Positions 1-64,000 of a DNA stretch of 64,000 nt are shown here, piece after piece. Under the pieces are notes generated by a model. That model was given only the letters and a program-made list of their open reading frames with translations. It was not told where the DNA came from and ran no database searches. Made by a program: the position numbers and the translations under genes. This DNA comes from Octopus sinensis. Taxonomy: Eukaryota. Within the stretch, counting starts at the first letter, position 1, and each line of letters opens with the position of its first letter. Location: NCBI RefSeq assembly GCF_006345805.1, contig NC_043005.1, forward strand, positions 7,626,001 through 7,690,000. The letters run 5' to 3'.

Positions 1-270
1 GTCGTATATATGTATATATATATATATATAAGTGTGTGTGAGTATGTTTGTGTGTCTGTGTTTGTTTCCCTAGCATTGCTTGACAACTGATGCTGGTGTG
101 TTTACGTCCCTGTCACTTAGCGGTTCGGCAAAAGAGACCGATAGAATAAGTACTGGGCTTACAAAGAATAAGTCCCGGGGTCGATTTGCTCGACTAAAGG
201 CGGTGCTCCAGCATGGCCGCAGTCAAATGACTGAAACAAGTAAAAAGAGTAAAAAGAAAAAGAGTAAAAG
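1..270 (+). mobile_element. SINE family A, 3' part
   Basis: Matches the 3' half of full copies at 2777 and 14686; ends in an (AAAAGAGT)n-type tail about 12 bp from the ZNF stop codon. Confidence 0.85.
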
Positions 271-281
271 GATTCCACATT

Positions 282-1862
282 TCAATTAATAGGATTCCTC
301 TCAGAATGTAGTTGTTCATGTCTTTTTAAATGACGACTAGTGATAAATGACTTCTTGCATGTTCCACAATGATAGGGTCTTTCTCCAGTGTGACTGCGTT
401 TGTGGTCCACAAGATTGGAAGTATTAATGAATGATTTCTTGCATATTCCACAATGATATGGCTTTTCTCCTGTGTGAGTACGTTTGTGAACAACAAGACT
501 TGAATTATTAATGAATGATTTTCCACATGTCTCACAGTGGAAAGGCTTTTCTCCCGTGTGACTACGTTTGTGAACTACTAGACTAGAATGGAAAGAGAAG
601 GATTTTCCACAGATTTCACAATGATAGGGTTTTTCTCCAGTGTGACTTCGTACGTGGAGAACAAGATTCCAGTTATTGATGAAAGATTTTCCGCATATTT
701 CACAGGGGAAGGGTTTTTCCCCCGTGTGGACCCGTTTGTGTTTTGTTAAATCCCCAGTAGAGGCAAAACCTTTCCCACATACTTCACAGTGGAAAGGTTT
801 TTCTCCCGTGTGGATTCGTTTGTGAGTTGTTAAATTACTGTTTATCATAAACGATTTTCCACACAGTTCACAGTGGAAGGGTTTCTCTCCAGTGTGGCTA
901 CGTATGTGGACACCAAGATTTGAATTATTAATAAAAGATTTTCCGCATATTTCACAGTGGAACGGCTTTTCCCCAGTGTGTATTCTTCTGTGTTTTGTTA
1001 AGACACTGTAATAAACAAAAGATTTTCCGCATATTTCACAGTGGAAAGGTTTTTCTCCAGTGTGACTACGCATGTGAATAACAAGTTGAGAATTCTTAAT
1101 AAAAGATTTTCCACATGTCTCACACTGGAACGGTTTTTCTTCAGAGTGGATTCGTTTGTGACTTGTTAAATAGCTATTATTGACAAAAGATTTTCCGCAC
1201 ATTTCACAGTGATACGGTTTTTCCCCAGTGTGACTCCGTATGTGAACTGTAAGCTTAGAATTAGAGATAAAAGTTCTTCCACATATTTCACAGTGAAACA
1301 GATTTTCTCCACTGTGCATTCGTTTGTGTGTTGTTAACATACTGTTAGAAATAAAAGATTTTTTACATATTTCACAAGCATAGGGTTTCTCTCCAGTGTG
1401 GTTACGTTTGTGGATTGTGAGCTGAGAATTATCAATGAATGCCTTCCCACATACTTCGCAATGATATGGCTTTTTCCCACTGTGAATTTGTTGATGTCTT
1501 TTTAAGTGACTGCTAGTAATAAAGGATTTCTCGCATACTTCACAGTGAAATGGTTTTTCTCCAGAGTGGATTTTTTTATGTTTAGTCAAGACACTGTTGG
1601 ATACAAAATATTTGCCGCAAATTTCACAGTGGAAGAGTTTTTCCCTATTATGCATTTTTTTGTGCAAGGAGACTCCATGTTTTGATGAGAATGTTTTCTG
1701 ACAAACGCTACAGTTATATTCAGGAATATTTTTGTGTAATATTATTTCTTCAGTAAATGTTTCGTTGCATAAAGGTTTCTCATCACTGTATGTTTGTGTA
1801 AATGTATCTATATTGTTAAATACAGGTGTGTTTGAAGTATCCAAGTGATTAACATCCTCCAT
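282..1862 (-). CDS. C2H2 zinc-finger protein, 526 aa, 17 tandem fingers, no recognisable effector domain
   Basis: Uninterrupted ORF with 17 CX2C-X12-HX3H motifs joined mostly by TGEKP linkers, after a ~48-aa acidic N-terminus. Confidence 0.95.
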   Translation of the reverse strand: MEDVNHLDTSNTPVFNNIDTFTQTYSDEKPLCNETFTEEIILHKNIPEYNCSVCQKTFSSKHGVSLHKKMHNREKLFHCEICGKYFVSNSVLTKHKKIHSGEKPFHCEVCEKSFITSSHLKRHQQIHSGKKPYHCEVCGKAFIDNSQLTIHKRNHTGEKPYACEICKKSFISNSMLTTHKRMHSGENLFHCEICGRTFISNSKLTVHIRSHTGEKPYHCEMCGKSFVNNSYLTSHKRIHSEEKPFQCETCGKSFIKNSQLVIHMRSHTGEKPFHCEICGKSFVYYSVLTKHRRIHTGEKPFHCEICGKSFINNSNLGVHIRSHTGEKPFHCELCGKSFMINSNLTTHKRIHTGEKPFHCEVCGKGFASTGDLTKHKRVHTGEKPFPCEICGKSFINNWNLVLHVRSHTGEKPYHCEICGKSFSFHSSLVVHKRSHTGEKPFHCETCGKSFINNSSLVVHKRTHTGEKPYHCGICKKSFINTSNLVDHKRSHTGERPYHCGTCKKSFITSRHLKRHEQLHSERNPIN

Positions 1863-2186
1863 ATTTATTCTTCAGGAATTCTTAAAAACTGAGAAATATG
1901 AGAATATAATTTATGGTTCAATTTCTTGTCTTGTATACGATGAGAACTCTGCTATCATGCATGAAAAATATACAATGTAGATATATTTTCAAATAATCAT
2001 AAGAATGACTGGTCCTTTACTGGTACACATATTGTTGTATACAAAAAGCTTCTGTCTACTTAAAAAAAACGTTGGTATGGTTAATGAATGCTATGTAGAT
2101 GAAAAATATGTCCATATGTGATTGGTGGTAAATGTTTCGGTGAAAGCATCTACATCTGCTCATCTTGCAATGGAATACTCAGCAGA

Positions 2187-2210
2187 ACTGTAAAAGAAAA
2201 GATATGACAG
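2187..2210 (-). promoter_or_regulatory. Probable 3' splice acceptor of the ZNF coding exon
   Basis: Minus strand reads gtcatatcttttcttttacag|ttctg, about 325 bp upstream of the ATG. Confidence 0.5.
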
Positions 2211-2298
2211 TGTAAGAAAGATGTTAAAGAAAGAAAATGCATGCATGTATATACATGTATGTGTGTGTGTGTATATATATATATATCTCAATAATAAA

Positions 2299-2745
2299 GG
2301 CGGTGAGCTGGCAGAAACGTTAGCACGCCGGGCGAAATGCGTAGCCATATTTTGTCTGCTGTTACGTTCTGAGTTCAAATTCCACTGAGGTCGACTTTGC
2401 CTTTCATCCTTTCGGGGTCGATAAACAAAGTACCAGTTACGCACTGGGGTCGTTCTAATCGACGTAGTCCCTTTGTCTGTCCTTGTTTGTCCCCTCTATG
2501 TTTAGCCCCTTGGGGGCAATAAAGAAATAAGAAACGTTAGCACGCCGGGCGAAATGCGTAGCCGTATTTCGTCTGCTGTTACGTTCTGAGTTCAAATTCC
2601 TCTGAGGTCGACTTTGCCTTTCATCCTTTCGGGGTCGATAAATTAAGTACCAGTTATGCACTGGGGTTGATATAATCGACTCAGTCCGTTTGGCTGTCAT
2701 TGTTTGTCCTTTCTGTGTTTAGTCCTTGTGGGTAGTAAAGAAATA
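2299..2745 (+). mobile_element. SINE family B, tandem dimer
   Basis: tRNA-like head (ggcggtgagctggcagaaacgttagc...gagttcaaattcc), central gcctttcatcctttcggggtcgataaa and AAAGAAATA tail, present twice. Confidence 0.85.
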
Positions 2746-2776
2746 TATATATTTGGGTAGTAAAAATATATATATA

Positions 2777-3170
2777 GGCACAGGAGTGGCTGCGTGGTAA
2801 GTAGCTTGTCTACCAACCACATGGTTCCGGGTTCAGTCCCACTGTGTGGTACCTTGGGCAAGTGTCTTCTACTATAGCCTCGGGCCGACCAAAGCCTTGT
2901 GAGTGGATTTGGTAGACAGAAACTGAAAGAAGCCCGTCGTATATATGTATGTATGTGTGTTTGTGTGTCTGTGTTTGTCCCCCTAGCATTGCTTGACAAC
3001 CGATGCTGGTGTGTTTATGTCCCCGTTACTTAGCGGTTCGGCAAAAGAGACCGATAGAATAAGTACTGGGCTTACAAAAGAATAAGTCCCGGGGTCGAGT
3101 TGCTCGATTAAAGGCGGTGCTCCAGCATGGCCGCAGTCAAATGATTGAAACAAGTAAAAGAGTAAAAGAG
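2777..3170 (+). mobile_element. SINE family A, full length (tRNA head plus CORE-like ccttgggcaag)
   Basis: A box tggctgcgtgg, B box ggttcagtccc, internal TA/TG microsatellite, AAAAGAGT tail. Confidence 0.9.
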
Positions 3171-3443
3171 TATATATATATATATATATCAATAAAATTA
3201 TCCACACAAACATGGAAAGGTGGACATCAAAACGCTGATAGATATGTAGGTATCCAATAAACTATGTGCTGTGGAAATCAGAGAAAGAAAATATATGTCA
3301 TCTGAACACATGGGTAACTTTGATGCATGTGTCACTGATGAAGCTAGGAACATAGGGATAAGATATGAGAGTGGACAGGTATATCAACACGGTAAGTTGA
3401 CCAGCATACATACTTAAAGAAATCTAAGTATGATTAGAAAATA

Positions 3444-3856
3444 GCGCAGGAGTGGCTGTGTGGTAAGTAGCTTGCTTACCAACCACATGGTCCCGGATTC
3501 AGTCCCATTGCGTGGCACCTTGGGCAAGTGTCTTCTACTGTAGCCTCGGGCCAACCAAAGCCTTCTGAGTGGATTTGGTAGACGGAAACTGAAAGAAGCC
3601 CGTCGTATATATGTATATGTATATATGCGTATGTGTGTTTGTGTGTCTGTGTTTGTCCCCCTAGCATTGCTTGACAACCGATGCTGGTGTGTTTATGTCC
3701 CCGTCACTTAGCGGTTCGGCAAAAAGAGACCGATAGAATAAGTACTGGGCTTACAAATAAGAATAAGTCCTGGGATCGATTTGCTCGATTAAAGGCGGTG
3801 CTCCAGCATGGCCGCAGTCAAATGATTGAAACAAGTAAAATAGTAAAATAGTAAAT
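3444..3856 (+). mobile_element. SINE family A
   Basis: Near-identical to the copy at 2777-3170. Confidence 0.9.
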
Positions 3857-3864
3857 AGTAAATC

Positions 3865-4290
3865 AGAAGGTGACTGAGACATTAGTGCATGTCTTTGTAT
3901 CATCATGACTTGACAATGTGTTACTCTGTGGCCTACCAAGAGATACCAAGAGATTGCAGCTCATTCAAAATACAGCAGTTAGAGTAGCTGTGAGGAGAAT
4001 GAAATTTGACCGTATTTCCCAGCATATAAAGGCTCTACACTAAGTTCCCCAATACATTAGTGAACTACTTTAGGGCAAAAGAGTTAAGAGTGTGAGATAA
4101 AGTTGAAATAAATTCCTTGTTGTACCTTACCAGGTACTAAAATGGAGAGCTGTGGTGATCAAGCTTTCTGTAAGTCAGGCCCAGCTCTCTGGAAAGTACC
4201 TCTTTCTTCTTCTGTCTGCACAAACTGCACCAGCTAAGTCAACTTTCAAATCAAATTGGGAGATTTATCTTTTCAGGAAATACTGGTAGT
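3865..4290 (+). mobile_element. L2-clade LINE 3' fragment, decayed
   Basis: Translates to LVHVFVSS*LD..GLP..KRLQLIQNTAVR..FDRISQHIKALH and GDQAFCKSGPALWK, typical of the L2 ORF2 C-terminus. Confidence 0.75.
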
Positions 4291-4371
4291 AAACTGTCTT
4301 TTAAAAAATTCTCACGTTATGTCTATATGGATGGACAATTAGAACACTTATGAATATATTTTAATTTTAAT

Positions 4372-4775
4372 GGACATAAAAGTGACTGTGTGGTAAGTGG
4401 TTTGTTTATGAACTACATGTTTCTGGGTTCAGTCCCACTGCGTGGCACCTTGGGCAAGTGTCTTCTACTATAGCCTCGGGCTGACCAAAGCCTTATGAGT
4501 GGATTTGGTAGATGGAAACTGAAAAAAGCCCGTCATATATATATGTATATATATATATGTGTGTGTGTGTGTATATATTTGTGTGTCTGTTTGTCCCTGC
4601 AACATCGCTTGACAACCAATGCTGGTGTGTTTACGTCCCCGCAACTTAGTGGTTCGGTGAAAGAGACTGATAGAATAAGTACTAGGCTTACAGAGAATAA
4701 GTCCTGGGATCGATTTGCTCGATTAAAGGTGGTGCTCCAGCATGGCTACAGTCACATGACTGAAACAAGTAAAAG
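4372..4775 (+). mobile_element. SINE family A, older copy
   Basis: Colinear with the other A copies but more diverged. Confidence 0.85.
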
Positions 4776-5509
4776 TATATATGACTATATATTTTGTGGG
4801 GTGGAGTGAGTTGATTGTTATGCCTGGTCAGCATGACTGTTGGTTTTGCTCCTACAGAGTGCTTAGGCCAAAGGTGACTCACCAGACTCAAATGGCTGTA
4901 GGCACATAACCACTCCACAATTGTTTGAAGTGATGTACAGATTTTATATATTAAGAAAAAGGAGGTAGTCAGATGTGGATAAAAACATTCAGCACTTCTG
5001 TTCCTTTCAAGGATTCACCATGAATCCTTAGAGAAAATTCGTACCTTTTATATATATGTGACAAAAAAAAAAAACTTGAGTTGAATTCGGTTTCTAGGGT
5101 TTTGGAAGTGGTTATTTGAGATGTTCTTTGTCATTTTGAATTTCTATATGTAAATTTTTAAACACTTTACCCCCCCCCTCACACATATAAAAACAAAATA
5201 GCAAAGTGTTTTAAAAACAGGAAAAGAAGCATTCAATATTTTGGTCAGGGACATTAAAAAAGAAAAGAAAAAAAAAACGGGGTGGACATTAGATCTCTGA
5301 GCACAGGTGTGCTCAGTCAGGCTGAGCTGTGCCTAAACAATAACACTATTTCATTGAAAACGATGACCATATATCTATTTACACACACATGTACATAGAT
5401 GTGTGTAAAAGAAGTGCAGAAACACTACGAAGAAGTTATCTCAGCTCAAAACAAAAGACAAAAGGCTAATTAATTTCCTCTATTTCTAACAGATCTTCCC
5501 TATTCTTCT

Positions 5510-5870
5510 CATTAAGAGTATTGGGAACTCAAACACTCAGCTTGCTGACTTTTGCTCTTTTTCCAAGTGGTGGATTGGGATGTGAAGTCAACTGCTAATT
5601 CCCGAGTACTTTTACGAGGAGTGAATTCCACAAATTCTCTTAAAGCGTCTCGATCGAAATCTGATGAGCGTCTTGATCCGAGTTGATCTCCTAAAGACAC
5701 GTCTCCGGATCGAAGCTTTGAAAGCCAATTTCGCACTGTCGGTTAGTAACGACACCCTGGCCATAAACACTGCATTATTTTTTTTAGCTGTTTCTGTAGT
5801 GTTTTTTTTTTCATTCTTAAACTCTCACATCATATGTCGAATATGCATTTTCGGTTCATCCATTTTAGCT
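5510..5870 (-). mobile_element. Mariner transposase N-terminal remnant
   Basis: MDEPKMHIRH...KLRSGDVSLGD..SRRSSDFDRDALREFVEFTPRKSTRELA resembles the mariner HTH region; frameshifted. Confidence 0.75.
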
Positions 5871-6443
5871 GAGTGAGATTTACTATTAAAATGTGATTGA
5901 CAGTTGAGGCTCTTTTAAAAACGGTGGTTTCCATTTCAGGTGTAAAGATCAATAGTTCGAAATGCGTCGTTACAATTAACTCCCCCCCTCTCAATTTATG
6001 ACTCGATCCAATAATTGCTATTGGTGTTTCACTACTGAGATTTCAGGTGATGCACGTGAGGGTACTTGGCTGTTTCAACGCCTTAGCCTCGCCATCTCCC
6101 GCGGTAATGCCGCGATCGTGTTGGCTTGCGTCAGTTGAACTTTGACGTGCGCGACCATTTGAGGCACTTGATGTTGAATTGATGTTTCTTTATTCTTCTT
6201 TTTTCTCCCGGTTTTGTATTTGTATTTTTAATGTTTTTATATTATATATGTGTCATATACATACGTATGTAAAAAAATGATTTAATCTTAAATTTCACTC
6301 TGAAGAAAGCCAAGGCGCGGTTGTTTCCCTTGGCACTAAACTAAAAACCAATTAATTCGATAATTAATTTCGTACTTTGTCTCCATGGGGCAAATTATAA
6401 TTTAAAGTTTTCTTGTTATACAATAGATTAGGGAATCAACAAC

Positions 6444-6721
6444 GGTACTACTAGCGAACAGTGGTCCCGGTGCGTGCACACGCGTAGTCGCGCTAGCTAG
6501 TCGTGACTAGTCGATCCTACAACGACCACCTAGCAAAGTAAATAAAACACAAAATAAATAGTTTTTGTTATACAAAGTAAATAAAACACAAAAGCACAAA
6601 GTAAATAATTTTAAAAATAAATTAAATAACACAAAAACACAAAGTAAAGATCGACTAGTCATGACTAGCTAGCGCGGATACGCGAGTACGCGCACCGGGA
6701 CCACTGTTCGCTAGTAGTACC
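6444..6721. mobile_element. MITE with ~70-bp TIRs and 9-bp TSD (Merlin- or Mutator-like)
   Basis: TIR GGTACTACTAGCGAACAGTGGTCCCGGTGCG.../...CGCACCGGGACCACTGTTCGCTAGTAGTACC, flanked by atcaacaac on both sides. Confidence 0.85.
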
Positions 6722-7121
6722 ATCAACAACAACATCATCAAAGCTAGTAACCCTATAATCTTGAAATAGTTAAATATTCTAAAGTTTGAGTTTTGAAAAC
6801 AATGAAGTGCGATGGAATTAAAAAAAAATTAAAATCCCATTGAAGTGCTTGTGATAGATGTATTAAAAAAATACTTACGAGACACTATTGTTAGATATGG
6901 TTAATAAAAGAGATTTCGACAGGACAATACGGAGATGCCATCAAGTTGAGTCTTTATGAAGTGAATAAACTCAGCAATGAAATGTCACTAAAAGGCTATA
7001 AATACAGAGGTACATACAGATTTATTATTAGAGACACTTTCGTACTAATTCTTTTAACAGACCAGTATGATAGACACTGTGAAGATGATAAAACAAATAC
7101 TACATTTTAATATATGTAATA

Positions 7122-7517
7122 CTAGCAGTATCGCCCGGCGTTGCTCGGGTTTGTAAGGGAAATAACTATAAAGCATTTTTAGAGAGTTATAGCCAAAAAA
7201 ATAGCACAAAATTGCATTAAAAATGGAAAAAAAATGATGGTAATTTTTTTTAAATCGTTGACTCATCGTAGACATTTTTAGAGAGTTACTTCCCTTATAT
7301 AATAGCGAAAAAATGCATTAAAATGGAAAAAAATGATGGTAAATTATTTTAAAAATCGTAGACTCATCGTAGACGCGCGCTAATACCCAGAAGGGCTCCA
7401 TATGAATCACGACTATAAGATACCCGGTTTTGGTTAAACTGCACCGCAAAATGTGGGAGTAGTTAGGAATCTAAATCGTAGGAGACAGACACACAACCTT
7501 ACTTTTATATATAAAGA
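7122..7517 (-). mobile_element. Non-autonomous Helitron (family E)
   Basis: Minus strand: 5' TC, subterminal cccgagcaacgccggg hairpin, 3' CTAG, inserted in an A|T site. Confidence 0.85.
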
Positions 7518-7682
7518 TATTTCATTGATTGAAGTTTTGTTATAAAAATCTTTATCGTTACGTTTCCCTGAAATGTAAACATACCACGTTGAGAACGAAA
7601 GAATTTTGTTTGATAATCTTGTTTCGTTTTAATATCGGCATATCAACATTGAGGCTACGTAAATTTTATGAAGTATTAATAT

Positions 7683-7870
7683 CTATTTCTTTATTGCTCA
7701 CACAGGGCTAAACATAGAGGGGACAAACAAGGACAGACAAATGGATTAAGTCGATTACATCGACCTCAGTGCGTAGCTGGTACTTATTTAATCGACCCCC
7801 CCTCCCCGAAAGGATGAAAGGCAAAGTCGACCTCGGCGGAATTTGAACTCAGAACGTAGCAGGAGAAATG
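7683..7870 (-). mobile_element. SINE family B, head truncated by MITE D
   Basis: Reverse complement of the family B body. Confidence 0.8.
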
Positions 7871-7874
7871 CCGC

Positions 7875-8010
7875 GGATCTTTTCGGTTTGAACGGCAGTT
7901 TTTTCTAGCGATGTCATATGAAATTGTCACCCATAATTATGACCCTAGTATCGATCTATTGCATTTCAATCTGTTTTAGGGTTAGGGTTAGTTAGGATTA
8001 GGGGTAGTTG
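7875..8010 (+). mobile_element. MITE family D, left-end fragment
   Basis: TIR GGATCTTTTCGGTTTGAACGGCAGTTTTT followed by TTAGGG repeats. Confidence 0.8.
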
Positions 8011-8119
8011 TTACACTAGATAATAACAGAGTTAAGGATATCTTCACAAATTAATTTTTTGTGAACTGTGAACTATTTTTTCTTGTGAGTTATTTGCTCT
8101 GTATATATATATATATTCA

Positions 8120-8174
<55 letters not shown>

Positions 8175-8206
8175 TCACATATACATACATACACACACAC
8201 ATATAA

Positions 8207-8350
8207 TCATCATCATCATCATCGTTTAGCGTCCGTTTTCCATGCTAGCATGGGTTGGACGGTTCAACTGGGGTCTGTGAAGCCAAAAGGCTTCATCAGG
8301 CCCAGTCAGATCTGGCAGTGTTTCTGCGGCTGGATGCCCTTCCTAACGCC
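8207..8350 (-). mobile_element. RTE-tail-related repeat (family F) 3' end
   Basis: (CAT)n tail plus ggatgcccttcctaa motif, as at 19654 and 20234. Confidence 0.7.
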
Positions 8351-8466
8351 ATATATATATATATATAATATATATATATATTATATATTATATACATATA
8401 TATATACACACACATATATATATGTATATATATATATGTATATATATATATATGTATATATATGTA

Positions 8467-8497
<31 letters not shown>

Positions 8498-8583
8498 GTA
8501 GGTCCCGGGTTGATTCGGGGTTAACCACAGTAAATAAGGTACTCAATACATAGCAGAGTAAAATTAATTTATTATATAGAAGG

Positions 8584-8634
8584 AGCTTCTACAGGACTAG
8601 AACTGTTTCATTCAAGAGAAATCTTCAGGAAGCT
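8584..8634 (-). ncRNA. Type I minimal hammerhead ribozyme motif
   Basis: agcttc-CTGAAGA-t ttc tctt gaa t-GAAA-cag ttctagtc ctg-TA-gaagct; helices I and III pair, cleavage triplet GUA. Confidence 0.7.
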
Positions 8635-9598
8635 AGTTAACAAGAATTGTATTGGCATTTATACATTTAGGCAGGTTTAAAGGGGTGGTGGTGGGGGACT
8701 TTTTGGGGGTAGGCATAGCGCAAAATATCATACTGGGGGAGTGGTCAAGGAGTCAGTGGTAAATTAGATAAAAGAATAAATAAAAAAGTAAAAAAATATA
8801 TATAAAAAAGAATAGAGTTTTAGGTAAATAAGGAGATTCTCACTTATACCTATACACATATGTATACATATATACACACACATACATACATATATACATA
8901 CACACATACATACACGCACACACATATACATATATATACACATACACATACATATACATATCTACACATACACATATATATATACATACACTCACTCACA
9001 TGCATACACGTATACACACATGTATATATACACACACGACCACACATACATATACACACAGAAAAATATATATACATACACACATACACACATGCACACA
9101 CAGCACACTAGTCCCTATATACACATATATACACATACACACATATATATACATACACATACATATACATACATATATATATATATACATATGTGTACCT
9201 ATACATACCTACACATACACACATATATATATACATACAAATACAGACCCATTCTCTAATTTTAATTTTATTATCTTCATTTATTACTTTTGTTATCTTT
9301 GACCGCTGGTCCCAAGGATCTTGGCTATGACAGCAAGTCCATTTATCTGTCTACTTGAAAACAAGCACTCATTCACGCACGCACACTCATTAGCACGTAC
9401 ACTCACTCATTCGTACACTCATACACATACACGCACGCACGCGTTATATTCATACATACATACATCTACATACCTTCACGTATATACACATACGTACGCG
9501 TACCTACAGATTCATGTCTACACTCTTAGAAGGCTAGTCTATACATATACACCAATAAATATATATATACACACACATACATATACACCTACATACAA

Positions 9599-9642
<44 letters not shown>

Positions 9643-10236
9643 TATACATATACATATACATATATATACACATATATATACATACATATATATATACAAA
9701 AAATATATATACACACATATATATATACACATACACATACATACATATACACACATACACATACATACGTATACATACATACATACATCCATACATCCAT
9801 ACATACATACATTTATACACATACACACACCCATATATATATATACATACACACACATACATACATATACATACATACATATACAAATATACGCACACAC
9901 ATACATACATACACATATACACATACACGCAAATACACATGTACATGCGTACCCATACACACACACACACACACACACGCATCCATATATACACACACAC
10001 ACATATACATGTGTGCAAACATACATACATACTCATACACGCACACACACTTACATATACATATATGCACACACTTACACACATATATACATACACATAT
10101 ACATACATACATACATACATATATGCCTACATACACACACACATATATATATACATATATACACATACACATACCTATACATATATATACACACATACAT
10201 ATACACATGCACATACTTATATCTCTACATACTCGC

Positions 10237-10283
<47 letters not shown>

Positions 10284-10349
10284 TACATATACCCATATAC
10301 ATGTATATATACACACACATATATATATATATACACATCTACAATTTGT

Positions 10350-10566
10350 ATCTACTTAGAATCCAACTTAACTAAAGCTAACTTCCTTGATGTCACCCTC
10401 AACTTAAAAACCTCACTTTATTACCCGTACCACAAACCGAATGAATCCCTTAGATATATAGATATTAATTCCAACCACCCCAAAAATATATTAGATAACC
10501 TAGTAAAAAGTGTCTCAATTAGAATTTCTAGCCTTAATATCTTTAAGGCCGCAGCCCCCTATTACA
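10350..10566 (+). pseudogene. Penelope-like (Neptune-type) reverse transcriptase thumb fragment
   Basis: NFLDVTLNLKTSLYYPYHKPNESLRYIDINSNHPKNIL...RISSL..IFKAAAPYYN fits the PLE FLD...KP...SNHP motif series. Confidence 0.8.
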
Positions 10567-11332
10567 ACGTATGTGTATATACGTGAAGGTATGTAGATGT
10601 ATGTATGTATGAATATAACGCGTGCGTGCGTGTATGTGTATGAGTGTACGAATGAGTGAGTGTACGTGCTAATGAGTGTGCGTGCGTGAATGAGTGCTTG
10701 TTTTCAAGTAGACAGATAAATGGACTTGCTGTCATAGCCAAGATCCTTGGGACCAGCAGTCAAAGATAACAAAAGTAATAAATGAAGATAATAAAATTAA
10801 AATTAGGAATGGGTCTGTGTATTTGTATGTATATATATGTGTGTATGTGTAGGTATGTATAGGTACACATATGTATATATATATATATATATATGTATGT
10901 ATATGTATGTGTATGTATATATATGTGTGTATGTGTATATAGTGTATATAGGACTAGTGTGCTGTGTGTGCATGTGTGTATGTGTGTATGTATATATATT
11001 TTTTGTGTGTATATGTATGTGTATGTGTATATATATGTATATGTGTGTGTGTGTATGTATGTGTGTATGTATATATGTATGTATGTGTGTGTATATATGT
11101 ATACATATGTGTATAGGTATAAGTGAGAATCTCCTTATTTACCTAAAACTCTATTCTTTTTTATATATATTTTTTTACTTTTTTATTTATTCTTTTATCT
11201 AATTTACCACTGACTCCTTGACCACTCCCCCAAGTATGATATTTTGCGCTATGCCTACCCCCCAAAAGTCCCCCACCACCACCCCTTTAAACCTGCCTAA
11301 ATGTATAAATGCCAATACAATTCTTGTTAACT

Positions 11333-11383
11333 AGCTTCCTGAAGATTTCTCTTGAATGAAACAGTTCTAGTCCTGTAGAAGCT
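11333..11383 (+). ncRNA. Type I minimal hammerhead ribozyme motif
   Basis: Same sequence as 8584-8634, in the opposite arm. Confidence 0.7.
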
Positions 11384-11400
11384 CCTTCTATATAATAAAT

Positions 11401-11447
<47 letters not shown>

Positions 11448-11464
11448 TATATATGTATATATAT

Positions 11465-11671
11465 GTAAGTCCCAGGTTGAGTCGGGGTTAACCACAGTAA
11501 ATAAGGTACTCAATACATGGCAGAGTGAATTAATTTATTTTATAGAAGGAGCTTCTACAGGACTAGAACTGTTTCATTCAAATGAAATCATCAGGAAGCT
11601 TCAGGAAGCTTCCTGTTGATTTCATTTGAATGAAACAGTTCTAGTCCCGTAGAAGCTCTTCTATAAAATAA

Positions 11672-11675
<4 letters not shown>
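11465..11675. mobile_element. PLE 3'-end fold-back with two inverted hammerhead motifs (11550-11600 -, 11607-11657 +)
   Basis: Sister of the 8498 terminus; cores are CTGATGA (-) and CTGTTGA (+); embedded in (TA)n. Confidence 0.75.
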
Positions 11676-11702
<27 letters not shown>

Positions 11703-11989
11703 AACATTACTTTTTATAATTATGAGTATAAATTATAATTAGGGTTCAGCAAAAGAATTTGCTTTGCCACATACCGAACTTTTAGAAATAGCAGCCAAAG
11801 AACTTAGCTATTTCTTCTAGTATAAGAAGAATCTCCCAGACAACGTATACTCAAAAACAATTCACTTAGGCATAGAGGAAAAAAATAATGAAAATTCACT
11901 TGGCATTTGATTACTTGTGGACACGTTTCTGAGTTAGATAGATATGGAGATGCAAGAATTACATTTGACACTTCTTTCCTTTTGCTTTC

Positions 11990-12075
11990 AATCAAGGTTC
12001 TAAGGCTGTGTATGGAAAGGGTGCCATAGCTGAAAGAACCGCTTGTGATTGGTATACCAAGTTCAAAAATGAAAA
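11990..12075 (+). mobile_element. Mariner HTH fragment
   Basis: Translates to AVYGKGAIAERTACDWYTKFKNEN. Confidence 0.6.
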
Positions 12076-12624
12076 TATATATATACAGGGTTCAGTGTTG
12101 ACTGGATGTTTGATTTCTATCACTCTCAGCACATGTCCTCAGATTGCACTGTGCACAGATTGACACCCAAACACTCTGAAATGTTTGTATTGGAGCTTCC
12201 AGTGTAAATGCCAAGCAGTACAGCATGTTGTTTGCAAATTTCTAGCAGAGTGAATTGCGTCATAGTGCTGTTTTTCTCACAGACAGTGCCCAACTGACCC
12301 TACTATACTGTGTAATTAACAAAGTCAAAAACAAACAATGAGTATGCGTGAAATTAAAAATATAAAATGGTGACAATTTACCCATTGCACCCTGTTTGTA
12401 TATAATTTCATGCTGTGTCATCATCATGTAACTTTGTATCCCATGGTAATGTGGGTTGGCTGATTTAACAGGATCCAACCAGCTAGAAGTCTGTTGCGTT
12501 CCATTGTCAGTTGTGATAAGATTTCTACAGTTGGATGCCCTTCCTAACACCATCCACTTTACAGAATGTATTGTGTGTCATCATTTTTTGCCACTGGCAC
12601 TTATGAGGTATTTTTTTTCTTTTT

Positions 12625-12921
12625 CTTTTTCCGACCAGACCATCAGATGTTGTTACACATCGCTGGTCACAATGCGTTCGCACTGTTTTAGCCTTCGAAT
12701 GACATCACCCCGCTGGCTAAGCGAGCAGGCCAACAGAAGAAAGAGTGGGAGAAAGTGTGGTGAAAGAGTACTGCAGGGATCACCACCCCCTGCCGGAGCA
12801 TCGTGGAGCTTTTTAGGTGTTATCGCTCAATAAACACTCACAACGCCCGGTCTGGGAATCGAAACCGCGATCCTACGACCGCGAGTCCGCTGCCCTAACC
12901 ACTGGGCCATTGCGCCTCCAC
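12625..12921 (-). mobile_element. SINE with family C head and an alternative 3' end
   Basis: Head matches family C; the body diverges after tctttcacc; A-rich tail. Confidence 0.8.
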
Positions 12922-12924
12922 ACG

Positions 12925-13560
12925 AGGTATTTAGGTAGCTTATAAGACATGACTCCTTGATTGAAGGAAATGACCAGGTATTGAGAGGAAGAGCAAGAGT
13001 CTTGCTTTAGAGGAGATACATGATATACTCTCAATGTACAAAAAGGTAAATATGAAGGGAATGAGGAATAAGTGAGGTGGATAGGGATAGAGGACCAAAT
13101 AAGTTTGGAAGAGTGTGAGGTGAGCAATAGGTGATTAGAGGTAGGAAATACAGGGATATAGGTGATTCAGGGTATGGCCAATGGTGAATCAGTTTGGGGA
13201 AAGGTGAAGGAAATAGGGGTGGGTCATGGAGGGGTAGGTGATAAGTGGCAGTACAAAAAAAAAGGGTGGGGCAGAGAGCAGGATTGTCATTATGGTGTAT
13301 GGACAAGAAATAGGAAGATGATATGAAGCATGTATGAGGAGGATGGAGGAGTGGTCATTGACTAGGGTGAAGATCAGAGGTATGTAGGGGTGAATAGAAA
13401 TGTAACCACACATGGGCCGTTGGTGATTTTCCTTCTTTCTCTTTGGACTTTTCCCTTTCCAACAAAGTGCTATGTTCGAAACTTTAAAAACTCCTTTCAC
13501 CAAATGTCAAACAAATAAAATTCTTGTGCATGCCCTCACGTTTGTTGTCTGTTCATTGAA
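12925..13560. mobile_element. Decayed PLE remnant
   Basis: Purine/pyrimidine-skewed UTR-like stretch plus a degenerate gtgctatgttcgaaac motif related to the 21444 hammerhead motif. Confidence 0.4.
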
Positions 13561-13715
13561 TTGACTATATATATATATATATAATTGATATAGGATAAAA
13601 TTTTTTTATCAATGGCCAGCATATCAAAAAATGCCTTTAAAGGTAAAATTTATATATAATTTACAAGATAAGGGCAGAAGAAAAATTCTAATGCCAGATA
13701 CGCTAAAACAAAAAA

Positions 13716-13944
13716 ATTGTCGATAACCATTAAATTTATGCGTCTCGAAACAAACCGATAGAAATCTCTAAAAAAATTCGTTATTACCGTATTGGTCCAA
13801 TACGTTATTACCGTATGTGCCGCTGAAAAGGGGAAAATTTCTTGTGAATTAACCCCGAAATTGGACCAATACGGTAATAACGATTTTTTTTAGAGATTTC
13901 TATCGGTTTGTTTCGAGACGCATAATTTAATGGTTATCAACAAT
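13716..13944. repeat. Inverted repeat (~85-bp arms) from a PLE terminus, with a degenerate hammerhead at 13818-13876
   Basis: tgccg-CTGAAAA-gggg...cccc-GAAA-ttggaccaa-TA-cggta; lies between (TA)n tracts. Confidence 0.7.
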
Positions 13945-13950
13945 GTATAC

Positions 13951-14036
<86 letters not shown>

Positions 14037-14266
14037 TGTAAATGTCAAACAATGAGAATAAGTGCTCAACACTGCATTGATGGATAAAGATTCTTTATTT
14101 GTGTATTAAGGCTAACTCTGGTTTCATGTCAAGAAAATATCTTAATAATTCTTCAAGCCAATCACATAGAGAATTGGTGTTCATCTCCATTTTGGATTAA
14201 AGCAAAATGAAGATGAACACCACTTTCTTAACATGAAACAAATGATGGCCTTAATACACAAATAAA

Positions 14267-14319
<53 letters not shown>

Positions 14320-14324
14320 TATAA

Positions 14325-14550
14325 AACAATAATGAAGGTTAGGCAACAAATTGCTTCACCACATACCGAAAATTTAGAAATAGCAGCCAAAAGACCGCTA
14401 TTTCTTTTTCCTACAAAATATCTTTCCACAGATAACAGCTATCTGTGGAAAGATATTTTGTAGGAAAAAGAAATAGCGGTCTTTTGGCTGCTATTTCTAA
14501 ATTTTCGGTATGTGGTGAAGCAATTTGTTGCTTAACCCTTCATTATTGTT
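14325..14550. repeat. Near-perfect hairpin with ~110-bp arms and 5-nt loop
   Basis: ...tttccacagata acagc tatctgtggaaa...; related sequence at 11735 and 53581; abuts (TA)n. Confidence 0.9.
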
Positions 14551-14685
14551 ATAATTATATAAATAACTTTTTGTATAAGTTTTTACCTAATATAGTTCTT
14601 TTCCATGCCAAAAACTACTTGGTAAATTTATTAATTTATTAAATTAGTAATTCTTTACCCTATATCTGTAATGATTATATATATA

Positions 14686-15085
14686 GGCGCAGGAGTGGCT
14701 GTGTGGTAAGTAACTTGCTAACCAACAACATGGTTCCGGGTTCAGTCCCACTGCATGGCATCTTGGGCAAGTGTCTTCTACTATAGCCTCGGGCCGACCA
14801 ATGCCTTGTGAGTGGATTTGGTAGACGGAAACTGAAAGAAGCCTGTCGTATATATGTATATATATATATGTATGTGTTTGTGTGTCTGTGTTTGTTCCCC
14901 TAACATTGCTTTACAGCCGATGCTGGTGTGTTTACGTCTCCGTCACATAGCGGTTCGGCAAAAGAGACCGATAGAATAAGTACTGGGCTTACAAAGAATA
15001 AGTCCCGGGGTCGAGTTGCTCGATTTAAGGCGGTGTTCCAGCATGGCCGCAGTCAAATGACTGAAACAAGTAAAAGAGTAAAGAG
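14686..15085 (+). mobile_element. SINE family A
   Basis: Full-length copy in a TA tract. Confidence 0.9.
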
Positions 15086-15095
15086 TATATATATG

Positions 15096-15374
15096 CGTGG
15101 CACCAGTATCTACCATTTTGCCTCCGTGAGACCCAACGCTAAAAATTGCTTTTTACGTTCCACTGGCACAGGTGCAAGTTATGTGACACTAGTAGCGGCC
15201 ACAACTACGATTCCACTTGGCTAGCTGATTATATTGCCAACGTTCTCGGTCACCAGCCATTGGCTCTGTGAGACCCAAAATTCAAAGATCATGCCTCACC
15301 ACCTCGTCCCATGTCTTTCTGGGTTCCCTCCACACTTAGAGATCGGCACTTTTTATACAGCGGTTTCCATCCAT
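15096..15374 (-). mobile_element. RTE LINE 3' end (ORF C-terminus plus UTR)
   Basis: Minus strand reads MDGNRCIK..CRSLSVEG..RKTWDEVVRHDL with frameshifts, followed by family-F-like UTR. Confidence 0.7.
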
Positions 15375-18008
15375 AAGGGGAGTACCGACAGATATCAAAT
15401 AGGAGTACCGACAGAGATCAAAGAGGAATGGCGACAGAGATCAAAGGGGAGTACCGACAGATATCAAAGACAAATGCCATCAAAGAGGAATGCCGACAGA
15501 GATCAAAGAGGAATGCCGACAGAACAAAGGGGAGTTCCGACAGAGATCAAAGAGGAGTTCCGACAGAGATCAAAGGGGAGTGCCGACAGAGATCAAAGAG
15601 GAGTACCGACAGATATCAAAGACAAATGCCGTCAAAGATCAAAGAGGAATGCCGACAGAGATCAAAGAGGAATGCCGACAGAGAACAAAGGGGAGTACCG
15701 ACATAGATCAAAGAGGAATGCCGACAGAGATCAAAGAGGAGTACCGACAGAGATCAAGGACAAATGCCGAAAGAGATCAAAGGGGAGTACCGACAGAGAT
15801 CAAAGAGGAATGCCGACAGAGATCAAAGGGGAGTACCGACAGAGATCAAAGAGGAATGCCGACAGAGATCAAAGGGGAGTACCGACAGAGATCAAAGAGG
15901 AATGCCGACAGAGATCAAAGGGGAGTACCGACAGAGATCAAAGAGGAATGCCGACAGAGATCAAAGGGGAGTACCGATATAGATCAAAGAGGAATGCCGT
16001 CAGAGATCAAAGAGGAGTACCGAGAGAGATCACAGAGAATGCCGACATAGATCAAATAGGAGTACCGACAGAGATCAAAGAGGAATGCCGACAGAGATCA
16101 AAGGGTGTACCGACAGATATCAAAGACAAATGCCATCAAAGATCAAATAGGAATGCCGACAGAGATCAAAGAGGAATGCCGACAGAGATCAAAGGGGATT
16201 TCCGACAGAGATCAAAGGGGAATGCCGGCAGAGATCAAAGGGGAGTACCGAGAGAGATCAAAGAGGAATGCCGTCAGAGATCAAAGAGGAATGCCGACAG
16301 AGATCAAATAGGAGTACTGACAGAGATCAAATAGGAGTCCCGAGAGAGATCAAAGGGGAGTACCGACAGAGATCAAATAGGAGTACCGACAGAGATCAAA
16401 GAGGAATGCCGACAGAGATCAAAGGGTGTACCGACAGATATCAAAGACAAATGCCATCAAAGATCAAAGAGGAATGCCGACAGAGATCAAAGAGGAATGC
16501 CGATAGAGATCAAAGGGAAGTACCGAGAGAGATCAAAGGGGAGTACCGACAGAGATAAAATAGGAATGACGACAGAGATCAAAGAGGAATGCCGACATAG
16601 ATCAAAGAGGAGTACCGACAGATATCAGAGACAAATGCCGTCAAAGATCAAAGAAGAATGCCGACCGAGATCAAAGAGGAATGCCGACAGAGATCAAAGG
16701 GGAGTACCGAGAGAGATCACAGAGAATGCCGACAGAGATCAAATAGGAGTACCGACAGAGATCAAAGATGAATGCCGTCAGAGATCAAAGAGGAATGCCG
16801 ACAGAGATCAAATAGGAGTACCGACAGAGATCAAATAGGAGTCACGAGAGAGATCAAAGGGGAGTACCGACAGAGATCAAATAGGAGTACCGACAGAGAT
16901 CAAAGAGGAATGCCGACAGAGATCAAAGGGTGTACCGACAGATATCAAAGACAAATGCCATCAAAGATCAAAGAGGAATGCCGACAGAGATCAAAGGGGA
17001 GTTTCGACAGAGATCAAAGGGGAGTACCGACAGAGATCAAATAGGAATGCCGACAGAGATCAAAGGGGAGTACCGACAGAGATCAAAGAAGAATGCCGAC
17101 AGAGATCAAAGAGGAGTACCGAGAGAGATCAAGGACAAATGCCGTCAAAGATGAAAGAGGAATGCCGACAGAGATCAAAGAGGAATGCCGTCAGCGATCA
17201 AAAAGGAATGCCGATAGAGATCAAAGGGGAGTACCGACAGAGATAAAATAGGAATGCCGACAGAGATCAAAGAGGAATGCCGACATAGATCAAAGGGGAG
17301 TACCGAGAGAGATCAAAGGGGAGTACCGACAGAGATAAAATAGGAATGCCGACAGAGATCAAAGAGGAATGCCGACATAGATCAAAGAGGAGTACCGACA
17401 GATATCAGAGACAAATGCCGTCAAAGATCAAAGAAGAATGCCGACAGAGATCAAAGAGGAATGCCGAGAGAGATCAAAGGGGAGTACCGAGAGAGATCAC
17501 AGAGATCAAATAGGAGTACCGACAGAGATCAAAGAGGAATGCCGTCAGAGATCAAAGAGGAATGCCGAGAGAGATCAAAGGGGAGTACCGAGAGAGATCA
17601 CAGAGATCAAATAGGAGTACCGACAGAGATCAAAGAGGAATGCCGTCAGAGATCAAAGAGGAATGCCGACAGAGATCAAATAGGAGTACCGACAGAGATC
17701 AAATGAGTCCCGAGAGAATCAAAGGGGAGTTTCGACAGAGATCAAAGAGGAATGCCGGCAGAGATCAAAGGGGAGTACCGACAGAGATCAAGGACAAATG
17801 CCGTCAAAGATCAAAGAGGAATGCCGACAGAGATCAAAGAGGAATGCTCACAGAGATCAAAGGGCAGTACCGACAGAGATCAAAGAGGAATGCCGACAGA
17901 GATCAAAGGGGAGTACCGACAGAGATCAAAGAGGAATGCCGACAGAGATCAAAGGGGAGTACCGAGAGAGATCAAATAGAATGCCGACAGAGATCAAATA
18001 GGAGTACC
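15375..18008 (+). repeat. 23-bp minisatellite, about 114 units
   Basis: Main units CCGACAGAGATCAAAGAGGAATG and CCGACAGAGATCAAAGGGGAGTA, plus minor variants. Confidence 0.97.
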
Positions 18009-18102
18009 TATAGCAGAAGACACTTGCCCAAGATACCACGCAGTGGGACTGGACCCTGAATGATGTGGTTGGTTAGCAAGCTACTTACCACACAGCCACT
18101 CC
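18009..18102 (-). mobile_element. SINE family A head abutting the minisatellite
   Basis: Minus strand ggagtggctgtgtggtaagtagcttgc...cttgggcaagtgtcttctgcta joins directly to the array. Confidence 0.8.
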
Positions 18103-18516
18103 AAATTTATATGATAGGCTTGTTTCAGTTTCCAGCTATCAAATCCACCCACAAGGCATTAATTGTCCTGGCGCTATAATAGAAGACACTTGGCCAATAA
18201 GCTGTTCAGTGGGACTGAACCTGAAACCAAGTGGTATCTAGAATGATTATATTAATGTTCTTTTATTCTCACTCAGTTATAGGAGCCATTTTAGCAATCT
18301 TAATAATCCTGATGCGCACTCTTCTATCTCTACTATCTCTTCTCTGTCTATCTCTCTCCCTCTCTTGTTCATCATCCTTTCTGGTTTTCTCTCCCACCCT
18401 TCCCTATTTTTCTCCTCTCCTCTTCACCGTTCCCTCTCTCTCACTCTTCCTCTTTGACCATCTCGTCACTGACACGTGATGAAAGGGAATCTATCTTTCT
18501 GTCCATTTTCTTCCTA

Positions 18517-19030
<514 letters not shown>

Positions 19031-19248
19031 ATATGAATCCACCTGTGTTTAGTTAAATTACCACTTCCAGAGATACGTTTTTTCTCCTGTATTAATGTGT
19101 TTATGAGTGGTTAAGTGACTTGTGATAGAGAATGATGCACCACGCATATATCATAGTGATATGCTTTCTCTCCTGTATGAATGTGCTTACGTTTAGTTCA
19201 GACACCGTTTTCAGAAAATGATTAACCACAAATATTACAGTGATTGGC

Positions 19249-19653
19249 ATCCGTGCTAGTGGAGCGCTAAGAGTACCATACAAGTGAGATCGGAGCCAGA
19301 GCAACAAGCTGACCTCTGTGCTGATGGCATGTTAAAAACACCATTCAAGCTCCATCCAACCAAAATGCAAATATATGGGAAACTACCACCTGTGTCATCT
19401 CTTGTGAAAGGTAGGAGAGTCCAGTTTGCTGGACATTGTTGTAGAGCTGAAAAAGAGGTAATTTCTACTCTTCTCCTCTGGAAGCCATCTACTCGCAATA
19501 CCAGAGGGCGCACACTCTCCTACCCTGATGTAATCTCTAGGGATACAGGCATCCAGCAACAGGACCTCCGTAATGCCATGATGGACTGTGAAGTCTGGCG
19601 TAGCATGGTAAATTCCATTGTCTCGACCACGGTCGAACAATGATGATGATGAT
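19249..19653 (+). mobile_element. RTE-clade LINE 3' end
   Basis: IYGKLPPVSSLVKGRRVQFAGHCCR...LLLWKP...RDTG...AMMDCEVWR, followed by a (TGA)n tail. Confidence 0.85.
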
Positions 19654-19965
19654 GCTACCTGCACCACCTTACTAGCACTTGTGCTGGTGGCACGTGAAAA
19701 ACATTGAAGCGAGATCGTTGCCAGTGTTGCTGGACTGGCTCCTGTGCAGGTGGCACATAAAAAGCACCATTTGAGCGTGGCTGTTGCCAGTACCACCTGA
19801 CTGGCCCTCATTCCAGTGGCATGTAAAAGCACCCACTACACTCTCGGAGTGGTTGGCATTAGGAAGGGCATCCAGCTGTAGAAACTCTACCAGATCAGAT
19901 TGGAGTCAGGTGCAGCCATCTGGTTCGCCAGACCTCAGTCAAATCGTTAAACAATGATGATGATG
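19654..19965 (+). mobile_element. Family F (RTE-tail-related) repeat
   Basis: Internal ggtggcacgtaaaaagcacc-type repeats, ggcattaggaagggcatccagctgtagaaac, and (GAT)n tail. Confidence 0.7.
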
Positions 19966-20233
19966 TTTTGTCTCCTGTATAAATACATTTATGAGTAATG
20001 AAGTGAACTTTTTGAGAGAATGACTTTTTACATATATCACAGTGATGATTGTTCTATTTCTTTTGGAATCTCTTCAAGAAATAAAAGTCAATCCTTTGTG
20101 ATACACAATTCCTTTCATAAGTTTTCTTCTTTCACCACAGTATATAAATATTTTTCCAGTTGTTTTTAGAGTTTGTTCCTAACAAATATTCTTCATTTAT
20201 ATTTCCATCAACTGTTACAGTTGTTGTTATCTA

Positions 20234-20715
20234 CATCATCGTTTAACGTCCACTTTCCATGGTAGTATGGGTTGGACGGTTCAACTGGAGTCTGGGAAGC
20301 CAGAAGGCTGCGCCAGGCCCAGTCTGATCTGGCAGTGTTTCTACAGCTGGATGCCCTTCCTAATGCCAACCACTCCGTGAGTGTAGTGGGTGCTTTTTAT
20401 GTGCCACCGGCACAGGTGCCAGACGAGGCTGGTAAACGGCCACGATCGGATGGTGCTTTTTACGTGCCACTGGCACGGAGGCCAGTTGGGGCGGCGCTGG
20501 CAACGGCCACATTCGGATGGTTCCCTTACTTGCCACTGGCACTGGTATCACAACTACAATTTCCATTGATTTTGATCGATTTCGATTTCACTTGCCTCAG
20601 CAGGTCTTCACAAGTAGAGTTTTGTGTCGCAAGAAGGAAAGGTATGCATAAGAGGACTGGCTACATCCCAGGTAGAGGCCACGGGTTATGGTGTCACTTG
20701 TCTTGCCGGGTCTTC
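20234..20715 (-). mobile_element. Family F repeat / RTE 3' UTR
   Basis: Inverted relative to the 19654 copy; same motifs. Confidence 0.7.
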
Positions 20716-21443
20716 TACAGATGTTGCAAATTCTTTTGTAAATTTGTCCAAGTTTAATAATAGTGCAAACTCATGTTGCATACATTCCAAACAGTGAAGA
20801 ACAGAAATTTTGCTATTAATCTTAGTTCACAACAAATATTTCACCATTATTTAATCCTACAGTTAAAAATAATAATAATGAAATTATTGTATACAATGCT
20901 CAGGTGCACCACAACTTGTCAAAAGTGCATATAAAGTATATGCAGTAATGTACAAATGTCTGGAAAGCAAACAGTGTATGAGTCAGATACATGCTTGCGT
21001 GTGTATGGAGGGGGAAAAATCAGGTGTAGTGTTGGTGAGTTATATAAGTAGGGTGGGTTGTATCTGTTCTATACAACATCTTTCTTTAGTTTTTAAAAGA
21101 TGAAAAATATTGTTGATGCTTCTACTGCAAAGTATTTATTTGAATGTCACCTGATATTCTGAAATAACAGAGAAACTGTATAAGATGTAGAAGATACTTA
21201 AAAAGTAAAGAATCAAACGGGAAATTTTATGACATTTTTGTACTAATAAACTGTCTGTACATGTGTATGTGTGTGTGTCCGTGTGTGCGCGTCCATGTGC
21301 GTGCACGCGTATATATGTATGTATGTTTGTATGTATGTATGTATGTATGTATGCATGTATGCATTTCAATATGTGACCGCGTGTGTATCGTTGGCGATTT
21401 TTTTCCTCCGTCTTCCCTTCCTTGGACCTTTCCTTTTTTCTAT

Positions 21444-21478
21444 ATTTCTGACAAAGAGCTCTGCTCGAAACATTAAAT
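21444..21478 (+). ncRNA. Degenerate PLE hammerhead motif
   Basis: attt-CTGACAA-a gagc tct gctc-GAAA-cattaaat; G>A change in the core. Confidence 0.5.
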
Positions 21479-21911
21479 CCTCCTTCTTTCTTTCCTTCCC
21501 TGAGTGTCTAATAACATTATATTTGTTCCACGTCCTTGAGTTGTTGTGTTTTCTCTTTGTTCATGTTTGGATTAACTACATGTACATATGTATGTACATA
21601 TGTATTTATGTGTGTGTATATGTGGGAAATGCCTCTATGTGAATGAATTGACAGGGTATAACAAAATATACTGTAACGAAAAATTCATTATGACACTGGT
21701 ACAAATTGTAGACACTTATTCATGCAGTACACAACAAACAGTTCATAGAACACATACATTATAGAAACACTCTTTTTTGTAAATTTCCAACATCCACCAA
21801 GCAGGGACAATGAAATATTTTAAAGCTAAATATTACTGTTTAGATACAATTCGTCTATATTAAGAATATCTAAGCAGATAAATATTTGAAAGCAGATAGG
21901 GAAAGTGTGTA

Positions 21912-22575
21912 CAGTTATACCTAACAGTGGAGGCGCAATGGCCCAGTGGTTAGGGCAGCGGACTCGCGGTTTCGATTCCCAGACCGGGCGTTGTGAGTGT
22001 TTATTGAGCGAAAACACCTAAAAGCTCCACGAGGCTCCGGCAGGGGATGGTGGTGATCCCTGCTGTACTCTTTCACCACAACTTTCTCTCACTCTTACTT
22101 CCCGTTTCTGTTGTACCTGTATTTCAAAGGGCCGGCCTTGTCACTCTCTGTGTCACGCTGAATATCCCCGAAAACTACGTTAAGGGTACACGTGTCTGTG
22201 GAGTGCTCAGCCACTTACACGTTAATTTCACGAGCAAGCTGTTCCGTTGATTCGGATCAACCGGGACCCTCATCGTCGTAACCGACGGAGTGCTTCCATA
22301 CCTAACTTTACGAGACACTGGGTTTACGAGTTTTATTTTATAATAAATTTTCAAGCACAAGATCCAAATTTTGAAGAAAGTGCAAAAGTTTCTACTACTG
22401 TAACAAATGTTTCTGTGTGTTACCGAGAAATTTATAGAGAGCAAAGAAAGCTTCTATGCAGACTTTTCAAAAAAGAAATCTACAAGTCCGTCCACGAGTG
22501 CTTGTGAATCGACGATCGTGTCTACAAGTGATGGTGTGTGCGAGTCTAATGCGAGTGGAAGTGATGCAGAAAACG

Positions 22576-22620
<45 letters not shown>

Positions 22621-22867
22621 TAATAATAATAATAATAAAATGATCTTGACATTCTTTTTACTTTACATAAAATATTCTTTACATTCTACTGTTGTTTTAT
22701 TGCCGTTTATTTACGAGTACTATAAATTTTATAGGCAAAATATTTTTCTTGGAATGAATTTCAATTTATAACGTTGCTACTATGGGAAACTATTGCTCTG
22801 TTTTACGAGTTTTCGCTTTACAAGCGGTCTCCGGGAACAAATTTACACGTATATCGAGGCATTACGA
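21912..22867. mobile_element. Tigger/pogo-like non-autonomous element, interrupted by SINE C
   Basis: Left end cagttatacctaac|tttacgag; right end cgtatatcgaggcattacg; internal tttacgag repeats. Confidence 0.5.
21927..22297 (+). mobile_element. SINE family C (tRNA-derived)
   Basis: Head gtggaggcgcaatggcccagtggttagggcagcggactcgc; TSD atacctaac. Confidence 0.9.
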
Positions 22868-23379
22868 TATTAAATTTCCTTACAATCCATACATCGCAAT
22901 TTAGGGACTGATTTTGTTAATATAATGTATATGTATATATATCTATATATATCTGTTGTTTTATGTACATTAATGGTTGACTTGCGGCAAAGAAATCTCA
23001 ACTTGTGATCTAAGGGAAACAACTCATAAGAAACTAAACTCGAACATTCAAATAATTTGACGAAAACACAACGGAGTAGATTTTACAGCCAACCTAAATT
23101 TAAATTGTTTTCATAGATACCAAATATATTTCGAAAAGATTTTGTGTAAAGGTATAAGTTTAAACTTCTGTAATAATGATTATCTGCAACAATCCTTTCT
23201 ACTGAAATTGGGCGGCAGGGGAACTAGGCGGTTAGTGGTTCACTGGTACCTAATTTATGAAAGGCAAAAATAATTGAAATTTATCTGTAAAATTAAGATT
23301 AAGATAAATAAAAGTGTTTCCTTATTTTGGACTTAATTTACAGTTATAGAAGTCCTGCAGTATATTTATTTTATTGATA

Positions 23380-23774
23380 TCTTTATATATAAAAGTGAGG
23401 TTGTGTGCTGTCTGTCTCCTACGATTTAGATTCCTAACTACTCCCACATTTTGCGGTGCAGTTTAACCAAAACCGGGTATCTTATAGTCGTGATTCATAT
23501 CGAGCCCTTCTGGGTATTAGCGCGCGTCTACCATGACTCTACGATTTTAAAAAAAAATTACCATCAATTTTTCCCATTTTTAATGCATTTTTGGCATATA
23601 TAAGGGAAGTAACTCTCTAAAAATTTATTATTAAATCTCAGAACGTAAAATGCTACAGTAACACCCCCCTTTGTGGTTAGCCATATTGAGATGGCTATTA
23701 TACTTTACATCTCTAAAAATGCTTATATAGTTATTTCCCTTACAAACCCGAGCAACGCCGGGCGATACTGCTAG
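23380..23774 (+). mobile_element. Non-autonomous Helitron (family E)
   Basis: A|TC...cccgagcaacgccggg...CTAG|T. Confidence 0.9.
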
Positions 23775-23940
23775 TTTTATATAACTTACGTCCTTCTTTC
23801 AATCAGGCTCACACGAAGAATTGTCTTTAAGAGTGTCAAATGGAAATTTATAAACAAAATAATGTTTTCGAATTGTGGTTTGTATTATAAGAAGAGAAGG
23901 AATATATTCAATAATGTGATTTGATGAATATACAGTTTGA

Positions 23941-24435
23941 GTGCAGGTGTGGCTGTGTGGTAAGTAGCTTGCTTATCAACCACATGGTTCCGGGTTCAGT
24001 CCCCAGTGCATGGCACCCTGGACAAGTGTCTTCTACTATAGCCTAGGGCCAACCAAAGCCTTGTGAGTGGATTTGGTAGACGGAAAGTGAAAGAAGCATG
24101 TATGTATGTATGTATGTATGTATGTATGTATGTATGTATGTATGTATGTATGTATGTATGTATGTATGTATGTATGTATGTATGTATGTATGTATGTATG
24201 TATGTATGTATGTATGTATGTATGTATGCATGCATGCATGTGTATATGTTTGTGAGTCTGTGTTTGTCCCCCCCAACATCGCTTGACAACCGATTGTGGT
24301 GTGTTTACATCCCCGCAAAAGAGATCGATAGAATAAGTACTGGGCTTACAAAGTATAAGTCCTGGGGTCGAGTTGCTCGATTAAAGGCGGTGCTCCAGCA
24401 TGGCCGCAGTCAAATGACTGAAACAAGTAAAAGAG
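23941..24435 (+). mobile_element. SINE family A with expanded internal (TATG)n
   Basis: About 130 bp of pure (ATGT)n at 24098-24228, at the family's internal microsatellite position. Confidence 0.85.
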
Positions 24436-24716
24436 TATGTCTTTGATACGGTATCCTTTTAAACTTTTGTAAGCAAATATTTCATATTTTACTTCATAAA
24501 TAAACTTCACTTTAAAACTGTAAATGAATGTCTTTTAAGAACGTTTTCGTTATTGTTTCTCCTTGAATTATTCCAAAATTCGAAGTTTTGATATTTCGGA
24601 ATTCTGGGTATTTAATATTTGAAGCTTTTGATATTCCGATTTTTGGTAATTTGAAATTCGATCTTTTACGTTCGGCATTCTTGTGTCCAGCCCTTTACTT
24701 GCTACTCAGTTCAAGT

Positions 24717-25100
24717 GGTGGAGGCAATGGCCCAGTGGTTAGGGCAGCGGACTCGCGGTCATCGGATCGCGGTTTCGATTCCCAGACCGGGCGTTGTGAG
24801 TGTTTATTGAGTGAAAACGCTTAAAAGCTCCACGAGGCTCCGGCAGGGGATGGTGGTGATCCCTGCTGTACACTTTCACCACAACTCTCTCTCACTCTTA
24901 CTTCCTGTTTCTGTTGTACCTGTATTTCAAAGGGCCGGCCTTGTCACTCTCTGTGTCACGCTGAATATCCCCGAGAACTGCGTTAAGGGTACACGTGTCT
25001 GTGGAGTGCTCAGCCACTTACACGTTAATTTCACGAGCAGGCTGTTCCGTTGATTCGGATCAACCGGAACCCTCGTCGTCATAACCGACGGAGTGCTTCC
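24717..25100 (+). mobile_element. SINE family C
   Basis: Full length; TSD actcagttcaagt. Confidence 0.9.
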
Positions 25101-25186
25101 ACTCAGTTCAAGTATGCCGGATCTCGACGACTTGTCCAATTTATTCCACCATGGAAAGCGGACGTAAAACGATGATGGTATAAATA

Positions 25187-25273
<87 letters not shown>

Positions 25274-25384
25274 CTTCCCCGTCACACATAGTTGAATGAC
25301 TTAAATTTCTATCAATATAATGTATTAAATCGGTATCTGAAAATAGATGAAACTTATTATACATCATTAATAATATTGGTTACA

Positions 25385-25595
25385 AATTTTGGCATAAGGC
25401 CATCGATTTACGGGGAGGGGGTAAATCGATTGCATTGACACCAGTACTCAACTGGTACTTATTTTATCGATCCCGAAAGAATGAAAAGCAAAGCCAGCTT
25501 CAGCGGAATTTGAACTCAGAACGTAAAGATGAACGAAATGCTGCTGTCAAGGAATTTCCTCGCCACAGTAGCGATTCTGCTAGCTAGCCGCCTTA
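25385..25595 (-). mobile_element. SINE family B variant, old
   Basis: Diverged B head and central domain. Confidence 0.7.
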
Positions 25596-25779
25596 CACAC
25601 CATTAATAATATTAATTGATGTTCCAAGGACTTATTGTACATATAAATGTATTTTCCAATTCATTCTATGCTAAAAACAGTCACATACTTGGCCACTGTG
25701 CGGTTAGAGTGAATCTAATTTCATTCTTGCCCGTCGTCCAGTTGCTCTTCCTATAAACATTATAAGTGTAAAGTATATA

Positions 25780-26346
25780 TTGGGTTGTCCGGAAAGTTCA
25801 TGCCGATTTTTAAAGGAAAGGAAAAGGTTAATAAATACTTGCCATTACATTTTTAATCAACCAGATATGAACCATTTTGTTGCACAATGCGTCTCCATCT
25901 TTCCTTTAACTTGAAAATACCCTCTTCCCAGAATTGAGTTGGTTTCATGGCAAGAATTTATCAAGGTATCTTTTTACGTCATCCAAAAAATTGAAATTTT
26001 TACCATTAATACTATTCTGCAGAGACCTAAATAAGTGGAAATCTGAAGGAACAATATCTGGTGAATATGGAGGGTGGGGTAACACATCCCAGCCGAGCTG
26101 CAGCAATTTTTGTCTGGTTCCCAAAGTATAAAGTGCCGAAAATGAACTTTCTTATTTTCCACTTTAAAAGGTTACAGAATTAACACAGGTTATATAGGAA
26201 CATAAACCTTCTTCCACGAAAAGATAGCTTAAACTGTGCTCTAAATGGAGGTGTAGTCACATCCTATTTTATGAACTCAACCATGTTCTAAAATAAGTCG
26301 AAAGGTTAGCTACTGTAAATCGGCACAAACTTTCCGGACAACCCAA
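25780..26346 (-). mobile_element. Internally deleted mariner
   Basis: ~30-bp TIRs TTGGGTTGTCCGGAAAGTT..., TA TSD; MENKKVHFRH N-terminus joined to LPHPPYSPDIVPSDFHLF C-terminus. Confidence 0.9.
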
Positions 26347-26406
26347 TACTTTACGATGCCTCTATAAGATAGAGTATCATATCAGTTCTATATTAGATAA
26401 CTTCAC

Positions 26407-26821
26407 GGATCTTTTCGGTTTGAGCGGCAGTTTTTTCTAGCGGTGTCATATGAAATTGTCACCCAAAATGATAACCCTAGTATCGATCTATTGCATTTCA
26501 ATCTGTTTTAGGGTTAGGGTTAGGGGTGGGGAAAGGATATCCTTTTTTCTTCACAAATGTAAATAAACCCAATCTGTTTCTTAAACGATGGACATATTCA
26601 TACGGCACAGAATGTTGTTTACCTCAATGGACGTCAGTGATTGGTTGAAATTGCAGAAATTGAAGAAAAAACCCCCAAATATCCTACAAACTATAGAAGT
26701 TTCTCAATAAAGCCAAAAGAAAAAGATGTTTTATAAACACATTCTACCAGTATACGAAGTTTAAAATTTTTTAGTTACCTAGAAATTATGTTAAAAACTG
26801 CCGTTCAAACCGGAAAGATCC
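26407..26821 (+). mobile_element. MITE family D
   Basis: ~29-bp TIRs; TSD aacttcac/gacttcac; internal (TTAGGG)3. Confidence 0.9.
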
Positions 26822-26884
26822 GACTTCACCACTTTTTCTCACTTCCTCAATCTCAGACGAAAGGAAAAGCTTGAGATGTTAGAG

Positions 26885-27219
26885 CAGGGATTCTCAACCA
26901 TTTTTACCTATGAATTACTATTTTATTTTGGTGGACCCCCTTAGTCATTCGATGCTTAAAAACTAGTTTTATAAAAAATTCTTTCGAAAGTTTTATTTTG
27001 TCTTCCATACATAAACTTGTGTAGGTTGAAACAATGTAAGATGTTAGAGAAACCTAGCTGTTTCTTGCAATACACCAATACATATGTCTAAAGCAACATT
27101 TTTTTCAGAGGTCCTTAAAATACTATTGTGAACTCCCAATATACTTTTTTGTTACGTGGACCTCCAAAAATCTAATTTGGATCCTCAGGGGCCATATAGA
27201 CCCCGGTTGAAAACCACTG
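26885..27219. mobile_element. hAT-type MITE
   Basis: TIR CAGGGATTCTCAACC/GGTTGAAAACCACTG; 8-bp TSD tgttagag/tattagag. Confidence 0.8.
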
Positions 27220-27944
27220 TATTAGAGTTTACAGTTCTCACTGAAAATGAATTTTCCATCTCTTCATTTGAAAACCATTCACAGATACTAACCTCCACCA
27301 GTTTTTCTCGCATTTCGGATTACTTGATAATATTGATCAAGTTTATTCAAATTTGGTTTTAGTAAAATGAAAGTGTAGTGTAATCACTAAAGTAAGGTGA
27401 TGTAACTTACAAGGGAATTTTCGAAAAGTCCATGCTAAGAGGGAAAACACCAGTTACTTGAGCTAACTACTGGTTAGAAATAGCAAGAAAAGCTCTTTGA
27501 AATAGATCAAGCCAACTTTAAAAAAAGCACAAACAAGACCAAAAATGACAAAAAAAACAAACAAAAGAAACCTCGTATCCCTAGCCTTTTATCATGGATC
27601 TGATCTATCGGGGCTAAGCAGCAATGATAAATGAAACATTTTTGTGCACAGTCGTCTTATTGTGACCCCCCAATCCTTAACTAGGAATTGTTTTATTTAC
27701 CGCAGAAGTATGAAATGCAAAGTTGACACTAATGAGATATGAACTTAGAACACAAAGAAAATAAAGAAGTATATGAAAACAAAATTCATCCCCAACAAGT
27801 ATGCAACAACGATCTACCATATTTTATCGAAAGTTACGTTTTCAGTGATAGCTTAACGTGAATGATTTACATAAAGTTAATGCAGAACTGATAACGCTGA
27901 TCTGATGTTCCGTTATTATGCCAGCAATATTATTTAAGAAACTA

Positions 27945-28163
27945 AGACGGCGAGCTGGCAGAAACGTTAGCACACCGGGCGAAATGCTTACCGGTATTTC
28001 GCCTGCCGTTACGTTGTGAGTTCAAATTCCGCCGAGGTCGACTTTGCCTTTCATCCTTTCGGGATCGATAAATTAAGTACCACTTTCGCACTGGGGTCGA
28101 TCTAATCGACTGCACCCCCGCCATTCCACCAGAATTTCGGGCCTTGTGCCTAGTGTAGAAAGG
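27945..28163 (+). mobile_element. SINE family B variant
   Basis: 19-bp TSD aatattatttaagaaacta. Confidence 0.9.
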
Positions 28164-29198
28164 AATATTATTTAAGAAACTAGCTGGCTCCGCACCGTAA
28201 AAAACGACGGCTAATTGTGGTATTTTATACATAAATAAGTCCAAAAGATAGAATATAGATGGTAATTCAAATTGATATACTTTTCAATGCTATCTATTGG
28301 TTGTATTTTGAGATGTAATATCGATTCATACCAATATTCACATACTTCCCTTGTGCACGCCCACATACACACTTAAACTCACGCAGAGTTGGAACGATGT
28401 TTGATTTTCTTTTCAGCGTTGAATGTTCACCATCCCACTTCCATTGCACACACACACATACACACCTTCACACACCTCTCTTTTACATACACTCACATAT
28501 ACTTACAGAGTTGAAACGCTGTTTGATTTTTTTCATCGTAGAATAGCCATCTCCGCTTCCTTCCGATTCATCTATCACCCCTTCCTTCCTCATTCATATG
28601 TTGCGACGAAGAAATATAAGTCGGGATTTGAATAAGAATGTCGATTTTGATTTCGATTTAGAGACGGAGATGGATTATAGTTTAAATCAAGTAGGAGTTC
28701 ATGTTTAGTTCGGAGTTTAAAATTAGATCAAAGTTTCAATCAAACGATGTTTTCAGATTAGGCTTTAGATAACGACATATTTTAAGGTTTAAATCTAGAT
28801 TTTCAATTAAAATCTCCGATTTATTTGCGTTGACGGTTGACGACGTTAATCTCATCGATGTTGGAGAATCTGCGAAAGGGAGGAACACAGAACTTTCTTT
28901 GAGACTGGAAAAAAAAAAGAACTAAAGAAAAAAGCAGAAAATAGAGAATTTAAAACCGCAATGCATATTGCCCAACAGTGTATCGACTCTGTCACTCTAC
29001 CGCCCTTAAAACTGGCTAAACAAAAAAAAAACTATCATGATCAACCGATAGCGGTCGCTATGTTATCAAGGGGAAGCACTCTGCAATCTACAGACAGAAT
29101 TACCTCCCTGGCCAGTTGTACGATTTGAGTGGTAGTAACGCTGTTAGAAATTAACAGTCGTGCTACTACAGTTGCTTGACAGTACTATTAGTAACGGG

Positions 29199-29583
29199 GT
29201 GGAGGCGCAATGGCCCAGTGGTTAGGGCAGCGGACTCGCGGTCGTAGGATCGCGGTTTCGATTCCCAGACCGGGCGTTGTGAGTGTTTATTGAGCGAAAA
29301 CACCTAAAAGCTCCATGAGGCTCCGGCAGGGGATGGTGGTGATCCCTGCTGTACTCTTTCACCACAACTTTCTCTCACTCTTACTTCCTGTTTCTGTTGT
29401 ACCTGTATTTCAAAGGGCCGGCCTTGTCACTCTCTGTGTCACGCTGAATATCCCCGAGAACTACGTTAAGGGTACACGTGTCTGTGGAGTGCTCAGCCAC
29501 TTACACGTTAATTTCACGAGCAGGCTGTTCCGTTGATTCGGATCAACCGGAACCCTCGTCGTCGTAACCGACGGAGTGCTTCC
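29199..29583 (+). mobile_element. SINE family C
   Basis: Full length; TSD attagtaacg. Confidence 0.9.
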
Positions 29584-29833
29584 CCAAAATTAGTAACGCG
29601 AGATTTTTGAAAACAAAAACAAAAACAAAAACAAAAAACCTGTAGACGCTTTTCATAATAAGTATAATTCGATAACTGTAATTCGGATTGTTCAGAAGAC
29701 TGTCCCCATCAAAATAAGCTTATCACATTCGCTGCTACTTTGCTTTCACTACAATGCAGTATAAGCCCAATAAATCATAAAATTCCACATGAACACAGAC
29801 ATTGAATGCAGACGTATTTTGATAACTTAATCT

Positions 29834-30268
29834 GTTTCTTTATTACCTATTTCTTTACTACCCACAAGGGGCTAAACACGGAGAGGACAAACAAGGACAG
29901 ACAAACGGATTAAGTCGATTTACATCGCCCCCAGTGCGTAACTAGTACTTAATTTATCGACCCCGAAAGGATGAAAGGCAAAGTCGACCTCGGCGGAATT
30001 TGAACTCAGAACGTAACGGCAGACGAAATACCTATTTCTTCACTGCTCACAAGGGGCTACACACGGAGTGGACAAACAAGGACAGACAAACGGATTAAGT
30101 CGATTACATCGACTCCAGTGCGTAACTAGTACTTAATTTCTCGACCCCGAAAGGATGAAAGGCAAAGTCGACCTCGGCGGAATTTAAACTCAGAACGTAA
30201 CGGCAGACGAAATACCACAAAGCATTTCGCCCGGCGTGCTAACGATTCTGCCAGCTCGCCGCCTTCCA
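29834..30268 (-). mobile_element. SINE family B tandem dimer under one TSD
   Basis: TSD tattttgataacttaatct encloses one full and one 5'-truncated unit. Confidence 0.9.
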
Positions 30269-30982
30269 ATATTTTGATAACTTAATCTCAACACAGAAGT
30301 CCAGATAATATTCCTATAATGAACTGCAAATAGCAGTTTCTTCAACTACCTCTCTATTTGTCTCTCTGACTCTCTCTGTCTTTCTCTTTTTCTAACTATC
30401 TTTTGTTCTAAATTATGGCAAGATATGGGAGTATGGCCTCATTTCAAGTGAGACAACCTCGAAGACTCTGATTGTTATTGGTCATTCTTAGTATTGGCAT
30501 GTCGTAAGTAACCACAATTACGTTTATTATAAAATAAGATCAATGAAACTCGAAATCTCATGTTGGGCATCATAGTTCTTTTGTTCTTGTAAGAACTTTA
30601 ACGAAAACGAAGTGAATGACATTGACACGGCCAGAAGAGTCTTCAACTACACTCGGCCCCGTGAATCTTGTTGCAGTTGCCTTTTATTTAGTGTATTAGA
30701 AGTTACTTGTAGCGTATGTTGACTGAGTCCGCTATATCAGTCAGTTAAATTCTTTAACTATTCTTTTTGTGCAAATTTACAAACAAGCTCACTGCTGAGT
30801 AGCCACATTCACTTCCATGAACTTAAGTTTAATCTATTGCATACAGGTATCTCATACTCAAAATTTAGGTGCCTTCAACCGCCAGACAATTATAACTTCT
30901 ACGAGATTTCAAAAAAAAAAATTCATGCACTCTGCTGTGGACATTACACTTGAGACTTGTTGAGCAACAGTATGAAAATCTT

Positions 30983-31405
30983 GGATCTTTTCGGTTTGAA
31001 CGGCAGTTTTTTCTAGCAGTGTCATATGAAATTGTCACCCATAATTATGACCCTAGAATCGACCTATTGCATTTCAATCTCTTTTAGGGTTAGGGTTAGG
31101 GTTAGGGGTGGGGAAAGGGTATCTTTTTTTATTCACAAATGTAAATAAACCCAATCTGTTTCTTGAACGAGGGACATTTTCATACGGCACAGAATGCTTT
31201 CACCTCAATAGACGTCAGTGATTGGTTGAAATTGCAGAAATTGAAGAAAAAAAAAACAACAAATATCTTACAAACTATAGAATTTTCTCAATAAAGCCAA
31301 GAGAAAAAGATGTTTTATAAACACATTCTACCAGTATACGAATTAAAATTTTTTTTAGTTACCTAGAAATTATGTTAAAAACTGCCGTTCAAACCGAAAA
31401 GATCC
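30983..31405 (+). mobile_element. MITE family D
   Basis: Perfect TIRs; perfect 8-bp TSD aaaatctt; (TTAGGG)4. Confidence 0.92.
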
Positions 31406-32247
31406 AAAATCTTTATACATAGTAAGGAAACACTCTTAAAACACTACACCATCCTAGTCTAATTTAACGATATCAAGAAAACAGTCTATTACACACAGTC
31501 AAGAGAAGCTTTTATATCCTCCGTACTAATGAACAAGATATAGCTAAAGCTTTCACACACCCACAAATGCTTATCTTTACAGTCTTTGGCGAACTTTTCA
31601 TGACATCAGCACACATCTAGAACAAAGCCATGATAGTATCTCGAAAATTGATAACCCTTTCGGGATCAGATGTATGTATGTATGTATGTATGGTATGTAT
31701 GTATGTATGTATGGTATGTATGTATGGTATGTGTGTGTGTGTGTGTGTATACAATACATGCATACAAACATACAATATATGGGAAGAACAGAGCCAAAGC
31801 CCTAAAGGCAATAGGACACAGCGGTCAGCTGTTCTAGTTGGACCTAGTCGAGGAGGAACAAAACCAACTTCCGTATCGATTGAAGGCGACATTTTTGTCT
31901 TAAAGCTAAGGGAAATAACTCTGAGTGAGTCATTATGCTAGCATTGACGTTTCACCGCTACCATGACAACCAACGCTATTTCTTCTTTAACTCTTAACTT
32001 TGAAAGCTGAGTCAACGGAGAGGAGTTACAACAAGATGCAATGTCCGGGCGGATTAAATGTACAGGTCACCGATATGCAAGTGGCTAAAAAGTGTTAAGC
32101 AGAAGGGCACCCAGAAAATCATGAGTTTGATGCGGCACGGCACGTTTCGAGTGTAAGACGTTAAGGGCCGAAACACTTGCTTGCGTGGGGTTTCTTCTCT
32201 GTTCAGCTCTCTTGAGAGTTTCTTGGAACTATATACAGACAGACAGG

Positions 32248-32278
<31 letters not shown>

Positions 32279-32304
32279 TGTACGTACAAATAAATAGATA
32301 TACG

Positions 32305-32339
<35 letters not shown>

Positions 32340-32396
32340 TTGTACATACAAATAAATAGATAAGCGCGCGCGCGCACACACACACACACACAAAGA

Positions 32397-32840
32397 GGAT
32401 CTTTTCGGTTTGAACGGCAGTTTTTAACATAATTTCTAGGTAACTAAAAAATTTTAAACTTCGTATACTGGTAGAATGTGTTTATAAAACATCTTTTTCT
32501 CTTGGATTTATTGAGAAAATTTTATAGTTTGTAAGATATTTGTTGTTGTTTTTTTCTTCAATTTCTGCATTTTCAACCAATCAATGACCGTCTATTGAGG
32601 TGAAAGCATTCTGTGCCGTATGAATATGTCCCTCGTTCAAGAAACAGATTGGGTTTATTTACATTTGTGAAAAAAAAAAAGATACCCCCCTAACCCTAAC
32701 CCTAACCCTAACTAACCCTAACTCTAACCCTAACCCTAAAATAGATTGAAATGCAATAGATCGATACTAGGGTCATAATTATTGGTGACAATTTCATATG
32801 ACACCGCTAGAAAAAACTGCCGTTCAAACCGAAAAGATCC
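32397..32840 (-). mobile_element. MITE family D
   Basis: Perfect TIRs; (CCCTAA)n expanded at about 32688-32739. Confidence 0.9.
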
Positions 32841-32950
32841 GTTTCTTCTCTGAAAGCCTTCTACTGTTCAGCTGTCTTGAGAGTTTCTTGGCACTACATA
32901 CATACAGACAAACAGACAGAAAGACAGACAGACAGACGGACAGACAGACA

Positions 32951-32998
<48 letters not shown>

Positions 32999-33322
32999 TA
33001 CATACAAATAAATAGATATGCGCACGTGTACACACACACACACAAAGATAGTTGTTCATTAGGTTTTCATCAGTCAAATAAAACAGACACTCGTATGGTT
33101 GGCAACATTGCTTATTCAGTGTTATGAATTTAGTCTCATAGCAGCTGATTCATGTTACCGAACGGTTTCGTATTACAGAATCTTCTAAGGTAAATTAACA
33201 GTCATCAGACATGGCTGAATGGAAGTGTATATTCTTTTATAAGTCTTTTATTCTTGGAGATCTGAAAATATCACGTTCGGTGTACAAGTCTCAAAGACAT
33301 AAAAAAAAAAGAAAATAGATGA

Positions 33323-33636
33323 CCCGGGTTCAGTCCCACTGCGTGGCACCTTGGGCAAGTGTCTTCTGCTATAGCCCCGGGCCGACCAATGCCTTGTGAG
33401 TGGATTTGGTAGACGGAAACTGAAAGAAGCCTGTCGTATATATGTATATATATGTATATGTGTGTGTGTTTGTGTGTCTGTGTTTGTCCCCCTAGCATTG
33501 CTTGACAACCGATGCCGGTGTGTTTACGTCCCCGTCACTTAGCGGTTCGGCAAAAAGAGACCGATAGAATAAGTACTAAAAGGTGGTGCTCCAGCATGGC
33601 CGCAGTCAAATGACTGAAACAAGTAAAAGTAAAGAG
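33323..33636 (+). mobile_element. SINE family A, 5'-truncated with internal deletion
   Basis: Starts at the B box. Confidence 0.85.
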
Positions 33637-33818
33637 TATAGGTCTTAGGTTATTTGAGTTATGTCCCTTAGATTTGTCCTTTTAGTCATTATCCTGTATG
33701 TCAGTACTCAAATGGTAACTGTCCATCGTAAATGTTTGCACGAGTGTGGAATGAAGAAGGAGTTAGAGTCAGGGAGAAAAAGGAAATGTGATACAAAGGG
33801 AAGTGCTTTATAGAAGAA

Positions 33819-34217
33819 CTAGCAGTATCGCCCGGCGTTGCTCGGGTTTGTAAGGGAAATAACTATATAAGCATTTCTAGAGATGTAAAGTATAATAGCC
33901 ATCTCAATATGGCTAACCACAAAGGGTGGAGGGTGTTACTGTAGCTTTTTACGTTCTGAGATTTAATGATAAATTTTTAGAGAGTTACTTCCCTTATATA
34001 TGCCAAAAATGCATTAAAAATGGGAAAAATTGATGGTAAATTTTTTTTTTAATCGTAGACTCATCGTAGACGCGCGCTAATACCCAGAAGGGCTCGATAT
34101 GAATCACGACTATAAGATACCCGGTTTTGGTTAAACTGCACCGCAAAATGTGGGAGTAGTTAGGAATCTAAATCGTAGGAGACAGACAGCACACAACCTC
34201 TCTTTTATATATAAAGA
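33819..34217 (-). mobile_element. Non-autonomous Helitron (family E)
   Basis: Near-identical to the 23380 copy, inverted. Confidence 0.9.
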
Positions 34218-34769
34218 TGTGTAAAGGTGTGTCTAAGTGTTGGGCCTGGTGGAAATGATTCCTTTTATTATGGTAAGAGGGCTTCTAATGGGGAAAGAAC
34301 CTACCCATCATGATGAAAAAAGGACAATTCTTCGCTTTTAGAGTGCAGATACGATCCTGGTTAAAGGGAATTCCTCCAGGTAATCCCTTTCTCCCCTAAA
34401 GAAAATTTGCACCTCGTACTGCTGTTGAGATTGGGTAAGCTCCACATATGTTACATAGAGGCCGTCGATAATGAAGCAGCGGTAATATCGAAGGACCGCA
34501 AAAGGGTGACGCAAGTAAAGATATGTTGGTGCAATAGAAGGCCCCTTGAAGACCAGACATGACAATCACAAGTCATTTTTTAAAATTCATGAGGGACTTA
34601 ACGTCACAAAATGGTGAAGCGTATATGGATATTGAAAGAAAAAGCAGCGCAATATGGTATCAGCTGAAGATCAGTGGAAAAAAGCAGACCTTACCTAAAC
34701 AGCAACAAGAAATGCAGACTTGATAGAAACCATATTGAGTGGAATCTGTTGACAATTCGGCGGTTGTGA

Positions 34770-34960
34770 AAGATAAAGCTGAAAGGATTACAGCTTGGCA
34801 CCAGTGATGTCGCAACTCATTTCTACAGCTGGGTGACCTGGAGCAACGTGAAATAAAGTGTCTTGCTCCAGAACACAGCACATAGCCCGGTCCGGGAATC
34901 GAACTCACAACGTCATGATTGTGAGCTGGACGCTGTAGCCACTGAGCCATACGCCTTCAC
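34770..34960 (-). mobile_element. CORE-like SINE (family G)
   Basis: tRNA head with gagttcgattcc, then gagcaagacactttatttcacgttgctcc. Confidence 0.75.
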
Positions 34961-36403
34961 TTAAATAATTTTTCTGTTACTTTTTTTAAAGAAATTCTTT
35001 TCGATTATTTTCATATCAATAATATTAGCAAAATTTCAGGGAGACAATTTTAGAAAACAGTATTTAGAAAGTAAAAATGAAATGGAAAGAAAGATATTAA
35101 TACTTAAGACATTAAGAAATATTTTAAGATCTATAATTAAGTGGAGTTTTAGTACTTTCAACAGAAAGGAATACCCCTAACAGTTATTCTGTTTCTAGTG
35201 TAAAATACGATAAAAGGCCTGAAAGAAATGTGCGACAATACGGCAGTAGATATAGTCTAAAGAATTGTAAGATTCATACATACCGAAAATAAGATAAAAC
35301 ATCATATCATATTATTAAGAATATATGTTATTTCTGTTAAATATTTTGTGGTATATTATAAAAGAACCTTATATTAGAATTTCATCATAATTCTTAGAAA
35401 TATTGTCCTATGACCAACTTCTATCTTGTCACAATCGTTGGTGTTCCTTACAGTAATCGGTCGTATCAAAACGCGATCACCATATATATATATATATGTA
35501 ATCATCTCTTCTACGTGATGGATTAGCAATAATATCGATCGGCAGTAAAGTTGCTCATCAATAAAACAATAAAATCACCAAACCATTTCAAAACAACAGT
35601 TAAGCAGAATTCTCTATTTGATCAATCACCAATAAAACTGTTCAGTTTTAATGTCCTCTAAAACTATTTGTTTATTTGTCCACAAAACTATTAAGACACT
35701 CTTTCAACTTCTCTTGTTAACTCACTCAGCTATTAAATGGCTTAATTATAAAAAACATAACTAGGAGGTACTCTAAGATGTTACTCAATATTTGATTATG
35801 CACCTGTCAGAGAATCAGTCCTCCCTCAATCCTTTCCCCCCATCTCATCATTACACATATCAACAATCAACTGTCACTCACACCAATGACTTAACGAGCA
35901 ATTGGTTACCCAATAGATTGATCCAACTACCGGTTTATGCTAATGTTATAGCATCCCAAAGAGTTCACTCAAGCATGACCCATTTAAGTATTATTGTATT
36001 TATTCAATAATGATTTCCAAGAAAAATAATAATAATAATAAAAGGGGAAAAAAACGATTGCACAATTACCACTCAATACTTCGGTTATTAACCATGACGG
36101 TTGTTACCCTTGTTGCTTAGCTCCAGATCAACTATGATCCAACAGACCTTTGTTCAAAGGAACTTCTATCTAGAAAATCTGGGGCTATATTTTCTAATGC
36201 TTATTTTCTTGTTTAAGATGGTGGGAAATTTGAAGGAAATTAACTGTTCATTCTAGCAGGTCAACTACAACCACAAATAAGCTCTATATAGAGGTTTCCA
36301 GTCTCTAAATCTGGTGTAAACTCACGTTCCACACATTCTCTCAGTCATAAAACTCCCTGGGAAAAGGTCCATCCTATCATTTACTGTGTTAAAGAGTTCA
36401 AAA

Positions 36404-36650
36404 CGTTGGACGGACAATTCGTCAACAGACAGTTGGCCGACAGACATGCAGTTTAATGCTGGAAAATTCCAAGCCCTGCTCTACCGACACGCAAAATTGA
36501 ACAAAATGCAGGCAGGATACAGAACTCGTTTCGTTTTGATGATCTCCATGATCGATACTTCCGCATGTCGACTTTTTGTCCAATCAGCCAATTGTCCAAT
36601 CGGCGAATTGTCTGTCGGCGAATTGTCTGTCGATGAATTGTCTGCACACG
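36404..36650. mobile_element. MITE with 15-bp subterminal repeats and an internal CR1/L2 RT fragment
   Basis: TSD gttcaaaa; ggcgaattgtctgtc repeats; internal MQFNAGKFQALLY. Confidence 0.6.
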
Positions 36651-37166
36651 GTTCAAAACAGGCAACGTTCTTTTGCTACGAGGAATGTAAAGACTAACGC
36701 TATAGGTCTTATTCTAACTCTGATTTTTGGCGATGTCGGTCATCACCAGTTTCCTCAGACCCGGAGTATTTCACATAAAAATAAAAGGAAATTTTTTTCT
36801 TAATCAGAAACCATGTTGGAGTGGCAGCGTCAGGTTGTATATTAGAATAACAGTGTAGGGTTGTATATTTCTTCTGTTTCTTTTACTATCACTACCATGA
36901 TTTCTGCTCTTTTAAATTCGTCCACCTCATCTAAATCACGTTGCACTTGCGCAGCATAACGTACCATTACCACTACCACTACAATTATCGCCGTAATTAA
37001 CTTAAAACCCACAGTTTAATCGCCGAAATACATTTCTCTTGCTCTCAGCATACCACCTTTCCCAGCTATCATCTGGAAACGCTTTAATTTCGCTATCATT
37101 CTTTCTCCTTTTCAGATAAATGGATAAATAAGCAATTACATCGCGGAAGAGCCATATTAGCCATGG

Positions 37167-37204
<38 letters not shown>

Positions 37205-37567
37205 CACACACACACACAACAAAAAAAAAGAGTTAAATTGAATTTCCATTTATATTTCCAGGTGTCAATATTTTCGCTGCACGACTGTGACCTGGTCACT
37301 TACAAAGTTCCATTGCAACTGTTTGAAATTATATTAATGGCCAGTTCTAATAGTCTTCAGAGATTTTTTTTGTCTTGCTGTCAGTTGTATACATGTTGTT
37401 TCACTTTGATCTTTTGATATTGGTAATCGATTAGTTATTTCCAAGTTCCATTCTTTTGCTGGTTCACATCTTTGTATACATTATTGTTGCCATTCCATTT
37501 TTGTCTCCCCTTATTTTTCTTCTTTCTATTCTTGAAGGTTAATTTTGAATTTATGCCCACCCCATTT

Positions 37568-37951
37568 GGAAGCACTCCGTCGGTTACGACGACGAGGGTT
37601 CCGGTTGATCCGAATCAACGGAACAGCCTGCTCGTGAAATTAACGTGTAAGTGGCTGAGCACTCCACAGACACGTGTACCCTTAACGCAGTTCTCGGGGA
37701 TATTCAGCGTGACACAGAGAGTGACAAGGCCGGCCCTTTGAAATACAGGTACAACAGAAACAGGAAGTAAGAGTGAGAGAAAGTTGTGGTGAAAGAGTAC
37801 AGCACGGATCACCACCATCCCCTGTCGGAGCCTCGTGGAGCATTAGGTGTTTTCGCTCACTAAACACTCACTACGCCCGGTCTGGGAATCGAAACCGCGA
37901 TCCTACGACCGCGAGTCCGCTGCCCTAACCACTGGGCCATTGCGCCTCCAC
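37568..37951 (-). mobile_element. SINE family C
   Basis: TSD caccccattt. Confidence 0.9.
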
Positions 37952-38485
37952 TCACCCCATTTACTATGTATAAGAATATAGAAATCTTCAAGTATTCTGG
38001 AGTTATTAACGCATAGTTATTAACGCATAGTTATTAACGCAAAATTGATAGTAGTGACGGAATCAATTTGCTAAGAACTCTATCCTCTGAATACCACAAC
38101 ATCCACCTCGAACTATCATCGATGTTTACCATTGGTTTTGTTTTCTTCATCCTCACATCCTCATCCGCATATCGTTATGTTCATTACTTTACCGTGATAC
38201 CATCGCCTGATACGATCGCAACGACACTTTTGTTATCTTTTCCCATCACATTTACTCTGATCTGCTAATTATCAGCACGTTATTTTCTTCTCGTATCGTT
38301 TTGGACATATTTTTTTAGTTTGCTTGCTATGTATTAAATAAAGCGTGTATATGCTGTCTATCTTTATGCTTGTCGTGCGAGTGATTTTATATGTGTACGT
38401 ACGCATGCGCAATTACACACACAAACACACATACACGCAGACACCGAATAGGAATGTGTACACGTCTATGTCAGTATATGTACAT

Positions 38486-38868
38486 GTGAAGGCGCAATGG
38501 CCCAGTGGTTAGGGCAGCGGACTCGCGGTCGTAGGATCGCGGTTTCGATTCCCAGACCGGGCGTTGTGAGTGTTTATTGAGCGAAAGCACCTAAAGCTCC
38601 ACGAGGCTCCGGCAGGGGATGGTGGTGATCCCTGCTGCACTCTTTCACCACAACTTTCTCTCACTCTTACTTCCTGTTTCTGTTGTACCTGTATTTCAAA
38701 GGGCCGGCCTTGTCACTCTCTGTGTCACGCTGAATATCCCCGAGAACTGCGTTAAGGGTACACGTGTCTGTGGAGTGCTCAGCCACTTACACGTTAATTT
38801 CACGAGCAGGCTGTTCCGTTGATTCGGATCAACCGGAACCCTCGCCGTCGTAACCGACGGAGTGCTTC
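38486..38868 (+). mobile_element. SINE family C
   Basis: Full-length copy, head-to-head with the 37568 copy. Confidence 0.9.
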
Positions 38869-38869
38869 T

Positions 38870-40000
38870 ATTCCCGAAACCCGAACCCGAAACCTACGTG
38901 GTCTATTGGTCCGTAGTTCCCTCCTCTCCCCCACTCCCAACCATCCTGGATCCTTCCCTTGCCCCAGTCCTCGGTCTACACTTGTCTGTTCATCACCAAC
39001 ACCACCTCCCTCGCTGGAACCAAGGAACACACTATTCACATCTGGTACACCTGTATCTCTTCTAACATCATTTGCGGTTCATCATATGAGAAGTCAAAAA
39101 TTATCCGCACTTTTGCCATAACATATCTTTATTATTGTCACACTACCTTCTGCGCATGTCTGCTTATAGTTGGTACTATTTGTGGTCACATGATCGAAGT
39201 TTGAGCCTTATAGCGCCGTTTTCCTCTCTGGCTTTACAGTGTAAGCATGGCCGCTCCACTAGCAATGTATACCAAAGAAGAACAATGAGCAGTGATCCGA
39301 TTTCTCTGGTCGTAAGGTGTGTCAGGTGTTGAAATTCATCGGAGGCCTTTTGCACAATACGGGGACAGTGCACTACTGCGTAGAAATGTGTATGAATGGA
39401 TGGAGAAGTTTAAAAGTGGCCGGACAAAGGTGATGCACGAAGAGGGAGTAGGACGCTCGCCAGCCTCCACCACTGAGTAGAAGATTCAGCAAGTTCGAGA
39501 GATGGTAACGACGAGCCGGTTCACCATTAGCGTCTTTCGGATCACTGCTCTTTGTTTTTCTTTGGTGCACATTGCTAGTGGAACGGCCATGCTTACACTG
39601 TAAAGTTAGAAAGAAAAATGTCGTGATCAGGTTCAAACTTCGATCACGTGACCACAATAGTACCAACTATAAGCACGCATGCTCAGAAGGCAGTGTGACA
39701 ATAATAAAGATATGTTATGGCGAAAGTGCAGATAATTCTTGACTTCTCCTGGTATGTTGGACAGTGTGGCCGGTGTTTAACCGACAGATTTACAAAACAT
39801 TTACGAGAAATCTGCCTCCAAAAATATACCCTCGTCGCCTGTCACTTCTGCTCGACCATCTACTCCAGCAAACACCTCATTGTATTTGGCCTGGCCTTAC
39901 ACAATGGAGCCACCATCACAACCAGACTTCGCCAGGAGCAACAGAACATTTTCATCCTACGAACTCATATACTATTTGGGCTTAACACTTCTACTCCTTC
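38870..40000 (+). pseudogene. PLE GIY-YIG endonuclease remnant, split by a mariner fold-back
   Basis: RNLRGLLVRSSL..PGSFPC..YTCLFI..YTCISSNII | YVGQCGRCLTDRFTKHLREI..VACHF..RLRQEQ..IF.LRT..FGLN. Confidence 0.8.
39084..39753. mobile_element. Mariner-derived fold-back MITE (5' end duplicated in inverted orientation)
   Basis: ~210-bp inverted arms flank EEQ*AVIRFLWS..EIHRR..YGDSAL..VYEWMEKFKSGR. Confidence 0.85.
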
Positions 40001-40374
40001 ATGTAACAGCTTCCAACTTTCCTTCCGCTCTCATTCTTCTATTTTCCACACACCCACATACATAACTTACACTACTACACACAACATACATATTTACTAC
40101 CCCACCCACATTTACATATCATAGCACGTACAAAAACTCCTCGCTCACACCGACACACACACATACATAGACACCCATACGCAAGCACACACGCAACACA
40201 CACACAAACACATACACATATACACACACACAAACACATACGTACACACACAGCAGTACACATCCATATCCTAGCCTCTCGACCTCACGTCCTTTTACTG
40301 CTACAAGCCTGTTAAATTCTCTCTCTCTCCCCCTCTCTCTCTCACACACACACTCACATAAACACACATACTAC

Positions 40375-40520
40375 CATCCCAATATTGCTAAAACCAGAAA
40401 ATACAGGGGACAGGGCACCAAATGTAAGCTTTGTATCACTGAAAATCTAAATAAAGATAACAGCCTAAACATCAGGAATGAAACCTTCTCTTCCTGCATA
40501 CATAAGCAATATTTTACACT
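40375..40520 (+). pseudogene. Neptune-type PLE ORF C-terminus fragment
   Basis: KYRGQGTKCKLCITENL..SLNIRNETFSSCIHK fits the CxLCxxE..LNxRxE..CxH motif. Confidence 0.6.
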
Positions 40521-41643
40521 CCAGCATTTCATAGAGCAACCACCACCCACTCCGTCGATCCCACCAGAACAGCTTCTTTCCCTGAACGTGAATATTGAAT
40601 ATATACAACACACGAACTCCGCACATAGAAAATACATACCCCACTAATGAACTCCCTCAATGCACAAACATACGAACGTTACACATACCCAGAATATGAT
40701 ATAATATAATGCAAACAAATTCATCATCCAGCACAGTTTTTCTCCCGAAATTCCAATCGGGTATTTGTTTTTATTGAGATAATTAGCTGGTGGTCTGTTT
40801 CTAATAGGCGAAACGATCCTTCATTTAATGGGATTATATAAGAATCAAATTCAATATCTATATAATCTGAATATTCATAACTTCAGTATCATTAGTCTCC
40901 CAGTGCTTTAATTGTAAAGTGCTTTAATTGGTGTCGTGCAAGAGTAGCGCCCCTTGATTTCTTGTTTTCTTCACGAGACTTTATTGTGAATTCCAGAGAA
41001 CTTTCGTCTTTCCATCCAAAATGGAGACGAACACCATTCCTCCAAATGATCGGCTTGAAAAATTGTTGGGATATTAAGATATTTTCTGAACATGAAATCA
41101 ATGGTAACCTTAATACACCCCCACACACCTATACATATAGGATTAAACAGACAGAACACAACAAAGAGAAAAATTAGACGAATGCAGAACAAACGGGAAA
41201 CTAGACGAAAACTTAACAGGACGGGGAATATAGACAGAGACACCAAAAAACAGAATATTCACAGCTGAGTTATCCTCGTCAGTCAATGAACCAAAATATC
41301 AACGTGGTTTCGTGCCATTATCATTGAGACTACTCAATCCTGGAGGTGCCAGTGCTGTTATTAGGCTACTAGGAAAAAGCTAGCGAATGTATACTAAGAC
41401 AGAAACAAACAGGACATTATATAAATACAACGGACGAAGAATTATGCATATATAACAACACGAAGCCTTATGGCTATATACAACAGAAGAAAATAATAAT
41501 AATAATTATACAAATACCACAACTACAACAGAAAGAGCTTTGCGGTTATCAAAAGAACTTAGTGGCGTTGCATATAGACATGCATGCGTATACATATATG
41601 TAAACATACACATATATATGTGTGGGTGTCAGTGTGCGTATAG

Positions 41644-42018
41644 AAGCACTCCGTCGGTTACGACGACGAGGGTTCCGGTTGATCCGAATCAACGGAACAG
41701 CCTGCTCGTGAAATTAACGTGTAAGTGGCTGAGCACTCCACAGACACGTGTACCCTTAACGTAGTTCTCGGGGATATTCAGCGTGACACAGAGAGTGACA
41801 AGGCTGGCCCCTTGAAATACAGGTACAACAGAAACAGGAAGTAAGAGTGAGAGAAAGTTGTGGCGAAAGAGTACAGCAGGGATCACCACCATCCCCTGCC
41901 GGAGTCTCGTGGAGCTTTAGGTGTTTTCGCTCAATAAACACTCACAACGCCCGGTCTGGGAATCGAAACCGCGATCCTATGACCGCGAGTCCGCTTCCCT
42001 AACCACTGGGCCATTGCG
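41644..42018 (-). mobile_element. SINE family C
   Basis: TSD cagtgtgcgtata. Confidence 0.9.
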
Positions 42019-42034
42019 CAGTGTGCGTATACAT

Positions 42035-42330
42035 ATGGAATCTCCCGTCGAAAACGACGTTTAAGTGTCACTTTCGTTGGGCGGCTTGCACAAATGACTT
42101 GTTTATAGCGATTAAATGCATGTGCTGCACTTTTTCTCACACCCTGCATGAAATCGACGTTGTCTGGAACAGGTGCACGGTGCACTACATGTCAGGTGCT
42201 GAAAGGATTGCAGAGCAACGCGAGGTGGGGTGTTTTGCTCAAGAATACAACGCACAACCCAGTCTAGTAGTTGAAACCATGATCTCCAGATCGTTGGTGC
42301 CACACCCAAACCACTGGACCATGCACCCTC
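42035..42330 (-). mobile_element. Old CORE-like SINE
   Basis: tRNA-like head plus ttcttgagcaaaacac. Confidence 0.55.
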
Positions 42331-42454
42331 TGTGTGTGTGTGTGTGTGTGTGTGTGCGTGCGCGCGCGAACACTCACACACACACACACACACATGTGCA
42401 CGGTATCTTACTCATGCTGTCAAAAACGACATTTAAAAGAAATAAGCTGGAAAT

Positions 42455-42685
42455 ACCTATTACTTTACTACCCACAAGGGGCTAAACACAGAGAGGACAA
42501 ACAAGGACAGACATAGGCATTAAGTCGATTACATCGACCTCAGTTCGTAACTGGTACTTAATTTATCGACCCCGAAAGGATGAAAGGCAAAGTCGACCTC
42601 GGCGGAATTTGAACTCACAACGTAACGCAGACGAAATACCGCTAAGCATTTCGCTCGGCGTGCTAACGTTTCTGCCAGTTCGCCA
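42455..42685 (-). mobile_element. SINE family B
   Basis: Full-length reverse copy. Confidence 0.9.
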
Positions 42686-43237
42686 TGTAACAAACGCATT
42701 GACATTCATCCTATATCTCTGATATAGACTTGTATAGTAAGAATAATTGAATTTTTAAAAATGATAGAAAATTTTATATAAATTGATTTAATAGTTTCTT
42801 GATGCTAAAGTAAAAAAAAAATTATTTAATAGGTGAAGATTTCTCCAACTAGTATTTTATTAAATCATTGGTGAGTCTGCATCGTCAAAAGTGACAACGT
42901 TTCACACATATATTAAAAATAATTCATATTCATGACTTTTGCCAAGGAATGCGGAAAAACTCTGTGAAGTTTACTTCCCATAATTCAGTTACTTTGGTTG
43001 ATATGGGAATAATATCGGCGACAAAATGCTTTGAACATTTCCGTTTCTAAAAGTAGTTGAACTTGTGACACAGTCCTTTCGCTAAACTACTTGAAAAAAA
43101 AATTATGTAAATATTAAATAGTAGTTCTCTGAAGCTATTTCCCCTTCGTCTGTCTCCCTCCTGCCGTGGCACTTTAGTGGAGCAGAAAATAAATAATATC
43201 TATACATATAAATTACACAACGAAATTTATCATAGAA

Positions 43238-43268
<31 letters not shown>

Positions 43269-43338
43269 GCACTTATGCATGCGCGAGCATGTGTATGTGA
43301 GTGTGTGTGTGTGCTGTGTTGCCAAACCCTGAACAACA

Positions 43339-43339
<1 letters not shown>

Positions 43340-43410
<71 letters not shown>
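43340..43410. repeat. (TATC)n microsatellite
   Basis: Read directly from the sequence. Confidence 0.95.
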
Positions 43411-43412
<2 letters not shown>

Positions 43413-45599
43413 CATCAACTTCTTCAAGTACCACTTGAAAAGGAAAGTGAGAGTAGAGAGGCAAGTTTTGTCTAGCGAATGTTTTAAAAAAAGATGGGTG
43501 AATGTAGCAAGAATGGCACGTATGAATGACGAAGCCACCTTGAGCATGATCCTATGAACCCAGAAATTGAAAACAGAGAGTTGCTTATTTGCAAAAAAAA
43601 AAAAAGAAATATAACATGTGACTCCATTGACCGAGGTTACCGTGGTCTTTTCCGTAGGCTTTTCTTTCCACGGGTAAACCTCACCTGTCCTCCCCTTTAC
43701 ACTTCATATTGACATTTCTGTGATAACGATCCCTATTGATCAATTTTTTTTTCCTCTTCCCCTTTTTTTTAACCCCCTGCACCTATAATTTAAGCCCAGT
43801 TTTGTACCAGTGTGTCGTGCTGATTCCATTTTAGAATCATGTTAAAGATACACGTCTATAGAATACTCTGGCACTTCGCGCTCTAATTCTAGAATTACTC
43901 GAACAGATGGTTGTTCATATGTCGATCTCGAGGGCATAGTCCGTAGTTCATCTCTATATCTCCCCTACCCCCTCTCTCTCACACACCTGTAGATATTAAA
44001 ACAGTTGAATTCATTCATAATTCTTTTCCATTTTACTAATTTGAAAAAGAAAAATATCCTTGCCTACACTCATAATTCTCCGTCTTTCTACTTTGTATTT
44101 CTCCTTACACCGCTCTCTTTGTGATTTATAAAAAGTAATTTGTTCTGAAAAAAATATAAACAAAAATAAAAAAAACGTATCTGATTTCTATAAATAATTA
44201 AAATTTAATTTATAATGATGAGATCAATTAAGATCGAAATACGTATATGTAATTGGAAGTTTATTATCGTTATAATTAAAAAATAACATGAAATAGATCT
44301 CTCATTTGTAGTGTATTGTATTTGCTCAGGTTCTACACGTTCTGTGTTAAAATAGTTTGGTGTCAAATTTGCCTTTCCTTCCTCCGGACTCGATGAAATA
44401 AAGTACTAGCCAAGTACCGAAGTCGAATTAATCGACTAACCGCTGCCCGCGAGTGGCAGGCTTTGTGCCTTTATCACAGACTGTTATAATTAATACTACG
44501 AAAAAAGTTAACTTTGAATACATTTTTTTCTTTATAAAAAAGCCCGCCACCCAGCAAAAAAGACAAAAAATAAAAAAAATCAAGAAAATATAAACAAATA
44601 GGCTATCCAAAAAATACTTGTTAAAGTAAAGGATTCTCAATCATTACTGAATAATAATTAATAATGGGTTCATAAATGTGTGTCAGAACAGGGTGGAATG
44701 CGAAAGCAATAACCAGAAGACCGCAAAAAGCCAAATGGATATCTCACTCGCCTAACATGTATACACAAGTGAAATATGGCTGGAAAAAAAAAGACAAAAA
44801 CCCAATAAAAATGGAAAAGACTGAATTTGAACAATTGAATTTGAGAAAAGAATATTGAGAAAGAATAATAGCTCTAAAAGCTATAGAAATAAACCCAAAA
44901 TTGAATCCATTCAACATCTGACTCTTTCGCTCAATTTCTTTCCTACTATTTTTTTTTACCACTTCTTCCTGTCTTTCTGCTGTTTCAAAACAGCAAACAA
45001 TTTTTGCATTTGCATTCATTATACTCTGTTCTCCACTGTTTGTCTGCCTCTGTCTGTCTGTCTCTTTCCCTACCTTTCTAACTTGGAACGAAAAAGACTT
45101 TCTGATGAGAGAGAGAAAAAACAAAACGAAATAAAAACTAATCAGATTTTCATGAATAATTAAAATTCAATATTACACTGAGATCAATTAAGATCGAAGT
45201 AAGTATAATGTAATTAGAATTTTATTATCATTACTACACTGAAATAAACACGAAACTGATTTAACACAATTCTGAAGTCACAATATTATTATTATTAAGA
45301 AGAAAAGGCTTTCTTGATATCTGTTGTTTACGCATTATTCACTGCAAACCATCCAGACAACGGAGGTAGATAAACCGATATGATATTCTAGGAGACAAAT
45401 TTATCGATATAGTTTTTCTTACTGTTATATTTAGTCGATTTGCATTGTCGGTTCTATCGGTATAAATTGTAAAATCACAGTCTTAGTGATTTGTTGGGAA
45501 GGTGTTTATACCAATTTATAGACATTCCCATGGTGCTTGCAGATTTTCCAATGTATGTATTGTCTTATCTGCCAGTGCCTCTTTTGTACTCGTTAGCAG

Positions 45600-47330
45600 C
45601 CATTAATGAATACCCAGAAACAAAGGGGTCGATCATTTATACCTGGGTACGACATAATCTACACTTTGAGTCTGTTCCGTTCCTAAGTATATTTGCCTGG
45701 TAATTGCGGATTGATAAAGGTTGGTCTTGAACTGAGGCTGTTAACCCTTCAGTTTCTGCCTTTAACCCAGCACTTCGCAACCACTGATTGGTGAGAAATT
45801 TGTCAATATCAGCTTCATCGGTGCATGCTAGGTATTGGCAGTGCAAGGGCTTAGCTTGCCAGCATTGTTTGCTTGTTCTAAGCCTTTTCTCTATTGCTTT
45901 TCTTTTGGTTATTTTTGCAGCTTGGGTTGGTGAGGTTTCTCCGTTCTGGATGCTCATATTTTCTAAACTAAGCCCGTTTAAAACTTTTTAGCTTCTTAGT
46001 TTTGTTTATTTTCATGTTATTTATTTCATTTTTGTTTTAAAAACAGGACTATCATTCAGTCAGTTATAGTATCAAGATATGCTTCAAGACCGATGGCGAT
46101 TATTTTGAAAGATATTTCAAGTGAAACGAGATCTCTGTTGCCTTCATTCCAAGGGAGATATAATTGTTCAATGTCAGTTTTAAGAAGGTGCATATTGTAG
46201 AATGTGAGGAGTTTTCTGGTTTTCACATTCTACCTTTTGATGTCTTAGTTCAAAAAATTATGTTGAAGCTATACTTAATAACTGGTATCACTAGAGTATT
46301 TGTTGCCTTAAACCGGTTTTGTGAATTAAGGATAAGACTTATTCTTTTGGAGCACTCTATTTAATATTTTCTTCCATTTGGAGGTGCATTCTACCACCGC
46401 CGTTGACACCAAAGTATTTTCATGTTTCTTCTTGTTCAATCTTTCTGATGGTGATTGGTATGTCAAGATCAATGGGAGGTACGAGAGTAACCCTACCATT
46501 CTCAAGTCTTACTTTGCACATTTTCTAAACTAAACTCCATATCTCTGTCATAACTAAAGCTTTTTACGGTTGTGCAAAGATCTTGCTCACTATCGTTTTA
46601 GCTTATAACTTTCGGTCGTCTCTATAGGAAAAGTAATTGATTGTCTTGCTTTCTATTATGTAATCTAATTTGGCATTATTGAGCTAAATAAATAAAGGAA
46701 CGAAACAAATACAGAAGAGAGGAAAGAGAATCCCTTTGAAAAATACCATCGCTAATTTTTATGCTGTTTCATTTGCTTATCTGTTTACTGTGGTGCATCA
46801 GAAGTTTTGCGTTCCATATAGCCATATTGTGCTCTAGAAATTTTGAAATTACTCGTAAGATTCTGTATATTTTTCATACACGGGCAATCTAAATAAGAGG
46901 TACACTATCCAAGGTATTCCGATAGTTTATCCACGCATCGCTTAGTTTTCGTTTCCCATCATGACAGTTTTCAAGCATGAGAAGTGAACCTATGCAGCGA
47001 TATGAACCTCTTTTACAGCTCTCTTATTCAAGAAAAACCATATTATTTTCTATAGATATATTATACATCTATTCTGTTATGATGGATGTAAGTAATTCAT
47101 ATTTAGTAGATAGGTGAGTGAGCGGCCTATTGTTCTTTGGGCTACGTATCTAGTCGGATTTATAAAGAAGAAAAGTTATGTATTCCGTTAATCACAGGGT
47201 GCTTCGGAAGGATTTTTCATTAAATAAAAAAGAAAAAAGACTTAGCTAAAAGATTAGATAAGCAACAGTTTGAAATTTCATTTATTCCTGGGGACTTCCA
47301 GTTTCGAGTATCTAAGAGCTATTTATATAT
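45600..47330 (-). mobile_element. R4/Dong-like non-LTR retrotransposon, decayed
   Basis: AWINYRNTLDSVP, GIFQRDSLSSLLFC, and WLRSAGLKAETEGL..QDQPL..RNYQ..DSKCRLC; many stops. Confidence 0.8.
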
Positions 47331-48997
47331 TTTCTTTATAGATACTCTTATATATCTGCTGTGGAAACTTACTGGAAAGTGTGATGAGTGATCCCCGTAC
47401 ATGGGTTTGCTCTGTAGTTATTTCTATATAATGTGGTTATTGTACATTGTTAATTTGATGTGCGATTAATTTACAATTTGTCTTTGAGTTGTATGATAGT
47501 TTCATTAGTACACATTGGACAATGTAGTTCCTGGTATCTCTAAAAGACGAGGCAGTCACTATTAGAGAATCTTTGATCATATGCCTGCTCTATTAGGGCC
47601 GATGCGAGGATAAACATTAGCAACAGCAAAAACTACTAAGCTCTGTTCTTGCAATATTTATCTTAAGGGCAGTAGATTAGGAGAACAGGTACAATGACAA
47701 ACAAAATGTATTGTGGTATTTAGTTGAATTCATATTTCAGTGGTGATTTTGAACTCGACTAAATACCGACCTAATCAACTCTTTATTTAGATTTAAGGCC
47801 TTGTGTCAAAAATCAATATTTACCTTAATGGATATAATGTTGTGAAACAGTCATTTACTCAATGTCATGATATTTACCCCAAAGCAAGTAATCACTTCTT
47901 GATAAACACCTCATAGACGGTCGTTCTCAATTCCAACTAACAATCAAGCAAAAAGTTAACTAAATCGTCTCAGAGAGAAAATTTTATTTACGATGTCGTC
48001 CAAATTAGGAGGAATGTCCGTGGATTCACTGAACAGTGACAGACCTGTCGTGTCATTCCTGAAGAGATTGTAATTACGCTAATACCGCCAGAGATTTTCA
48101 GCAAATTTCCTTGAATTTTACACGAATTATCTAACATTGGATGCAACTATCCATGAACCGACCTGTCAGATGAAATTTGGCATTACTAAAATAATCGTTT
48201 AATTAAAATACAATGTTCTAACACTCACTTGTTAATGAGGCTTAATAGAATTTATCATACGACAATGGTTCGAGACTCGTGCAACTAATTCACTTGATAT
48301 ACATATTAGAATTTGTATTCAGCGTAGAAAATTTTCCAGGCTGGTATGTAACTATACTGATCTTACACTTGTACTAAAGTTCTCTATAGATATGGAAATC
48401 AATGTTTTTGGAGATGTACACTGAGATCATCTGTTCTATAGATATGAAAGTCTCCAGACCTGCGCATGTTGCAGCATCAAAAGAAATGAGTTCAGAGAGT
48501 TTGGTAATTAAATTATTTCAATTGAGAAAGTCAATGATTAGATTATTGGTTAGGACTAGTGGTATGGTTTTGGAAAGTTAGTGTTTATCTCTGGATTCAT
48601 GAGTTAAGAAGTAGTAAAGAAACAATTTCAGTTGTTGAAATTATAGGACACCAGCATAGTGTAAGCAGCCTTCGTACTAGTTTTCCGTTCTGCATTGTTA
48701 CTTGTTAATCATTATTAACTGCTTCGATAATCTTAGCCAACCCGAGTTTTTCAACTCACTATGTGAGTTGAAAAAATTGGATTAGCTTAGATTATCTCTA
48801 GTTAACAAAACTCCTTAATATCTAAAAAAAAAATAATAACAAGCCCCTCTCCATACCCCAGATAAATGACAGATCTTTTCATGTTAGTCCTTTGTCGACT
48901 GGCTTACAAACCGTGAAACTCAGGGCAATTTCCTTTATTTTCCGCGATACGAAAAGAATAGCTAAGTATATTTACATCTGTATAGAGTTTCACTGTG

Positions 48998-49557
<560 letters not shown>

Positions 49558-49881
49558 CCCTGGTTGCGTTTTCGCAACACTAAACCTGTCCCTACTTGTT
49601 TGGACATGACTGAGCATACGAAATGTTCAGTTGGTAGTCGACATCCGTAGCTAACAATTTCATACTGTGCTTCTCTTCCAGATTGTGAAAGCTTACCATA
49701 ACGTTTAATCTAAATACAGTGAAAGTTTAAGACTTCATTTTTTTATGGGCATATATGAATTAGTTACTGTAGTAGTTTACTTTCAATTCATCTTTGGTAC
49801 CTAATACATTCTGTGGTGAGAAAAATGTCTTGTAATTACGGTCAGTAGAGCAGGAGTAATTATATGACCCTGTTTTATACC

Positions 49882-50110
49882 TATTTCTTTATTACCCACA
49901 AGGGGCTAAACACAGAGAGGACAAACAAGGACAGACAAAGGAATTAAGTCGATTACATCGACCCCAGTGCGTAACTGGTACTTAATTTATCGACCTCAAA
50001 AGAATGAAAGGCAAAGTCGACCGCAGTAGAATTTGAACTCACAACGTAACGGCAGACGAAATACCACTAAGCATTTCGCTCGGCGTGCTAACGTTTCTGC
50101 CAGCTCGATG
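49882..50110 (-). mobile_element. SINE family B
   Basis: TSD cctgttttatacc. Confidence 0.9.
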
Positions 50111-50849
50111 CCTGTTTTATACCATCCCTAATTATAAACGGGTCTGAGCATTCTCCGTTAATTAAAACAGTCGTGGCCTACTGGTTAGGGTTTTGCACTC
50201 ACAATCGCCAGTTCGTGGACTGGATTCCCGGATCGTGGGGCCATTTGTATTCTTGAAGAAACTATTTCATTTCACGTTGCTCTAGTGCTGTGTGGGGACC
50301 GACATATCAAAGAATAGACCCAACGTTTTCTTTGCATGTCGTAAAAGGCGACTAGAAGAGGTTGCGGTAAGATTTGCTCTCCCGACCGCGTAATACCCTC
50401 ACCAGCAACTACTACCCAAACAAACCCATAGATTGGAGGGTTGTCACCTGAGAACGAAATCTAAAAGAGACGAGTCAACGCTTGAAAAGTAATTTAGTAA
50501 ATCCCTAAGACATTCTCAGCATAGCTGAAAGATAAATATTATTTAAGCTTTAATAAGTATTTTGCTATCCTTAGTCCTAATGGCAGCGCAACCGATTGAG
50601 CGAGAACCATAAACTTGACTTGTAAGAGAGTAAGTTTTCATAATACTCTTTTCTTCGTATACTTTCTAAAGATCACAGGCACTACCAATCTACCACTTAT
50701 ATCTCACGCTTCTGGTTTCCTTTTGAATTTTTGAATTAGCTGTAGTTTTATATTGGGTCAATAAATTTTCATTATGATAGTTATTTATGTAGGTCTCTTT
50801 GCAACGATAAATTTTGTATGTGTTTATAATTATAGTCAAAGCAGCAATT

Positions 50850-51760
50850 TATTTTGGACTTTGTAACCTACAATATTTCTTTTGAAATTTGGTAAACCGC
50901 TTTTTGAAGACATATTTCGCATCGTCCTTTTAACTCTTGATTAACAGAATTTTCCATAACGTTTGTAACATCAAGCGTATTTCAAGCGTTGAAAATTTTA
51001 TTTTCTAGTGTTGGCTTTTATTTTGAAGTTCAGTTTAGTTCATACAAGATGCCTGTGTCAACGTGCTGCTCAAAATTAGAGCACCTAAATTAATTACTTC
51101 TAATTAGAACATAAGTTTTGTGCCATGCTTTGGATCCTGAATGCATCCAAGTTGGTTTGTGAAACTCTTTAAATTCAAAGAAAGTATTATAAGCAGACAA
51201 AGAAAGTATTATAATTCTGTACATATTCGTTGTAAAAAGACACTATTCAAATTTGATTTTGTTTCCTCATGATGTCCTAAACAGTTCCATATTTCACAAT
51301 TTTTACCAACTTTCATATTGAAATCCCCAAGAATTACTACGTTGTCTCCAACTAAAATTTTCTGAATAATAACTTTTAGTCGAACAATAAACAGATTCTT
51401 TTGATTCAGGAGAACCGTTAATTGTTGGTGTATAAACACTGATGAACGTTACTGAGTGACACATGATGGAGACACAAACATAAATCTATTATTAAACGAG
51501 ATGGTAGTTCAGTAAGGTATGGCGTTAATGTTTTAACTGTCAAACTAACACCAGAGTCCATCATCAGATATCTTTTCAATACCACTAAAAAACAAAACAA
51601 AAGTGTAACCAGAGCATATTTCGGTACATCGACACTCACCAGCAAAACTGTTTTCAGATAAGGCGACAATATCCAGCCTGTAAAGCAGTTTTTGCTTCGG
51701 AAGGTATTTATCATTCCAAGTTCTTATATACCAACAGCTAACTATAGGATCAGATAGGTT
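50850..51760 (-). mobile_element. RTE/BovB-type LINE AP-endonuclease remnant
   Basis: LDIVALSENSFAGE...SGYTF, FISVYTPT, VVILGDFNMKVG. Confidence 0.75.
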
Positions 51761-51982
51761 TTTTGACAGTCACTTAATAACAACCTTGATTCAGTTCTCT
51801 TTTACTTGGAATCCCTGCCAATACAAACTTAGGAGATCGAGTTTCACAAGCTGTTTTTGATATTAACATTATTTTGAGAATTTTACATTTCATAAATTTG
51901 ATTAGGATTTTGTGTTCGAAGGCTACTATCAGGCATACATTATCTAAAATAATGTATAAAATAAATAAATGTGTATAAGAAT

Positions 51983-52058
<76 letters not shown>

Positions 52059-52060
52059 TA

Positions 52061-52094
<34 letters not shown>

Positions 52095-52390
52095 CATACA
52101 TATATATAACAATACTATATATTACTATATCAGGTAATTTTAAGATAATTCAACACAATTCAGTGACCTATCTATGTTAACAAGCTACATCTATGTACGG
52201 ATAAAAGCATAAAAAGAGCATGTGATTTTCCTAGCAACACACTGCCTTATTTGACTATATGTAAAAATCATACACAAAAGACCAAAGTAAACACTATGAT
52301 CATTAAGTATCGCAAATGATTGCAGAGCAAAGATACATAGATGAACAACCAGCAGGTGTATTAGTTTGACGCTCGGGAAAGTGAAAAAGT

Positions 52391-52426
52391 CTTTTACGTT
52401 TCGAGCCTACGCTCTTCAAAAGAAAG
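52391..52426 (-). ncRNA. Degenerate PLE hammerhead motif
   Basis: cttt-CTTTTGA-a gagc gtag gctc-GAAA-cg-TA-aaag. Confidence 0.45.
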
Positions 52427-52925
52427 GAACAGGAGAAAATAAACAGAGAGAGAAAAAAATCTTGTGGATTTATCGGTCAAGCATGGCAAATGAGAGAAAA
52501 ATGTTGGCTGTATAATATACATATGTATGTAGTGCAAATAGGGGTCTTGTGAAGTGCGTCATGGTATATTTTAGCAACGAGGGGTAGTATGTGTGTATGA
52601 GTGTGTGTGGGGTACTAGAGGCACTGACAATTTATTTTCGGGTTCCGTATAAATTTACGAGAACAAGTAGAATGCATGAAATATTGGAAAGAAGGTTAAA
52701 TACATAGACACATTCGCACACAAACCCACACAAACTCAAACCCACATGCGCATGTATAGGTAAAGGAAGTTTTCCTAAAACCTGTAAACATTAATTGACG
52801 GAAATGTTTTAATAATTTTATTGTCTGAGATTTGGAAATCTCGCCAGGGATTGGCCTCTTTTCTAGGTATGCTTATAAGTATGTATATGCTTGTATGCAT
52901 GCATACATGTATGTATACACACGTG

Positions 52926-52950
<25 letters not shown>

Positions 52951-52957
<7 letters not shown>

Positions 52958-53180
52958 ATTTAAAGCAGCAGAAAATTCAACAAAACCTGTTACTCTGAGT
53001 TTCCCGTTGCCGTTCATCGGACAGTTTTTGCAAAAACTGTCCGATGAACGGCAACGGGTAACTCAGAGTAACAGGTTTTGTTGAATTTTCTGCTGCTTTG
53101 AATAAAGTATATTACTCTACCACTGGTATTTGAGTACTCTTTTTTCCACCTTGTTTCACATTTATGTGTTTACTCCGGTA
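52951..53180. mobile_element. PLE terminus: loopless 160-bp palindrome (52951-53110) containing a hammerhead variant
   Basis: Centre tttttg|caaaaa; ctgt-CCGATGA-acg gcaa cgg-GAAA-ctcagag-TA-acag on the minus strand at 52987-53024; within (TA)n. Confidence 0.75.
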
Positions 53181-53531
53181 TATATATATATATATATATA
53201 AGATCCGCCGCAATGGATGCATAATACTGTACATTTCGATTAATATTATAATTAGTTAATAAATCGTATAGTGTACCTCGGGTAGTTTGCTGGTAAAGCA
53301 CGTTCACCGGCTCAGTGTTCGTTGGGTATTTGTTTAATGAAAGAGACGGAAGATGGCAGATACAAGAATCTTTACTTCTAGATGTGTCTTCTCAGATGAT
53401 TTCAAGAGGTAACTCATTAAAATAATTTCTGTTTCGCATGATTTCTTCTTGGTCTTCGTATATAGAAATGGCAAATTAAGGTACACAACTTCATTCTTAT
53501 AGAAAACCATAACAAGTATCTACACCGAGGG

Positions 53532-53580
<49 letters not shown>

Positions 53581-53584
<4 letters not shown>

Positions 53585-54152
53585 ATTAGGGTTCAGCTAA
53601 CTGCTTCACCGCATACCGAAATTAGAAATAGGAGTTAAAAATTCCTTTTCTACTATTATAAGAATCTCCATGACGGTAAAACATACTTTTTTACGAAGGC
53701 AAAGAAAAAACAATGAATGAACACGACCAGGATTAACTATATACGCGTTTTGAGATTAAAGTAATTTAAATTTTACTTACTTCTCTCTTCAGTATAATAT
53801 TTCCAATTTTTATAAAATTTGAAAGTGCTATGGCTGGATATGTACACAATCGAGCGTTATAATGTAACAGACATCCAACCAACACTTCCAAAATTTACAG
53901 AGCCGAATGTGAATACACTATTCAAACTCTATACCCACGTGTATGCTACGAGCAATACCGCGGTATTCTATCATGGAGTAAACTATAATTTTAAACTAAT
54001 AACAGAAGGGTAAAATTAATTAATTAAATTAATTAATTAATCAATTAATTAACAATTTTACCAAGTAAATCGGTACGTTTAAATAACCTTTATAGGTAAA
54101 ATTATCCACATAATTATAATTAGGGTTCAGCTAACTGCTTCACCGCATACCG
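53581..54152 (-). mobile_element. PLE pseudo-LTR / retrozyme-like unit with terminal direct repeat and degenerate hammerhead (53738-53796)
   Basis: tataattagggttcagctaactgcttcaccgcataccg repeated ~535 bp apart; tata-CTGAAGA-gaga...tctc-AAAA-cgcg-TA-tata. Confidence 0.6.
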
Positions 54153-57100
54153 TTGTTTGCATATTCAATTTATTTGCTTTCGTATTTCATGTTGTTTGCT
54201 GTTTGTGACGTCCTGTACCCATATATGGTTATATATATATATATATATATACATACATATATATATTATTTATATTATTATTTGATTGAACGCCACGCAT
54301 CCATTTCCAAGTAAGTTTATATATATATGTACCTACTTCCTTCATAACAACTGCGGTATGATCCAGGGTTGGGGATGCCAAAATCTTCAGTGATGAATTC
54401 TTCTGTTATACAGGGTAAATGAGGTGTGTGTGTGTGTGTGTGTGTGTGTTGGGGTCATGCCTCGTTGGTCGTTGAAATATAATTCTTCATAAAGTATGTG
54501 TAAGATTCGAACTATTGTTCTGTTAAATTACACTATTTAAATGTGATCCCGTTTCCTTCACGATCTATGATTTGTTGGATATGCCTTGTGCATATTCTAT
54601 AAACATTTTATTAGAAATGTTTTTCTTGTGAATGGTTGTGAATATCAATTCGTTTAGATGGAGGGCTACTTCCACCTCACAAGTCATTGCTTTTTCATAA
54701 AAGATGGGTTCTTTCTCAGTGGAGAGTTTTCATTCTTCGTTGATGTTTATTTTTGTATTTTTCTGTTGGGCTATTTTTAGTTTGTTTTTTTAAAGAAGTC
54801 TGCTCTTCCTCACTAGTCAGAGTTTTCATAAGCTAACGTTGAGAAATAGCGGTAATTTATCCTAAAAGAAACATCCAATACATTTTAAAAATAACGAACC
54901 GTTCCCCTGGTGCCTCTAAATATGGATATATAGTTGTATATTGGAGTTGAGGCTTCTTCATGCAAGAGTGTCCCTGATATCGAGGCCCACCTGCCGTGGT
55001 AGGAGGGCGCGATCAGGGGTGCCCGGAACAATTACACCTTTTACTCCCCCTTATAAATCCGGCTGTGTGTTGTGTGTTTGTTAATGTATCTCTCTGAGTG
55101 TACGTGTGCACATATGGGTAACCAGAAATTTCAGGCATTAGTTGTTTCAGTTGGTATATTAATGACCTAGTGTTGCCAACATCAGTGTATAGCCATCGCT
55201 TTACTTTTGTTTAAGGGAATTATGAATTCCTTATATAGCAAGGATTCATTCAAGAAACTCGTTTGTAATCTCTCAAACTCCCAACCTAATTATATACCTT
55301 TACATCTTTATTAACTGAATATTTCATTGTTCAATTCAAGACTAATATTGTAGAATTACAGACAATTCATCAGAGCAATTTCCAACATTAAATTAGCTCC
55401 TTAGTCTCCTCTTTACTTTCTATTGAGATTAACAATCTCCTCCACTGAAGTCTTGCTTTTTGTAGTAATTATAACCAGGACCAACCATTGGTTCAGAATC
55501 TGTCACGTGGCTAAAAACACACCAACCCATCATACCACCTCTCGCTCTATCCATCTCATTCCCGTCTATCGAAAAATAAAGTATTACGTCAACAGTTTTT
55601 TTTCTTTCTAAACGTCTCACTAACATTATCGATTATTGATATAGAATTGATTTTCTTTGAAACCGAAGAAAAGGAGAGGCGAAAATGGAGAAAAAAATAT
55701 CAATACATTGAATAGTCTTTATTAATTATTGGAATTATGCGTAATAACTCTTACTTGTTTGTCTCGTTTTTGTTATTTAATTTTCTTTTTTTCATTTCGG
55801 CAATGGCTTTGTTCTGTGGCATTGAAAAATGAAAGATTTATAGCATTTCTTCTGACATCAAAATAATTACTTTTTATAATATGCGAATTCTACGATGCAT
55901 ATTCGTGTATTTGATTCGGTTAATTACGCGGCTCCCATAGTCTTTTGCGGATGGGGGCATCTCGTTGCTTTCGCTTTTTATATCACATTTCAGCTTTATA
56001 ACAGCGTCTATTGACTCTCTAAAACTAACCCATACACACATTTTCCCACTTTAAGCATTGTCTTTGACATTTAAATTCGGTGCAAATTGCACTGCATTTT
56101 ATTTTAAAATTACTGATAACCGACCGAATATTTAATTCTAACAAAAACGATCTGTTTCCAAACATGAGTCGATTAAGAATTATCTAAATGTTTTCAGTTA
56201 TGAAAATTTATACCAAACATTTTACTTCTAAACTCCGATCAAAAAAGACTAGTTGTGGTTTAGGTCGGGTCAGCCTTGATAAATCAAAACTAAGAGGTAG
56301 AGAATTTCAGTCATAGCCTTTCTTTTTCTTTTTCAAGAATTGGGCATGTTATGATATTACATTATCTAATTATGCTTTTTAAGACTGTAGGATGTAGTTT
56401 GAAGGACATTTAGTTGATATTATTAACAAGGGTCGTAGGGGTTTACATCTGTACGAGTAGAAATAAACTTGAGAGTCAGTTGCAATCACTTCAGTTCGCG
56501 AACAGTATTAATAATTTCAGGATAGGTAAGTTGAAACATATATTATCTCCCTTTCTTAGGTTATTAAAGATTTACGAAATGACTTATTAGGTTATTAAAG
56601 ATTCACCCTAATACACTTGTACTCCTTAATTTTTTTTATTGGTTTCAGTCATAATTATGCGGCCATGCTGGAGCTTCGTTTCAAGGGCTTTTAGTCGATC
56701 ATGTCATCGCTAGTATTCATTTTAGTATGACTCTGTTTATGGAATAGGTAAATTTGATCTCTTTGAAAAAACAAAAAAACAAACAAAAAAACAAAAACAC
56801 ATACACCTTCCCCCACCCCCACAAAAGTATATATACTCTAAGGGCTTCTGCTCTCTTTTCGTCCACTAAATTTCTTCTACAAAGTATAGTTAACCTGAGA
56901 CTATAGTAACGAAACTGAGGGGTGAGACTGAACCCGGATCCGTGTAGACCGGAAGTGAAACATGTGGCTATACTTGTGCCTCTCACTTGCATGCATGAAA
57001 CCAATGCAATTTTAAGATATCACATAGTACAAAATTTGTGGTTCTCGTATTTTAAGTTTCAATCTCCTTGGTGCCGTTAAGTATTTCGCATAATTCCGCT

Positions 57101-57179
57101 TTGCCAAACCGTAACAAATATATTGTTATGTATTCTTTCAGATTTAGAATTATTTCTTATAAAAATTTATATAAGTAGA

Positions 57180-57888
57180 CTAGCAGTATCGCCCGGCGTT
57201 GCTCGGGTTTGTAAGGCAAATAACTATATAAGCATTTTTAGAGAGTTATTGCCAAAAAAATAGCAAAAAATGCATTAAAAATGGAAAAAAAATTATGGTA
57301 AATTTTTTTTTGAATCGTAGACTCATCGTAGACATTTTTAGAGAGTTACTTCCCTTATATAATAGCGAAAAAATGCATTAAAATAGGAAAAAAATGATGG
57401 TAAATTTTTTTTTGAATCGTAGACTCATCGTAGACATTTTTAGAGAGTTACTTCCCTTATATAATAGCGAAAAAATGCATTAAAATAGGAAAAAAATGAT
57501 GGTAAATTTTTTTTTGAATCGTAGACTCATCGTAGACATTTTTAGAGAGTTACTTCCCTTATATAATAGCGAAAAAATGCATTAAAATGGGAAAAAAAAT
57601 GATGGTAAATTTTTTTTTGAATCGTAGACTCATCGTAGACATTTTTAGAGAGTTACTTCCCTTATATAATAGCGAAAAAATGCATTAAAATAGGAAAAAA
57701 ATGATGGTAAATTTTTTTTTGAATCGTAGACTCATCGTAGACGCGCGCTAATACCCAGAAGGGCTCGATATGAATCACGACTATAAGATGCCCGCTTTTG
57801 GTTAAACTGCACCGCAAAATGTGGGAGTAGTTAGGAATCTAAATCGTAGGAGACAGACAGCACACAGCCTCACTTTTATATATAAAGA
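57180..57888 (-). mobile_element. Helitron family E with an internal ~102-bp tandem array
   Basis: TC/CTAG ends; unit gtagacatttttagagagttac...gactcatc repeated 4-5 times. Confidence 0.9.
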
Positions 57889-58169
57889 TTTATTCATAAT
57901 CTCTCTCTCTAGCCCTTTTTCTAACTTTGTATCATCAAATTATCACCATCCATCATGGCCATCGTTGTCGTCACCCCACCCATTATATTACTTGTATATA
58001 TATATATACATTATATTACCTTAATCGACCAAAGTGAGGGATGAACCACGGTTAGATTGAAATTCAGAAGTTAAAAAGGATTGTAACTTAAATATCTTTT
58101 TTAGATCGAGTTTCCTCGACCTGCACAGACGTTCCTCCAATAGTCCCTATCCTCCCTTGACAACTTCAA

Positions 58170-59070
58170 CTCGGTTACTGACAGGTCTCTGTCCATCACT
58201 AGTCTGTCAACGTATGTCGTAGCCGGTCGGCCTCTTCTCAGAGTAACATATCCCTGATGCATTCGTTCCTGGTCCGGGAGCAGTGCCCAGCAAAAGGGAG
58301 TCTCTTGTTCTGACCATCTCTGTTATCGCGGGGAAGGTCCCTGTAGAGGTCCCAGTACTGGTCACCCTTTTTTGCCCTTCGATATTCAGTGCGTGTCGGA
58401 GTATGCTGGTGTAGCATCCGTCGAGTTGTTCCTGCAAAGCTTTTCTCAGGGTCCAAGTTTCAGACTTATAAAGTAGCACACTTTCAACCGTGGCTTTGAA
58501 GAACATGATTTTTTATCTTCTTTCGAGCAATGGCTGCCAAATCTTGTCTAGTTTGCTTGATGGTATTTCAAGCTTGAGTGGAGGCGCAATGACCCAGTGG
58601 TTAGGGCAGCGGACTCGCGGTCATAGGATCGCGGTTTCGATTCCCAGACCGGGCGTTGTGAGTGTTTATTGAGCGAAAACACCTAAAACTCCACGAGGCT
58701 CCGGCAGGGGATGGTGGTGATCCCTGCTGTACTCTTTCACCACAACTTTCTCTCACTCTTACTTCCTGTTTCTGTTGTACCTGTATTTCAAAGGGCCGGC
58801 CTTGTCACTCTCTGTGTCACGCTGAATATCCCCGAGAACTACGTTAAGGGTACACGTATCTGTGGAGTGCTCAGCCACTTACACGTTAATTTCACGAGCA
58901 GGCTGTTCCGTTGATCGGATCAACCGGAACCCTCATCGTCGTAACCGACGGATTGCTTCCATTTCAAGCTTGGACCTTTCTTGTTTCGTGTTCTCTCTCT
59001 GCTGAGGATAATCATGCACTGAGATATTTGAAGTCTTCGACTTGTTTTATTCAAATTACACTACATTTAA
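58170..59070 (-). mobile_element. RTE LINE fragment interrupted by SINE C
   Basis: VEDFKYL...; FFKATVESVLLYKSETWTL..LDGCYTSILRHALNI; RLPFAGHCSR. Confidence 0.8.
58578..58960 (+). mobile_element. SINE family C
   Basis: TSD atttcaagcttg. Confidence 0.9.
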
Positions 59071-59080
59071 TCTCGCAGTC

Positions 59081-59492
59081 GGATCTTTTAGGTTTGAACG
59101 GCAGTTTTTTGTAACGGTGTCATATGAAATTGTCACCCATAATTATGACCCTAGTATCGATCTATTGCATTTCAATCTGTCTTAGGGTTAGGGGTGAGGG
59201 GAAGGGAATTTTTTTTTTCTTCACAAATGTAAATAAACCCAATCTGTTTCTTAAAGGAGGGACATATTCATACGGCACAGAATGTTGTTTACCTCGATGG
59301 ACGTCAGTGATTGGTTGAAATTGCAGAAATTGAAGAAAAACAACAACAAATATCTTACAAACTATAGTATTTTCTCAATAAAGCCAAGAGAAAAAGATGT
59401 TTTATAAACACATTCTACCAGTATACGAAGTTTAAATTTTTTTAGTTACCTAGAAATTACGTTAAAACCTGCCGTTCAAACCGAAAAGATCC
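59081..59492 (+). mobile_element. MITE family D
   Basis: TIRs present; no TSD visible; (TTAGGG)2. Confidence 0.88.
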
Positions 59493-60538
59493 CTATAATG
59501 TAGTACTGAAGTATATAACTGACGTTTAGTGTAGTATCTTAACATATGGTATCAAAATTTTTTATACAACAGATAATTTGTAAATCCCACTCAGAACTGT
59601 TTGCAATGCACTGAAGAAGGCCATAAACATCACAACATCGAATTATCCATGTATTAAGAGTTAAGATTTCATACCTATTAAAAAAATCCTTACATTTAAA
59701 TATATATGAAGTCTTTAGATATAGTTTTATCAATTGTGCCAGCCACAGCTCTCGTTATTTAAAAAACAAAAAAAAACAACAACTTTATTTCATGTATGAT
59801 AAAGTCATATTTCAAGAAAAAAAAACCCACAAAAAAAAAATAACGTATACATGAAACAAAACAAAGTAAACGTGAAAATGTTAAAAAGAAAAATCAACAT
59901 TCTAATATTCAATTTACTTTTTCTTTATTCGTTGATTTCGCTTTTCGTTTATCATTTGTTTTCCATTCATTTGATTTTGATATTTTAAAGAACATTTCAA
60001 ATGTGATGGATTTAAAGAGCAAATAAAATCAAATGAAATTAAATAAAATAAACTCGAAAGAATGAATGTCAGTCACTCTAAGAGTAAAACTACAATAAAA
60101 TCATTTCAATTTTGCTATAATTTTCTAGTAATTCGTTAAAAAAACTTTTCTTTCTTATTGAGTTAAACGCAGTCTTTTAGAAGTTAGACACTTCAGTTAA
60201 AAATCGTTAACTTTTATTCATCTCAGGTAGGTATGACCAGATGGTTAAAATTTCACTACTAGACAACATGGTTCTGGGTTCAATCCCACTGTGACATATT
60301 GGACTTGTATCTGTTATCATTATCTCGGAAGGCCAAATACATTGTAAGAATTTGGTAAATTTATTGTGTAAGTCTAGCATCGAGTTTTAAGACAAACTCA
60401 ATTATTATATAAAAGAAATTAAAACAATGCATACACATGATTTTTCTATGCTGTACATGACTTTGGATTTAAACTGGTGGAATGTGGGATATGTACAATT
60501 GTGAATATAGACTTTTGTAAAATTTTATATTGATGTCA

Positions 60539-60860
60539 GTGAGGGCGCGTGGCTTAGTGGTTAGGGCATTCGGCTCATGATCGTAAGGTTGCGAGTTCGA
60601 TTCCCGGCGACGCGTTGTGTCCTTAAACAAGACACTTTATTTCACGTTGCTCCAGTCCGCTCAGCTGGCAAAAATGAGTTGTACTTGTATTTCAAAGGGT
60701 CAGCCTTGTCACTCTCTGTGTCACGCTGATTATCCCCGAGAACTACGTTAAGGGTACACGTGTCTGTGGAATGCTCAGCCATTTGCACGTGAATTTCACG
60801 AGCAAGCTGTTCCGTTGATCGTATCAGCTGGGACCCTCGTCGTCGTAACTGGCGGAGTCT
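60539..60860 (+). mobile_element. SINE with family G head and family C 3' half
   Basis: G-type head and CORE, then ttgtatttcaaaggg...cgtcgtaac shared with family C. Confidence 0.8.
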
Positions 60861-61120
60861 TTTTTTTAATATTGATGTCAACAAAATAGGTGAAGGATTT
60901 TGCAAATGAGGCATAAATTCCAATCATATCCACAGGAGATGTGAGTTCGAGTCCCACGAGTGGCCTTCGACATTTCTTTCCGAAAAGAGTTTTTTAACCC
61001 AATATTTACATGCTTTTATTTATAGCTTTATATGTACTTCGAGTTCAAAACAAGAATTGTTCCACGCTGTCTCGAAAGTTTATAGATTATTATGAGATCA
61101 ACAAAATACACACACACACA

Positions 61121-61860
61121 CATGGTCGTCCCATAAAGTATGCGTTTTTTTTATATTTCTTTTATTTTTCAAAATTAAGATAAGTTAATTTTTAATCTAA
61201 AATATACACTCCTTCATTTTCTACAATGCTCTTCCATCTATCTGGTAGACTTGCAAGGCTCCTCTTCCAAAATTCACTTGTCCGTGACGAAAAATACTCT
61301 TCTAGAACTGTTCTGACCTCGTCTTCAGAATTCATATTTTTTCCGTCCAAATCATTTTGAAGACAGAGGAATAAATAATAATAAGATGGGACAATGTCCG
61401 GCGAATGTCGAGGGTGGGGCATCATTACTCATTCAAACTGCTCCAGCCTTTGGAATGTCATCTTCGCTGTATGTGAGCGAGCATTATCCTGATGGAAGAA
61501 CACCTTTCGTCTTGAAACCAAAGATGGTCGTTTTTCTTCAAGCGTTTTCTTCAAGATGCTTGCAGTAGATCTCCTTTGTTTTGGCTTGGGTTTAAAAGTT
61601 CAAAGTGGACTAAATTTTTCATATCCCACCAAACAGATAACAACATCTTACATAGGTGAAGACCTTCTTTAGCCTGGGGTGTCGGTCTTTCTCCTTTTCC
61701 TATCCACTGTCTTCGGCGCTTCACATTTTTGTAGAGAACCATTTCTCGTTATCAGTCACCATCCAGTCCAAAAAAGGTTCATTCGTGGGACATGACAGCA
61801 AAGAAGAGCACATATTCACTCTCTGTCTCTCTCGTTCACTCTTCTGGGTTCGAAGTCGTT
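61121..61860 (-). mobile_element. Mariner transposase C-terminal remnant with probable 3' TIR
   Basis: FLDWMVTDNEK..., LHLCKMLLSVWWD, PHPRHSPDIVPSYYYLF. Confidence 0.85.
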
Positions 61861-62281
61861 GATATATATATATATATATATATGCAGCTTATCTCTGGGT
61901 GGTGTCAGTAAATTGGCTTATGATTTCCATATTTGGTAATGCTGTTACTAAGGAATTCAGTTCTGAGAATTGTTTTTGATGTTACTGGCTCTGTAGTTGA
62001 GTTTTCAAGGCTCATTTTGAATTGGTAATTATACCAACCTCTACAGCTCTTCAATAGTATAGTACTTATCTTGAAACTGTTTTAACTCTTCTAAAACTTC
62101 TGCACTCATATTTTTCACTCACGTTTCACTGACCAGCTCCTCAATGTCCCTGACGACTGCTGGCACTATTTTTTCTTCAAATTTCTGTATGTCATTGCAA
62201 GCTTCTAACCATAACCTCTCCTAGACACTATGCATGTAGTGTCAGATGCGTCGTCTCAAGTTGCATTGGTATTAACCACAT

Positions 62282-62510
62282 CGGCGAGCTGGCAGATACG
62301 TTAGCGCGCCGGGCGAAATGCTTAGCAGTATTTCGTCTTTCGCTACGTTCTGAGTTCAAATTTCGCCGAGGTCGACTTTGCCTTTCATCCTTTCGGGGTC
62401 GATTAAATAAGTACCAGTTACGCACTGGGGTCGATATAATCGACTTAATCCGTTTGTCTGTCCTTGTTTGTCCCCTCTGTGTGTAGCCCCTTGTGGGTAG
62501 TAAAGAAATA
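62282..62510 (+). mobile_element. SINE family B
   Basis: TSD ggtattaacca. Confidence 0.9.
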
Positions 62511-62599
62511 GGTATTAACCATATTTACTGACCTTTGACAAAAAAGATTCCAAAGCAATTTATTAAATCAGTTTGTTAAAACTAGCCAATCAAATATTG

Positions 62600-63830
62600 A
62601 TATGTATTCTAAAAAATTGGATAGAGCATCTCACGGATATAGTGATTACTTTGTGATCACACTAATTGTCAACATGTAGAATGGTTCACCGTCTTCACAA
62701 GATTGGAGAAGCAATACTGATTTCCCCGAACGAGGGAGAGATGCCAAGACAGGCCGTATTAGCTTTCCTTGTAACAGTTGATAAGGTTTTTATTGAATCG
62801 TATGCAGACACATATATGTCCAATCTTATCTCAGACTCTTAATGTAGATTCAAATCTGGCAGAGGCACTACAGATATGATCTATCGTGACAGACATTCGC
62901 AAAAGAAATGTATAGAGAAGAGATTTATCAAACGAAAGCTTTTGATATGATATGGTGAGTAGAAATGAGCTGTGGAGAATCATGTAAAATTTGGGATGTT
63001 CACTTATATTTGTTAATTCGTTTGTCCTACGACACACTGGCTTGAAGGGCTCTTCAAATCAAATAGTGCTCTGTAGGAATCACGTGGAAAATAGTGTCAT
63101 CTTTATTTTTCACACACTTTGCAGTCGTGAATTTTCGGGCAGTTAAGGACTGTTATCTAAGCATTTTTGTCTGCTATCACACAAGGTAACTCTTTAATCT
63201 GAATCGTTTCAAAAAGCAAAATTGAAAAGTTTTATAACCCTGGTTTGCTGATGATTATGACCTAGAAAAAAATATTAAAAAGATAATGAATCTCTTCTCC
63301 AGAGACTTAAACAAGCTTCAAGAAAACTAAGGTGATGTTTGTACCAGTTCCAGGAGGACCGTATGTGGAACCAAATGTACTTGTGTAAGGGACTAGACTT
63401 GATGTAGAAGATTCTTTTGCGTACTCTTGCAGCTCTTTCTCCAGGAATGGCTGCTTAGATTATGAGATCAGTTTGAGGAGTGAGGAGGCCACAAGTGCGT
63501 TCGGTACAATATAGAATCGTGTCTTGTCGACAGGGAGTTGAAACGTTCTGCTAAACTTTACATCAATTGATGCTTGCACCATTACGTCCCTTTTCATGTA
63601 TCGATGATACATGATAGATCAAAATACTTGATAGGTTTTACCAGAAGTCTCTAAAGCGTGTACTAAGCATCACTGAAAGTCTTATACACCTGATACAGAA
63701 CTTCCGGAAAAGTATGATGTCTTGATAGGGAAGCTTAACTCATCATGTGCCGTATGCGATGTTTGAACAGAAGCGAATAGCGGTCTATTAGTAGAAGCAG
63801 TAGTGAGACGTAACTCGAAAGCTGTAACAG
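62600..63830 (+). mobile_element. RTE/BovB-type LINE RT remnant
   Basis: RGTTDMIY..QKKCIEK, KAFD, VSRNELWRIM..LGC, FADD, VEDSFAYS; heavily decayed. Confidence 0.7.
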
Positions 63831-64000
63831 ATTGAGGCCATGTAGGGTAGGGGCCTGATAGATAATCTCTCTCCTGCACAGTTTGTTTTCGGGTTATATT
63901 TCAAAAGATGGTTAGGAGAAATATAAAAAGATCGTACATCATGAAACAAATACGGGATACCCACAATCCGTTTATATACGTACACCCCACCTGAGAAATT

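What the first reader, a model, noticed from the sequence alone, without database searches (positions are those of the whole stretch)
15375..18008. A natural 'TOPflash-like' array: ~100 TCF/LEF sites with helper-like RCCG motifs, interleaved with TEAD motifs
Seen: most of the ~114 23-bp units read RCCG-ACAG-AGATCAAAG, followed by either AGGAATG(C) or GGGAGTA. Known: AGATCAAAG(G) is the optimal TCF/LEF HMG-box site, and the variant AGATCAAAGGGGAGTA is close to the synthetic TOPflash unit AGATCAAAGGGGGTA. RCCG is the helper motif read by the C-clamp of invertebrate TCFs. GGAATG (CATTCC) is the TEAD/Scalloped M-CAT core. Inference: the array could act as a Wnt- and Hippo-integrating enhancer or a TF sink. 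It lies ~13.5 kb upstream of the intact ZNF gene and ~1 kb from a ZNF pseudogene. Caveat: slippage multiplies a single seed, so the copies are not independent evidence.
Basis: partly seen in the sequence, partly recalled or inferred. Interest (0 to 1): 0.8.

Follow-up and report, generated by a model that had tools for sequence, protein, structure and literature searches.

The report
Mobile satellite built from transcription-factor sites
This 2.6-kb repeat is one copy of a satellite family scattered over dozens of places in an octopus-like genome, whose repeat blocks match the binding sites of Wnt, Hippo and Grainyhead transcription factors; it likely spreads as selfish DNA that these factors are predicted to bind, rather than serving as an enhancer of the nearby zinc-finger gene.

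Summary
The array is real (23 bp x ~115), but counts were overstated: 82 TCF consensus sites, 41 TEAD sites, 39 exact helper+TCF units. It is not a one-off. The 16-base core occurs 4,909 times genome-wide (control 0), at over 50 loci biased to chromosome ends; none of 92 other family stretches had a ZNF gene within 10 kb. Seventeen loci sit in one non-autonomous Helitron. The rest, this one included, have unrelated flanks, inversions and captured foreign DNA, as in template-switch copying. The surprise lies elsewhere in the family: the TCF unit alternates, up to 11 cycles, with a 9-bp unit equal to the cooperative TEAD double site and a 10-bp unit holding the Grainyhead palindrome at CP2 spacing; a MEF2-like unit also joins. 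Linked units match a motif panel 5 of 11 (1.4 expected), controls 2 of 23. Common variants avoid the TCF columns (4% vs 12-14%, replicated); helper and embedded TEAD columns are not protected. Best reading: a selfish, modular factor-site satellite. Binding, open chromatin and enhancer activity are untested.

The parts
15375..18008 (+). Array of about 114 23-bp units (T module): TCF consensus plus RCCG; two main variants alternate, one with the longer TCF site, one with a TEAD 8-mer
15091..15377 (.). 288-bp repeat fragment joined to the array by about 3 shared bases; 95% identical to one copy at G000:C9:89.70 Mb, which continues without an array, other copies 71-78%; LINE-like (label recalled)
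18009..18102 (-). Cut-off head of a high-copy SINE-like repeat (label recalled) joined directly to the array end; no target-site duplication
14686..15087 (+). Full copy of the same very high-copy SINE-like repeat, left of the captured fragment
18520..19260 (-). C2H2 zinc-finger remnant, interrupted by other repeats; neighbour, not part of the array
   Evidence: tblastn E 4e-6 to 9e-5; sequence
282..1871 (-). Intact C2H2 zinc-finger ORF (529 aa stop to stop); neighbour; no evidence that the array regulates it

Best explanation
The array is one copy of a dispersed, modular minisatellite family whose main units match TCF, TEAD and Grainyhead/CP2 sites, and it likely persists as selfish DNA: arrays predicted to bind these factors would be open and get copied more often, likely by template switching during break repair and, for one subfamily, by riding in a Helitron. 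Shown: dispersal, module order, the Helitron-type carrier, mosaic junctions, lower variation in the TCF columns. Inferred: protein binding, open chromatin in germ line or early embryo, repair-driven copying, and selection acting on the array rather than on a host gene. Any effect on neighbouring genes would be a by-product.
For: Dispersal: 4,909 exact cores, control 0; 38 non-Helitron and 16 Helitron loci on chromosome-scale contigs, the former biased to ends (17 of 38 in the outer fifth of the end-to-middle distance, KS p=1e-4). Carrier: 18 of 40 stretches share a 1.29-kb 5' part at 93-98%; 12 of 18 start A|TC, 15 of 16 located 3' ends are hairpin-CTAG|T, flanks unrelated. Template switching: at C17:4.33 Mb a 773-bp unique piece from the C9:6.49 Mb flank lies between two T blocks; target duplications of 80, 277 and 475 bp at three loci; strand switches at short palindromes. 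Modules: T-E-G cycles, 11 at C17:14.5 Mb; 8 of 10 loci found by E or G patterns alone also hold T. The E unit equals CATTCC-NNN-CATTCC (PMC4546604) and its one common polymorphism is the W of RCATTCCW. The G unit holds AACCGGTT and CNRG-N6-CNRG (PMC5829564). Panel test: linked 5 of 11 vs 1.43 expected (P=0.008); controls 1 of 14 and 1 of 9. TCF columns vary 4.6% vs 14.2% (p=0.005) and 4.1% vs 12.4% in 10 independently found loci (p=0.006), while rare variants are even (p=0.37). TCF C-clamp-like exon and a CP2-family domain exist in the genome.
Against: No binding, accessibility or expression data. 6 of 11 linked unit types match no panel motif, and the panel was mostly recalled and set after the modules were seen. 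Arrays share ancestry, so the column test rests on about 24 common variants (4 in, 20 out); for the window alone the base-stratified p is 0.078. Helper columns are not protected. Only 152 of 564 G units are the commonest sequence and 225 carry the A that breaks AACCGGTT. Any tandem unit holding a site gives some fixed spacing. Only 4 of 50 blocks showed a flanking direct repeat. No autonomous Helitron was sought.
Confidence: 0.45

Rival explanations
1. Neutral minisatellite family; the motif likenesses are chance among many short units, and the conserved core reflects few founding mutations or a structural bias.
For: Rare variants are spread evenly; helper and embedded TEAD columns vary freely; 6 of 11 linked units match nothing; shuffled, oyster-type Helitron/satellite loci are known without any factor-binding claim (PMC12628747 passages).
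Against: The three cycling units each hit a panel motif with joint shuffle chance 4e-4; the E period equals the reported TEAD double-site spacing; the least variable window falls on the TCF site in three sets of loci; controls 2 of 23.
Confidence: 0.22
2. The modules descend from the enhancer of an autonomous mobile element or large DNA virus, which selected the sites for its own expression; the arrays are escaped pieces.
For: Blocks of optimal sites in a fixed order look like a built enhancer; nematode Helitrons carry arrays of heat-shock elements (PMC6927752 passages).
Against: No common flank among the compound arrays: among 109 flanks only small groups share sequence. In the Helitron the array follows a SINE and a spacer, as captured cargo. 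Viral scan gave 2 single matches, metagenome scan 0.
Confidence: 0.15
3. Host-selected signalling platform: the family as a whole serves as Wnt/Hippo-responsive enhancers, sinks or nuclear hubs kept for the host's benefit.
For: Motif evidence as above; human HSat3 binds TEAD/YAP and affects rDNA transcription (bioRxiv 2024.10.22.616524 abstract); family present in runs of 4 organism labels that were laid.
Against: Insertions are young and irregular, inside other repeats; about 0.3 Mb in all by extrapolation, small for a sink; no locus-level conservation shown.
Confidence: 0.13
4. A local Wnt/Hippo enhancer for the C2H2 zinc-finger gene 13.5 kb away.
For: 82 TCF consensus sites with adjacent RCCG and 41 TEAD sites in 2.6 kb; each helper lies 0 bases from one 11-base TCF site and 5 from the next, arrangements that are KK0 and AK5 in the terms of PMC4154663 (my assignment).
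Against: 0 of 92 other family stretches hold a ZNF hit; junction bridged in 1 of 4 runs, while two others show only a paralog-like contig ending at the junction; the gene's start site is unknown; spacings must sum to 5 in any 23-bp unit holding both sites.
Confidence: 0.05

Closest known systems
Caenorhabditis Helitrons carrying heat-shock-element arrays (Garrigues et al. 2019, PMC6927752; passages read)
   Same: Helitron-borne tandem copies of a factor site, over 100 per element in some copies, spread across the genome.
   Different: There one factor, with binding shown by ChIP. Here three or four different sites in alternating blocks, binding untested, and most loci, this one included, lack Helitron ends.
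Human Satellite 3 as TEAD/YAP binding platform (Franklin et al., bioRxiv 2024.10.22.616524; abstract and outline seen)
   Same: Satellite DNA made of transcription-factor motifs, TEAD among them.
   Different: HSat3 forms megabase blocks; these are 0.3-12 kb dispersed mobile arrays with discrete modules, each with its own period.
Helitron/Helentron-associated dispersed satellites of Crassostrea gigas (review PMC12628747; passages read)
   Same: Mollusc satellites found inside elements, alone and in between; shuffled loci with several array types and both orientations.
   Different: The passages read claim no factor-site content; here the carrier accounts for 17 loci only.
TOPflash-type synthetic reporters and natural Wnt enhancers (PMC4154663; passages and section 14 read)
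   Same: Multimerised TCF sites with neighbouring helper-like motifs.
   Different: That paper says such dense clusters are not found in natural Wnt enhancers; the helper here is at best 6 of 7 bases (36 units), and activity is untested.

Membership tests
Non-autonomous Helitron (carrier subfamily, 18 stretches) | 5' TC inserted after A | tested here: met
   12 of 18 start A|TC; 3 lie in (TA)n runs, 3 not located
Non-autonomous Helitron (carrier subfamily, 18 stretches) | 3' CTRR before T with a short hairpin upstream; no target-site duplication | tested here: met
   15 of 16 located ends are CTAG|T, one CTTG|T; hairpin -4.5 kcal/mol; flanks differ
Non-autonomous Helitron (carrier subfamily, 18 stretches) | Autonomous Rep/helicase partner with matching ends | not tested
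   not searched
Non-autonomous Helitron (the window's own array) | Helitron ends around the array | tested here: not met
   nearest ends of that family at 7164-7511 and 23385-23770; direct flanks are a LINE-like and a SINE-like piece
Dispersed minisatellite family | Kilobase tandem arrays of a 10-60 bp unit with interspersed variants at many loci | tested here: met
Wnt-responsive enhancer (TCF plus helper) | CTTTGWWS sites with RCCG nearby | tested here: met
   82 and 99 in the array; consensus from PMC4267635
Wnt-responsive enhancer (TCF plus helper) | Extended helper RCCGCC / GCCGCCR | tested here: not met
   0 exact; 36 six-of-seven matches
Wnt-responsive enhancer (TCF plus helper) | TCF binding, open chromatin, beta-catenin-dependent activity | not testable with these tools
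   no such data reachable
Wnt-responsive enhancer (TCF plus helper) | Conserved position beside a target gene | tested here: inconclusive
   junction bridged in 1 of 4 runs; contigs cannot show absence
TEAD double-site element | CATTCC-NNN-CATTCC | tested here: met
   met by the 9-bp sister module, 948 of 1,637 units being the two commonest forms; not met by the window, whose TEAD cores are single and 23 or more bases apart
Grainyhead/CP2 element | AACCGGTT; CNRG-N5/6-CNRG | tested here: met
   10-bp sister module, commonest unit 152 of 564; absent from the window
Factor-binding satellite (HSat3-like) | Demonstrated factor occupancy on the arrays | not testable with these tools
   needs CUT&RUN or long-read footprinting

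The most novel reading that the evidence does not exclude
Octopods carry a self-propagating enhancer-module system: arrays of optimal sites for Wnt, Hippo, Grainyhead and MEF2 effectors bind those factors in germ line or embryo, gather in shared nuclear hubs, swap modules by template switching, and seed new signal-responsive super-enhancer-like elements across the genome, with Helitrons amplifying one version.
Probability: 0.2. Interest if true: 0.85.

Novelty: new variant of a known kind. Interest (0 to 1): 0.62.

Why it matters
Satellites that bind one factor, and Helitrons that carry one factor's sites, are known. A mobile family that strings together separate blocks of TCF, TEAD-double and Grainyhead/CP2 sites, each at a fitting period, did not turn up in my four literature searches on octopus or Helitron repeats (only titles and abstract starts seen) or in a word search of a 2026 octopus repeat annotation (PMC13282606; its supplements not seen). 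If the sites are bound, the family offers a direct test of whether factor binding drives satellite turnover, and dozens of natural insertion alleles for asking how new signal-responsive enhancers arise in cephalopods. If they are not bound, it is an ordinary minisatellite.

Tried and rejected
Coding role: the ORFs over the array are translations of the repeat, broken by stops in all frames; rejected. One shared carrier for all loci: not found; among 109 flanks of non-Helitron blocks only small groups share sequence. Viral source: 2 single 17-base matches in viral contigs, not examined further; 0 two-unit matches in metagenome contigs. ZNF association: 0 of 92 family and 0 of 40 control stretches, a test limited to 10-kb stretches. 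Expression: no RNA holder listed; no evidence either way. The first read-laying was swamped by the SINE-like repeat and says nothing on the junction. Copying of long tracts between loci: the window shares at most 10% of its 46-mers and 2% of its 115-mers with any of 14 other segments, so no single donor was identified. CpG decay: none seen (C>T 6.3%, G>A 3.7% at the CpG, 1.5-7.5% elsewhere); uninformative on function. Earlier findings of this scan: three look-ups, nothing. PMC9427115 was opened for motif support and gave only primer matches.

Full report
Observation. Of 114 whole units, 76 hold AGATCAAAG, 82 the TCF consensus SWWCAAAG, 30 the longer SATCAAAGS, 99 RCCG, 39 the exact RCCG-ACAG-AGATCAAAG, 41 a TEAD 8-mer, none the extended helper RCCGCC and none the quoted TOPflash unit. 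Shuffled units hold AGATCAAAG in 0.06-0.08% of cases.

Surroundings. On the left the array joins, by about three shared bases, a 288-bp repeat fragment that is 95% identical to one copy at C9:89.70 Mb, where the sequence runs on without an array; other copies are 71-78% alike. On the right it joins the cut head of a SINE-like repeat. There is no target duplication. An intact C2H2 ORF lies at 282-1871 and a zinc-finger remnant at 18520-19260.

A dispersed family. The 16-base core occurs 4,909 times in the 2.72-Gb genome, control 0; 870 of these lie in 59 kb of arrays I parsed, which extrapolates to roughly 0.3 Mb. Pattern searches gave 38 non-Helitron loci (two of them with only the sister G module) and 16 Helitron loci on chromosome-scale contigs, plus several unplaced contigs; this is a lower bound. 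The 38 are biased to chromosome ends (17 in the outer fifth of the end-to-middle distance, 2 in the inner third; KS p=1e-4). No ZNF hit was found in 92 family stretches or 40 control stretches of up to 10 kb. Public runs of five organism labels hold words of the array; four labels were laid and show units. The left junction was bridged in 1 of 4 runs (X7, 72 bases, no difference). In X2 and X9 the only cover just left of the junction is a contig that stops matching there with two differences, as many as the paralog has; X1 has no cover. Contigs cannot prove absence, and X7 may be close to the window's source.

How it moves. (a) 18 of 40 stretches share a 1.29-kb 5' part at 93-98% identity; two have the same flanks, so 17 insertions. 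12 of 18 begin A|TC, 15 of 16 located 3' ends are hairpin-CTAG|T, and the flanks differ: a composite non-autonomous Helitron with the array as cargo behind a SINE. All 14 exact hits for its junction were already held. No autonomous partner was sought. (b) The other loci lack such ends. They show strand switches at short palindromes, a 773-bp unique piece from the C9:6.49 Mb flank lying between two T blocks on C17, and target duplications of 80, 277 and 475 bp at three loci (4 of 50 blocks had any flanking direct repeat). Small groups share one flank only. I read this as template-switch copying during break repair; that step is inferred. The window's array is of this second kind.

Modules. Many loci interleave the TCF unit (T) with a 9-bp unit (E) and a 10-bp unit (G) in a recurring order; C17:14.5 Mb has 11 T-E-G cycles. 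Of 10 loci found through E or G patterns alone, 8 also hold T. E (1,637 units, 14 loci) reads CATTCC-NNN-CATTCC, the TEAD double motif that PMC4546604 found enriched and functional (passages; PMC12008814 passages agree); its one common polymorphism, T 811 / A 724, is the W of RCATTCCW. G (564 units, 8 loci) holds AACCGGTT and repeats CCGG every ten bases, the Grainyhead and CP2 consensus given in PMC5829564 (passages); against this, 225 units carry an A that breaks the palindrome and only 152 are the commonest form. Permuted units give these sites in 0.36% and 0.08% of cases, the CP2 spacing in 12%. A linked 13-bp unit matches the recalled MEF2 consensus and a 58-bp unit holds TEAD sites. Against a 26-motif panel, mostly recalled and set after seeing the modules, 5 of 11 linked unit types match (1.43 expected, P=0.008, the T seed included), 1 of 9 unlinked units in the same loci and 1 of 14 units from 40 blind stretches; low-complexity units were filtered out first. 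The genome has a C-clamp-like exon with splice sites (motif recalled) and a CP2-family domain; TEAD was not searched.

Which columns are kept. Over 15 array segments (2,579 units) the TCF 9-mer varies 4.6% against 14.2% elsewhere (p=0.005, stratified by A/T versus G/C); for the window alone p=0.078. It is the least variable of 23 windows, and 4 of 24 common variants fall in it (9.4 expected, p=0.017). In 10 loci found through E or G the figures are 4.1% and 12.4% (p=0.006), and in 15 further loci 3.8% and 10.8%. Rare variants are even (p=0.37), so mutation hits everywhere but spread variants spare the core. The helper is not protected (p=0.47, 0.10, 0.19), and the GGAATG columns are the most variable (p=0.99); GGAATG ranges from 1% to 49% of units per segment. 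Arrays share ancestry, so these p-values overstate independence, and the core could be kept by another protein or by DNA structure.

Mechanism. Best reading (0.45): a selfish modular satellite. Arrays that bind abundant signalling and epithelial factors would be open, break and pair more often, and so be copied; modules meet by template switching and Helitrons amplify one version. Shown: dispersal, carrier, mosaics, motif matches, core conservation. Inferred: binding, openness, cause of spread. Rivals: neutral satellite (0.22), escaped enhancer of an unseen element (0.15), host-selected platform (0.13), ZNF enhancer (0.05).

Comparison and novelty. It works like nematode Helitron heat-shock-element arrays (PMC6927752 passages) and human HSat3 TEAD platforms (abstract), and is organised like oyster Helitron-linked shuffled satellites (PMC12628747 passages). 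The window's array is not itself a Helitron and is not shown to be an enhancer. Searches and a word search of PMC13282606 showed no description of this family; supplements and repeat libraries were not seen and may list the units. Verdict: new variant of a known kind, interest 0.62.

Noticed in passing
window 7164-7511 (-), 23385-23770 (+), 33861-34211 (-), 57221-57882 (-): Four copies of the small non-autonomous Helitron family whose ends build the carrier element; two hold 101/102-bp tandem repeats.
   Followed up: partly
window about 8830-9400 and 10650-11140: Inverted duplication of a microsatellite-rich stretch, visible as mirrored ORF translations on opposite strands.
   Followed up: no
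window 32688-32739: Nine copies of CCCTAA, an interstitial telomere-type run.
   Followed up: no
window 18660-19030 and 19260-19640: Two LINE-like pieces (labels recalled; Pfam found no family) interrupt the zinc-finger remnant.
   Followed up: partly
L184 (G000:C14:52.305 Mb) and L182: 13-bp array, up to 295 copies, containing a perfect match to the recalled MEF2 consensus, alternating with G blocks and the 58-bp unit.
   Followed up: partly
L176/L175 (G000:C11:12.87 Mb): At least 13 kb of a 13-bp unit that flips orientation about every 1-2 kb and runs into T-E-G cycles; no panel motif match.
   Followed up: no
L101, L103, L106, L108, L150: Further unit types adjoining T arrays (12/13/37-bp A/T-tract units, a 27-bp and a 32-bp unit) with no panel match.
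   Followed up: partly
L034-L038 (G000:C4:4.61-4.66 Mb): Two 10-12 kb arrays about 30 kb apart with the same flanks, one holding an assembly gap: tandem duplication or haplotype duplicate. C8469 and C9506 likewise repeat C17:14.5 Mb.
   Followed up: no
runs X1, X2, X7, X9 on window 15270-15430: Depth over the unit relative to the neighbouring repeat differs about 20-fold between runs; the tool warns that this is no copy number, so only a hint of fast family turnover.
   Followed up: no
L121:273-1592 and L202:2759-3239: 34-bp tandem arrays (39 and 14 copies) that look derived from a piece of the SINE-like repeat.
   Followed up: no
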